In this document: one piece after another, positions 1-64,000 of the stretch
Numbering within the stretch: position 1 is the stretch's first letter
Layout: each line of letters starts with the position of its first letter
From: Escherichia coli
GTDB lineage: Bacteria > Pseudomonadota > Gammaproteobacteria > Enterobacterales > Enterobacteriaceae
Reading direction: 5' to 3' (one strand)
Assembly: GCF_024700885.2 (NCBI RefSeq)
Contig: NZ_CP117016.1
DNA length: 64,000 bases
Translations under genes and position numbers: made by a program
Notes under the pieces: generated by a model
Seen by the model: the letters and a program-made list of their open reading frames with translations, nothing else
The model's database searches: none
What the model was told of the DNA's origin: nothing

Positions 1-152
1 TTGTCCTGGCAGCAGCTGAAAAACGCCATCAGCAATAAAGAAGACGGCCAGATCGTCAGTTAATGCGGAAGTTGCCAGTAAAGCATCTAAACCTTCCCGA
101 CCAGCAGCTGTACCATGAGGTGCAGTAGAAAAAACAAACGCAATTCGTTTCA

Positions 153-153
<1 letters not shown>
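1..153 (-). CDS. tusC: Sulfurtransferase complex subunit TusC, N-terminal part (gene runs off the 5' window edge)
   Basis: Reverse complement of 1-153 translates [51 protein letters not shown], which I recognise as TusC. Its ATG (151-153, minus) overlaps the tusD stop by 1 nt. Not in the ORF track because the frame is truncated by the window edge. Confidence 0.85.
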
Positions 154-1261
<1,108 letters not shown>

Positions 1262-1387
1262 GAAAAAAAACACTCCTTTTCAGGAGCCTGTCGTTAACTT
1301 TTCAGGGCAGGCTCATTAATGATGCGGGTAACTAAATTAATACAGCGGAGGTTCCGCTTTCCAGCACTAATTATATCCGGCCTGTAA

Positions 1388-1419
1388 TAAAAAAACCGCC
1401 GCCTGGTCAGGCGGCGGTT
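1388..1419 (-). terminator. Rho-independent terminator downstream of fkpA
   Basis: Inverted repeat aaccgccgcc / ggcggcggtt; on the minus strand the hairpin is followed by a T-run. Lies just 3' of the fkpA stop. Confidence 0.7.
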
Positions 1420-1427
1420 CTTAATGC

Positions 1428-2240
1428 TTATTTTTTAGCAGAATCTGCGGCTTTCGCATCAGCTTCCGGCTTTGCATCAGCCTTCGGCGCTGGTTTCACA
1501 TCCAGCAGCTCTACGTCAAACACCAGGGTAGAATTCGGTGGGATCCCCGGAACACCCGCTTTGCCGTAAGCCAGTTCTGGTGGAATAACCAGTTTGATCT
1601 TACCGCCTTTCTTGATGTTCTTCAGACCTTCTGTCCAACCCGGAATAACACCGTCCAGACGGAAAGAGAGCGGTTCACCACGGGTGTAAGAGTTGTCGAA
1701 CTCTTTACCGTCGATCAGCGTACCTTTGTAGTTCACGACAACAGTATCGCTGTCTTTCGGTGCTTCGCCTTTACCGGCTTCGACTACCTGATAAACCAGA
1801 CCAGTTGAAGAGGTTTTCACACCTTTCTCTTTGGCAAATTTCTCGCGGTACTCTTTACCTTTCACTTCGTTATCTGCCGCGTCTTTTTCCATCTTCGCCT
1901 GAGCAGAAGACTTCACGCGAGCTTCGAATGCTTGCAGTGTCTGTTCGATCTCTTGGTCGGAGAGTTTGCTCTTATCAGCAAATGCATCCTGAACACCAGC
2001 GATCAGCTGATCTTTATCCAGTTTGATGCCCAGTTTTTCTTGTTCTTTAAGAGAATTTTCCATGTAACGACCCAGCGAAGCACCCAGTGCATAAGCTGAT
2101 TTCTGATCGTCATTTTTGAACGCTGCTTTGCTGTCAGCAGTTGTAGCAGGTTTTGCAGCTTCAGCAGCAAAAGTGATCGGTGCATGCAGGGCAACGGCCA
2201 TTGTGGTCGCCAGCAGCGTTACTTTAAACAGTGATTTCAT
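1428..2240 (-). CDS. fkpA: FKBP-type peptidyl-prolyl cis-trans isomerase FkpA (periplasmic), 270 aa
   Basis: Translation has a signal-peptide-like N-terminus (MKSLFKVTLLATTMAVALHAPITFA) and an FKBP domain (VVVNYKGTLIDGKEFDNSY...LVFDVELLDV); matches remembered FkpA. Confidence 0.95.
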   Translation of the reverse strand: MKSLFKVTLLATTMAVALHAPITFAAEAAKPATTADSKAAFKNDDQKSAYALGASLGRYMENSLKEQEKLGIKLDKDQLIAGVQDAFADKSKLSDQEIEQTLQAFEARVKSSAQAKMEKDAADNEVKGKEYREKFAKEKGVKTSSTGLVYQVVEAGKGEAPKDSDTVVVNYKGTLIDGKEFDNSYTRGEPLSFRLDGVIPGWTEGLKNIKKGGKIKLVIPPELAYGKAGVPGIPPNSTLVFDVELLDVKPAPKADAKPEADAKAADSAKK

Positions 2241-2460
2241 CCATATCTCCAGGATCGGGGCATCTCACCCCAGGGTTAACTATTATCAGAAGGGTACTAT
2301 AAAGCGTTGTCGAACAAATCTACATACAGACACGCCCTATTATCATCTATTTTCAGACTCTTTTTGTTTAAATTAGTTTCGATGACCGCGAAATGAGTGC
2401 TGTCTCGGGCAGCAAAGTTAAGTAGAATCCGCGGCGACCATTCGACAAAAGAGGTGAATC

Positions 2461-2679
2461 ATGCAGGATTTATCATTTGAAGCACGCCTGGCAGAGCTGG
2501 AGAGCCGACTGGCTTTTCAGGAAATCACCATTGAAGAACTGAACGTCACGGTGACCGCTCATGAAATGGAGATGGCGAAACTGCGCGATCATCTGCGTCT
2601 GCTGACCGAGAAGCTAAAAGCCAGCCAGCCGTCGAACATCGCGTCGCAGGCTGAAGAAACGCCACCGCCACATTATTGA
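2461..2679 (+). CDS. slyX: SlyX, small coiled-coil protein, 72 aa
   Basis: Translation [28 protein letters not shown]... matches remembered SlyX; divergent from fkpA. Confidence 0.9.
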
Positions 2680-2684
2680 GGCGT

Positions 2685-2712
2685 AAAAAAAGCGGGGATT
2701 CCCCGCTTTTTT
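2685..2712. terminator. Bidirectional rho-independent terminator shared by convergent slyX and slyD
   Basis: aaaaaaagcggggattccccgcttttttg: a perfect hairpin flanked by an A-run on one side and a T-run on the other. Confidence 0.8.
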
Positions 2713-2727
2713 GTCACTTTTTCGGTA

Positions 2728-3318
2728 TTAGTGGCAACCGCAACCGCCGTTACCTTTACCGCCGCAGCAGCCTTCGCCACCGTGTTCATGACCGTGATCG
2801 TGGCCATGACCACCGCAGCAACCGTCGTGGTCGTGATCGTGGTGATGATCGTGCGCACCGTGAACGTGGCCATGAGCCAGTTCTTCTTCAGTCGCTTCGC
2901 GAATCGCCACAACTTCAACGTTGAATTTCAGGTTCTGACCGGCCAGCATGTGGTTACCATCAACCACGACGTGATCGTCTTCAACCGCAGTGATTTCAAC
3001 CGGTACCGGACCCTGGTCAGTTTCAGCCAGGAAACGCATACCTACCTGCAGTTCATCAACGCCCATAAATACGTCTTTAGGAACGCGTTGCACCAGGTTT
3101 TCGTCGTACTGACCGTAAGCGTCGTTCGCGCCAACAGCGACATCAAATTTGTCGCCAACTTCGTGACCTTCCAGCGCCGTTTCCAGGCCAGAGATCAGGG
3201 AACCGTGACCATGCAGGTAGTCCAGCGGCGCACTCACCGGAGACTCATCAACCAACACACCGTCTTCTGTACGTACCTGATAGGCCAGGCTGACCACCAG
3301 GTCTTTTGCTACTTTCAT
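2728..3318 (-). CDS. slyD: FKBP-type PPIase / metallochaperone SlyD, 196 aa, with His/Cys-rich C-terminal tail
   Basis: Translation MKVAKDLVVSLAYQVRTEDGVLVDESP... ending HGHVHGAHDHHHDHDHDGCCGGHGHDHGHEHGGEGCCGGKGNGGCGCH; matches remembered SlyD. Confidence 0.95.
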   Translation of the reverse strand: MKVAKDLVVSLAYQVRTEDGVLVDESPVSAPLDYLHGHGSLISGLETALEGHEVGDKFDVAVGANDAYGQYDENLVQRVPKDVFMGVDELQVGMRFLAETDQGPVPVEITAVEDDHVVVDGNHMLAGQNLKFNVEVVAIREATEEELAHGHVHGAHDHHHDHDHDGCCGGHGHDHGHEHGGEGCCGGKGNGGCGCH

Positions 3319-3412
3319 GATATCTCCTGAGCATGGGAAGAATAGTGGCGCAGATTGTAGCGGAATTCTGCAGCCGTGTACTCACTAGCTTAAAAAAACT
3401 CGGCGCATATCG

Positions 3413-3613
3413 CTAGTCCGGATGAAAAATCCCGATCACTTGCTCATCTTTGCGAACGTGATCGCGGGCTTCTTTGTCCGCTTCTCGCATCTGATGTCCG
3501 CACTTAACACATTCAACAATATCAATATTATTTTCGCGCCACATCGCCATTGAATCCTGCGCCTGACAGGCCGGGCATTTTGCCCCCGCAATAAAACGTT
3601 TTCGGATTGCCAT
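3413..3613 (-). CDS. yheV: YheV, small zinc-ribbon-like protein, 66 aa
   Basis: Translation contains two CxxC pairs (CPAC ... CVKC); sits immediately downstream of kefB on the same strand. Confidence 0.8.
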   Translation of the reverse strand: MAIRKRFIAGAKCPACQAQDSMAMWRENNIDIVECVKCGHQMREADKEARDHVRKDEQVIGIFHPD

Positions 3614-3622
3614 CTTTACCCT

Positions 3623-5428
3623 CTACTCAAATTCATCCCAGCCGTCCAGCTGGCGTCGTTCTTGTTGCATTTCACGCTGGAAAATCTCTTCCAGTTCGCG
3701 TCGGGCTTCCCTGGCGCGAGAAATTTGTACGGTGTCGGCATGCATTGGGATGAGCTCCCGCAACATCCGCATATCCAGGCGGCGAAAATGCAGTTGCGCC
3801 CGCTGCGCCTGATGTGGATGCATGCCTAGCGTGACCAGCGTCTTGCGCCCCAGCTCTAACGCACTGGAGAATGTCTCACGAGAAAACTGCGTCACCCCTG
3901 CCTGTAATAACTCATGCGCCTCCACACGTCCGCGCGCTCGCGCAAGAATATGTAAATGCGGAAAGTGCTGCTGGCATATTTCCACCAGTTTCATGGTGTC
4001 TTCCGGCTCATTACAGGTAATGACGATAGACTCAGCGGCCTCTGCACCCGCAGAACGTAAAAGATCTACCTGCGTGGCGTCGCCGTAATAAACTTTGTAG
4101 CCATATTTGCGCATCAGGTTAACGGCACTGATATCCCGCTCCAGCACAGTAATGCGCATTTTATTTGCCATCAGCAAACGACCAATCACCTGACCAAAAC
4201 GTCCAAAGCCCACGACAATGACCTGCGGTTTATCATCGTTGACCCACGGTTTTTCATCCTCTTCTTCCGGTCCGTTAAACTGGCGGGATAGCCATTTATC
4301 TACCAGCTTCATCAGCAGCGGCGTGGTCATCATGGAAAGCGTCACCGTCACCAGCAACAGCGCCATCTGGTCACCCTGGAATAAGCGTTGTGAAGAAGCG
4401 GTAGAAAAGAGCACAAAGGCAAACTCACCGCCCTGACTCAACACGCCAGCAAACTGCATCCGCTCTGAGCTACGCACGCCATACAGTCGCGCCAGCAGAT
4501 ACAGCACGAGAATTTTCACCGCCACCAGCACAACCACAGCTATCACTACCCACAACAGATGGGTATAAAGCACCCCGAGGTTGAGCGACATGCCGACAGA
4601 GATAAAGAACAAACCGAGCAGCAACCCCTTAAACGGATCGATAGCCGTTTCCAGTTCATGGCGATATTCACTTTCCGCCAGCAGCACGCCTGCAATAAAC
4701 GTACCGAGCGCCATCGACAGCCCCAGCGCATCCATAAACAATGCGGAACCCAACACCAGCAGCAACGTCGCGGCGGTGAACACTTCCCGCACGCCAGAAG
4801 CTGCAATAAAGCGGAATACCGGACGCAGTAAATAGCGCCCGCCAATCAGCATGCCGACAAACGCCAGCACCTTCATGCCGATCTTCATCCAGTCGAAATG
4901 TTCGTCTGCCGAACCCGCCAACAACGGCACTAACGCCAGTGCCGGGATCACTGCCAGATCCTGAAACAGCAGAACCGAAAACCCGAGCTGCCCGGATTCG
5001 CTGCGATTCATCCCTTTATCACGCATCAGTTGCAACGCCATTGCGGTTGAGGACATCGCAAGGCCAATACCACCGACCACCGCCGCCTGCCAGGCGAAAT
5101 CCGTCAGCATCAATAATCCCGCCAGCAACGCCGCGCTTAACAGCACCTGTGCCGCACCTACGCCAAAAATCGAACGCCGCAATTGCCAAAGCTTGGAGGG
5201 ATTCAACTCCAGGCCGATGATAAACATCAGGAACACCACGCCGAGTTCCGAAAAGTGGAGGATCTCATCGACGTCGCTAATAAAACCCAGCCCCCACGGG
5301 CCAATTGCAATCCCTGCCAGCAAATATCCCAACACAGCGCCAATACCCAGCCGCGATGCCAGCGGCACCGCAGCCACCGCCGCGAAGAGAAACAACACTC
5401 CTGCGAGTAAAAAATCGGAACCTTCCAT
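3623..5428 (-). CDS. kefB: Glutathione-regulated K+/H+ efflux antiporter KefB, 601 aa
   Basis: Multi-TM N-terminal domain plus C-terminal KTN/Rossmann segment ([17 protein letters not shown]); matches remembered KefB. Confidence 0.95.
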
Positions 5429-5982
5429 CAGCGGCCTCCTGGAGACAGCGGATTTGCCAGCCAGTCACCGTAGGCTCTGGCGTGACTCGCCAGCTCCTGT
5501 GCGCTTTGCCGTCTCGCCCAGTAAATAATGATGGGACTCAACCAATGCATCCGGCACATGCCCGCCGCTAGTTCAAAGGGGCGCAGAACATCGCTCATCG
5601 GGTAGCGATTCAAGGCGTCATAACGGTAAGCACTTTCCGGCTCGCCGGTGGTAATCACGCTACGCCAGTACTTTCCCGCCAGTTGGTTTCCTCCCGGCCC
5701 GCTGGCAAAACCACGGCTTAATACCCGGTCCAGCCACTCTTTCAGTAGCGCCGGGCAGCTATAGGTATAAAGAGGATGCTGAAAGACAATCACCTCGTGC
5801 TCGCGCAGTAATGCCTGCTCACGGGGGATATCAATAAAAAAATCGGGATAGTGCGCGTAAAGGTCGTGCACGGTAACATTGCTGAGCTGCGTGGCCGGTT
5901 TAAGCAGTACCCGGTTTGCCACCGAGTCCTGAGATTCCGGATGGGCATACAGCAGCAAAACTTTCGCTGGCTGAGACATCAT
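5428..5982 (-). CDS. kefG: KefG, ancillary quinone-oxidoreductase-like subunit of the KefB system, 184 aa
   Basis: Translation [20 protein letters not shown]...; stop overlaps the kefB start by 1 nt (translational coupling). Confidence 0.92.
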
Positions 5983-6109
5983 CCCCCTCCCGGTATGGTT
6001 TTTGTGTATAGTCGCTGTTTTGGGCTACCATTGCGCCCGGTGCGGCAGCTCGCCCATACATTACATTATCATAATGATAAGTTAACATAGTCTGAACATA
6101 CGGCACCTT

Positions 6110-8023
6110 ATGATTGTTTTCTCCTCGTTACAAATTCGTCGCGGCGTGCGCGTCCTGCTGGATAATGCCACCGCCACCATCAACCCCGGGCAGAAAGTCG
6201 GCCTGGTGGGTAAAAACGGCTGTGGTAAATCTACCCTGCTGGCATTGCTGAAAAATGAACTCAGCGCCGACGGCGGCAGCTACACCTTTCCGGGAAGCTG
6301 GCAACTGGCGTGGGTGAATCAGGAAACGCCGGCGTTACCGCAAGCAGCGCTGGAATATGTCATTGACGGCGACCGTGAATATCGCCAACTGGAAGCGCAG
6401 CTACGCGACGCCAACGAACGTAACGACGGGCACGCCATTGCGACCATTCATGGCAAGCTGGATGCTATTGACGCATGGAGTATTCGCTCCCGCGCCGCAA
6501 GTCTGTTGCACGGCCTCGGTTTCAGCAATGAACAACTCGAGCGTCCGGTAAGTGATTTCTCCGGTGGCTGGCGTATGCGTCTTAACCTTGCCCAGGCGCT
6601 GATTTGCCGTTCAGACTTGCTGCTGCTCGACGAACCGACTAACCACCTCGATCTCGATGCCGTTATCTGGCTGGAAAAATGGCTGAAGAGCTATCAGGGC
6701 ACGCTGATCCTGATCTCTCACGACCGCGATTTCCTCGATCCGATCGTCGATAAAATTATTCATATCGAACAACAAAGCATGTTCGAGTACACCGGCAACT
6801 ACAGTTCGTTTGAAGTACAGCGCGCCACCCGTCTGGCGCAGCAACAAGCGATGTACGAAAGCCAGCAGGAACGCGTGGCGCATCTGCAAAGTTATATCGA
6901 CCGTTTCCGTGCCAAAGCCACCAAAGCGAAGCAGGCCCAGAGCCGTATTAAGATGCTGGAGCGTATGGAGCTGATTGCCCCCGCGCACGTCGACAACCCG
7001 TTTCGTTTTAGCTTCCGCGCGCCGGAAAGCCTGCCTAATCCGTTATTAAAGATGGAAAAAGTCAGCGCAGGCTATGGTGATCGCATTATTCTCGACTCGA
7101 TTAAACTGAATCTGGTGCCCGGCTCGCGCATTGGTCTGTTAGGCCGCAACGGCGCGGGTAAATCGACATTAATCAAACTGTTAGCTGGCGAACTTGCGCC
7201 AGTCAGCGGTGAAATTGGTCTGGCGAAAGGGATCAAGCTCGGCTACTTCGCCCAGCATCAACTGGAATACCTGCGCGCCGACGAATCGCCTATTCAACAT
7301 CTGGCACGTTTAGCGCCGCAGGAACTGGAACAAAAACTGCGTGACTACCTCGGCGGCTTTGGTTTCCAGGGCGATAAAGTGACGGAAGAAACGCGCCGCT
7401 TTTCCGGTGGGGAAAAAGCCCGCCTGGTGCTGGCATTAATCGTCTGGCAGCGTCCGAATCTGCTGCTGCTCGACGAACCGACCAACCACCTTGACCTCGA
7501 CATGCGTCAGGCACTCACCGAAGCATTAATCGAGTTCGAAGGCGCGCTGGTTGTCGTCTCGCACGACCGTCATTTGCTGCGTTCCACCACTGACGATCTC
7601 TACCTGGTTCACGATCGTAAAGTCGAACCGTTCGACGGCGATCTGGAAGATTATCAACAGTGGTTGAGCGACGTACAAAAGCAGGAAAACCAGACCGACG
7701 AAGCGCCAAAAGAGAACGCAAACAGCGCCCAGGCACGTAAAGATCAGAAGCGTCGGGAAGCGGAGCTGCGTGCGCAAACCCAACCGCTGCGTAAAGAGAT
7801 CGCCCGTCTGGAAAAAGAGATGGAAAAGCTGAACGCACAGCTGGCGCAGGCGGAAGAGAAACTCGGCGACAGCGAACTGTACGATCAAAGCCGTAAAGCA
7901 GAACTGACCGCCTGCCTGCAACAGCAAGCCAGCGCCAAATCCGGCCTGGAAGAGTGCGAAATGGCGTGGCTGGAAGCCCAGGAGCAGCTTGAGCAGATGC
8001 TGCTGGAAGGCCAAAGCAACTGA
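6110..8023 (+). CDS. yheS: ABC-F family ATPase YheS (two ABC cassettes, no transmembrane domain), 637 aa
   Basis: Two Walker A motifs (GKNGCGKST, GRNGAGKST) and two signature/Walker B regions (LSGGWRMR...LLLLDEPTNHLD twice), then a charged coiled-coil C-terminal tail. Confidence 0.93.
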   Translation: MIVFSSLQIRRGVRVLLDNATATINPGQKVGLVGKNGCGKSTLLALLKNELSADGGSYTFPGSWQLAWVNQETPALPQAALEYVIDGDREYRQLEAQLRDANERNDGHAIATIHGKLDAIDAWSIRSRAASLLHGLGFSNEQLERPVSDFSGGWRMRLNLAQALICRSDLLLLDEPTNHLDLDAVIWLEKWLKSYQGTLILISHDRDFLDPIVDKIIHIEQQSMFEYTGNYSSFEVQRATRLAQQQAMYESQQERVAHLQSYIDRFRAKATKAKQAQSRIKMLERMELIAPAHVDNPFRFSFRAPESLPNPLLKMEKVSAGYGDRIILDSIKLNLVPGSRIGLLGRNGAGKSTLIKLLAGELAPVSGEIGLAKGIKLGYFAQHQLEYLRADESPIQHLARLAPQELEQKLRDYLGGFGFQGDKVTEETRRFSGGEKARLVLALIVWQRPNLLLLDEPTNHLDLDMRQALTEALIEFEGALVVVSHDRHLLRSTTDDLYLVHDRKVEPFDGDLEDYQQWLSDVQKQENQTDEAPKENANSAQARKDQKRREAELRAQTQPLRKEIARLEKEMEKLNAQLAQAEEKLGDSELYDQSRKAELTACLQQQASAKSGLEECEMAWLEAQEQLEQMLLEGQSN

Positions 8024-9045
8024 TGGCGCAGATAACGACGACCGATGCCAATGAATTCAGCAGCAGTGCTGAATTCACCCCTATGCGCGGCTTTAGCAAT
8101 TGTCATCTACAAACCATGCTGCCGCGTCTGTTTCGTCGCAAGGTGAAATTCACCCCGCACTGGCAGCGACTGGAGTTGCCCGACGGCGATTTTGTCGATC
8201 TCGCGTGGAGTGAAGATCCTGCACAGGCGCGGCATAAACCGCGTTTAGTCGTGTTTCACGGGCTCGAAGGCAGTCTCAATAGCCCTTACGCCCACGGTCT
8301 GGTTGAGGCGGCGCAAAAGCGTGGCTGGCTGGGCGTGGTGATGCATTTTCGCGGATGCAGCGGTGAACCAAACCGTATGCACCGCATTTACCATTCGGGC
8401 GAAACCGAAGACGCCAGTTGGTTTTTACGCTGGCTGCAACGCGAATTTGGTCATGCGCCAACGGCTGCCGTCGGCTATTCGCTCGGCGGAAATATGCTGG
8501 CCTGTTTGCTGGCAAAAGAAGGTAATAACCTCCCGATTGATGCAGCGGTAATTGTCTCCGCGCCATTTATGCTGGAGGCCTGTAGTTACCATATGGAAAA
8601 GGGCTTTTCCCGCGTTTATCAGCGTTACTTGCTGAACCTGTTAAAAGCCAATGCCGCGCGCAAGCTGGCAGCCTACCCCGGAACGCTGCCGATTAATCTC
8701 GCGCAGTTAAAATCGGTACGTCGCATCCGTGAATTTGACGATCTCATCACCGCCAGAATTCACGGCTACGCTGACGCTATCGACTATTATCGTCAGTGTA
8801 GCGCCATGCCGATGCTCAATCGGATAGCCAAACCGACGCTGATTATTCACGCCAAAGACGATCCGTTTATGGATCATCAGGTGATCCCGAAACCGGAAAG
8901 TCTCCCCCCGCAGGTGGAGTATCAGCTGACTGAACATGGCGGTCATGTTGGCTTTATTGGCGGTACATTACTTCATCCACAAATGTGGCTGGAGTCACGC
9001 ATTCCTGACTGGTTAACAACGTATCTGGAGGCGAAATCATGTTGA
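8023..9045 (+). CDS. yheT: Alpha/beta-fold hydrolase YheT, 340 aa
   Basis: GYSLGG nucleophile-elbow motif in the translation; start overlaps the yheS stop by 1 nt. Confidence 0.9.
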
Positions 9046-9257
9046 TTCCGTGGCAAGACCTCTCCCCCGAAACGCTGGAAAATTTAATTGAAAGCTTTGT
9101 GTTACGTGAAGGCACCGATTATGGTGAACATGAGCGTACACTTGAACAGAAAGTCGCCGACGTCAAACGCCAGCTACAGTGCGGAGAAGCGGTGCTGGTA
9201 TGGTCGGAGCTGCACGAAACGGTCAATATCATGCCGCGCAGTCAGTTTCGCGAATAA
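9039..9257 (+). CDS. yheU: YheU, small protein of unknown function, 72 aa
   Basis: ORF overlaps the yheT 3' end by 7 nt; translation [20 protein letters not shown]... matches remembered YheU. Confidence 0.85.
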
Positions 9258-9310
9258 CCTGCAACCGTCGGCGGACGAGATAATAATGATAGCTAAGTCA
9301 TGGAGTTACT

Positions 9311-10180
9311 ATGTCTGCCAAACATCCGGTCATTGCGGTAACAGGATCTAGCGGCGCGGGGACCACCACCACCAGCCTCGCGTTTCGTAAAATATTCGCG
9401 CAGTTAAATCTGCATGCAGCCGAGGTGGAAGGCGACAGTTTTCACCGTTACACCCGCCCGGAAATGGACATGGCGATCCGCAAAGCGCGCGACGCCGGGC
9501 GGCATATCAGCTACTTCGGCCCCGAAGCGAACGACTTTGGCCTGCTGGAACAAACCTTCATTGAATATGGTCAGAGCGGCAAAGGGAAATCTCGCAAATA
9601 TCTGCATACCTACGATGAAGCCGTACCGTGGAATCAGGTACCGGGGACATTCACCCCCTGGCAACCTTTACCGGAACCCACTGATGTACTGTTTTATGAA
9701 GGTTTACACGGCGGCGTAGTCACGCCACAGCATAACGTTGCGCAGCATGTGGACTTACTGGTCGGCGTGGTGCCTATCGTTAACCTTGAGTGGATTCAAA
9801 AACTGATCCGCGACACCAGCGAGCGCGGGCACTCACGAGAAGCAGTGATGGACTCGGTAGTGCGCTCAATGGAAGACTATATCAACTACATCACACCGCA
9901 GTTTTCCCGCACCCATCTTAACTTCCAGCGCGTTCCCACCGTCGACACTTCAAACCCGTTCGCGGCAAAAGCTATCCCGTCGCTGGATGAAAGCTTTGTG
10001 GTGATCCATTTTCGTAATCTGGAAGGGATCGATTTCCCCTGGCTGCTGGCGATGTTGCAAGGCTCATTCATTTCCCACATCAATACGTTAGTGGTACCGG
10101 GCGGCAAAATGGGTCTGGCAATGGAATTAATTATGCTGCCGCTGGTGCAACGATTGATGGAAGGAAAGAAAATCGAGTAA
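9311..10180 (+). CDS. prkB: Phosphoribulokinase-homologous P-loop kinase PrkB, 289 aa
   Basis: N-terminal P-loop (VTGSSGAGTTT); translation matches remembered PrkB. Confidence 0.9.
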   Translation: MSAKHPVIAVTGSSGAGTTTTSLAFRKIFAQLNLHAAEVEGDSFHRYTRPEMDMAIRKARDAGRHISYFGPEANDFGLLEQTFIEYGQSGKGKSRKYLHTYDEAVPWNQVPGTFTPWQPLPEPTDVLFYEGLHGGVVTPQHNVAQHVDLLVGVVPIVNLEWIQKLIRDTSERGHSREAVMDSVVRSMEDYINYITPQFSRTHLNFQRVPTVDTSNPFAAKAIPSLDESFVVIHFRNLEGIDFPWLLAMLQGSFISHINTLVVPGGKMGLAMELIMLPLVQRLMEGKKIE

Positions 10181-10234
10181 CTTTGCTATTACGCCGGATA
10201 AAATACTATCCGGCTTCACAATGGGATAGTTAAA

Positions 10235-10639
10235 TCACGCGGCAACCACTTCATACGAGTGAGTAATATTCACCGCTTTTTCCAGCATCAACGCCACTGA
10301 ACAATATTTCTCGGCAGAGAGATCTACCGCACGCGCAACCGCTGCGTCTTTCAGGTCGCGACCGGTGACGATAAAATGCAGATTAATGTGCGTAAACAGG
10401 CGTGGTGCCTCTTCGCGGCGTTCAGAGGTCAATTTTACTTCACAATCGACCACATCCTGACGCCCTTTTTGCAGAATAGAAACCACATCGATGGCACTGC
10501 AACCACCCGCCGCCATCAACACCATTTCCATCGGACTTGGTGCTTTATCACCAGAGTTACCGTCCATTAAAATCTGGTGACCAGAGGCGGATTCGCCCAG
10601 AAAAGTTAACCCTTCGACCCACTTCACTCGCGCTTGCAT
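10235..10639 (-). CDS. yhfA: OsmC/Ohr-family protein YhfA, 134 aa
   Basis: ORF track 10235..10648; I chose the internal ATG (MQARVKWVEG...) from the remembered 134-aa length. The start codon is uncertain by 3 codons. Confidence 0.82.
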   Translation of the reverse strand: MQARVKWVEGLTFLGESASGHQILMDGNSGDKAPSPMEMVLMAAGGCSAIDVVSILQKGRQDVVDCEVKLTSERREEAPRLFTHINLHFIVTGRDLKDAAVARAVDLSAEKYCSVALMLEKAVNITHSYEVVAA

Positions 10640-10649
10640 TTTTGCCACT

Positions 10650-10943
10650 CCACTGCATCAAATTTATTCACAGCGTACGCGTACTGAGCAAATCGCGCAA
10701 CAGAAGGCGACCTGAGTCAAGCTGAAGCGAGACACCAGGAGACACACGGCGAAAGCTATGCTAAAACAGTCAAGATGCTACAGTAATACATTGATGTACT
10801 GCATGTGTGTAACGGACTTCACATAACAGATGCAGTACGTATTTGACAGCCTCTTCCCAGATAGCGGGAAGCACATTTCGGCAATCCAGAGACAGCGGCG
10901 TTTTCTGGCTCTGGAGAAAGCTTATAACAGAGGATAACCGCGC
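10650..10943. promoter_or_regulatory. crp / yhfA divergent promoter region, including a CRP-like autoregulatory site near 10805-10826
   Basis: 294-bp intergenic region. tgtaacggacttcaca approximates TGTGA-N6-TCACA, about 120-140 bp upstream of the crp ATG, consistent with the known downstream autoregulatory CRP site. Exact promoter hexamers not resolved. Confidence 0.5.
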
Positions 10944-11576
10944 ATGGTGCTTGGCAAACCGCAAACAGACCCGACTCTCGAATGGTTCTTGTCTCATTGC
11001 CACATTCATAAGTACCCATCCAAGAGCACGCTTATTCACCAGGGTGAAAAAGCGGAAACGCTGTACTACATCGTTAAAGGCTCTGTGGCAGTGCTGATCA
11101 AAGACGAAGAGGGTAAAGAAATGATCCTCTCCTATCTGAATCAGGGTGATTTTATTGGCGAACTGGGCCTGTTTGAAGAGGGCCAGGAACGTAGCGCATG
11201 GGTACGTGCGAAAACCGCCTGTGAAGTGGCTGAAATTTCGTACAAAAAATTTCGCCAATTGATTCAGGTAAACCCGGACATTCTGATGCGTCTGTCTGCA
11301 CAGATGGCGCGTCGCCTGCAAGTCACTTCAGAGAAAGTGGGCAACCTGGCGTTCCTCGACGTGACGGGCCGCATTGCACAGACTCTGCTGAACCTGGCAA
11401 AACAACCGGATGCTATGACTCACCCGGACGGTATGCAAATCAAAATTACCCGTCAGGAAATCGGTCAGATTGTCGGCTGTTCTCGTGAAACCGTGGGACG
11501 CATTCTGAAGATGCTGGAAGATCAGAACCTGATCTCCGCACACGGTAAAACCATCGTCGTTTACGGCACTCGTTAA
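10944..11576 (+). CDS. crp: cAMP receptor protein CRP, 210 aa
   Basis: Translation [28 protein letters not shown]... with C-terminal HTH ([20 protein letters not shown]); matches remembered CRP exactly. Confidence 0.98.
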
Positions 11577-11586
11577 TCCCGTCGGA

Positions 11587-11620
11587 GTGGCGCGTTACTG
11601 AGTAGCGCGCCATTTTGTTT
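11587..11620 (+). terminator. Rho-independent terminator of crp
   Basis: tggcgcg ttactgagtag cgcgcca hairpin followed by ttttgttt, 10 bp after the crp stop. Confidence 0.7.
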
Positions 11621-11626
11621 CCCCAG

Positions 11627-13717
11627 ATGTGGCGCAGGCTGATTTATCACCCCGATATCAACTATGCACTTCGACAAACGCTGGTGCTATGTTTGCCCGT
11701 GGCCGTTGGGTTAATGCTTGGCGAATTACGATTCGGTCTGCTCTTCTCCCTCGTTCCTGCCTGTTGCAATATTGCGGGCCTTGATACGCCTCATAAACGT
11801 TTTTTCAAACGCTTAATCATTGGTGCGTCGCTGTTTGCCACCTGTAGCTTGCTGACACAGCTGTTACTGGCAAAAGATGTTCCCCTGCCCTTTTTGCTGA
11901 CCGGATTAACGCTGGTACTTGGCGTCACTGCTGAGCTGGGGCCATTGCACGCAAAATTGCTTCCCGCATCGCTGCTCGCCGCCATTTTTACCCTCAGTCT
12001 GGCGGGATACATGCCGGTCTGGGAACCGTTGCTCATCTATGCGTTGGGCACTCTCTGGTACGGATTGTTTAACTGGTTTTGGTTCTGGATCTGGCGCGAA
12101 CAACCGCTGCGCGAGTCACTAAGTCTGCTGTACCGTGAACTGGCAGATTATTGTGAAGCCAAATACAGCCTGCTTACCCAGCACACCGACCCTGAAAAAG
12201 CGCTGCCGCCGCTGCTGGTGCGCCAGCAAAAAGCGGTCGATTTAATTACCCAGTGCTATCAGCAAATGCATATGCTTTCCGCGCAAAATAATACCGATTA
12301 CAAGCGGATGCTGCGTATTTTCCAGGAGGCGCTGGATTTGCAGGAACATATTTCGGTCAGTTTGCATCAGCCGGAAGAGGTGCAAAAGCTGGTCGAGCGT
12401 AGCCATGCGGAGGAAGTTATTCGCTGGAATGCGCAAACCGTCGCCGCTCGCCTGCGCGTGCTGGCTGATGACATTCTTTACCATCGCCTGCCGACGCGTT
12501 TTACGATGGAAAAGCAAATTGGCGCACTGGAAAAAATCGCCCGCCAGCATCCGGATAATCCGGTTGGGCAATTCTGCTATTGGCATTTCAGCCGCATCGC
12601 CCGCGTGCTGCGCACCCAAAAACCGCTCTATGCCCGTGACTTACTGGCCGATAAACAGCGGCGAATGCCGTTACTTCCGGCGCTGAAAAGTTATCTGTCA
12701 CTAAAGTCTCCGGCGCTACGCAATGCCGGACGACTCAGTGTGATGTTAAGCGTTGCCAGCCTGATGGGCACCGCGCTGCATCTGCCGAAGTCGTACTGGA
12801 TCCTGATGACGGTATTGCTGGTGACGCAAAATGGCTATGGCGCAACCCGTCTGAGGATTGTGAATCGCTCCGTGGGAACCGTGGTCGGGTTAATCATTGC
12901 GGGCGTTGCCCTGCACTTTAAAATTCCCGAAGGTTACACCCTGACCTTGATGCTGATTACCACCCTCGCCAGCTACCTGATATTGCGCAAAAACTACGGC
13001 TGGGCGACGGTCGGCTTTACCATTACCGCAGTGTATACCCTGCAACTATTGTGGTTGAACGGCGAGCAATACATCCTTCCGCGTCTTATCGATACTATTA
13101 TTGGTTGTTTAATTGCTTTCGGTGGTACCGTCTGGCTGTGGCCGCAGTGGCAGAGCGGGTTATTGCGTAAGAACGCCCATGACGCTTTAGAAGCCTATCA
13201 GGAAGCGATTCGTTTGATTCTGAGCGAGGATCCGCAACCTACGCCACTGGCCTGGCAGCGAATGCGGGTGAATCAGGCGCATAACACTCTGTATAACTCA
13301 TTGAATCAGGCGATGCAGGAACCGGCATTCAACAGCCATTATCTGGCAGATATGAAACTGTGGGTAACGCACAGTCAGTTTATTGTTGAGCATATCAATG
13401 CCATGACCACGCTGGCACGGGAACACCGGGCATTGCCACCTGAACTGGCGCAAGAATATTTGCAGTCTTGTGAAATCGCCATTCAGCGTTGTCAGCAGCG
13501 GCTGGAGTATGACGAACCGGGTAGTTCCGGCGATGCCAATATCATGGATGCGCCGGAGATGCAGCCGCACGAAGGCGCGGCAGGTACGCTGGAGCAGCAT
13601 TTACAGCGGGTTATTGGTCATCTGAACACCATGCACACCATTTCGTCGATGGCATGGCGTCAGCGACCGCATCACGGGATTTGGCTGAGTCGCAAGTTGC
13701 GGGATTCGAAGGCGTAA
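11627..13717 (+). CDS. yhfK: YhfK, large inner-membrane protein of unknown function (putative efflux-type), about 696 aa
   Basis: ORF track 11615..13717 starts at a TTG; the first ATG (MWRRLIYHPD...) is at 11627. Multiple hydrophobic segments in two blocks separated by a soluble region. Confidence 0.85.
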   Translation: MWRRLIYHPDINYALRQTLVLCLPVAVGLMLGELRFGLLFSLVPACCNIAGLDTPHKRFFKRLIIGASLFATCSLLTQLLLAKDVPLPFLLTGLTLVLGVTAELGPLHAKLLPASLLAAIFTLSLAGYMPVWEPLLIYALGTLWYGLFNWFWFWIWREQPLRESLSLLYRELADYCEAKYSLLTQHTDPEKALPPLLVRQQKAVDLITQCYQQMHMLSAQNNTDYKRMLRIFQEALDLQEHISVSLHQPEEVQKLVERSHAEEVIRWNAQTVAARLRVLADDILYHRLPTRFTMEKQIGALEKIARQHPDNPVGQFCYWHFSRIARVLRTQKPLYARDLLADKQRRMPLLPALKSYLSLKSPALRNAGRLSVMLSVASLMGTALHLPKSYWILMTVLLVTQNGYGATRLRIVNRSVGTVVGLIIAGVALHFKIPEGYTLTLMLITTLASYLILRKNYGWATVGFTITAVYTLQLLWLNGEQYILPRLIDTIIGCLIAFGGTVWLWPQWQSGLLRKNAHDALEAYQEAIRLILSEDPQPTPLAWQRMRVNQAHNTLYNSLNQAMQEPAFNSHYLADMKLWVTHSQFIVEHINAMTTLAREHRALPPELAQEYLQSCEIAIQRCQQRLEYDEPGSSGDANIMDAPEMQPHEGAAGTLEQHLQRVIGHLNTMHTISSMAWRQRPHHGIWLSRKLRDSKA

Positions 13718-13738
13718 TACAGGCTACCTTCGGATACA

Positions 13739-15017
<1,279 letters not shown>

Positions 15018-15029
15018 TTACGCATAAAC

Positions 15030-15075
15030 CAATGTGAAATTATAATCACAAAATATGCATAAAAAATCACTGAAT
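15030..15075. promoter_or_regulatory. Putative tandem ARG boxes (ArgR operator) in the argD promoter region
   Basis: Two adjacent 18-bp segments (atgtgaaattataatcac and atatgcataaaaaatcac) approximate the TGAAT-w4-ATTCA palindrome, 3 bp apart, upstream of the argD start. Confidence 0.4.
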
Positions 15076-15087
15076 GGCAATCAGAAA

Positions 15088-15651
15088 TCAGCGATGCAGG
15101 AAATTAGCCAGCAGTTGATGTCCTTGTTCGCTGAGAATACTTTCCGGGTGGAACTGCACACCTTCCAGATCCCACTGGCGATGGCGAATCCCCATAATCT
15201 CGCGGGTTTCGCTCCAGGCCGTCACTTCAAAGCACGCTGGTAATGAGTCAGGTTCCACCACCAGCGAATGGTAGCGTGTCACGGTAAGTGGATTTGCCAG
15301 CCCCCGAAATACGCCCTCACCGCTATGTGTAATCGGCGAGGTTTTGCCGTGCATGACCTTTGCGGCGCGCACAACTTTGCCGCCAAATGCCTGTGCCATT
15401 GCCTGATGACCGAGGCAGACACCAAGAATCGGCAAGCGTCCGGCATAGTGGCGAATAACGTCAAGGGAGATCCCGGCTTCATCTGGCGTACAGGGGCCGG
15501 GTGAGATGACAATTTTTTGTGGTTTAAGGGCGTCGATATCCGCCAACGTCAACGCATCGTTGCGCTTAACCAGCACATCCGCCCCCAGTTCACAAAAGTA
15601 CTGGTAGAGGTTCCAGGTAAAAGAATCGTAGTTATCAATAAGCAGGATCAT
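15088..15651 (-). CDS. pabA: Aminodeoxychorismate synthase glutamine amidotransferase subunit PabA, 187 aa
   Basis: Class-I glutamine amidotransferase translation ([15 protein letters not shown] with catalytic Cys; HS...FHPES); matches remembered PabA. Confidence 0.95.
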
Positions 15652-15682
15652 GGCGGCTCCGGTACGAAAGAACCGCGCTATT

Positions 15683-16285
15683 TTACTCAGATTCCCCGGC
15701 TTCGCTTACCACTTTGCTAAATATCATCTGCAGCGCGGTGAGATCCCCCATTGCCCCACTCTGATTTGCCTGATTCCAGGCCTCTTTTTCGATACCCTGC
15801 CAGCTCAGTTGGTAGCCCGCATGAATCGCCAGTTGCTCGAAGAAGATCCGCTGTGCCAGACCACTTCCCACCCGAAAGGGATGCAGCACGTTGATTTCAC
15901 AATAGTAATGTGCCAGCCGCTCGACGAACTTCCCTTTCTCCAGGCCAACCAGATAACCTTCTTCCTCCAGATCCTGCATCAGGGCATTGCCCTCTTTTTC
16001 GATATAGGCAAAGTGGCAGAACGGCGTATCGCCCTGATAAATATCAACTTCACGCAGTTGCCCCGCCCAGTCGAAAATATCCTGATACAGCTGGCGATGG
16101 ATAGTGCGCAAATGCGGTAAACCGCGCACCAGCGGACCAAGCTCAATGGTCGCAGCACGCAGCGCCGTCATTTCGTAAGCGGCCTGTTCCAGCCGCTGCT
16201 GCTGGTGGATGTTCAGCCGGTTACGCATGATATCAAGGCCAGGATAAAGATACGGATCGCGCCCTTCGCCGAATTTATCGCTCAT
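15683..16285 (-). CDS. fic: Fic-domain protein Fic, 200 aa
   Basis: Translation [24 protein letters not shown]...; the Fic-motif position reads [12 protein letters not shown]. Confidence 0.9.
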
Positions 16286-16442
16286 AGTGCCTCCTCAGCT
16301 CTTCAAGGCGCGCTAAAGCCTCTGCGGCAGTAAGAGTGACTAAAGGCATCTCGACGCCTTCAAGACGGCGACTGGCCTGGAAATTACGATTACGCTGAAG
16401 CTCCCAGAGACGGGACTTTTGCTTATCGGTGAGTTTCTTCAC
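16275..16442 (-). CDS. yhfG: YhfG, 55-aa small protein, putative Fic partner / antitoxin-like
   Basis: Hand-translated minus-strand frame: GTG start (16440-16442), product [55 protein letters not shown]; its stop lies 11 nt inside the fic 5' end. Below the ORF-track size cutoff. Confidence 0.75.
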
Positions 16443-16515
16443 TTGATGCCTCCCTGAACGTGTCCATTTGCCACAAGTATAAGCGGCAAATCCGGGTTAC
16501 GCCGGGAGAGCAGAA

Positions 16516-16537
16516 GCGCGGGCAAGATTGCCCGCGC
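16516..16537 (-). terminator. Hairpin downstream of ppiA (candidate terminator)
   Basis: gcgcgggcaagattgcccgcgc perfect inverted repeat about 10 bp 3' of the ppiA stop; the downstream U-tract is weak. Confidence 0.5.
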
Positions 16538-16546
16538 GAGAAATCA

Positions 16547-17128
<582 letters not shown>

Positions 17129-17248
17129 TTAACAAACAGAGCAGAAAAAAAGCAAGTGAAGAGATTCTAAATAGCCTTCAAGAACAAGGCCATCCCTTTA
17201 CCTAATTTTACGTATCTGAAATATATGTAACCTGACGATCACTTTTTA

Positions 17249-17270
17249 TTCTGTGATCAAAATCACCTCT
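17249..17270. promoter_or_regulatory. CRP-binding-site-like palindrome in the ppiA/tsgA divergent promoter region
   Basis: tctgTGTGAtcaaaaTCACctc is a near-perfect match to TGTGA-N6-TCACA; a second, weaker copy (agatcacaaaatcacc) lies at about 17313-17328. Confidence 0.6.
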
Positions 17271-17389
17271 TAAAATGCAATTTAGCAACCGATTGCAATA
17301 AAACATTTAATCAGATCACAAAATCACCTAAAATCGCCCGCTCGCGGCATAGCCCGCTATGCCATTTTATTTTTGAACGCAGGCCAATC

Positions 17390-18559
17390 ATGACTAACAG
17401 CAATCGCATCAAGCTCACATGGATTAGCTTTCTCTCCTACGCACTGACCGGTGCGTTGGTTATTGTCACCGGGATGGTGATGGGAAATATCGCCGATTAT
17501 TTCAATCTGCCTGTTTCCAGTATGAGTAACACCTTCACCTTCCTCAACGCCGGCATTTTAATCTCTATCTTCCTCAACGCCTGGCTGATGGAAATCGTCC
17601 CGTTGAAAACGCAGTTACGTTTTGGCTTTCTCCTGATGGTGCTGGCGGTTGCCGGTTTGATGTTCAGCCACAGCCTGGCGCTGTTCTCGGCGGCGATGTT
17701 CATTCTCGGGGTGGTCAGCGGCATCACCATGTCGATTGGTACATTCCTGATAACACAAATGTATGAAGGGCGTCAGCGCGGTTCCCGCCTGTTATTTACC
17801 GACTCCTTCTTCAGTATGGCCGGGATGATTTTCCCAATGATCGCCGCGTTTCTACTGGCGCGCAGCATTGAGTGGTACTGGGTTTATGCCTGCATCGGGC
17901 TGGTGTATGTCGCTATTTTTATTCTGACCTTCGGTTGTGAGTTCCCGGCACTGGGCAAACATGCACCAAAAACGGATGCTCCGGTAGTGAAAGAAAAATG
18001 GGGGATCGGCGTGCTGTTTCTCTCTGTTGCGGCGCTGTGCTACATCCTCGGTCAGTTAGGTTTTATCTCCTGGGTGCCGGAGTATGCCAAAGGCCTGGGC
18101 ATGAGCCTGAACGACGCTGGCACGCTGGTGAGTAACTTCTGGATGTCATATATGGTCGGCATGTGGGCGTTCAGCTTTATTCTTCGCTTCTTTGATTTGC
18201 AACGTATCCTGACCGTACTGGCGGGTCTGGCTGCGATTCTGATGTACGTCTTTAACACCGGAACACCGGCACATATGGCGTGGTCAATTCTCGCCCTGGG
18301 CTTCTTCTCCAGCGCGATCTATACCACCATCATCACCCTGGGTTCACAGCAGACCAAAGTACCGTCACCAAAACTGGTTAACTTTGTCCTGACCTGCGGG
18401 ACCATCGGTACTATGTTGACCTTTGTGGTTACCGGCCCGATTGTTGAACATAGCGGTCCGCAGGCGGCACTGCTTACAGCAAACGGTCTGTACGCTGTCG
18501 TCTTTGTGATGTGCTTCCTGTTAGGTTTCGTCAGCCGTCAGCCGTCACCGTCAGCATAA
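17390..18559 (+). CDS. tsgA: MFS-family transporter TsgA
   Basis: ORF track 389-aa translation with about 12 hydrophobic segments ([21 protein letters not shown]...); matches remembered TsgA. The annotated start might differ slightly. Confidence 0.88.
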
Positions 18560-18738
18560 CACCCTGACCTCTCATTAATTGCTCATGCCGGGCGGCGCTA
18601 TCGTCGTCCGGCCTTTTCCTCTCTTACCCTGCTACGTACATCTATTTCTATAAACCCGTTCATTTTGTCTGTTTTTTGCACAAACATGAAATGTCAGACA
18701 ATTCCGTGACTTAAGAAAATTTATACAAATCAGCAATA

Positions 18739-18754
18739 TACCCCTTAAGGAGTA
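18739..18754. promoter_or_regulatory. NarL/NarP 7-2-7 heptamer pair in the nirB promoter
   Basis: TACCCCT-ta-AGGAGTA inverted heptamers, centred 28 bp upstream of the FNR box centre, as expected for the known -69.5 / -41.5 architecture. Confidence 0.75.
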
Positions 18755-18767
18755 TATAAAGGTGAAT

Positions 18768-18781
18768 TTGATTTACATCAA
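18768..18781. promoter_or_regulatory. FNR box of the nirB promoter
   Basis: TTGATttacATCAA, a perfect FNR consensus, about 60 bp upstream of the nirB ATG. Confidence 0.85.
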
Positions 18782-18839
18782 TAAGCGGGGTTGCTGAATC
18801 GTTAAGGTAGGCGGTAATAGAAAAGAAATCGAGGCAAAA

Positions 18840-21383
18840 ATGAGCAAAGTCAGACTCGCAATTATCGGTAACGGTATGGTCGGCCATCGCTTTATCGAAG
18901 ATCTTCTTGATAAATCTGATGCGGCCAACTTTGATATTACCGTTTTCTGTGAAGAACCGCGCATCGCTTATGACCGCGTACACCTCTCGTCTTACTTCTC
19001 TCACCACACCGCCGAAGAGCTGTCGCTGGTGCGCGAAGGCTTCTACGAGAAACACGGCATCAAAGTTCTGGTCGGCGAACGCGCTATCACCATCAACCGT
19101 CAGGAGAAGGTGATTCACTCCAGCGCCGGGCGCACCGTTTTTTATGACAAGCTGATCATGGCGACCGGTTCCTACCCGTGGATCCCGCCAATCAAAGGTT
19201 CTGATACCCAGGACTGCTTTGTCTATCGCACCATTGAAGACCTCAACGCCATTGAATCCTGCGCCCGTCGCAGCAAACGCGGTGCCGTTGTTGGCGGCGG
19301 CCTGTTAGGTCTGGAAGCCGCTGGCGCGCTGAAAAACTTAGGTATTGAAACCCACGTTATCGAATTTGCCCCTATGCTGATGGCGGAACAGCTTGATCAG
19401 ATGGGCGGCGAGCAGCTGCGTCGCAAAATCGAAAGTATGGGCGTGCGCGTTCACACCAGCAAAAACACCCTTGAGATTGTGCAGGAAGGTGTTGAAGCGC
19501 GTAAAACCATGCGTTTTGCCGACGGCAGCGAACTGGAAGTCGACTTTATCGTCTTCTCTACCGGTATCCGTCCGCGCGATAAGCTGGCAACCCAGTGTGG
19601 TCTGGACGTTGCTCCGCGTGGGGGTATCGTCATAAATGATTCCTGCCAGACTTCCGATCCGGATATCTACGCCATCGGTGAATGCGCAAGCTGGAACAAC
19701 CGTGTATTTGGTCTGGTAGCACCTGGCTACAAAATGGCGCAGGTCGCCGTTGACCATATTCTTGGTAGCGAAAACGCCTTTGAAGGTGCTGACCTTAGCG
19801 CCAAGTTGAAACTGCTGGGCGTAGACGTAGGCGGTATTGGTGATGCGCACGGTCGCACGCCTGGCGCACGTAGCTACGTTTACCTCGACGAAAGCAAAGA
19901 GATCTACAAACGCCTGATTGTCAGCGAAGACAACAAAACCCTGCTCGGTGCGGTACTGGTGGGCGATACCAGCGACTACGGTAACCTGCTGCAACTGGTG
20001 CTGAACGCGATCGAGCTGCCGGAAAACCCGGATTCTCTGATTCTGCCGGCGCACTCTGGTAGCGGTAAGCCGTCTATCGGTGTTGATAAACTGCCGGACA
20101 GCGCGCAAATCTGCTCCTGCTTCGACGTCACCAAAGGCGATCTGATTGCTGCCATCAACAAAGGCTGCCACACCGTTGCGGCGCTGAAAGCTGAAACCAA
20201 AGCGGGTACTGGCTGCGGTGGCTGTATCCCGCTGGTCACTCAGGTACTGAACGCAGAACTGGCGAAACAGGGCATCGAAGTTAACAACAACCTGTGCGAA
20301 CACTTTGCTTATTCGCGTCAGGAACTGTTCCATTTAATCCGCGTTGAAGGCATTAAAACCTTCGAAGAACTGCTGGCGAAACACGGCAAAGGCTACGGTT
20401 GTGAAGTTTGTAAACCGACCGTAGGTTCGCTGCTGGCCTCCTGCTGGAACGAATACATTCTGAAGCCGGAACATACTCCGCTGCAGGATTCAAACGACAA
20501 CTTCCTCGCTAACATCCAGAAAGACGGCACCTACTCGGTGATCCCGCGTTCTCCGGGCGGTGAAATCACCCCGGAAGGGCTGATGGCAGTAGGTCGTATC
20601 GCGCGTGAATTTAATCTCTACACCAAAATCACCGGCTCCCAGCGCCTGGCGATGTTTGGCGCACAGAAAGACGATCTGCCGGAGATCTGGCGTCAGCTGA
20701 TTGAAGCCGGCTTCGAAACCGGTCATGCCTATGCGAAAGCACTGCGTATGGCGAAAACCTGCGTGGGTAGCACCTGGTGCCGCTACGGTGTTGGCGACAG
20801 CGTCGGCCTCGGCGTGGAACTGGAAAACCGCTACAAAGGCATCCGTACGCCGCACAAAATGAAGTTCGGTGTCTCCGGCTGTACCCGTGAATGTTCAGAA
20901 GCTCAGGGTAAAGACGTGGGTATTATCGCCACTGAAAAAGGCTGGAACCTGTATGTTTGCGGTAACGGCGGCATGAAACCGCGTCATGCGGATCTGCTGG
21001 CAGCGGATATCGATCGCGAAACGCTGATCAAATATCTCGACCGCTTCATGATGTTCTACATCCGTACCGCCGACAAACTGACGCGTACCGCGCCGTGGTT
21101 AGAAAACCTTGAAGGCGGCATCGATTACCTGAAAGCGGTGATCATTGACGACAAACTGGGGCTGAACGCACATCTGGAAGAAGAGATGGCGCGCCTGCGT
21201 GAAGCGGTAGTATGTGAGTGGACTGAAACGGTCAATACGCCGTCTGCGCAGACTCGCTTCAAACACTTCATCAACAGCGACAAGCGTGACCCGAACGTGC
21301 AGATGGTGCCAGAGCGCGAACAGCACCGTCCGGCAACGCCGTATGAACGTATCCCGGTAACTCTGGTGGAGGACAACGCATGA
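18840..21383 (+). CDS. nirB: NADH-dependent nitrite reductase large subunit NirB, 847 aa
   Basis: Translation with FAD/NAD Rossmann motifs (IIGNGMVG, VVGGGLLGLEAAG) and sirohaem/Fe-S cysteine cluster; matches remembered NirB. Confidence 0.97.
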   Translation: MSKVRLAIIGNGMVGHRFIEDLLDKSDAANFDITVFCEEPRIAYDRVHLSSYFSHHTAEELSLVREGFYEKHGIKVLVGERAITINRQEKVIHSSAGRTVFYDKLIMATGSYPWIPPIKGSDTQDCFVYRTIEDLNAIESCARRSKRGAVVGGGLLGLEAAGALKNLGIETHVIEFAPMLMAEQLDQMGGEQLRRKIESMGVRVHTSKNTLEIVQEGVEARKTMRFADGSELEVDFIVFSTGIRPRDKLATQCGLDVAPRGGIVINDSCQTSDPDIYAIGECASWNNRVFGLVAPGYKMAQVAVDHILGSENAFEGADLSAKLKLLGVDVGGIGDAHGRTPGARSYVYLDESKEIYKRLIVSEDNKTLLGAVLVGDTSDYGNLLQLVLNAIELPENPDSLILPAHSGSGKPSIGVDKLPDSAQICSCFDVTKGDLIAAINKGCHTVAALKAETKAGTGCGGCIPLVTQVLNAELAKQGIEVNNNLCEHFAYSRQELFHLIRVEGIKTFEELLAKHGKGYGCEVCKPTVGSLLASCWNEYILKPEHTPLQDSNDNFLANIQKDGTYSVIPRSPGGEITPEGLMAVGRIAREFNLYTKITGSQRLAMFGAQKDDLPEIWRQLIEAGFETGHAYAKALRMAKTCVGSTWCRYGVGDSVGLGVELENRYKGIRTPHKMKFGVSGCTRECSEAQGKDVGIIATEKGWNLYVCGNGGMKPRHADLLAADIDRETLIKYLDRFMMFYIRTADKLTRTAPWLENLEGGIDYLKAVIIDDKLGLNAHLEEEMARLREAVVCEWTETVNTPSAQTRFKHFINSDKRDPNVQMVPEREQHRPATPYERIPVTLVEDNA

Positions 21384-21706
21384 GCCAGTGGAAAGACATC
21401 TGCAAAATCGATGACATCCTGCCTGAAACCGGCGTCTGCGCGCTGTTAGGTGACGAGCAGGTAGCAATTTTCCGCCCGTATCACAGCGACCAGGTGTTTG
21501 CGATCAGCAACATCGACCCGTTCTTCGAGTCCAGCGTGCTGTCACGCGGGCTGATTGCGGAACATCAGGGCGAGCTGTGGGTCGCCAGCCCGCTGAAAAA
21601 ACAACGTTTTCGCTTAAGCGACGGCTTGTGCATGGAAGACGAACAGTTTTCCGTCAAGCACTACGAAGCACGTGTGAAAGACGGCGTGGTACAGCTGCGC
21701 GGTTAA
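21380..21706 (+). CDS. nirD: Nitrite reductase small subunit NirD, 108 aa
   Basis: Start overlaps the nirB stop by 4 nt; translation MSQWKDICKIDDILPETGV... matches remembered NirD. Confidence 0.95.
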   Translation: MSQWKDICKIDDILPETGVCALLGDEQVAIFRPYHSDQVFAISNIDPFFESSVLSRGLIAEHQGELWVASPLKKQRFRLSDGLCMEDEQFSVKHYEARVKDGVVQLRG

Positions 21707-21714
21707 TATTTTAA

Positions 21715-21742
21715 CGGGAGGCGCAATGCCTCCCCTTTTTGC
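21715..21742 (+). terminator. Intra-operon hairpin with T-run between nirD and nirC (partial terminator / attenuator)
   Basis: gggaggcgcaatgcctccc followed by cttttt, 9 bp after the nirD stop. Confidence 0.6.
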
Positions 21743-21831
21743 ATGGTCCTGTAATAACCTTCGGTATATTGCAGGACATTTTTTAAACTTTTTGTTTTAT
21801 TTTTTGTTTTTATTTTTTAAAGGATAATCAA

Positions 21832-22638
21832 ATGTTTACAGACACTATTAATAAGTGTGCGGCTAACGCTGCGCGCATTGCACGCCTGTCGGCAAATAAC
21901 CCGCTCGGCTTCTGGGTCAGCTCCGCAATGGCGGGCGCGTATGTGGGTCTTGGGATCATCCTGATTTTCACGCTCGGTAATTTGCTCGATCCGTCCATAC
22001 GTCCGCTGGTGATGGGCGCGACCTTTGGTATCGCCTTAACGCTGGTGATTATCGCCGGTTCTGAACTGTTCACCGGACACACCATGTTCCTCACCTTTGG
22101 GGTGAAAGCGGGCACTATCAGCCACGGGCAAATGTGGGCAATCCTGCCGCAAACCTGGCTGGGTAACCTGGTCGGTTCCGTCTTCGTTGCCATGCTCTAT
22201 AGCTGGGGCGGCGGTAGCCTGCTGCCGGTAGATACCAGCATCGTTCACTCCGTCGCGCTGGCAAAAACCACTGCACCGGCAATGGTACTGTTCTTCAAAG
22301 GTGCATTGTGTAACTGGCTGGTTTGCCTGGCAATCTGGATGGCGCTGCGCACTGAAGGGGCGGCGAAATTTATCGCTATCTGGTGGTGTCTGCTGGCATT
22401 TATCGCGTCCGGCTACGAGCACTCCATCGCTAACATGACGCTGTTCGCCCTCTCCTGGTTTGGCAACCACAGCGAAGCCTACACGCTGGCGGGTATTGGT
22501 CATAACCTGCTGTGGGTGACGCTGGGTAATACTTTATCAGGTGCCGTATTCATGGGATTGGGTTATTGGTATGCTACGCCGAAAGCGAATCGTCCGGTTG
22601 CGGACAAATTTAATCAAACTGAAACAGCTGCCGGTTAA
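21832..22638 (+). CDS. nirC: Nitrite transporter NirC (formate/nitrite transporter family), 268 aa
   Basis: Multi-TM translation MFTDTINKCAANAARIARLSANN...; matches remembered NirC. Confidence 0.95.
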   Translation: MFTDTINKCAANAARIARLSANNPLGFWVSSAMAGAYVGLGIILIFTLGNLLDPSIRPLVMGATFGIALTLVIIAGSELFTGHTMFLTFGVKAGTISHGQMWAILPQTWLGNLVGSVFVAMLYSWGGGSLLPVDTSIVHSVALAKTTAPAMVLFFKGALCNWLVCLAIWMALRTEGAAKFIAIWWCLLAFIASGYEHSIANMTLFALSWFGNHSEAYTLAGIGHNLLWVTLGNTLSGAVFMGLGYWYATPKANRPVADKFNQTETAAG

Positions 22639-22656
22639 TTACTAAGGGGTTTTTAC

Positions 22657-36230: not shown

Positions 36231-37136
36231 TTAATAACTGGGTTCCTGTTCCCCACTGACCACTCGTTGTTGATGGGCAAGCAGGGCCTGTTTATCAACA
36301 ACTGCACGCAGCAATTGTTGCATCGGGTAATCATCGACTCGCGTCAAAACCACGGCTTCGGTGGCCTGTAAAAATCGCGGATCGTCTGTGAGCGGCGTCG
36401 CTTCTAATCCCAGCATGGTCAGTTCGTTTTCCGCCACCACGTTCCAGATCACCGCATCGACATCGCCTTTAACAATGCGTTGTAAACTCTCGTGATAAGA
36501 GAGATCGACACGTTCCACATCACTATCGCCAAAAAAGACATCGGTCATGATTTTCTGATCCGCCGAACGGTTATCCAGCCCCACGCGCTTCACGTTTGCG
36601 GACTCGCCTTTACGGCAAATCAACTGGTGCTCGCCAACGTAGGTGTGCGGCCCCAACTCCAGCGCGAGGCATAAGCCTTTTTGCGTGAGATAACTTTCCG
36701 CCGCCAGTCGGGAAACAACCGCCATGTCATACACGCCGTTAAGTAAACACTCCACGCGAATATCCGCGCCGCGCATATGCGCATAGTAAAAAGGAATACC
36801 ATCAAACTGGGCTTTCAATCCGCTCGCCAGGCCTTCGTACAAACGGGTATAGGGCAAGGGCATCGCACATACCACGTTGTTGATATCCACATGAGTCAGC
36901 AATGCTTTGTTATCCATCTCGACCAGATAACTGCCATTGCGCCCACGGCGTTCTATCCGTATCGCTCCGCTTGATTCCAGCGTTTTCAACGCGGCCTGCG
37001 TCAGGCCAACGGATGAACGGCATTCAGTTGCCAGCTCATCTATGGTTTTCAGTCGATTACCGCACTTTTCACCCAACAAATAACGGGCCAGTGTCGTGAT
37101 GACGACGCCTTCTTTTTTGATAAACGTTCGACGCAT
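36231..37136 (-). CDS. yhfZ: YhfZ, putative transcriptional regulator (N-terminal HTH), 301 aa
   Basis: N-terminal HTH-like segment (IDELATECRSSVGLTQAALKTLESSGAIRI); first gene of the co-directional yhf cluster. Confidence 0.85.
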   Translation of the reverse strand: MRRTFIKKEGVVITTLARYLLGEKCGNRLKTIDELATECRSSVGLTQAALKTLESSGAIRIERRGRNGSYLVEMDNKALLTHVDINNVVCAMPLPYTRLYEGLASGLKAQFDGIPFYYAHMRGADIRVECLLNGVYDMAVVSRLAAESYLTQKGLCLALELGPHTYVGEHQLICRKGESANVKRVGLDNRSADQKIMTDVFFGDSDVERVDLSYHESLQRIVKGDVDAVIWNVVAENELTMLGLEATPLTDDPRFLQATEAVVLTRVDDYPMQQLLRAVVDKQALLAHQQRVVSGEQEPSY

Positions 37137-37253
37137 AGTAAATTTTCAATAAAGTGAATATTTATATCTTCATAAAAATGAAAATAAGTGGCAACTGCGA
37201 GATATGGAAACGGCGAGGCGCTTCACATTTTTTCGGATTATTGCAAAAAGAGG

Positions 37254-37284
37254 ATAAAAAAAACCGGGTTTCCCCGGTTTTTGG
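37254..37284. terminator. Bidirectional rho-independent terminator immediately 3' of trpS
   Basis: aaaaaaaaccgggtttccccggtttttgg: a perfect hairpin flanked by A- and T-runs. Confidence 0.8.
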
Positions 37285-37297
37285 CATTAATGTTAAA

Positions 37298-38302
37298 TTA
37301 CGGCTTCGCCACAAAACCAATCGCTTCGTACACCGCTTTCAGCGTACGGGAAGCGTGTGCGCTGGCTTTTTCTGCGCCATCTTTCATCACCTGTTGCAGG
37401 AAGGCTTCGTCATTGCGGAAACGGTGATAACGTTCCTGCAATTCAGTCAGCATACCGGAAACGGCATCAGCCACTTCGCCTTTGAGATGACCATACATCT
37501 TGCCTTCGAACTGTTTTTCCAGTTCCGGGATGCTCTGGCCCGTTACCGCAGAAAGGATATCCAGCAGGTTGGAAACGCCCGCTTTGTTCTGCACATCGTA
37601 GCGAACTACCGGCGGCTCGTCGGAGTCGGTGACCGCGCGTTTGATTTTCTTCACTACCGATTTCGGATCTTCCAGCAGGCCGATAACGTTATTGCGGTTA
37701 TCGTCAGACTTGGACATCTTTTTGGTCGGCTCCAGCAGCGACATTACGCGCGCGCCAGATTTCGGAATAAACGGCTCCGGCACTTTAAAGATCTCGCCAT
37801 ACAGCGCGTTGAAACGCTGGGCGATATCGCGGCTCAGTTCCAGGTGCTGTTTCTGGTCTTCCCCCACCGGCACCAGGTTGGTTTGATACAGCAGAATGTC
37901 TGCTGCCATCAGCACTGGATAGTCAAACAGACCAGCATTGATGTTCTCGGCATAACGCGCAGATTTATCTTTAAACTGCGTCATGCGGCTCAGTTCGCCG
38001 AAGTAGGTATAGCAGTTCAGTGCCCAGCCTAACTGCGCATGTTCCGGCACGTGGGACTGAACAAAAATGGTGCTTTTCTCAGGATCGATACCACAAGCCA
38101 GATACAAGGCCAGCGTATCCAGCGTCGCTTTACGCAGCTTCTGTGCATCCTGGCGCACGGTGATCGCGTGTTGGTCAACGATACAGTAAATGCAATGGTA
38201 GTCATCCTGCATGTTTACCCACTGACGCAGCGCACCCATGTAGTTACCAATGGTCAATTCACCTGAGGGCTGTGCGCCACTAAAAACGATGGGCTTAGTC
38301 AT
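37298..38302 (-). CDS. trpS: Tryptophanyl-tRNA synthetase TrpS, 334 aa
   Basis: Class-I aaRS motifs: HIGN-type (TIGNYMGA) near the N-terminus and KMSKS (KMSKSD). Confidence 0.97.
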
Positions 38303-39053
38303 TTTTCGATTCCTGATTTTCGCTATGCGGAAGCCCTAATGCGGGCAGAAGGTCATTTATAGACTGATAAATTACATCAGGCTGGCTGAGATCGATAGCC
38401 TCGCCGTAGTTATATCCGTAGGTTAAGCCAACTGATGGGCAACCTGCCGCTTTTGCTGCCTGAATATCATTGCGTGAGTCGCCAACAAACAGCATCTGTT
38501 GTGGAACAATTCCCATCCGCTCAGCCACCAGTAACAGCGGATCCGGATGCGGTTTTTTGTTTTGCACATCATCACCACCAATCACCACGCTGAAGTATTT
38601 GGCGATATCTAAGGCTTCGAGCAGCGGCGCGACGAACGGCGTCGGTTTGTTGGTGACCAGACCTAGCGGCAGGCCTTTAGCCTGCAATGCGCCCAGCGTA
38701 TCGGCAACGTGCGGGAACAAAAACGTCCCCTCTTCGGCAACCTCGCCATAGTAGCGATCGAACAGTTTACGCAGAATACGTACCTGTTCTTCTGCCGGAA
38801 TGTCGTCATCAACGGGCGGTTTCCCCATTGTTTTACGCAGAGTCGCACGTTCCTGACGCGCCCAGGTCAATGCGCGCTCCATCAGAACATCTGCGCCGTT
38901 ACCAATCCAGGTTATAACGCGTTCTTCACCTGCGACGGGCAACTCCAGCGCATACAGCGCCATATCTACTGCGGTAGCCAAGCCAGGAGCACTGTCCACC
39001 AGCGTACCATCGAGATCAAAAGCGACGCCGCGAATATCTTCAAACTTATTCAT
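38295..39053 (-). CDS. gph: Phosphoglycolate phosphatase Gph (HAD superfamily), 252 aa
   Basis: HAD motif I ([12 protein letters not shown]); 8-nt overlap with the trpS start. Confidence 0.95.
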
Positions 39054-39723
39054 GACTTACCTTTGCCAGTTCACTGCGCATTTCATCAATGACTTTTTTG
39101 TAGTCTGGCTGGTCGAAGATTGCCGAACCGGCGACGAACATATCCGCACCCGCCGCAGCGATTTCGCCAATGTTGTTCACCTTCACGCCACCGTCAACTT
39201 CCAGTCGAATGTCAAAGCCAGACTCGTCGATACGACGACGTACTTCGCGCAGTTTATCCAGTGTTTGCGGAATGAAAGACTGACCGCCGAAACCAGGGTT
39301 GACGGACATCAGCAGGATCACATCCAGCTTATCCATCACGTAATCCAGATAGCTCAGCGGTGTCGCCGGGTTAAATACCAGACCCGCTTTACAGCCATTT
39401 TCTTTAATCAGTTGCAGCGTGCGGTCAACATGCTCGGAGGCTTCTGGATGAAAGGTAATGATGCTGGCACCAGCGGCAGCGAAATCAGGCACAATGCGAT
39501 CGACGGGTTTCACCATCAGGTGTACGTCGATAGGGGCGGTAATGCCGTAGTTACGCAAGGATTTCAGCACCATTGGCCCAATCGTCAGATTGGGAACATA
39601 GTGGTTATCCATGACGTCAAAATGCACGACATCAGCGCCAGCTGCCAGGGCTTTTGCGGTATCTTCACCCAGGCGGGCAAAATCAGCCGACAGAATTGAG
39701 GGGGCAATCAAATACTGTTTCAT
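39046..39723 (-). CDS. rpe: Ribulose-phosphate 3-epimerase Rpe, 225 aa
   Basis: Translation [21 protein letters not shown]... matches remembered Rpe; 8-nt overlap with gph. Confidence 0.96.
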
Positions 39724-39740
39724 CCGCTTCTCCTTGAGAA

Positions 39741-40577
39741 TTATTTTTTCGCGGGTGAAACGACTCCTGGTTTGTACAAAGCCAGCAGTTCGTCCACCTT
39801 TTTACGTGTGCCGCCGTTGCTGCTTATACTGCGTCGAACTTTGACGACATGCAATTTTGCGCGCTGATACCACTCACGCGTTAACATCGTATCGTGATTG
39901 GAGATCAGCACTGGAATATGGCGATCAACCAGACCTTCGGCGATCTCCGCCAGATGCGCTTGTTGTTCAAGCGTAAAACTGTTTGTGTGATACGCCGTAA
40001 AGTTGGCGGTCGCAGACAGCGGCGCATAAGGCGGATCGCAATAGACGACGGATGCATCATCTGCACGCGCCATGCTATCGGCGTAAGACTCACAGTAGAA
40101 AAAGGCATTCTGCGCTTTTTCAGCGAAGTGATACAACTCTGCTTCCGGGAAATAGGGTTTTTTGTAGCGGCCAAACGGCACGTTAAACTCACCGCGCAGA
40201 TTGTAACGACACAGGCCGTTGTAACCGTAGCGGTTCAAATATAAAAACAGTACCGCCCGACGGAACGGATCCTGGCTTTTATTGAACTCTTCGCGGAACT
40301 GATAGTAAACCTCGGCGCAATTTGTTTCGGGAACAAACAGCTCGCGTGCGGCCTGTACGTACTCATCAGTACGCATTTTCACAATGTTATAGAGACTGAT
40401 CAGGTCGCTATTGATATCGGCAAGGATATAACGAGAAAAGTCGGTGTTGAGAAACACCGACCCGGCACCTACAAAAGGCTCAACCAGACATTCGCCCTTG
40501 GGCAAATGCCGTTTAATATCATCAAGCAGGGGATACTTGCCCCCTGCCCACTTCAAAAAAGCGCGATTTTTCTTCAT
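39741..40577 (-). CDS. dam: DNA adenine methyltransferase Dam (GATC N6-adenine MTase), 278 aa
   Basis: DPPY catalytic motif (VYCDPPYAP) and an AdoMet-binding N-terminal region. Confidence 0.97.
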
Positions 40578-40683
40578 GCTGACTAACTAATTACACCTTC
40601 TCCGGCTGTGGAGAAAGCTCCGACAGCATCCAGCGCTTCAGGCAACTCCCGCAACGATAAACCATTGCGGGAGATAACCTTGA

Positions 40684-41970
40684 TTACTTCAGATCGGCCT
40701 GTACCTGACGCAGCGGTTTCGCCCACGGGTTTTTGGCCTGGACATCTGCTGGCAATGTAGATACCGCTTTTTTCGCCTCTTCTTTCGAAGCGTACACGCC
40801 AGAAACCAGGACATACCACGGCTGACCATTACGCGTCGTTTCATAGACAACGTAGTTTTTCAGATTCTCTTTCTTCGCCCAACCGTTCAGGTTGTCGTAG
40901 TTAGAGGAACTGCTCAGCTGCAGAGTGTAATGGCTGGACGGTGCCGATTTCAACGAACCAACATTACCTGCGGTCTTCCCTCCAGCGGCTGGTGTTGCCG
41001 TGGTTTGCGCCGGGGATGCCGTCTGTACTGGAGCCGTAGTTGCGGTCTCTTTTGGTGCTGGCGTAGAGGTCGCAGCCGGTGCCTTCGTGCTCGCCACAGG
41101 AGCAGCTGGTTCAGTACGCTTCGGCGTCTGTGCTACCGGCTTCGGTTCCGTTTTCACGGTTGCTTGCGGTTTTTTCGGTTCAATCACCGCCTGCTGACGA
41201 GCTGGACGCGTGGTGGCCGGACGTTCAGCGGTTTGCGTTTTCGCCGTGTCACGCGATGCATTGCCATTGCGAACAGGCGCGACCGTCGCGGGTTCAGTCG
41301 GCAATGTAGAATTGACCGCCACATTGTTCAACTGTTGCTGATTTTGTGGCTGAGTCAGCGCATTGTTCAGGTCACCCTGCACTTCAACACGTTGTTGACC
41401 ATCCGTTGCCGCCGGGGTTTGCCCTTGAGTCGGCGTAGAAGAGATCGGCGGCAGAGAAACATCCTGCTGAGTATTTTCCGCAGACGTGGTTCCCGGCGCT
41501 GGCTGCACGCCATTCGCCTGATCGGTCGCATTGCCAGCAAGATCAATACTCTTCTCGCCAGACGCGGTTTGATCGCTGGAAGAGGTCGAGGGGGCTTTTA
41601 GCGCAGAACCGATACCGATGATCAACAGCAGGAGAACCAGAATGCCGACGCCCATCATCATATACTGACGAGAAGCGGGTTTACTGGCTGCTTTTTTGCG
41701 CTTACGCGGACGACGCTCTACGCGCTCTTCATCCACGGTTTCATCTTCGGATTCGTCAATTTCTTCTTCGATTTCCGGTTCCTCATTGCGCTCTTTTTGC
41801 GCACGAGTCGGACGGCGATCGTCAGTGTCATCAAGTTCAATATCATCAAAATTGATCTGCGGTTCGCCACGTTCAGTACGCTCAGAACGTTCAGAAGATT
41901 GACGAGAACGACCAGTACGACGATCGCTGGGATCGGGTTTCAGCTCGTCTTCTGGTTTGAATTCATCCAT
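40684..41970 (-). CDS. damX: Cell-division protein DamX (SPOR domain), 428 aa
   Basis: Charged N-terminus, one TM segment, a long low-complexity Q/P/T/A-rich linker and a C-terminal SPOR-like region. Confidence 0.93.
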
Positions 41971-42061
41971 TTAACACCCCACTAAAAGGTTAATGCTTAC
42001 CACGTTGCAATTAACCTGAAGCTAATAGACCGCTTGATAAGCGGCCTGACCTTTCTTGTTG

Positions 42062-43150
42062 TTACGCTGATTGACAATCGGCAATGGCGTTAAGAACAAG
42101 CTCGTGCGAAACGCCGCTGCGAACTTCACTCTTACCAATTGCCAACGGAAGAATTAAGCGCATCTCTCCCGCAAGGACTTTCTTGTCACGCAGCATATGC
42201 GGTAAATACGCCTGCGCAGACATTTCGCGCGGCCCATTGACCGGTAACCCAGCTCGCGTGAGCAGGGTTATAATACGCTGCGTTTCGGCAGAACTAAACT
42301 GCCCGAGACGTTCCGACGTCCGCGCCGCCATCACCATACCCGCAGCGACCGCTTCACCGTGTAACCAATTGCCATACCCCATTTCAGCTTCAATGGCATG
42401 ACCAAAGGTGTGTCCCAGATTCAGTAAAGCACGTAACCCGGTTTCGCGCTCGTCGGCGGCGACAACTTCTGCCTTCAGTTCACAACAACGGCGAATACAG
42501 TACGCCATTGCCGGACCGTCCAGACGCAACAACGCATCCAGATTCTCTTCCAGCCAGTTGAAAAACGCACCGTCAAGAATAATGCCGTATTTGATGACTT
42601 CTGCCAGCCCCGACGCTAACTCACGCGGGGGAAGCGTTTTCAGACAGTCGAGATCCACCACCACTGAAGCAGGCTGGTAGAACGCGCCAATCATGTTTTT
42701 ACCGAAGGGATGGTTGACCGCAGTTTTGCCGCCAACGGAGGAATCGACCTGCGACAGTAACGTCGTCGGGACTTGAATGAAACGTACACCGCGCTGATAA
42801 CTCGCCGCCGCAAAGCCGGTCAGATCGCCCACTACGCCGCCGCCAAGCGCCACCAGCGTAGTATCGCGACCATGCGGCTTTTGTAACAACGCCGTAAAGA
42901 CGGTATCGAGTACAGCCAGGCTTTTATACTGCTCGCCGTCAGGGAGGATAACGCTATCGACGTTAACACCCGCCTGTTCAAGTACGCCGCGGACCTTATC
43001 GAGATACAGAGGAGCCAGGGTTTCGTTGGTGACCAACATGACCTGCTCGCCCGATTTCAGCGGTAAGAATGAAGCTGGTTCATTAAACAAACCAGATGCG
43101 ATGGTAATTGGGTAACTACGTTCCCCGAGAGTAACGACAATCCTCTCCAT
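42062..43150 (-). CDS. aroB: 3-dehydroquinate synthase AroB, 362 aa
   Basis: Translation [24 protein letters not shown]... matches remembered AroB. Confidence 0.96.
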
Positions 43151-43206
43151 AACGCGACATCCACCTTAATTACTGTACCCGCAGACGAGTGTATATAAAG
43201 CCAGAA

Positions 43207-43728
43207 TTAGTTGCTTTCCAGCATGTGAATAATCTGGTTTGCGACCACTTTAGCGCTTTGATCATCAGTACGAATGGTCACGTCGGCAATCTCTTCATAC
43301 AGCGGATTGCGTTCATTGGCCAACGCTTCCAGAACTTCACGCGGCGGTGTTTCAACGTGCAGCAACGGGCGTTTTTTATCACGCTGCGTGCGTGCAAGTT
43401 GCTTTTCGATGGTCGTTTCAAGATAAACGACAACGCCACGTGCGGAAAGACGGTTACGTGTTTCGCGGGATTTCACAGAGCCGCCGCCAGTAGCCAGCAC
43501 AATACCCTGTTTCTCGGTCAACTCATTGATGACCTTTTCTTCGCGATCGCGGAAGCCTTCTTCGCCTTCTAAATCGAAAACCCAGCCCACATCAGCTCCG
43601 GTTCGTTTCTCAATCTCTTGATCGGAATCGTAAAATTCCATATTGAGTTGTTGAGCTAACTGGCGCCCAATAGTGCTTTTTCCGGCACCCATAGGCCCAA
43701 CCAGAAAGATATTGCGTTTCTCTGCCAT
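43207..43728 (-). CDS. aroK: Shikimate kinase I AroK, 173 aa
   Basis: ORF track 43207..43929 is open for 67 codons upstream; the start at [21 protein letters not shown] (P-loop) gives 173 aa. Confidence 0.93.
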
Positions 43729-44128
43729 TTTTTCGGTACTACTAAGACTATTCGTTAATGATAAACCCGCTTCGCTCAGAGAGCGCCGCAGGACATGAAC
43801 TGAAACCTCATAAGATATTGCGAGAGTCAGACTGAAAATTATCTCAATACTCCAGCGGGTTTGGCAACTGAATAAATCACCCATCCCTCTGCATATCTGG
43901 TCGCTGCAAGCGCGCTGCCTTGCTACCACCGCTCTGGCGATAAATCACCGGGTAAGATTAGCGTAAAAAAGACAGCAAAATGCCGCCTGAATGATAAATC
44001 ATCATCATGGAACGCAGGCAGCGAAGAGCACCAACTCTCAAATCGGTACTCCTTGTATGCTAAATACCTGCGCGCGTCAAATAGATGAAACACGTTCAGC
44101 GTAAAAACATTACCGCTTTTACGGCTGT

Positions 44129-45367
44129 TTACTCACTGGAAACCAGTCGTGGCGTGATAAACACCACTAACTCGCGTCGTTCATCTTCTTTTCCGTCATG
44201 ACGAAATAATTGTCCGAACCAGGGAATGTCGCCAAGCAACGGTACGCTATCCTGACCCGATTTATTTTTACGGGTAAAAATGCCACCCAGCGCCAACGTT
44301 TCTCCGCTTTTGACCTCGACCTGCGTTTCGATCTCCTGCTTATCAATCGCCAGCACTTCGCCATCGGCCTGCTGTAGCACCTGCCCCGGAACGTTCTGGC
44401 TGATGTGTAATTTCAGCCGGATGCGACCTTTTTGTAACACCGTGGGCGTAACTTCCATCCCCAGGACGGCCTCTTTAAATTCCACCGACGTCGCGCCACT
44501 TTCCCCGCTGGAAACCTGATATGGAATTTCGCTCCCCTGTTTAATGCTGGCGGGCTGAAGATGTGAGGCCAGCAGACGCGGACTGGCGATAATATCCAGC
44601 TGCTGTTTTTGTTCGAGCGCGGAAAGCTCAAGATCCAGTAAACGTCCGTTGATGCGTCCAATGTTAAAACCGACATGCGTTGTCGCCGTCGCTACGGAGA
44701 GGTCGCTGCCAAGCGTGGTGACTTGCCCAACGCCACCAGCGTGTTGCGCATCAGCCAACGTCCATTTCACGCCTAACTCACGCAAACTTTTTTCATTAAT
44801 GGTGACAATATGCGCCGACAGCTCAACCTGCCCGACCGGCAGATCCATTTGCGCTACCCACTGTTCAAGCGCGCTTAACGCCGTTTTGTTATCTCGCAGC
44901 AAAAGGCGATTAGTGCGTTTATCGACGGTCATACTCCCTTTGGCACTCAGTAGCTTCTCCCCCGCTTTCGCCAGTTCTCCCGCGTCGGCGTATTGCAGGG
45001 TTATACTGCGATTTTCCAGCGGCAGATTTGCCTGCGCCCGCGCCTGCTCCGCCTCCTGACGGGCGATATTGTCATTCTGCCAGGCAACGGAATGCACCGA
45101 GAGAATGTTGCCCTCCTGACGCGTTATCAGTCCGGCGCTTTTCACTACAGTTTGTAGTGCTTGCTTCCAGGGAACATCTGTTAGATGTAACGACACCGTA
45201 CCGCTGACGTCTGGCGACACCACCAGGTTCAACTTCTCCTGTTCAGCCAGCGCCTGCAACACCTGAGCTACCGGAACGTCATCCACCATCAGTGTCACTT
45301 TTTGCGGCTTTGCCGCCTGTACGCCGGGTATCAGCATCAACAGTAGTGCGGCTATCCATTGCTTCAT
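44129..45367 (-). CDS. hofQ: Secretin-family outer-membrane protein HofQ (PilQ/ComE-like), 412 aa
   Basis: Signal peptide plus C-terminal secretin-like region; matches remembered HofQ. Confidence 0.93.
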   Translation of the reverse strand: MKQWIAALLLMLIPGVQAAKPQKVTLMVDDVPVAQVLQALAEQEKLNLVVSPDVSGTVSLHLTDVPWKQALQTVVKSAGLITRQEGNILSVHSVAWQNDNIARQEAEQARAQANLPLENRSITLQYADAGELAKAGEKLLSAKGSMTVDKRTNRLLLRDNKTALSALEQWVAQMDLPVGQVELSAHIVTINEKSLRELGVKWTLADAQHAGGVGQVTTLGSDLSVATATTHVGFNIGRINGRLLDLELSALEQKQQLDIIASPRLLASHLQPASIKQGSEIPYQVSSGESGATSVEFKEAVLGMEVTPTVLQKGRIRLKLHISQNVPGQVLQQADGEVLAIDKQEIETQVEVKSGETLALGGIFTRKNKSGQDSVPLLGDIPWFGQLFRHDGKEDERRELVVFITPRLVSSE

Positions 45368-45683
45368 TTGTATCTCCTTGCCGTTGCCACAACCATTGTG
45401 GCGGTTCGCAGTTTGTCCCGGTTCCCAGCGTTAGTGCGTCTGGCGTTAGCTGTAAGATCGTCCAGCCGTTTTCCAGCACATCGTTTTGCTGCACCCGTCG
45501 CCATTTTTTTTGCCCATCTTTTATTACACCGATGATGCGCTCGCCTCGCCCTACCATCCCCTGATAGCGCCACTGGCTAAGTTCGCTAATCCGGCATAGA
45601 TCTTCCGGCGGTTTAAAAGGGTCACGCATGCCGGTTAAAAGGCACAATGCAATACCTGCCAACAACCAGCGTTTAACCCTCAT
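45279..45683 (-). CDS. hofP: HofP (PilP-like), 134 aa
   Basis: ORF track 45279..45722; the internal ATG (MRVKRWLLAGIALCLL..., lipoprotein-like) gives 134 aa. The 3' end overlaps the hofQ 5' end by 89 nt. Confidence 0.82.
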   Translation of the reverse strand: MRVKRWLLAGIALCLLTGMRDPFKPPEDLCRISELSQWRYQGMVGRGERIIGVIKDGQKKWRRVQQNDVLENGWTILQLTPDALTLGTGTNCEPPQWLWQRQGDTNEAMDSRTTVDADTRRTGGKAAKSDTDGG

Positions 45684-46113
45684 GCGGCGTCTCCAGTTGT
45701 AGCGTGAACAAAAGGTCATCACCTTCCACGCTTAACGAAAAACGGCTCACGCTGACGTTGCGCTCTGCCAGCCGTGTAAATGCCGACGGCACTGCTTCCC
45801 ACAGCGTTTTCAACACCAACTCACCTCCCTGCGCGGATGGATGCCAGTAAACCAGTTGCGCGCCGGATAACTGAAAATCCAGTGGCGAAAAGGGCAGCGT
45901 TTTTTCCTCGCTGAAGGGAGTGGTGTCTACCAGGCGATACAGTGCGGCCCACTGCTGGTGATGACTCGCCCGTAGTCGAATTAATGCGTCGCTCTCTTCC
46001 TGGTGTGTCGATGACAGAAAAATGAGCGTAACTAACATCATCAACCAGAATGCCCAGCAAAGCTGGCGGAGGCGGGGTGATGTGGCGAACCACCAGTCAA
46101 AGAGCATGTCCAT
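45673..46113 (-). CDS. hofO: HofO (PilO-like), 146 aa
   Basis: ORF track; overlaps hofP by 11 nt and hofN by 17 nt. Confidence 0.85.
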   Translation of the reverse strand: MDMLFDWWFATSPRLRQLCWAFWLMMLVTLIFLSSTHQEESDALIRLRASHHQQWAALYRLVDTTPFSEEKTLPFSPLDFQLSGAQLVYWHPSAQGGELVLKTLWEAVPSAFTRLAERNVSVSRFSLSVEGDDLLFTLQLETPHEG

Positions 46114-46636
46114 CGCTAACCTTCCTTGTTAACTGATACTCAAATTGCCAGCGTCCCTGCGCATCCTGCTGCGTGGCTCCCCGCTGATTGAGATGAAAAG
46201 ACGCATCCTGGCGGAGTGACGTTTCTAGTGCGTTTAACGCGGTAATGCTTGTTGTCAGCCCCTTGATCTCCAGCGTTCCCTGCTGCCAGCTTATCGTTGT
46301 CAGCCAGGCATGTTCGGGTAAAAGCGCCGCCAGTGCTTCCAGCGCAGATTGCCAGTCACGGGTAAATTGTCGCTGGCGCTGCCTTTGCAAACGCTGTTCG
46401 CGTAACTGCTGGCGTTCCAGCAAACGTGGTTTCGTTATCTGTAAGCTGCGGGCGAGTTGTTGTTCCGCCTGAAGCAAAACGGTGTCTACGCGTGCTTCGG
46501 CGTTGCTTGTCAGACGCAGTATTAGCGTTATCCCGACGGCCAGCAGCAGAGGCGCAACGAACATCAGTAACCAGAAACGAAGAAAAGCGGTCCGGCGTTG
46601 CTGTCGCCAGGGCAAAAAATTAATTGGCGGGTTCAT
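46097..46636 (-). CDS. hofN: HofN (PilN-like), 179 aa
   Basis: ORF track; N-terminal TM segment then a coiled-coil-like Q/R-rich region. Confidence 0.85.
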   Translation of the reverse strand: MNPPINFLPWRQQRRTAFLRFWLLMFVAPLLLAVGITLILRLTSNAEARVDTVLLQAEQQLARSLQITKPRLLERQQLREQRLQRQRQRQFTRDWQSALEALAALLPEHAWLTTISWQQGTLEIKGLTTSITALNALETSLRQDASFHLNQRGATQQDAQGRWQFEYQLTRKVSDGHAL

Positions 46637-47415
46637 CAGTACACCTTCCCAAGCGCCAGCCCCAGCGCGATGGCAAAGTCTCCACCAGGCGGCGGTAGCG
46701 GCGGCTGACGAACAGAAACGGCCTCCCAGGGGTCAAATCCGCCTTCGCCACATAGCGCGACGCTTTCGGGATCAACGCATAACGCTGCCGCCAGCTCCTT
46801 CGCGCTAGTCATCCCCACCGCCAGTTTGCGCCCCCAGCTATAGCGCGTCGCCCACAGCCACTGTTCGTTATCACGCCAGGCCAGACATTGCTGATGAGAA
46901 GGTAAAAAAGGCAGGAATCGCTGTAATGCACTGGCATCCGGGGTGATCGCGCTAACATGAACACGCAACCTTTCTGCCAGAGTAAGCAGCGTTGCCAGCT
47001 CTTTGCTTTGCGCGGCAGTCACGTTATAGGCGGGACTGAGTGAGTCTTCGCTGTAATCGAAGCGCAGGGAGTCCGGATCCATATCCAGCTCGCGGGCCAT
47101 CGTCCCGGACAGCCAGGCCGTTTGCTCCCGCTCACCAAGGGACATCGACGGGCGTGGAAATGACCGCTGTAATGTGCGACTGGCGGGAAATGCCAACATG
47201 ATGTGATGACGCTGCGGCAGTTCGCGACTCCACGGTAACAACGTGTTAGCCAGCCGCTGCGCATCAACAATCCGCCCATCTTTGATAATGTCGTGCGCCA
47301 GCGGCAACCGCCACCAGCGTTGCAAAAAGCATTCTTTTGCGCCCCGCACGATAGCAACCGCTACCGCTTCTTGCTGTTGTAAATGCAAACCTATTTGCCA
47401 GCTCTTAAATGCCAT
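46636..47415 (-). CDS. hofM: HofM (PilM-like), 259 aa
   Basis: ORF track 46636..47442; the internal ATG (MAFKSWQIGLHLQQ...) gives 259 aa. Confidence 0.85.
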   Translation of the reverse strand: MAFKSWQIGLHLQQQEAVAVAIVRGAKECFLQRWWRLPLAHDIIKDGRIVDAQRLANTLLPWSRELPQRHHIMLAFPASRTLQRSFPRPSMSLGEREQTAWLSGTMARELDMDPDSLRFDYSEDSLSPAYNVTAAQSKELATLLTLAERLRVHVSAITPDASALQRFLPFLPSHQQCLAWRDNEQWLWATRYSWGRKLAVGMTSAKELAAALCVDPESVALCGEGGFDPWEAVSVRQPPLPPPGGDFAIALGLALGKVY

Positions 47416-47534
47416 TGTGATGATCTCCTTATCACCCGTCACTCTGACGGGTATATCAATGCGTCTGGCTTGCCTTTATACTACCGCGCGTTTGTTTATA
47501 AACTGCCCAAATGAAACTAAATGGGAAATTTCCA

Positions 47535-50087
47535 GTGAAGTTCGTAAAGTATTTTTTGATCCTTGCAGTCTGTTGCATTCTGCTGGGAGCAGGCTCGATT
47601 TATGGCCTATACCGCTACATCGAGCCACAACTGCCGGATGTGGCGACATTAAAAGATGTTCGCCTGCAAATTCCGATGCAGATTTACAGCGCCGATGGCG
47701 AGCTGATTGCTCAATACGGTGAGAAACGTCGTATTCCGGTTACGTTGGATCAAATCCCGCCGGAGATGGTGAAAGCCTTTATCGCGACGGAAGACAGCCG
47801 CTTCTACGAGCATCACGGCGTTGACCCGGTGGGGATCTTCCGTGCGGCAAGTGTGGCGCTGTTCTCCGGCCACGCGTCACAAGGGGCGAGTACCATTACC
47901 CAGCAGCTGGCGAGAAACTTCTTCCTCAGTCCAGAACGCACGCTGATGCGTAAGATTAAGGAAGTCTTCCTCGCGATTCGCATTGAACAGTTGCTGACGA
48001 AAGACGAGATCCTCGAGCTTTATCTGAACAAGATTTACCTCGGTTACCGCGCCTATGGTGTCGGTGCTGCGGCACAAGTCTATTTCGGTAAAACGGTCGA
48101 CCAACTGACGCTGAACGAAATGGCGGTGATAGCCGGGCTGCCGAAAGCGCCTTCCACCTTCAACCCGCTCTACTCGATGGATCGTGCCGTCGCGCGGCGT
48201 AACGTCGTACTGTCGCGGATGCTGGATGAAGGGTATATCACCCAACAACAGTTCGATCAGACACGCACTGAGGCGATTAACGCTAACTATCACGCGCCGG
48301 AGATTGCTTTCTCTGCGCCGTACCTGAGCGAAATGGTGCGCCAGGAGATGTATAACCGTTATGGCGAAAGTGCCTATGAAGACGGTTATCGCATTTACAC
48401 CACCATCACCCGCAAAGTACAGCAGGCCGCACAGCAGGCAGTACGTAATAACGTGCTGGACTACGACATGCGCCACGGCTATCGCGGCCCGGCAAATGTG
48501 CTGTGGAAAGTGGGCGAATCGGCGTGGGATAACAACAAGATTACCGATACGCTGAAGGCGCTGCCGACCTATGGTCCGCTGCTGCCTGCCGCAGTCACCA
48601 GCGCCAATCCTCAGGAAGCGACGGCGATGCTGGCGGACGGGTCGACCGTCGCATTGAGTATGGAAGGCGTTCGCTGGGCGCGTCCTTACCGTTCGGATAC
48701 TCAGCAGGGACCGACGCCGCGTAAAGTGACCGATGTTCTGCAAACGGGTCAGCAAATCTGGGTTCGTCAGGTTGGCGATGCATGGTGGCTGGCGCAAGTG
48801 CCGGAAGTGAACTCGGCGCTGGTGTCGATCAATCCGCAAAACGGTGCCGTTATGGCGCTGGTCGGTGGCTTTGATTTCAATCAGAGCAAGTTTAACCGCG
48901 CCACCCAGGCACTGCGTCAGGTAGGTTCCAACATCAAACCGTTCCTCTACACCGCGGCGATGGATAAAGGTCTGACGCTGGCAAGTATGTTGAACGATGT
49001 GCCAATTTCCCGCTGGGATGCAGGTGCCGGTTCTGACTGGCAGCCGAAGAACTCACCACCGCAGTATGCCGGTCCAATTCGCTTACGTCAGGGACTGGGC
49101 CAGTCGAAAAACGTGGTGATGGTACGCGCAATGCGGGCGATGGGCGTCGACTACGCTGCAGAATATCTGCAACGCTTCGGCTTCCCGGCGCAAAACATTG
49201 TCCACACCGAATCGCTGGCGCTGGGTTCAGCGTCCTTCACCCCAATGCAGGTGGCGCGTGGCTACGCGGTCATGGCGAACGGCGGCTTCCTGGTGGACCC
49301 GTGGTTTATCAGCAAAATTGAAAACGATCAGGGCGGCGTGATTTTCGAAGCGAAACCGAAAGTAGCCTGCCCGGAATGCGATATTCCGGTGATTTACGGT
49401 GATACGCAGAAATCGAACGTGCTGGAAAATAACGATGTTGAAGATGTCGCTATCTCCCGCGAGCAGCAGAATGTTTCTGTGCCAATGCCGCAGCTGGAGC
49501 AGGCAAATCAGGCGTTAGTCGCGAAGACTGGCGCGCAGGAGTACGCACCGCACGTCATCAACACTCCGCTGGCATTCCTGATTAAGAGTGCTTTGAACAC
49601 CAATATCTTTGGTGAGCCAGGCTGGCAGGGTACCGGCTGGCGTGCAGGTCGTGATTTGCAGCGTCGCGATATCGGCGGGAAAACCGGTACCACTAACAGT
49701 TCGAAAGATGCGTGGTTTTCGGGTTACGGTCCGGGCGTTGTGACCTCGGTCTGGATTGGCTTTGATGATCACCGTCGTAATCTCGGTCATACAACGGCTT
49801 CCGGAGCGATTAAAGATCAGATCTCAGGTTACGAAGGCGGTGCCAAGAGTGCCCAGCCTGCATGGGACGCTTATATGAAAGCCGTTCTTGAAGGTGTGCC
49901 GGAGCAGCCGCTGACGCCGCCGCCGGGTATTGTGACGGTGAATATCGATCGCAGCACCGGGCAGTTAGCTAATGGTGGCAACAGCCGCGAAGAGTATTTC
50001 ATCGAAGGTACGCAGCCGACACAACAGGCGGTGCACGAGGTGGGAACGACCATTATCGATAATGGCGAGGCACAGGAATTGTTCTGA
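47535..50087 (+). CDS. mrcA: Penicillin-binding protein 1A (MrcA / PBP1a), 850 aa, probable GTG start
   Basis: ORF track 47511..50087; the GTG at 47535 (VKFVKYFLILAVCC...) gives 850 aa; glycosyltransferase and transpeptidase motifs (e.g. SNIKPF-type region). Confidence 0.95.
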   Translation: MKFVKYFLILAVCCILLGAGSIYGLYRYIEPQLPDVATLKDVRLQIPMQIYSADGELIAQYGEKRRIPVTLDQIPPEMVKAFIATEDSRFYEHHGVDPVGIFRAASVALFSGHASQGASTITQQLARNFFLSPERTLMRKIKEVFLAIRIEQLLTKDEILELYLNKIYLGYRAYGVGAAAQVYFGKTVDQLTLNEMAVIAGLPKAPSTFNPLYSMDRAVARRNVVLSRMLDEGYITQQQFDQTRTEAINANYHAPEIAFSAPYLSEMVRQEMYNRYGESAYEDGYRIYTTITRKVQQAAQQAVRNNVLDYDMRHGYRGPANVLWKVGESAWDNNKITDTLKALPTYGPLLPAAVTSANPQEATAMLADGSTVALSMEGVRWARPYRSDTQQGPTPRKVTDVLQTGQQIWVRQVGDAWWLAQVPEVNSALVSINPQNGAVMALVGGFDFNQSKFNRATQALRQVGSNIKPFLYTAAMDKGLTLASMLNDVPISRWDAGAGSDWQPKNSPPQYAGPIRLRQGLGQSKNVVMVRAMRAMGVDYAAEYLQRFGFPAQNIVHTESLALGSASFTPMQVARGYAVMANGGFLVDPWFISKIENDQGGVIFEAKPKVACPECDIPVIYGDTQKSNVLENNDVEDVAISREQQNVSVPMPQLEQANQALVAKTGAQEYAPHVINTPLAFLIKSALNTNIFGEPGWQGTGWRAGRDLQRRDIGGKTGTTNSSKDAWFSGYGPGVVTSVWIGFDDHRRNLGHTTASGAIKDQISGYEGGAKSAQPAWDAYMKAVLEGVPEQPLTPPPGIVTVNIDRSTGQLANGGNSREEYFIEGTQPTQQAVHEVGTTIIDNGEAQELF

Positions 50088-50090
50088 TTA

Positions 50091-50117
50091 AAAAGGCGCT
50101 TCAGCGCCTTTTTCAGT
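50091..50117 (+). terminator. Rho-independent terminator of mrcA
   Basis: aaaaaggcgcttcagcgcctttttcag, 4 bp after the mrcA stop. Confidence 0.85.
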
Positions 50118-50254
50118 TTGCTGACAAAGTGCACTTTGTTTATACCGGATACGGCGTGAACACTTTACCCGTCTAGCAACATCTAGAAAAATCAATATAT
50201 TGCAGGAGCCACACAGGCCTGATAAGCGTTGTGCATCAGGCAAACTTCACGCAT

Positions 50255-50815
50255 TTACAACCGCCCCTGCCCCTTCAACCATTCGCGCACGAGGAACAGC
50301 GCGCTGACATTACGCGCTTCGTTGAAGTCAGGGTCTTCCAGCAAATCCATCATATGCGCCAGCGGCCAGCGCACCTGTGGTAGTGGCTCTGGCTCATCGC
50401 CTTCCAGCGATTCCGGGTAGAGATCTTGCGCTACCACGATATTCATTTTGCTGGAAAAGTAAGACGGTGCCATGCTGAGCTTCTTCAAAAAAGTCAGATC
50501 GTTCGCACCAAATCCCACCTCTTCTTTTAGCTCGCGGTTAGCGGCTTCGTAGACGCTTTCACCTGGATCAATTAATCCTTTCGAAAAACCTAATTCGTAG
50601 GATTCAGTTCCCACTGCGTATTCGCGGATCAGGATCAGGTGATCGTCCACAATCGGCACAATCATCACTGCTTCCCGGTTAGTTGGACGCATTCGTTCAT
50701 AAACACGCCGCACGCCATTGCTGAACTCCAGATCCACGCTTTCGACGGTAAACAGTCGGGAACGGGCTACAGTTTCAACATTCAGAATGGTGGGTTTTTG
50801 TAATGATTTACTCAT
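50255..50815 (-). CDS. nudE: ADP-compounds hydrolase NudE (Nudix), 186 aa
   Basis: Nudix box (GLIDPGESVYEAANRELKEEVG) in the translation. Confidence 0.95.
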   Translation of the reverse strand: MSKSLQKPTILNVETVARSRLFTVESVDLEFSNGVRRVYERMRPTNREAVMIVPIVDDHLILIREYAVGTESYELGFSKGLIDPGESVYEAANRELKEEVGFGANDLTFLKKLSMAPSYFSSKMNIVVAQDLYPESLEGDEPEPLPQVRWPLAHMMDLLEDPDFNEARNVSALFLVREWLKGQGRL

Positions 50816-51134
50816 CGTGGGATCTATGCTGTGAAATCAGCGGTTATTGTGCGATATAGGACACGCTTTCGGCAATGTGAATTGCATGTTATTTACATTT
50901 ATGTAACTTAATAAATAATCGTCCTCAAATCAAATTAAAAGTCAATAGGTTGAAATAACTCCAGGAATTTGCTGATATTCCGCCTTCAGAGGGTTTGCTA
51001 TGATCAGCGGTTACTGTGATGTGCTTAATGATGCTCAAGTTAAACTCCACGCTTGCCGATAGCCAACCGCAGAATCATGTATTGTGTCCGGTGCGACTGA
51101 CCACGCCTGACAGACTAAGTAAGATGGGGAAAGC

Positions 51135-53270
51135 ATGAGCACCATTGTGATTTTTTTAGCTGCTTTGCTGGCCTGCTCACTACTTGCGGGATGGCTGATA
51201 AAAGTGCGATCCAGACGGCGTCAGCTGCCCTGGACCAACGCCTTCGCGGATGCGCAAACGCGTAAACTCACACCTGAAGAACGTAGCGCCGTTGAAAATT
51301 ATCTTGAGAGCCTGACGCAGGTATTACAGGTGCCTGGCCCAACGGGAGCCAGCGCGGCACCGATCTCTCTGACGCTGAATGCCGAAAGCAACAACGTCAT
51401 GATGCTGACACACGCTATCACGCGTTACGGCATCTCTACCGACGATCCGAATAAATGGCGTTACTACCTCGATTCGGTAGAAGTCCACCTGCCCCCTTTC
51501 TGGGAGCAGTACATCAACGATGAGAATACCGTTGAACTGATTCATACCGATTCGCTGCCGCTGGTTATTTCACTCAACGGTCATACGCTGCAGGAGTACA
51601 TGCAGGAAACTCGCGGCTATGCCTTGCAACCTGTTCCGTCAACGCAGGCGTCGATTCGCGGGGAAGAGAGTGAGCAAATCGAGCTACTCAATATTCGCAA
51701 AGAAACGCACGAAGAGTATGCGCTAAGTCGTCCGCGCGGGCTGCGTGAAGCGTTGCTGATTGTCGCCTCATTCCTGATGTTCTTTTTCTGCCTGATTACC
51801 CCGGATGTATTTGTTCCGTGGCTGGCAGGCGGCGCGTTACTGCTGCTGGGCGCAGGTCTGTGGGGGCTATTCGCGCCCCCGGCAAAATCCTCCCTGCGGG
51901 AAATTCATTGTCTGCGCGGTACACCCCGTCGTTGGGGATTGTTTGGCGAAAACGATCAGGAACAGATCAACAATATTTCACTCGGTATTATCGACCTGGT
52001 CTACCCCGCACACTGGCAGCCATACATTGCTCAGGATCTCGGTCAACAAACCGATATCGATATCTATCTCGACCGCCACGTAGTGCGTCAGGGGCGATAT
52101 CTTTCGCTGCATGATGAAGTAAAAAACTTTCCGTTACAGCACTGGCTGCGCAGTACGATTATCGCTGCGGGCTCGCTACTGGTGCTGTTTATGCTGTTAT
52201 TCTGGATCCCGCTGGATATGCCGCTGAAATTCACCCTCTCGTGGATGAAAGGCGCGCAGACCATTGAAGCCACCAGCGTGAAACAACTGGCTGACGCTGG
52301 CGTGCGGGTTGGCGATACATTGCGTATTAGCGGTACGGGAATGTGTAATATTCGCACTTCCGGTACCTGGAGCGCGAAAACCAACTCACCTTTTTTACCG
52401 TTTGACTGCTCGCAGATCATCTGGAATGACGCCCGCTCATTGCCATTACCAGAATCTGAACTGGTCAACAAAGCGACGGCATTGACCGAAGCAGTTAATC
52501 GCCAGCTGCACCCTAAACCGGAAGATGAATCTCGCGTCAGCGCCTCATTACGTTCAGCAATTCAAAAATCCGGCATGGTATTGCTTGATGATTTTGGCGA
52601 CATAGTACTGAAGACAGCGGATCTGTGTTCTGCCAAAGATGACTGTGTGCGACTGAAAAATGCGCTGGTCAATCTCGGCAACAGTAAAGACTGGGACGCG
52701 CTGGTAAAACGCGCCAACGCTGGGAAACTCGATGGCGTGAATGTGTTATTACGCCCGGTGAGTGCGGAATCACTGGATAACCTGGTGGCAACCTCCACCG
52801 CGCCGTTTATCACGCATGAAACGGCGCGAGCGGCACAATCACTAAACAGTCCGGCTCCCGGTGGATTCCTGATTGTCAGCGACGAAGGCAGCGATTTTGT
52901 TGATCAGCCCTGGCCTTCGGCATCACTTTACGACTACCCGCCGCAAGAACAGTGGAACGCTTTCCAGAAACTGGCACAAATGCTGATGCATACACCGTTT
53001 AACGCCGAAGGTATCGTCACAAAAATCTTCACTGACGCCAATGGTACGCAGCATATAGGCCTTCATCCGATCCCGGATCGTTCCGGCTTGTGGCGCTATC
53101 TCAGCACCACACTGCTGCTACTGACGATGCTGGGTAGCGCCATTTATAATGGCGTACAGGCCTGGCGTCGTTACCAGCGTCATCGTACTCGCATGATGAA
53201 GATTCAGGCCTATTATGAAAGCTGCCTGAACCCACAACTGATCACCCCTTCAGAAAGCCTTATCGAATAA
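51135..53270 (+). CDS. igaA: IgaA / YrfF, inner-membrane negative regulator of the Rcs phosphorelay, 711 aa
   Basis: Translation MSTIVIFLAALLACSLLAGWLIK... matches remembered YrfF/IgaA. Confidence 0.93.
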   Translation: MSTIVIFLAALLACSLLAGWLIKVRSRRRQLPWTNAFADAQTRKLTPEERSAVENYLESLTQVLQVPGPTGASAAPISLTLNAESNNVMMLTHAITRYGISTDDPNKWRYYLDSVEVHLPPFWEQYINDENTVELIHTDSLPLVISLNGHTLQEYMQETRGYALQPVPSTQASIRGEESEQIELLNIRKETHEEYALSRPRGLREALLIVASFLMFFFCLITPDVFVPWLAGGALLLLGAGLWGLFAPPAKSSLREIHCLRGTPRRWGLFGENDQEQINNISLGIIDLVYPAHWQPYIAQDLGQQTDIDIYLDRHVVRQGRYLSLHDEVKNFPLQHWLRSTIIAAGSLLVLFMLLFWIPLDMPLKFTLSWMKGAQTIEATSVKQLADAGVRVGDTLRISGTGMCNIRTSGTWSAKTNSPFLPFDCSQIIWNDARSLPLPESELVNKATALTEAVNRQLHPKPEDESRVSASLRSAIQKSGMVLLDDFGDIVLKTADLCSAKDDCVRLKNALVNLGNSKDWDALVKRANAGKLDGVNVLLRPVSAESLDNLVATSTAPFITHETARAAQSLNSPAPGGFLIVSDEGSDFVDQPWPSASLYDYPPQEQWNAFQKLAQMLMHTPFNAEGIVTKIFTDANGTQHIGLHPIPDRSGLWRYLSTTLLLLTMLGSAIYNGVQAWRRYQRHRTRMMKIQAYYESCLNPQLITPSESLIE

Positions 53271-53334
53271 CACGTTTGCGCGGCAGGTTATGCTACCCTG
53301 TCGCGCAAATTGCTTCACTCTGGAGATTTCCCTC

Positions 53335-54003
53335 ATGCATATCAACATTGCCTGGCAGGACGTAGATACCGTTCTGCTGGATATGGACGGCACGTTGCTC
53401 GACCTCGCCTTCGATAATTATTTCTGGCAAAAGCTGGTGCCTGAAACATGGGGCGCGAAAAACGGGGTTACGCCACAGGAAGCGATGGAATATATGCGCC
53501 AGCAATATCACGACGTACAGCATACGCTAAACTGGTACTGTCTTGATTACTGGAGTGAGCAACTGGGTCTGGATATCTGTGCGATGACCACCGAGATGGG
53601 ACCGCGTGCCGTACTGCGTGAAGATACCATTCCGTTTCTTGAGGCACTGAAAGCCAGCGGTAAGCAGCGAATTTTGCTCACCAATGCTCATCCGCACAAC
53701 CTGGCGGTAAAACTTGAGCATACCGGTCTGGACGCACACCTTGATTTATTACTTTCCACCCACACATTTGGTTATCCGAAAGAGGATCAGCGGTTATGGC
53801 ATGCGGTGGCCGAAGCTACGGGACTGAAAGCTGAAAGAACGCTGTTTATTGATGACAGCGAAGCGATTCTCGATGCTGCCGCGCAATTTGGTATTCGTTA
53901 CTGCCTCGGCGTGACTAATCCTGACTCCGGGATTGCCGAGAAACAGTATCAACGCCATCCGTCACTGAATGACTACCGCCGCCTGATCCCCTCGCTAATG
54001 TGA
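53335..54003 (+). CDS. yrfG: GMP/IMP nucleotidase YrfG (HAD superfamily), 222 aa
   Basis: ORF track 53290..54003; the internal ATG (MHINIAWQDVDTVLLDMDGTLLD, HAD motif I) gives 222 aa. Confidence 0.9.
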   Translation: MHINIAWQDVDTVLLDMDGTLLDLAFDNYFWQKLVPETWGAKNGVTPQEAMEYMRQQYHDVQHTLNWYCLDYWSEQLGLDICAMTTEMGPRAVLREDTIPFLEALKASGKQRILLTNAHPHNLAVKLEHTGLDAHLDLLLSTHTFGYPKEDQRLWHAVAEATGLKAERTLFIDDSEAILDAAAQFGIRYCLGVTNPDSGIAEKQYQRHPSLNDYRRLIPSLM

Positions 54004-54013
54004 AGGAGACGCC

Positions 54014-54415
54014 ATGAAAGAAAAACCTGCTGTTGAGGTTCGACTGGATAAATGGCTATGGGCCGCCCGTTTTTATAAAACCCGCGCGCTGGCCCGTGAA
54101 ATGATTGAAGGCGGTAAGGTGCATTACAACGGGCAGCGCAGCAAGCCGAGCAAAATCGTCGAGCTGAATGCCACGCTCACTCTGCGCCAGGGAAATGACG
54201 AACGCACGGTGATTGTAAAGGCGATTACTGAACAGCGTCGCCCCGCCAGCGAGGCAGCCTTGCTGTATGAAGAGACTGCGGAAAGTGTAGAGAAACGCGA
54301 AAAAATGGCGCTGGCACGTAAACTTAATGCCTTAACCATGCCGCACCCGGACCGACGCCCGGACAAAAAAGAGCGCCGCGACCTGTTACGATTTAAACAC
54401 GGCGACAGTGAATAA
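54014..54415 (+). CDS. hslR: Heat-shock protein Hsp15 (HslR, S4-like RNA-binding), 133 aa
   Basis: Translation MKEKPAVEVRLDKWLWAARFYKTRALA... matches remembered HslR. Confidence 0.95.
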   Translation: MKEKPAVEVRLDKWLWAARFYKTRALAREMIEGGKVHYNGQRSKPSKIVELNATLTLRQGNDERTVIVKAITEQRRPASEAALLYEETAESVEKREKMALARKLNALTMPHPDRRPDKKERRDLLRFKHGDSE

Positions 54416-54439
54416 CTGTCACCTGCAAGAGAGATGATT

Positions 54440-55318
54440 ATGCCGCAACATGACCAATTACATCGCTATCTGTTTGAAAACTTTGCCGTGCGCGGCGAAC
54501 TGGTAACCGTTTCGGAAACCCTGCAACAGATCCTTGAGAATCACGATTATCCGCAGCCCGTTAAAAACGTACTGGCAGAACTGCTGGTTGCGACCAGCCT
54601 GTTAACCGCTACGCTGAAATTTGATGGTGATATCACCGTACAGCTGCAAGGCGACGGCCCGATGAATCTGGCAGTCATCAACGGTAACAACAACCAGCAG
54701 ATGCGCGGTGTGGCGCGCGTGCAGGGCGAAATTCCAGAAAATGCCGACCTGAAAACGCTGGTCGGCAATGGTTACGTGGTGATCACCATCACCCCGAGCG
54801 AAGGTGAACGCTATCAGGGCGTGGTGGGTCTGGAAGGTGATACCCTGGCGGCCTGCCTGGAAGATTACTTTATGCGTTCTGAACAGCTGCCGACGCGCCT
54901 GTTTATTCGCACCGGCGACGTAGACGGCAAACCGGCTGCAGGCGGTATGTTGTTGCAGGTAATGCCTGCGCAAAATGCCCAGCAGGACGACTTTGACCAC
55001 CTGGCGACGCTAACCGAAACCATCAAAACCGAAGAACTGCTGACCTTACCGGCAAACGAAGTGTTGTGGCGTTTGTATCACGAAGAAGAGGTGACGGTTT
55101 ACGATCCGCAGGATGTGGAGTTCAAATGCACCTGTTCGCGTGAACGTTGCGCCGACGCGCTAAAAACGCTGCCGGATGAAGAAGTCGATAGTATCCTGGC
55201 GGAAGATGGCGAAATTGACATGCATTGCGATTACTGCGGTAACCACTATCTGTTCAATGCGATGGATATTGCTGAAATCCGCAATAACGCCTCTCCGGCA
55301 GATCCGCAAGTTCATTAA
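54440..55318 (+). CDS. hslO: Redox-regulated chaperone Hsp33 (HslO), 292 aa
   Basis: C-terminal zinc-centre cysteines (CTCSRERC ... CDYCGNHY); start taken at [10 protein letters not shown]. Confidence 0.95.
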
Positions 55319-55325
55319 TGAGTAT

Positions 55326-55354
55326 ATCCGGCAGAGAGGGCTCTGCCGGATTTT
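55326..55354. terminator. Bidirectional terminator between convergent hslO and yhgE
   Basis: tccggcagagagggctctgccgga hairpin followed by tttt. Confidence 0.8.
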
Positions 55355-55380
55355 ACGACTAATACACCTGATGCGCTTTG

Positions 55381-57105
55381 TCACTCATTCAGATTCACAT
55401 CCAGCCTTTCACCATCCACTACAAGATCGCGCCACGCTTTAGGCTTCGTTCCCAGTTTTCCATCCTTCACAGCTGTGAGTAATTTTTCTTTCGTTATATC
55501 ACGCGGAAGTAAACTCATCGTAAGCTCTTGCCATTCTTTCTTGTCAGGATCAAAGCCATAGACAATGTATCTTTCATCATCAAAGGCAAAGAGGATCCGC
55601 TCTGCCCTGCCATCACTATTCAGATCTTGCTCGACCAGTACGCAGGCGTCTTTTTCAATACAGGTCATCACGTTATAGCGATCCTGGATTAAGGCCGACC
55701 AGAATGCCGTATCCGGTTTGCCAGAGCCTGGGGCAATTAACACATTTTCGGCTAATACTTTTTCCGATACCTGTTCATGAAGATGTTGCTCTCCATCTAG
55801 CGCCATCAGCAGATCCCGCGCACGTTTCGGGTCTTTCATATACTCGGCATCGCTTTTCAGCGACTCAAGCGCCGCACGTCCATAGCGACCGCTCTGTTCG
55901 AGCATATAGAGACTTACCTGGTCTGGCGTGTTTTTGCCGCTCTGATAACGCGCCATATGACTGTTCACGCTAATACGCATACTGTCCAGCACCGGCGAAT
56001 TAAGAAGCACCAGTATCACCAACACCAATAACGAAACCGCAAGGTTCACTTTGCCCTGAAGAACAAGGGGATTTTGCCCATTACGCCAGACGATGCTGAC
56101 AAAATACCCCAGCGACCACACCAGTAACACCAGCACCGCCAGCGCGCCCTGCAAGCGGTCGACAGTCCAGCCGTACTGAGCGACCCGCAGCCATAACGCC
56201 CAGGCGGCGACGAACACATACAGCGGAGCAACCAGCAAAGCGGTTTTAATCAGGCAACGCAACGGCCCTGTCCAGGGAAGTGACGCTTTTTGGGGATCGC
56301 GGACAATAGCCATTAAGATCAATTGCAAAAATGCCAGCGTCAACAGCAACCCGGCGGCGGAGATGTGGCGAGAAATCGCGCTCAGGCCCGTAAACGGCAG
56401 GGTGATAATAAACATCAGGGTTAGCAATGATACTAACGGCAGCAACCCCGTGGCGATTAACGTGAACAACTTTTGAATAGAGTCGATTAAACGTGACTGT
56501 GTACGCGCGAGGATCACCGCCAGTGCGGTAACCAGACCTAACGTGAGATAAATAAACCAGTCGGTTGCAAAAAAGAGCGTTTTGAAAAACGTGATGCCAA
56601 CAAGTTTAAACAACTCGCCCCACAGTAAAAGTACCAGCCATGTCAAGCCATTGGCAAGAAAAATCACCAGTAATATAAGTACGTTATGCCATACTGACTG
56701 GTAAAAATAGCGATAGCGGCTACTGTCATTGCGGATGCGAAGGCTTTGTTGTATCCACGGTAGCAACAACATTGCCATCAGCAGCAGATAGCAGCCAAAA
56801 TCCCAAAGCGCCTTTTCTGCTCTCCAGTGGTTCATGCCATCAATTTGCCACTTTAGCCAACCGCTCATCCCTAGCGTGGCAATAAACACCAGCGCCAGCC
56901 ATCCCCAAAGGCGCTGCTGTTTAAAGGAGATCACGGAGAAGAGTAAAACGGATGAAAACGCGACGGTCGCAGGCACGCCATAAACAATCCAACTGTGATT
57001 TTTTCCGGCAAGCCAGGCGATCAGCAGGTAGCAAACCAGACCCTGAAGTAATCCGGTAGCAATCATCCCCCAGCGTGTTGCGGGTGAAAGCTCAACGTTA
57101 TCCAT
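55381..57105 (-). CDS. yhgE: YhgE, polytopic inner-membrane protein of unknown function, 574 aa
   Basis: Multiple hydrophobic segments in the N-terminal two-thirds and a soluble C-terminal domain. Confidence 0.88.
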
Positions 57106-57347
57106 GTTAGTTATCCAGAATCAAAAAGTGGGTTAATTATCGCATCCGGGCCGTAGTATTTTGCTTTTTTCAGAAAATAATCAAAAAAAGTTAGCGTGGT
57201 GAATCGATACTTTACCGATTGAATTTGCATCAATTTCATTCAGGAATGCGATTCCACTCACAATATTCCCGCCATATAAACCAAGATTTAACCTTTTGAG
57301 AACATTTTCCACACCTAAAATGCTATTTCTGCGATAATAGCAACCGT

Positions 57348-57368
57348 TTCGTGACAGGAATCACGGAG
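57348..57368. promoter_or_regulatory. CRP-site-like palindrome in the pckA upstream region
   Basis: ttcGTGAcaggaaTCACggag approximates TGTGA-N6-TCACA about 125 bp upstream of the pckA ATG; pckA is known to be catabolite-controlled. Confidence 0.5.
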
Positions 57369-57483
57369 TTTTTTGTCAAATATGAATTTCTCCAGATACG
57401 TAAATCTATGAGCCTTGTCGCGGTTAACACCCCCAAAAAGACTTTACTATTCAGGCAATACATATTGGCTAAGGAGCAGTGAA

Positions 57484-59106
57484 ATGCGCGTTAACAATGG
57501 TTTGACCCCGCAAGAACTCGAGGCTTATGGTATCAGTGACGTACATGATATCGTTTACAACCCAAGCTACGACCTGCTGTATCAGGAAGAGCTCGATCCG
57601 AGCCTGACAGGTTATGAGCGCGGGGTGTTAACTAATCTGGGTGCCGTTGCCGTCGATACCGGGATCTTCACCGGTCGTTCACCAAAAGATAAGTATATCG
57701 TCCGTGACGATACCACTCGCGATACTTTCTGGTGGGCAGACAAAGGCAAAGGTAAGAACGACAACAAACCTCTCTCTCCGGAAACCTGGCAGCATCTGAA
57801 AGGCCTGGTGACCAAACAGCTTTCCGGCAAACGTCTGTTCGTTGTCGACGCCTTCTGTGGTGCGAACCCGGATACTCGTCTTTCCGTCCGTTTCATCACC
57901 GAAGTGGCCTGGCAGGCGCATTTTGTCAAAAACATGTTTATTCGCCCGAGCGATGAAGAGCTGGCAGGTTTCAAACCAGACTTTATCGTTATGAACGGCG
58001 CGAAGTGCACTAACCCGCAGTGGAAAGAACAGGGTCTGAACTCCGAAAACTTCGTGGCGTTTAACCTGACCGAGCGCATGCAGCTGATTGGCGGCACCTG
58101 GTACGGCGGCGAAATGAAGAAAGGGATGTTCTCAATGATGAACTACCTGCTGCCGCTGAAAGGTATCGCTTCTATGCACTGCTCCGCCAACGTTGGCGAG
58201 AAAGGCGATGTTGCGGTGTTCTTCGGCCTTTCCGGCACCGGTAAAACCACCCTTTCCACCGACCCGAAACGTCGCCTGATTGGCGATGACGAGCACGGCT
58301 GGGACGATGACGGCGTATTTAACTTCGAAGGCGGCTGCTACGCAAAAACTATCAAGCTGTCGAAAGAAGCGGAACCTGAAATCTACAACGCTATCCGTCG
58401 TGATGCGCTGCTGGAAAACGTCACCGTGCGTGAAGATGGCACTATCGACTTTGATGATGGTTCAAAAACCGAGAACACCCGCGTTTCTTATCCGATCTAT
58501 CACATCGAAAACATCGTTAAGCCGGTGTCCAAAGCGGGCCACGCAACTAAAGTTATCTTCCTGACCGCAGATGCTTTCGGCGTATTGCCGCCGGTTTCTC
58601 GTCTGACTGCCGATCAAACCCAGTACCACTTCCTCTCTGGCTTCACCGCCAAACTGGCCGGTACAGAGCGCGGCATCACCGAACCGACGCCAACCTTCTC
58701 CGCTTGCTTCGGCGCGGCATTCCTGTCGCTGCACCCGACCCAATACGCAGAAGTGCTGGTGAAACGTATGCAGGCGGCAGGCGCGCAGGCGTATCTGGTT
58801 AACACCGGCTGGAACGGCACTGGCAAACGTATCTCCATTAAAGATACCCGCGCCATTATCGACGCCATCCTCAACGGTTCGCTGGATAACGCAGAAACCT
58901 TCACTCTGCCGATGTTTAACCTGGCGATCCCAACCGAACTGCCGGGCGTAGACACGAAGATTCTCGATCCGCGTAACACCTACGCTTCTCCGGAACAGTG
59001 GCAGGAAAAAGCTGAAACGCTGGCGAAACTGTTTATCGACAACTTCGATAAATACACCGACACCCCAGCGGGTGCCGCGCTGGTAGCGGCTGGTCCGAAG
59101 CTGTAA
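57484..59106 (+). CDS. pckA: ATP-dependent phosphoenolpyruvate carboxykinase PckA, 540 aa
   Basis: ORF track 57415..59106; start at [12 protein letters not shown]; kinase-1a P-loop (GLSGTGKTT). Confidence 0.97.
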
Positions 59107-59150
59107 TGATTTGAAGCTGGAGAATATCTATCCAGTATCTTATAGAAAGC

Positions 59151-59182
59151 AAAACGGGAGGCACCTTCGCCTCCCGTTTTAT

Positions 59183-59184
<2 letters not shown>
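59151..59184. terminator. Bidirectional terminator between convergent pckA and envZ
   Basis: aaaacgggaggcaccttcgcctcccgtttt perfect hairpin with flanking A/T runs. Confidence 0.85.
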
Positions 59185-61251
<2,067 letters not shown>

Positions 61252-61478
61252 TGTTTGTACTCCCAAAGGTTCGCAACAATTTGTAAGCGTGTATTCTTAA
61301 AAAAGCTCACGTTCGTCACCAGCTAAATCTGGTATGAATTTCAGCCTAAATTGTTACAAAGCATATTAAACAGCAGCTTAAGTATACAATTTATTCGGCG
61401 AAACATTATTGATTCTGTTGATATGATCACGTTATACCCAATGTGCGCATTATCAAACAGACAAAGGGAATCAACGAG

Positions 61479-61955
61479 ATGAAAACGCCCCTGGTTACCC
61501 GGGAAGGGTATGAAAAACTCAAACAAGAGCTTAATTATCTCTGGCGTGAAGAACGCCCGGAGGTCACAAAAAAGGTGACCTGGGCCGCAAGTCTGGGCGA
61601 CCGCAGCGAAAATGCTGACTATCAGTATAATAAAAAGCGCCTGCGTGAAATCGACCGTCGCGTGCGCTATCTCACTAAATGCATGGAAAATCTCAAAATC
61701 GTCGATTACTCCCCGCAGCAGGAAGGCAAAGTCTTTTTTGGCGCGTGGGTGGAGATTGAAAACGACGATGGCGTGACTCACCGTTTCCGTATTGTCGGCT
61801 ACGATGAAATTTTTGGCCGTAAAGATTACATCTCTATCGATTCCCCGATGGCTCGCGCATTGCTGAAAAAAGAGGTGGGCGACCTGGCGGTGGTCAATAC
61901 CCCTGCCGGGGAAGCGAGCTGGTATGTTAATGCTATCGAGTACGTGAAACCGTAA
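61479..61955 (+). CDS. greB: Transcript cleavage factor GreB, 158 aa
   Basis: ORF track 61443..61955; start at MKTPLVTREGYEKLKQEL. Confidence 0.95.
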   Translation: MKTPLVTREGYEKLKQELNYLWREERPEVTKKVTWAASLGDRSENADYQYNKKRLREIDRRVRYLTKCMENLKIVDYSPQQEGKVFFGAWVEIENDDGVTHRFRIVGYDEIFGRKDYISIDSPMARALLKKEVGDLAVVNTPAGEASWYVNAIEYVKP

Positions 61956-62051
61956 GGAAGAGTCTTAACCTCCTGCCGATGGCTGGCATTTTTGCCAGCC
62001 AGTCCGTATAACTATCCCTTGATTTTTGATCCAAAAAGATGAACTCAAACC

Positions 62052-64000
62052 ATGATGAATGATTCGTTCTGCCGCATTATTGCGGGTGAAATTCAGGCGC
62101 GCCCGGAACAGGTTGACGCTGCCGTTCGCCTGCTTGACGAAGGGAATACCGTGCCGTTTATCGCACGTTATCGTAAGGAAATTACCGGCGGTCTGGATGA
62201 CACGCAGCTGCGTAATCTGGAAACGCGTCTGAGCTATCTGCGCGAGCTGGAAGAGAGACGTCAGGCGATCCTCAAGTCCATTTCCGAGCAAGGCAAACTC
62301 ACTGACGAGCTGGCGAATGCCATCAACGCCACACTAAGCAAAACCGAACTCGAAGACCTCTACCTGCCCTACAAACCTAAACGCCGCACCCGCGGGCAAA
62401 TCGCCATTGAAGCAGGGCTTGAGCCGTTGGCTGACCTGCTGTGGAGCTCTCCATCACACACGCCAGAAGTCGCCGCTGCACAATATGTTGATGCCGATAA
62501 AGGCGTGGCAGATACCAAAGCCGCGCTGGACGGCGCGCGCTATATCCTGATGGAACGGTTTGCCGAAGATGCCGCGCTGCTGGCGAAAGTGCGTGATTAT
62601 CTGTGGAAGAACGCGCATTTAGTTTCTACGGTGGTGAGTGGTAAAGAAGAGGAAGGGGCGAAATTCCGCGACTATTTCGATCATCACGAACCGCTGTCAA
62701 CGGTGCCTTCTCACCGCGCGCTGGCGATGTTCCGTGGTCGTAACGAAGGCGTACTTCAGCTTTCGCTGAATGCCGATCCGCAGTTCGATGAGCCGCCAAA
62801 AGAGAGCTATTGCGAGCAAATCATTATGGATCATCTCGGCCTGCGCCTGAACAATGCCCCGGCGGATAGCTGGCGCAAAGGCGTGGTGAGCTGGACGTGG
62901 CGCATCAAGGTGCTGATGCATCTGGAAACCGAACTGATGGGCACCGTGCGCGAACGCGCGGAAGATGAAGCAATCAACGTCTTTGCCCGTAACCTGCACG
63001 ATCTGCTGATGGCGGCCCCAGCCGGACTGCGTGCAACGATGGGCCTCGATCCGGGTCTGCGTACCGGGGTAAAAGTAGCGGTGGTCGATGCAACTGGCAA
63101 ACTGGTGGCGACCGATACCATTTACCCGCACACCGGACAAGCCGCAAAAGCAGCGATGACCGTTGCTGCCCTGTGTGAAAAGCATAATGTTGAACTGGTG
63201 GCGATCGGCAACGGTACAGCTTCCCGCGAAACTGAGCGTTTCTATCTCGACGTGCAGAAGCAGTTCCCGAAAGTGACCGCGCAGAAAGTGATCGTCAGCG
63301 AAGCAGGCGCGTCGGTTTACTCGGCTTCCGAGCTGGCAGCGCAGGAGTTCCCGGATCTCGACGTTTCGCTGCGTGGCGCGGTATCTATCGCCCGTCGTTT
63401 GCAAGATCCGCTGGCGGAGCTGGTGAAAATCGATCCGAAATCTATCGGCGTAGGTCAGTATCAGCATGACGTCAGCCAGACGCAGCTGGCACGCAAACTG
63501 GATGCAGTAGTAGAAGACTGCGTAAACGCTGTTGGTGTTGATCTCAACACCGCTTCTGTTCCGCTGTTAACTCGCGTGGCGGGCCTGACGCGCATGATGG
63601 CGCAAAACATCGTTGCCTGGCGCGATGAGAACGGTCAGTTCCAGAACCGTCAGCAACTGCTGAAAGTGAGCCGTCTGGGGCCGAAAGCCTTCGAGCAGTG
63701 CGCGGGCTTCTTGCGCATTAACCATGGTGATAACCCGCTGGACGCGTCTACCGTCCACCCGGAAGCCTATCCGGTGGTGGAACGCATTCTGGCAGCAACA
63801 CAGCAGGCACTGAAAGATCTGATGGGTAACAGCAGCGAGCTGCGTAACCTGAAAGCGTCTGACTTTACTGATGAAAAATTCGGTGTACCGACGGTAACTG
63901 ACATCATCAAAGAGCTGGAAAAACCGGGTCGCGATCCGCGTCCGGAATTTAAAACCGCTCAGTTTGCCGATGGCGTCGAGACAATGAACGACCTGCAACC
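62052..64000 (+). CDS. tex: Tex / YhgF (S1-domain, Tex-family RNA-binding protein), N-terminal part (gene runs off the 3' window edge)
   Basis: Hand-translated open frame from the ATG at 62052 ([43 protein letters not shown]...) to the window end with no stop. Absent from the ORF track because it is incomplete. Confidence 0.88.

Follow-up and report, generated by a model that had tools for sequence, protein, structure and literature searches.

The 400-bp hofQ-aroK gap of Escherichia coli is probably a non-coding control region of the aroK-dam gene row

Does the long stretch of DNA between hofQ and aroK in Escherichia coli encode an N-terminal extension of shikimate kinase 1, or does it serve to control the genes that follow? 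The window analysed here is a stretch of 64,000 nucleotides of E. coli DNA, in which the hofQ-aroK gap is 100% identical to that of K-12 MG1655 and contains no annotated feature. The gap comprises exactly 400 bp (43729-44128) between the stop codon TAA (44131-44129) of hofQ (44129-45367) and the coding sequence of aroK (43207-43728; start codon ATG 43728-43726; 173 aa; RefSeq b3390); these genes and all features described below lie on the minus strand. An initial annotation had pointed out that the aroK frame stays open upstream of the accepted ATG and that the gap is unusually long, and had suggested that it may hold distal aroK promoters or a regulatory leader. We consider it likely, with a probability of roughly 0.85, that the gap is a non-coding region which controls transcription and translation of the aroK-aroB-damX-dam-rpe-gph-trpS row and that the open frame is a coincidence.

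Results

Size of the gap and of the open frame

Both initial observations were borne out. The mechanical ORF list contains an ORF of 240 aa with a GTG start (43207-43929), which corresponds to the 173 aa of aroK plus 67 codons. In all, 72 stop-free codons (43729-43944; 216 nt) precede the ATG; this stretch is closed by TGA 43947-43945 and includes the in-frame codons GTG 43929-43927 and ATG 43884-43882. The corresponding 64 kb of MG1655 contain 62 intergenic gaps with a median of 53.5 bp, of which the hofQ-aroK gap is the longest (next 378 and 319 bp); the open stretch is likewise the longest among 60 genes (next 58, 53 and 49 codons). The probability of an open stretch of at least 72 codons was 0.019 in 20,000 shuffles with the base composition of the gap and 0.020 when calculated analytically; at about 0.02 per gene, a set of 60 should contain approximately 1.2 such genes, and the open stretch is thus not beyond chance. 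The length of the gap is kept at 264-565 bp in 79 of 80 related Enterobacterales loci, and the value of 19 bp obtained for locus L036 is an artefact of a spurious 150-aa ORF. A tandem duplication was considered as the source of the extra 110 bp of Escherichia and was rejected: only a 10-nt repeat (GGTGATTTAT) was found, and 6 of 500 shuffles scored equally. Tn5 insertions in the aroK-hofQ gap of Salmonella have been published to be selected against in the same way as those in dam and damX.

The extension of the aroK frame

Translation of the aroK extension is not supported, and neither is the open frame as a biological feature: it is confined to Escherichia, carries no coding signature and has its start codons 5' of the inferred transcription start site. 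Among the Enterobacterales loci compared, the 72-codon open frame occurs in four Escherichia sequences only; in 76 of 77 loci of other genera it closes after 1-53 codons (in the majority 9-40, most commonly 27, 9 or 18), the exception being L033 with 133 open codons. Comparison with E. albertii revealed 7 differences in the extension, distributed 3/1/3 over the codon positions (2 synonymous, 5 not; these are small counts), and 12 differences in the aroK coding sequence, distributed 2/0/10. No homologue of residues 1-67 of the 240-aa ORF was found; shikimate kinases of the PDB align from residue 68 on, and PDB entry 1KAG represents the 173-aa form of AroK. At the accepted aroK start, ATGGCAGAGAAA is invariant in 80 loci. 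ATG 43884 is located just 5' of the A/T tract of the promoter described below, and together with GTG 43929 it lies upstream of this conserved promoter, while no in-frame ATG, GTG or TTG is present in the leader (43833-43729). Current RefSeq annotation shows no coding sequence over the extension in 30 sampled genomes. Over the extension, all of 5425 matching E. coli genomes show an identity of 99% or more, so that population data are uninformative on variants that break it. RNA that reads through from upstream would include ATG 43884 and GTG 43929, and this may allow rare translation of the extension.

The main promoter

A promoter is present at 43838-43878, with an A/T tract (43877-43871), a -35 element TTGCCA (43867-43862), an 18-bp spacer and an extended -10 element TGaGATAAT (43846-43838). 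In a promoter scan this site scored 10 of 12 consensus matches plus the TG motif, as is characteristic of extended -10 sigma-70 promoters, and it (43867-43838) is found in identical form in 80 of 80 loci, including those of Yersinia, Salmonella and Enterobacter. Judged from the position of the -10 element, the main start site would be at about 43833-43831; the SMRT-Cappable-seq and Kim 2012 supplements contain no matching mapped aroK start site. A 3' end determined by Term-seq at 43800 indicates that RNA is present just downstream of the promoter. The region upstream of it (43885-43964) is an unconserved, lineage-specific filler, in which column identity across the 80 loci is mostly 3-30% and reaches about 60% near 43891; substitutions within Escherichia cluster there. 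The filler harbours the in-frame stop codon and the GTG, and its lower edge abuts the in-frame ATG 43884-43882.

The leader RNA

The 5' untranslated region of aroK would then consist of approximately 105 nt (43729-43833) and is free of in-frame ATG, GTG and TTG. It begins with an invariant segment (43800-43830) for which RNAalifold predicts a weak helix P1, CUGA.CUCU...GAGG..UCAG. P1 was rejected as a stable 5' hairpin: its fold yields just -4.1 kcal/mol (z = 0.1) and its sequence shows no variation, which leaves it unproven. The RNA 3' end mapped by Term-seq to the last base of this segment (43800, position -72; MG1655 3519136) has a Rho score of 0.49 and an intrinsic-terminator score of 2.68.

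A short putative upstream ORF that begins with MRFQF (43776-43811) offers two potential in-frame start codons, ATG1 at 43811 and ATG2 at 43796, the latter after GAGGU and with an anti-SD duplex of -6.3 kcal/mol. A regular-expression search detected ATG1 in 75 and ATG2 in 52 of 80 loci; L005 and L044 alone were left unscored, and the alignment shows ATG2 in L044. The stop codon of the uORF is located within hairpin P2 (43766-43792; CCUGC-GG-CGCUC-UCU-GAGCG-AA-GCGGG), which folds at -16.3 kcal/mol (z = -2.85). A hairpin is present at this position in nearly all of 42 distinct sequences folded, and it covaries: three of the five basal pairs have changed on both sides, and 92% of the cells are paired. 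Classical attenuation by a Phe/Trp/Tyr leader peptide was rejected for the uORF, which has two Phe codons, no Trp or Tyr and varies between genera after residue 5. P2 was also rejected as an attenuator terminator; in E. coli the sequence after it reads UUUAUCAUU, and no 3' end beyond it is listed by Term-seq.

The remaining 37 nt before the start codon (43729-43765) form the ribosome-entry region, which is A/U-rich, unstructured (-0.6 kcal/mol), free of a Shine-Dalgarno (SD) sequence and mostly 90-100% identical in 80 loci. The anti-SD duplex of aroK amounts to +0.1 kcal/mol, compared with -6.8 to -8.5 kcal/mol for hofQ, aroB and damX. A plain model of a promoter plus an untranslated region accounts neither for the 40 invariant nt with which the leader starts nor for the lack of an SD sequence.

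The distal block, hairpin H1 and the terminator

Further upstream, a block of invariant sequence at 44039-44081 (TTTGACG-N10-TTAGCATACAAGG-AGTACCGATTTG) shows 95-100% identity per base in 80 loci and is promoter-like (TTGACG, 17 bp, TACAAG). As a sigma-70 promoter it is poor: it matches the consensus at 9 of 12 positions, lacks T6 and was not called by the promoter scan; an alternative -10 element, TAGCAT, is separated from TTGACG by just 12 bp. No consensus of sigma-E, sigma-32, sigma-28 or sigma-54 promoters fitted the block by eye. In an ungapped alignment of 32 loci RNAalifold found no conserved structure (0 consensus pairs), and the fixed spacing in these loci fits a DNA site. The block probably represents the second named aroK promoter.

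Downstream of it follows hairpin H1 (44024-44053), in which AGGAGUACCGAUU pairs with AGUUGGUGCUCUU over 13 bp, with an SD-like AAGGAG buried and the UUG partly paired. H1 is strong in Escherichia, Salmonella, Citrobacter and Pluralibacter and weak elsewhere. Next comes an intrinsic terminator (43965-44022) with a stem GCUGCCUG...CAGGCGGC (44022-43982; an outer stem of 8 pairs plus an inner helix), followed by AUUUUGCUGUCUUUUUU. The combined fold of H1 and the terminator reaches -33 kcal/mol (z = -4). In agreement with termination at this site, Term-seq mapped an RNA 3' end to 43974 (MG1655 3519310), 8 nt past the stem, in three growth conditions; Salmonella has an analogous terminator site consisting of a hairpin and a U-tract. 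No Rfam match was obtained at E-values up to 1 in 43000-44800 or in the loci of Salmonella, Citrobacter, Enterobacter and Yersinia.

The end of hofQ

A weak hairpin with a T-run follows hofQ (44103-44125); it is a terminator-like match, conservation of its T-run (44107-44103) across 80 loci is 86-98%, and it is probably the hofQ terminator as judged from its sequence. No Term-seq 3' end is reported at 44103-44125. The stop codon of hofQ is overlapped by a predicted CpxR-type box (44118-44132), a perfect tandem repeat GTAAA-CAGCC-GTAAA (GTAAACAGCCGTAAA) of the form GTAAA-N5-GTAAA upstream of the promoter. As a conserved feature the box was rejected: it is present in the window only and in none of 40 other loci with the distal motif, among them three other Escherichia. 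Activation of aroK by CpxR has been described in a review.

Discussion

We assume that the gap is organised as follows. After the end of hofQ, the weak hairpin with its T-run is reached, and in E. coli the putative CpxR-type box overlaps the hofQ stop codon. The promoter-like block at 44081-44039, invariant throughout the order, probably starts a short transcript, which in the clade of Escherichia, Salmonella and Citrobacter would fold into H1 and stop at the terminator (3' end 43974). This terminator would insulate aroK from transcription that arrives from upstream, leaving read-through alone. Some 90 bp of unconserved filler would separate it from the main promoter (TTGCCA, 18 bp, TGaGATAAT), from which transcription presumably starts near 43833. 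The resulting leader of about 105 nt would present the invariant 5' segment, the covarying, GC-rich P2 and the invariant, unstructured and A/U-rich stretch of 37 nt, and the ribosomes would reach the aroK ATG through this SD-less stretch; we infer that this is how the leader supports translation of aroK. The initial interpretation stands in part. Its suggestion that the gap holds promoters or a leader is correct: a conserved sigma-70 promoter, a conserved leader (about 105 nt) in which a hairpin covaries and a distal promoter-like block are present, and aroKp1, aroKp2 and control by CpxR are on record in the literature. The 400 bp do not constitute one leader, however: the 5' untranslated region is only the last ~105 nt, and the distal block is separated from the main promoter by the terminator (3' end 43974).

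Two alternatives would assign a coding function to the gap. A longer isoform of AroK, starting at ATG 43884 (225 aa) or at GTG 43929 (240 aa), might be made from transcripts that start upstream; we regard this as extremely improbable. It is true that the frame is open over 72 codons, that AGAGGG (anti-SD duplex -6.3 kcal/mol) precedes ATG 43884 and has no counterpart at the accepted ATG, and that both forms occur among database proteins (e.g. AAN82598.1 and UniRef A0A024L0B1), the 225-aa form on at least 1000 contigs. However, such entries are the output of gene callers and no evidence of a protein, and AGAGGG directly abuts ATG 43884 with a spacing of zero. The restriction of the open frame to Escherichia, substitutions without third-position bias, the lack of a homologue of residues 1-67 and the location of both start codons 5' of the conserved promoter, with the intrinsic terminator (43974) 5' of both, all speak against a longer protein; moreover, the RefSeq start was revised to the 173-aa form (YP_026215.2), and nothing is annotated over the extension. 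It is also highly improbable that the gap hides a gene for a small protein, either a 27-codon ORF after AAGGAG-N7-TTG (44041 on) or a 56-aa ORF at 43923-44093. For the former, the SD sequence is strong (anti-SD duplex -8.0 kcal/mol) and is spaced 7 nt from the TTG; AAGGAGTACCGATTTGAG is invariant in Enterobacteriaceae, and the 56-aa ORF is present in the mechanical ORF list. The peptides after the TTG, however, share neither sequence nor length between genera, the 13-bp H1 hides the SD and pairs part of the TTG, and the mapped 3' end at 43974 comes before the stop codon of this ORF. We rejected it on account of the unconserved peptide and the SD sequence hidden in H1. The 56-aa ORF contains seven consecutive codons without synonymous change in the AAGGAG-bearing loci of Enterobacteriaceae next to unconserved flanks, and it was rejected for these invariant third positions beside unconserved sequence.

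Two further alternatives concern the RNAs themselves. The leader could be a regulatory device in which translation of the uORF (MRFQF...) opens P2 and thereby sets the number of ribosomes or polymerases that reach aroK, so that the aroK-dam operon would be under attenuation or standby control. We consider this possible but doubtful. Hardly any locus lacks both in-frame ATGs, the uORF stops in or just past P2 in the species examined, P2 covaries between flanks that are invariant across the order, the aroK start has no SD, and RNA 3' ends have been mapped at -72 and +59. On the other hand, ATG1 is changed to AAG in five loci, and both ATGs are missing from L005 (Superficieibacter). The uORF contains just two codons for Phe and lacks a run of regulatory codons, and the third positions of its first codons never vary, which indicates a constraint on the nucleotides rather than on a peptide. 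The sequence that comes after P2 in Erwinia and Pantoea, GGGGUAUCAUU, does not qualify as a U-tract. Beyond P2 there is no mapped 3' end, and the end at -72 is not Rho-dependent and remains below the threshold for intrinsic terminators. GcvB does not regulate aroK, the published result on such control being negative. The distal part of the gap, in turn, could be an independent gene for a trans-acting sRNA of about 77 nt, with the block as its promoter and 5' end and with H1 and the terminator as the RNA. The stable fold of two hairpins (-33 kcal/mol, z = -4), a 3' end that was mapped in three conditions and classed as 'orphan', the strong conservation upstream of and at the putative 5' end and the analogous hairpin and U-tract in Salmonella are in agreement with such a gene, which we nevertheless rate as unlikely. 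The loci of E. coli, Salmonella, Citrobacter, Enterobacter and Yersinia gave no Rfam match, H1 and the terminator are absent or weak beyond the clade of Escherichia, Salmonella and Citrobacter, and the U-tract is interrupted (AUUUUGCU). The putative sRNA is not known to bind Hfq or ProQ or to act on a target, and it has no known 5' end. The end at 43974 could equally come from hofQ read-through or from attenuated aroKp transcripts, and the minus-strand Term-seq counts are all high and do not gauge abundance.

The preferred reading, a non-coding control region, thus attaches little importance to the open frame as such: it amounts to meeting the known aroK-dam promoter region again, and the aroK promoters (aroKp1/aroKp2) and control by CpxR are largely known already. 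Of wider interest is that two near-invariant non-coding blocks, the leader with its hairpin and the TTGACG...TACAAGG block, precede the operon for Dam, DamX and shikimate kinase throughout the order, and that both are unannotated and absent from Rfam. Should one of these blocks turn out to be a regulatory switch, it would be relevant to the control of Dam by growth rate and to the mecillinam and tazobactam phenotypes linked to AroK. Tentatively, and against the odds as we see them, the aroK leader with its invariant 5' segment, the MRFQF uORF, P2 and the SD-less entry region might represent an undescribed cis-regulatory RNA that tunes aroK-aroB-damX-dam, is conserved across the Enterobacterales and is not in Rfam, the distal block and the terminator also giving rise to an unannotated RNA of ~77 nt in E. 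coli and Salmonella.

Comparison with known systems

Two promoters of aroK, aroKp1 and aroKp2, are named in EcoCyc/RegulonDB, and aroKp2 is also named in a CRISPRa supplement. The two sites described here resemble them in being two in number, 5' of aroK and on the same strand; the strong one would fit the extended -10 site at 43867-43838 and the weaker one the distal block, and we infer the assignment of p1 and p2 to the two blocks from this. The named promoters are reportedly P1 and P2 of Lobner-Olesen, Boye and Marinus 1992.

With the attenuators of pheA, pheST and trp the leader shares a short, Phe-containing uORF that overlaps a GC-rich hairpin 5' of a gene of the aromatic pathway. It differs from them in that it has only two Phe codons, that many genera lack the U-tract and that no alternative antiterminator pairing is seen. 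The entry region recalls SD-less initiation via protein S1 and ribosome standby: its 37 nt are A/U-rich, unstructured and without an anti-SD match, and a stable hairpin is located just 5' of them; this resemblance is one of sequence only. Insulating intrinsic terminators resemble the element at 43974 in their GC-rich stem and U-rich tract, in a mapped 3' end and in their location, with an upstream operon or distal promoter on one side and the main promoter on the other, but the U-tract of the hofQ-aroK element is interrupted, and the element is specific to a clade and not order-wide.

The open frame finally has its parallel in N-terminal start calls that are too long, in which a chance upstream ATG with an adjoining SD-like sequence is preferred over an authentic, SD-less start. 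The 225- and 240-aa AroK entries of the databases probably arose because the authentic aroK start has no Shine-Dalgarno sequence; as in other cases of this kind they are widespread, and the RefSeq start has since been revised. The artefact is of a known type and is corrected in current RefSeq. aroK differs in nothing from such cases and is a textbook example, which makes it a clean test case for start-site prediction.

The hofQ-aroK gap and the upstream open frame

The region between the hofQ stop codon and the aroK ATG (43729-44128, read on the minus strand) is a control region and not coding sequence, as evident from a conserved promoter, a covarying hairpin, a terminator with an in vivo 3' end and an absent coding signature. 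Of 5426 complete E. coli genomes, 5425 match a 701-nt query across it, under hofQ and aroK and with 95-100% identity. By Blast against MG1655 the window is collinear with NC_000913.3 except for small indels, with an exact offset at aroK-hofQ (window = MG1655 - 3,475,336). Over the gap, identity to K-12 is 100%; the aroK sequences show 4 differences and the hofQ sequences 22, and MG1655 carries no annotated feature at 3519065-3519464. Elsewhere in the window, identity to MG1655 is 95.6-98%; small indels at ~29673-29711 and 37280-37296 comprise a 157-bp offset over the first 29.7 kb and a break near the yhfZ-trpS gap.

The initial annotation regarded the gap as unusually long, and at exactly 400 bp it indeed ranks first in length among 62 gaps of the corresponding MG1655 segment (median 53.5 bp). 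Its length is conserved within the Enterobacterales, which our locus comparisons cover: 79 of the 80 loci fetched with AroK have a gap of 264-565 bp, and the scripted value of 19 bp for the remaining locus, L036, results from a spurious 150-aa ORF. Equally correct was the observation that the aroK frame stays open upstream. The ORF at 43207-43929 (minus strand) encodes 240 aa, namely aroK (173 aa, ATG 43728) and 67 codons from a GTG, and the stretch without stops, delimited by a TGA at 43947-43945, comprises 72 codons. This is the longest upstream open frame among 60 genes of the matching MG1655 stretch. At least 72 open codons have a probability of 0.019 in shuffled sequence and 0.020 by an analytical estimate, so that roughly one gene in 60 should have such a frame; it is within chance.

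The upstream extension is non-coding

An extended AroK is represented in the databases: a 225-aa form is present as a protein on at least 1000 contigs, and a 240-aa form occurs in CFT073, UTI89 and Shigella records. 'Shikimate kinase' entries of both lengths from the 43207-43929 frame (minus strand) are found, for example, for CFT073, UTI89, Shigella flexneri and O145:H28. These calls likely arise because the authentic ATG (43728-43726) has no Shine-Dalgarno sequence (anti-Shine-Dalgarno pairing of +0.1 kcal/mol; hofQ, aroB and damX range from -6.8 to -8.5) and a chance ATG at 43884 adjoins AGAGGG (-6.3 kcal/mol). An open stretch of 72 codons is confined to the window and three other Escherichia genomes. 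Among 77 loci of other genera, L033 alone keeps a longer open frame (133 codons); in the rest it is closed after 1-53 codons, most commonly 27, 9 or 18. Compared with E. albertii, substitutions by codon position are 3/1/3 in the extension (2 synonymous, 5 not) and 2/0/10 in the aroK coding sequence; a third-position excess is absent among the few extension substitutions within Escherichia. Shikimate kinases of the Protein Data Bank align with the 240-aa ORF from residue 68 onwards only, and the E. coli AroK structure 1KAG is the 173-aa form. The in-frame ATG 43884 and GTG 43929 both lie upstream of the conserved main promoter, and the aroK leader contains no in-frame ATG, GTG or TTG. In a sample of 30 genomes from the whole collection, current RefSeq annotation places no feature over the extension, and the K-12 AroK entry is a revised one (YP_026215.2). 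The extension is non-coding. An N-terminally extended AroK isoform and small protein genes within the gap were both considered as candidates and rejected.

Main promoter, a candidate distal promoter and a putative distal RNA

The main aroK promoter (43878-43838, minus strand) consists of an A/T tract followed by TTGCCA (43867-43862) and, after a spacer of 18 bp, TGaGATAAT (43846-43838). Its consensus score is 10/12, it belongs to the extended -10 sigma-70 class and all 80 loci have it; transcription would start near 43833. Lobner-Olesen, Boye and Marinus (1992) reportedly mapped five dam promoters, of which the major one lies upstream of aroK. Two CRISPR activation papers name the EcoCyc promoters aroKp1 and aroKp2. 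In a Salmonella Tn-seq study, insertions in the aroK-hofQ gap were counter-selected in the same way as those in dam and damX, which fits disruption of an operon promoter.

The proposal that the gap may hold aroK promoters or a regulatory leader stands for the conserved main promoter and leader; a distal promoter is tentative. The candidate is a block TTTGACG-N10-TTAGCATACAAGG-AGTACCGATTTG (44081-44039, minus strand; also written TTTGACG-N10-TTAGCWTACAAGG) with 95-100% per-base identity over 80 loci. In 32 aligned loci across the order it has almost no indels (gap-free in nearly all) and RNAalifold found no consensus pair, as is characteristic of a site acting at the DNA level, for example a promoter. 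Its hexamers, TTGACG and TACAAG, are 17 bp apart, and since the atypical -10 lacks the usual final T the assignment is tentative. The block may represent a weaker second promoter. A perfect CpxR-type consensus box, GTAAACAGCCGTAAA (44132-44118, minus strand), overlaps the hofQ stop codon (44131-44129) and was found in none of the other loci examined, including three other Escherichia loci. According to a review, CpxR activates aroK transcription; because the box lies ~75 bp upstream, the block is possibly the CpxR-responsive promoter in E. coli. hofQ is followed by a weak hairpin and a T-run (44107-44103, minus strand; 86-98% conserved).

In E. coli a 13-bp hairpin, H1 (44053-44024, minus strand), buries AAGGAG and part of a UUG. 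It is followed by an intrinsic terminator (44022-43982, then AUUUUGCUGUCUUUUUU), and both fold together at -33 kcal/mol (z ~ -4). An analogous hairpin followed by a U-tract occurs in Salmonella; Enterobacter and Yersinia have no equivalent. Term-seq located a 3' end at MG1655 3519310 (window 43974, minus strand), 8 nt past the terminator stem, in all three growth conditions, and its authors classed it as 'orphan' (Adams et al. 2021, PMC7815308). The two-hairpin RNA ending there (43974-44053, minus strand) measures ~77-80 nt; it may represent a small RNA that lacks annotation, or else a promoter-distal transcript cut short by attenuation. Transcripts from the distal block would mostly end at 43974, and the terminator would then also shield aroK from hof-operon read-through. 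The following ~90 bp are filler of mostly 3-30% identity that carries the stop and the GTG of the open frame, with the in-frame ATG directly at its lower edge. Two copies of the 10-nt sequence GGTGATTTAT (43940-43949 and 43872-43881, minus strand) lie 68 bp apart, the second one abutting the main promoter -35 region; a longer duplication could not be detected, and 6 of 500 shuffles score equally.

The aroK leader

The leader (~43833-43729, minus strand), whose first ~40 nt are almost invariant, contains a GC-rich hairpin, P2 (43792-43766; -16.3 kcal/mol, z = -2.85), that forms with different bases in almost every one of the 42 distinct sequences folded. Both sides have changed in three of its five basal pairs, and the paired fraction is 92% of cells, against 26-46% in slid controls; no shuffle out of 500 reached the covariation score. 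Compensatory changes across genera include CCUGC/GCGGG, CCCGCCGC/GGCGGGGCGGG and CCUGUCC/GGACGGG. P2 has no Rfam entry, and the gap did not match any Rfam family. The last 37 nt (43765-43729) are unstructured (-0.6 kcal/mol), lack a Shine-Dalgarno sequence and are mostly 90-100% identical over 80 Enterobacterales loci. We assume that ribosomes load on this A/U-rich stretch downstream of P2, which would replace the Shine-Dalgarno sequence.

A putative uORF of 11 residues (43811-43776, minus strand) overlaps P2 and has its stop inside the hairpin. A regex search detected its first ATG (43811) in 75 and a second, in-frame ATG (43796) in 52 of the 80 loci, with only L005 and L044 unscored; the alignment shows the second ATG in L044. 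Nearly all 80 loci carry at least one of the two, and almost all have the rare AGG as second codon. A leader-peptide attenuator was considered and rejected. Term-seq also reports a 3' end at MG1655 3519136 (window 43800, -72 from the aroK ATG) with a Rho score of 0.49 and an intrinsic-terminator score of 2.68, from which it is probably a processing product, and a strong one at 3519005 (window 43669, minus strand), +59 inside aroK, in all three growth conditions (PMC7815308). According to a published negative result, aroK is unaffected by GcvB regulation.

As far as we searched, no description was found of the leader, which is invariant across the order and carries the covarying hairpin and the uORF, or of the short distal RNA, and we consider it rather unlikely that these form a specific regulatory device. 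The aroK promoters and the classic over-long start-codon call are already known.

Follow-up and report, generated by a model that had tools for sequence, protein, structure and literature searches.

The five hof genes (M, N, O, P and Q), which lie in the 64,000-nt stretch of Escherichia coli DNA that we analyzed (the window), very probably encode the envelope-spanning alignment subcomplex and the outer-membrane secretin of a type IVa pilus/DNA-uptake machine, expressed from a weak CRP-S promoter and with the long hofP/hofQ overlap as a by-product. These genes are the known E. coli hofMNOPQ operon, and their overlaps are real and conserved. The operon, its Sxy/CRP-S regulation and its use in DNA uptake, in growth on DNA as a nutrient and in pilus assembly are already known; confirming it adds nothing new to what is textbook E. 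coli genome content. Three points are added here. First, the hofP/hofQ overlap can be explained in concrete, largely neutral terms (a stop-poor frame over the signal peptide, closed by codons of a secretin motif). This point applies more widely, as long overlaps onto genes whose products begin with signal peptides should by default be frequent and need not imply dual coding. Second, the secretin is constrained about 5–10-fold more tightly than its four partner proteins. Third, the control region between hofM and mrcA is unusually conserved.

HofQ is a PilQ-family secretin. It scores above the cut-offs of the Pfam families STN, Secretin_N and Secretin, of NCBIfam HofQ (NF007851, 856 bits against a cut-off of 598) and of PilQ (TIGR02515, 449 bits against 284), and its best PDB match is the competence-pilus PilQ of Vibrio cholerae (6W6M, E 6e-75, residues 23–409). 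It consists of STN/N0, N1 and secretin core domains, with the AMIN domain absent. By homology to 6W6M, which is a 14-mer, and given that hofQ::kan abolishes Sxy-dependent DNA uptake (PMC3330819), HofQ would form a multimeric outer-membrane channel. HofN is a PilN-like bitopic inner-membrane protein: it matches Pfam PilN (PF05137, 38.1 bits against 22.8), and its N-terminus, MNPPINFLPWRQQRR, keeps a [VI]N[LF]LPWR motif across 79 sequences, the PilN N-terminal motif being the PilM binder in PDB entries 2YCH and 5EOU. For HofM, the PilM sequence model TIGR01175 gave 17 bits, below the cut-off of 133, and the Pfam search did not match PilM, returning just a weak T2SSL hit (17.9 bits against 25.5). 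In a Foldseek search, the best matches to its AF2 model (pLDDT 90.5) were the PilM proteins of Pseudomonas aeruginosa and Thermus thermophilus (E 1e-13, TMq 0.71; 5EOY at E 1.4e-13, TMq 0.71, and 2YCH at E 6e-11), with the GspL/EpsL cytoplasmic domain (TMt 0.65–0.67) and FtsA ranking below them, and a profile built from 73 HofM sequences matched Myxococcus xanthus PilM (E 3e-5). Judged by its predicted structure, HofM is a cytoplasmic PilM-like protein with a shortened actin fold.

HofP matches its own Pfam family (PF10748, 264 bits). Residues 31–104 of its AF2 model are predicted at pLDDT ~90, and the best 11 Foldseek matches in the PDB are all PilP, GspC-HR or LspC, with PilP structures first (best E 2e-4, prob 1.0; TMt up to 0.74); the HofP profile reached only E 0.02 against M. 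xanthus PilP. As modeled, HofP is a PilP/GspC-HR-like beta-sandwich protein. In the alignment of 79 HofP sequences, no lipobox cysteine is conserved at the end of the signal sequence, where LLTG-M-RDPF is found instead; C14 of E. coli HofP is not conserved. HofO matches only the dedicated Pfam family HofO (PF25319, 88 bits) and none of the NCBIfam models, and is presumed to be the PilO counterpart because its gene stands between those for the PilN-like and PilP-like proteins. The first-pass annotation had proposed PilM/N/O/P-like proteins and a secretin, and for HofM, HofN, HofP and HofQ these searches agree with it.

In this reading, HofM is cytoplasmic, HofN and HofO sit in the inner membrane, HofP is periplasmic, and HofQ is the secretin. 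Extrapolating from solved homologs, HofM would clamp the conserved HofN N-terminus, HofN/HofO would recruit HofP, and the HofP beta-sandwich would dock on N0 in the ring formed by HofQ, through which the PpdD pilus and incoming DNA would pass. In published work, pili were assembled in E. coli from a plasmid set of which a hofMNOPQ fragment forms one part (bioRxiv 10.1101/856302), a hofQ mutant of UPEC has a kidney colonization phenotype (PMC2649431), and homologs of competence genes are needed for growth on DNA, as cited in PMC3330819. An intact competence-type machine in a species that is not transformed under laboratory conditions had been flagged as notable; this puzzle has long been known and is partly answered by Sxy/CRP-S induction (PMC1635313) and by the use of DNA as a nutrient and hofQ-dependent uptake (PMC3330819).

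All five genes are intact and co-directional, as had been stated; the ORF list and sequence place them on the minus strand (Table 1). Adjacent genes overlap by 1 nt (hofM/hofN, TGATG), 17 nt (hofN/hofO), 11 nt (hofO/hofP) and 89 nt (hofP/hofQ), exactly the values first given, and the same boundaries appear in the RefSeq/PGAP annotation of K-12 MG1655 and of an E. coli chromosome with 100% identity. Across Enterobacteriaceae species, the hofM/hofN overlap is 1 or 4 nt in 59/78, hofN/hofO is 17 nt in 49/77, hofO/hofP is 11 nt in 64/77, and hofP/hofQ is 89 nt in 35/78 and 80–98 nt in 63/78. An AAGGAG Shine-Dalgarno (SD) sequence at 47425–47430 precedes the hofM ATG, the SD of each downstream gene sits within the preceding gene, and the N-termini can be aligned in 70+ species. 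Together with the recurring junction geometries, these features mean that each gene start is supported by comparative data. From their geometry, the 1-, 17- and 11-nt overlaps with internal SDs would fit translational coupling and fixed subunit ratios. As described previously, the operon is divergent from mrcA (GTG start at 47535, 119 nt away from hofM) and upstream of aroKB, albeit with a 400-nt spacer between hofQ and aroK (43207–43728, same strand, 3′ of hofQ), in which a consensus scan found a promoter-like site. Terminator-like sites in the region were not more numerous than expected from shuffled sequence.

Table 1. Positions of the hof genes and associated sequence features in the window.
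Feature	Position	Strand	Remarks
hofM	46636-47415	minus	259 aa
hofN	46097-46636	minus	179 aa
hofO	45673-46113	minus	146 aa
hofP	45279-45683	minus	134 aa
hofQ	44129-45367	minus	412 aa
hofP/hofQ dual-frame region	45279..45367	minus	89 nt; HofP residues 105-134 / HofQ codons 1-30
hofP stop TGA	45279..45281	minus	T of HofQ D29 (GAT) + GA of D30 (GAC)
hofQ Shine-Dalgarno AAGGAG	45374..45379	minus	6 nt ahead of ATG, within HofP codons R-Q-G-D
HofQ signal peptide MKQWIAALLLMLIPGVQA	45314..45367	minus	codons 1-18, from translation
Candidate proximal CRP-S site TAAATCGAGCCTGCTCCCAGCA	47581..47602	minus	-187..-166 from hofM ATG; inside mrcA codons 16-23
Candidate distal CRP-S site ATCTGCATCGGAATTTGCAGGC	47662..47683	minus	-268..-247; within mrcA coding sequence
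Hairpin CCCGTCA-GAG-TGACGGG	47435..47451	minus	directly 5' of hofM SD
Weak terminator-like hairpin + T-run	44112..44125	minus	directly past hofQ stop; consensus scan only

The proposal that the hofP 3′ end is read in two frames across the hofQ 5′ end holds as far as sequence can tell. Relative to hofQ, the hofP frame is shifted one base upstream, each hofP codon in the overlap being made of the third base of a hofQ codon and the first two of the next, and the hofP stop falls in the conserved VVDDVP of the first strand of the HofQ N0 domain. We consider the overlap to be largely a side effect of how hofQ begins, and probably no special dual-coding device. The overlap would arise because hofP must traverse the hofQ SD and start codon. 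Past this point the hofP frame is inherently stop-poor, as a stop requires an NNT codon with AAN, AGN or GAN next to it, and Lys, Asn, Asp and Glu are missing from signal peptides; the first likely stop would be the TGA formed by GAT-GAN of the conserved HofQ VDD motif. The 30-residue HofP tail would then be a disordered, fast-changing by-product, with hofQ initiating from its own strong SD.

Alternatively, the long overlap could be maintained by selection, either for a function of the HofP tail (e.g., as a flexible linker, or in contact with HofQ or peptidoglycan) or for tuning of the HofP:HofQ ratio by translating hofP through the hofQ start. We consider this unlikely, although several counts lean toward it. 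The hofP frame is open to the VDD motif in 55/71 species (35 expected under a synonymous-codon null) and in 23/30 lineages defined by sequence clustering (16.7 expected), with P ~0.008, an optimistic value as neither species nor clusters are phylogenetically independent; the null thus accounts for the larger part of this persistence. Of the 55 species whose hofP frame gets as far as the D-D junction, 52 have their stop precisely there (66% expected). Synonymous divergence of hofQ within the overlap is 0.53 of that in the rest of the gene, and is lower in 13/14 independent pairs. However, this value falls within the 0.05–0.85 found for the 5′ ends of the non-overlapped neighbors aroK, mrcA, aroB and dam. 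The tail (residues 105–134) is predicted at pLDDT <50 in the AF2 model and is variable in alignments, and its conserved positions are all dictated by the hofQ SD (where "RQG/REG" is almost invariant), the start codon and the VVDD codons. Its length also varies: the overlap is shortened to 4–62 nt in Leclercia (only 4 nt), Phytobacter/Kosakonia, Raoultella, Pseudocitrobacter and others, and extended to 122–140 nt in Kluyvera and one Enterobacter, with the operon intact throughout. In lineages that close early (59–80 nt: L031, L052, L057, L064/L075, L070 and L080), the null probability of an open frame is only 0.13–0.26, so overlap length tracks HofQ residues; Phytobacter/Kosakonia (38 nt, null open probability 0.70) is the exception. 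The excess of open frames may reflect kinship, and weak selection on HofP tail length may also contribute.

A 154-nt block that comprises the hofM–mrcA intergenic region plus mrcA codons 1–24 is strongly conserved (90–96% identity across genera), with its synonymous sites frozen.

Regulation of the operon is known from published work, in which yrfD (= hofM) is induced 16-fold by Sxy with strict dependence on CRP and cAMP, Sxy co-regulates the pilin gene ppdD (PMC1635313), and the genes are expressed at very low levels in laboratory media (PMC1635313; PMC3330819). A search near hofM for TGCGA-N6-TCGCA gave no match at up to 2 mismatches, and a relaxed half-site scan returned a proximal (8/10) and a distal (7/10) candidate CRP-S site. 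Both lie inside the fragment that PMC1635313 used for EMSA and whose primers match this region, and the 3′ end of the distal candidate fits the "-246" that this paper gives for its second CRP-S site at E. coli comA/yrfD. From these indirectly matched coordinates, we infer that the candidates are the published sites. The proximal candidate is almost invariant across 20 genera, and synonymous sites at the distal one vary normally. According to published work, a weak promoter dependent on Sxy and cAMP-CRP, with its CRP-S sites inside the divergent mrcA coding sequence, drives the operon, which is almost silent in laboratory culture. The hairpin directly upstream of the hofM SD has 76% of cells paired in 62 sequences (15–57% in slid controls), and both sides of the stem show some changes. 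RNAalifold did not pick this hairpin, and as it is palindromic it could form in either transcript. A broader reading would combine selection, in most Enterobacteriaceae, on the HofP tail or on hofP translation across the hofQ start (setting HofP:HofQ stoichiometry or secretin docking) with a separate role of the hofM–mrcA block as a shared cis-element that couples PBP1a and pilus-machine expression via overlapping divergent transcripts; we regard this combination as improbable.

Purifying selection acts on all five genes. In comparisons with other Escherichia species, dN/dS is 0.016–0.024 for hofQ, on par with the housekeeping neighbors (~0.02), and 0.09–0.19 for hofM–P, whose products evolve ~5–10 times faster than HofQ. 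Almost every one of 78 species has the five frames intact, all but one of 5426 complete E. coli genomes (5425) carry the operon, and segments absent from odd database variants occur in at least 5423 genomes. These data contradict the idea of a decaying, untranslated or non-functional relic kept solely through linkage to mrcA and aroKB, and the genes are not pseudogenes. We therefore consider a relic very improbable, despite the very low laboratory expression and the lack of chromosomal transformation without recombineering (PMC1635313; PMC3330819), the fast divergence of HofM–P, dN/dS of 0.22–0.81 for hofM, N and O within E. coli (window versus K-12), and disrupted gene models in two Citrobacter species (L013 and L039). 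The published phenotypes of hofQ mutants also argue against it.

A hofQ start past the hofP stop, which would make the annotated overlap an artefact with no dual coding, has next to no chance of being correct: in-frame GTG codons and an ATG (M27) do exist further in, but M27 is still upstream of the hofP stop, a start beyond 45279 would leave out the signal peptide, without which a secretin could not get to the outer membrane, and the ATG at 45367 has its consensus SD at 6-nt spacing. By inspection, this signal peptide (MKQWIAALLLMLIPGVQA, followed by AKP) has Lys in its n-region, a hydrophobic core and a cleavage-type motif, VQA|A, and signal peptides of divergent sequence occupy the same place in all 71 species analyzed.

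Among known systems, the Haemophilus influenzae comABCDE operon likewise has five PilM/N/O/P/Q-type genes, is required for DNA uptake, and has Sxy control and a CRP-S site overlapping the upstream ORF; yrfD was taken as the comA ortholog (PMC1635313). H. influenzae is naturally transformable, whereas uptake by E. coli was scored only with artificial sxy expression and recombineering (PMC3330819), and a pair of CRP-S sites is predicted for Enterobacteriaceae versus one for comABCDE. PilMNOPQ of P. aeruginosa and M. xanthus shares the hofMNOPQ gene order, in addition to the structural, family-model and motif matches above. However, HofM is ~95 residues shorter than PilM (259 versus ~354 aa) and fails PilM sequence models, HofP lacks the lipobox cysteine of PilP, which PDB titles describe as a lipoprotein, and the AMIN domains at the N-terminus of 714–901-aa PilQ proteins are missing from HofQ (412 aa). 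The closest solved structure to HofQ, V. cholerae PilQ, serves a DNA-uptake pilus under control of a Sxy ortholog (PMC1635313), and at 571 aa has ~135 additional N-terminal residues.

That the cluster is instead a type II secretion system (GspC/L/M/D-like) is extremely improbable: the GspL/EpsL match to HofM, the GspC-HR match to HofP (TMt 0.74) and the weak T2SSL hit are outweighed by the PilM and PilP structures that rank first for these models, the PilN domain and PilM-binding motif of HofN, the best PDB match and PilQ score of HofQ against just 194 bits (below cut-off) on the GspD model, and the M-N-O-P-Q gene order and Sxy co-regulation with ppdD (PMC1635313), both T4aP/competence traits. 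The two machineries do share folds, HofM with the cytoplasmic domain of GspL and the HofP core with the HR domain of GspC (as in the GspC–GspD N0 complex 3OSS), and the secretin cores of HofQ and GspD are related. In place of the fused GspL, M and N are separate proteins in the hof system.

The hofMNOPQ operon lies on the minus strand, the only detail omitted from the first-pass annotation, and the proposed layout of five co-directional genes overlapping by 1, 17, 11 and 89 nt was confirmed in full by the ORF table, the sequence and RefSeq. The RefSeq boundaries are exactly alike in the identical genome and in K-12 MG1655. The flanks are also as described, with mrcA divergent (GTG start at 47535, opposite strand) and the operon upstream of aroK, which begins 400 nt past the hofQ stop on the same strand. 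For comparison we used 80 Enterobacteriaceae loci, with one genome per species and the five hof genes modelled at each, and the N-termini of the orthologues align at the annotated starts. A repeat scan of the operon returned short repeats only, at chance level.

Genes, gene junctions across Enterobacteriaceae and candidate regulatory sites of the hof operon
Feature	Position	Strand	Length (aa)	Shine-Dalgarno	Basis or remark
hofM	46636-47415	minus	259	AAGGAG	intact; ORF table and minus-strand sequence
hofN	46097-46636	minus	179	GGGAAGG, within hofM	intact; ORF table and minus-strand sequence
hofO	45673-46113	minus	146	AAGGAAGG, within hofN	intact; ORF table and minus-strand sequence
hofP	45279-45683	minus	134	GGAG, within hofO	intact; ORF table and minus-strand sequence
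hofQ	44129-45367	minus	412	AAGGAG, 6 nt before ATG, within hofP	intact; ORF table and minus-strand sequence
M/N junction					commonest overlap 1 or 4 nt (59/78 species)
N/O junction					commonest overlap 17 nt (49/77 species)
O/P junction					commonest overlap 11 nt (64/77 species)
P/Q junction					89 nt in 35/78 species; 80-98 nt in 63/78
Candidate proximal CRP-S site	47581-47602				relaxed scan; inside conserved block 47452-47605
Candidate distal CRP-S site	47662-47683				relaxed scan; end fits -246

From its annotated start, HofQ begins with a typical signal peptide (MKQWIAALLLMLIPGVQA/AKP). A hofQ start beyond the hofP stop was rejected, as it would delete this signal peptide, and a secretin without one cannot get to the outer membrane. 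Our literature search on hofP/yrfA brought up unrelated papers only, and for none of the five genes did we find start-site mapping or ribosome profiling. Initiation of hofQ is probably independent and driven by its own strong Shine-Dalgarno sequence, and the short overlaps upstream (M/N, N/O and O/P) are compatible with translational coupling. A search for HofQ homologues aimed at Pasteurellaceae and Vibrio loci returned close relatives only.

The protein assignments also held for HofM, HofN, HofP and HofQ; HofO is the presumed PilO counterpart. HofQ is a secretin with STN, Secretin_N and Secretin domains. Its score on the PilQ subfamily model is 449 bits, above the cut-off of 284, but it fails the GspD model, and among solved structures it is closest to the Vibrio cholerae competence-pilus secretin (6W6M, E 6e-75). 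Unlike longer PilQ proteins, which have an N-terminal AMIN region, HofQ has none. HofN is PilN-like, with a PilN domain and a conserved N-terminal [VI]N[LF]LPWR motif, the segment that forms the PilM-binding part of PilN in PDB 2YCH and 5EOU. HofM does not pass the PilM sequence models; a profile built from 73 orthologues matches Myxococcus xanthus PilM (E 3e-5), and its AF2 model is confident (pLDDT 90.5), with PilM of Pseudomonas aeruginosa and Thermus thermophilus as the best matches (E 1e-13, TMq 0.71), followed by the GspL cytoplasmic domain. With PilM found by the profile and ranked first among the fold matches, the PilM-like label stands, and HofM is predicted to be a shortened PilM-type actin fold. 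HofO and HofP match only their own families by sequence (for HofP, its Pfam family). In the AF2 model, residues 31-104 of HofP form a beta-sandwich (pLDDT ~90) whose eleven best PDB matches all belong to PilP, GspC-HR or LspC, which points to a PilP-like protein as claimed. PilP proteins are lipoproteins according to their PDB titles, whereas no lipobox cysteine is conserved in the alignment of 79 HofP sequences; HofP is probably not a lipoprotein, because a conserved LLTG-M-RDPF replaces the cysteine at that position. Two cysteines that never vary in the same 79 sequences, C30 and C92, suggest that the beta-sandwich holds a disulfide.

We then considered whether the 89-nt hofP/hofQ overlap reflects selection for dual coding. 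hofP is shifted one base upstream relative to hofQ: in the overlap, its codons each combine the third base of one hofQ codon with the first two of the next. The hofP frame meets a stop only where a T-ending hofQ codon precedes AAN, AGN or GAN, the codons for Lys, Asn, Ser/Arg, Asp or Glu in HofQ. These residues are missing from the hydrophobic core of the signal peptide, so the hofP frame is open there by default. In E. coli only two at-risk junctions precede the hofP stop, a TGA formed by GAT-GAC of HofQ D29-D30 in the conserved VVDDVP strand. Under a null model using the frequencies of T-ending codons in the same dinucleotide context in the remainder of hofQ, the frame has on average a 0.49 chance of reaching the D-D junction without a stop, and it does so in 55 of 71 species (35 expected). 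When species were grouped by signal-peptide DNA into 30 clusters, 23 were open against 16.7 expected (P ~0.008). In the remaining seven clusters a stop precedes the VDD motif. Six of these have mature HofQ N-termini with abundant Lys, Asp, Glu and Asn, which makes their null probability of staying open low (0.13-0.26). Phytobacter/Kosakonia, the seventh, has a 38 nt overlap despite a null probability of 0.70. The overlap is only 4 nt in Leclercia and extends to 122-140 nt in Kluyvera and one Enterobacter.

The HofP tail (residues 105-134) is predicted to be disordered in the AF2 model, and its conservation is restricted to the parts dictated by hofQ, namely the Shine-Dalgarno sequence (R-Q-G), the start region (N-E-A-M-D) and the VVDD codons (G-G-G-stop). 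In hofQ codons 2-29, synonymous divergence falls to 0.53 of its value in the remainder of the gene. We did not accept this as proof of a dual-coding constraint: the drop is not specific to the overlap, because the 5' ends of neighbouring genes drop too, in several cases equally or more strongly (aroK 0.05, mrcA 0.21, dam 0.65, aroB 0.67, hofM 0.85). We read the overlap as real, inherited across the family and, for the most part, a side effect of the sequence at the N-terminus of HofQ itself, with any selection on it being weak; its length is largely explained without a special function.

All five genes are under purifying selection, as indicated by their dN/dS values (Nei-Gojobori), and as far as sequence can tell they are not untranslated pseudogenes. 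In comparisons with E. albertii, E. whittamii and a strain of a cryptic clade, hofQ has a dN/dS of 0.016-0.024 and the other four genes 0.09-0.19. Between the window and K-12, hofQ (0.03) resembles mrcA, dam and nudE (0.02-0.05), and hofM, N and O give 0.22-0.81, figures with few substitutions behind them. Within Escherichia, HofQ is 97-98% identical, versus 75-90% for HofM-P. By these estimates, the secretin HofQ evolves 5-10 times more slowly than the four scaffold proteins HofM-P. The evolutionary rate steps sharply at the hofP/hofQ boundary when 44129-47415 is compared with the Enterobacteriaceae loci (L002-L081).

Practically all complete E. coli genomes carry the operon: a 3.6-kb stretch (44000-47600) is matched in 5425 of 5426, several at 100% identity. 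The match is absent from the one remaining genome, and one matching copy sits on a record labelled plasmid. A large protein collection contains E. coli HofQ variants with in-frame deletions of 242-263, 344-371, 166-199 and 83-102, plus a 517-aa HofP-HofQ fusion (P0075, P0079, P0085, P0096, P0089, P0083). For the 242-263 and 344-371 deletions, lineage-specific inactivation was rejected as an explanation; these variants are rare or draft-assembly artefacts, because the deleted segments are present in at least 5423 of the 5426 complete genomes. Outside E. coli, Citrobacter koseri NCTC10786 (L039) has truncated hofM and hofN and a hofQ whose match starts only at residue 38 or 76, and in C. amalonaticus AUH_CA_2023_1 (L013) the frames of hofM/hofO are disrupted. 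These disrupted gene models could be sporadic operon decay or assembly error.

Overall, hofMNOPQ is already known and annotated, and the interpretation offered for it is supported. Its retention, which the first-pass annotation had called notable, is a question already recognised and partly answered by published work on induction, uptake and growth on DNA. yrfD (hofM) shows 16-fold Sxy induction that is strictly CRP- and cAMP-dependent, and CRP binding to its promoter fragment is specific but weak (Cameron and Redfield, PMC1635313). DNA uptake is Sxy-dependent and lost in hofQ::kan (Sinha and Redfield, PMC3330819), and growth on DNA requires competence-gene homologues, a Finkel laboratory finding according to the summary in PMC3330819. 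In addition, hofQ affects kidney colonisation by uropathogenic strains (PMC2649431), and a hofM-Q fragment is one component of a plasmid system for pilus assembly in E. coli (bioRxiv 10.1101/856302).

Two CRP-S sites were predicted for yrfD, one of them at -246, over 200 bp away from the start codon (PMC1635313), and the EMSA primers of that study map to ~47565-47690, within the mrcA coding sequence. A strict consensus search (TGCGA-N6-TCGCA, up to two mismatches) found no site near hofM, and fewer in the whole window than in shuffles; the tabulated candidates come from subsequent relaxed scoring and the published primer positions. Block 47452-47605, covering most of the hofM-mrcA intergenic region and mrcA codons 1-24, keeps 90-96% identity when E. 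coli is compared with Salmonella, Citrobacter, Enterobacter, Lelliottia and Klebsiella, in contrast to 58-66% for the 300 nt past the hofQ stop, and synonymous variation in mrcA codons 1-21 is almost nil across 75 species. The hofM CRP-S promoter, the mrcA promoter and leader, or both probably lie within this block.

Directly 5' of the hofM Shine-Dalgarno sequence lies a palindromic hairpin (CCCGTCA-GAG-TGACGGG, 47435-47451), assignable to the hofM or the mrcA transcript because it is palindromic. Its comparative support is moderate: 76% of cells are paired across 62 species, versus 15-57% in slid controls, with some compensatory changes, and the hairpin was absent from the RNAalifold result for the hofM leader. 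No Rfam family reached its gathering score in the entire 64-kb window. The sole Rfam match at any E value up to 1 in 43000-48000 was asponA (anti-ponA RNA; ponA is mrcA) at 47664-47689 on the minus strand, a partial match in the hofM sense, inside and antisense to mrcA; at 26 nt, E 0.39 and 14.7 bits, far below the gathering score, it was treated as chance.

At the other end of the operon, the best sigma-70-like site of the region (43838-43867, minus strand; TTGCCA, 18 nt spacer, TG-GATAAT, 10/12) falls in the 400-nt hofQ-aroK spacer and is a likely aroK promoter. If so, aroKB would be transcribed independently of the poorly expressed hof operon.
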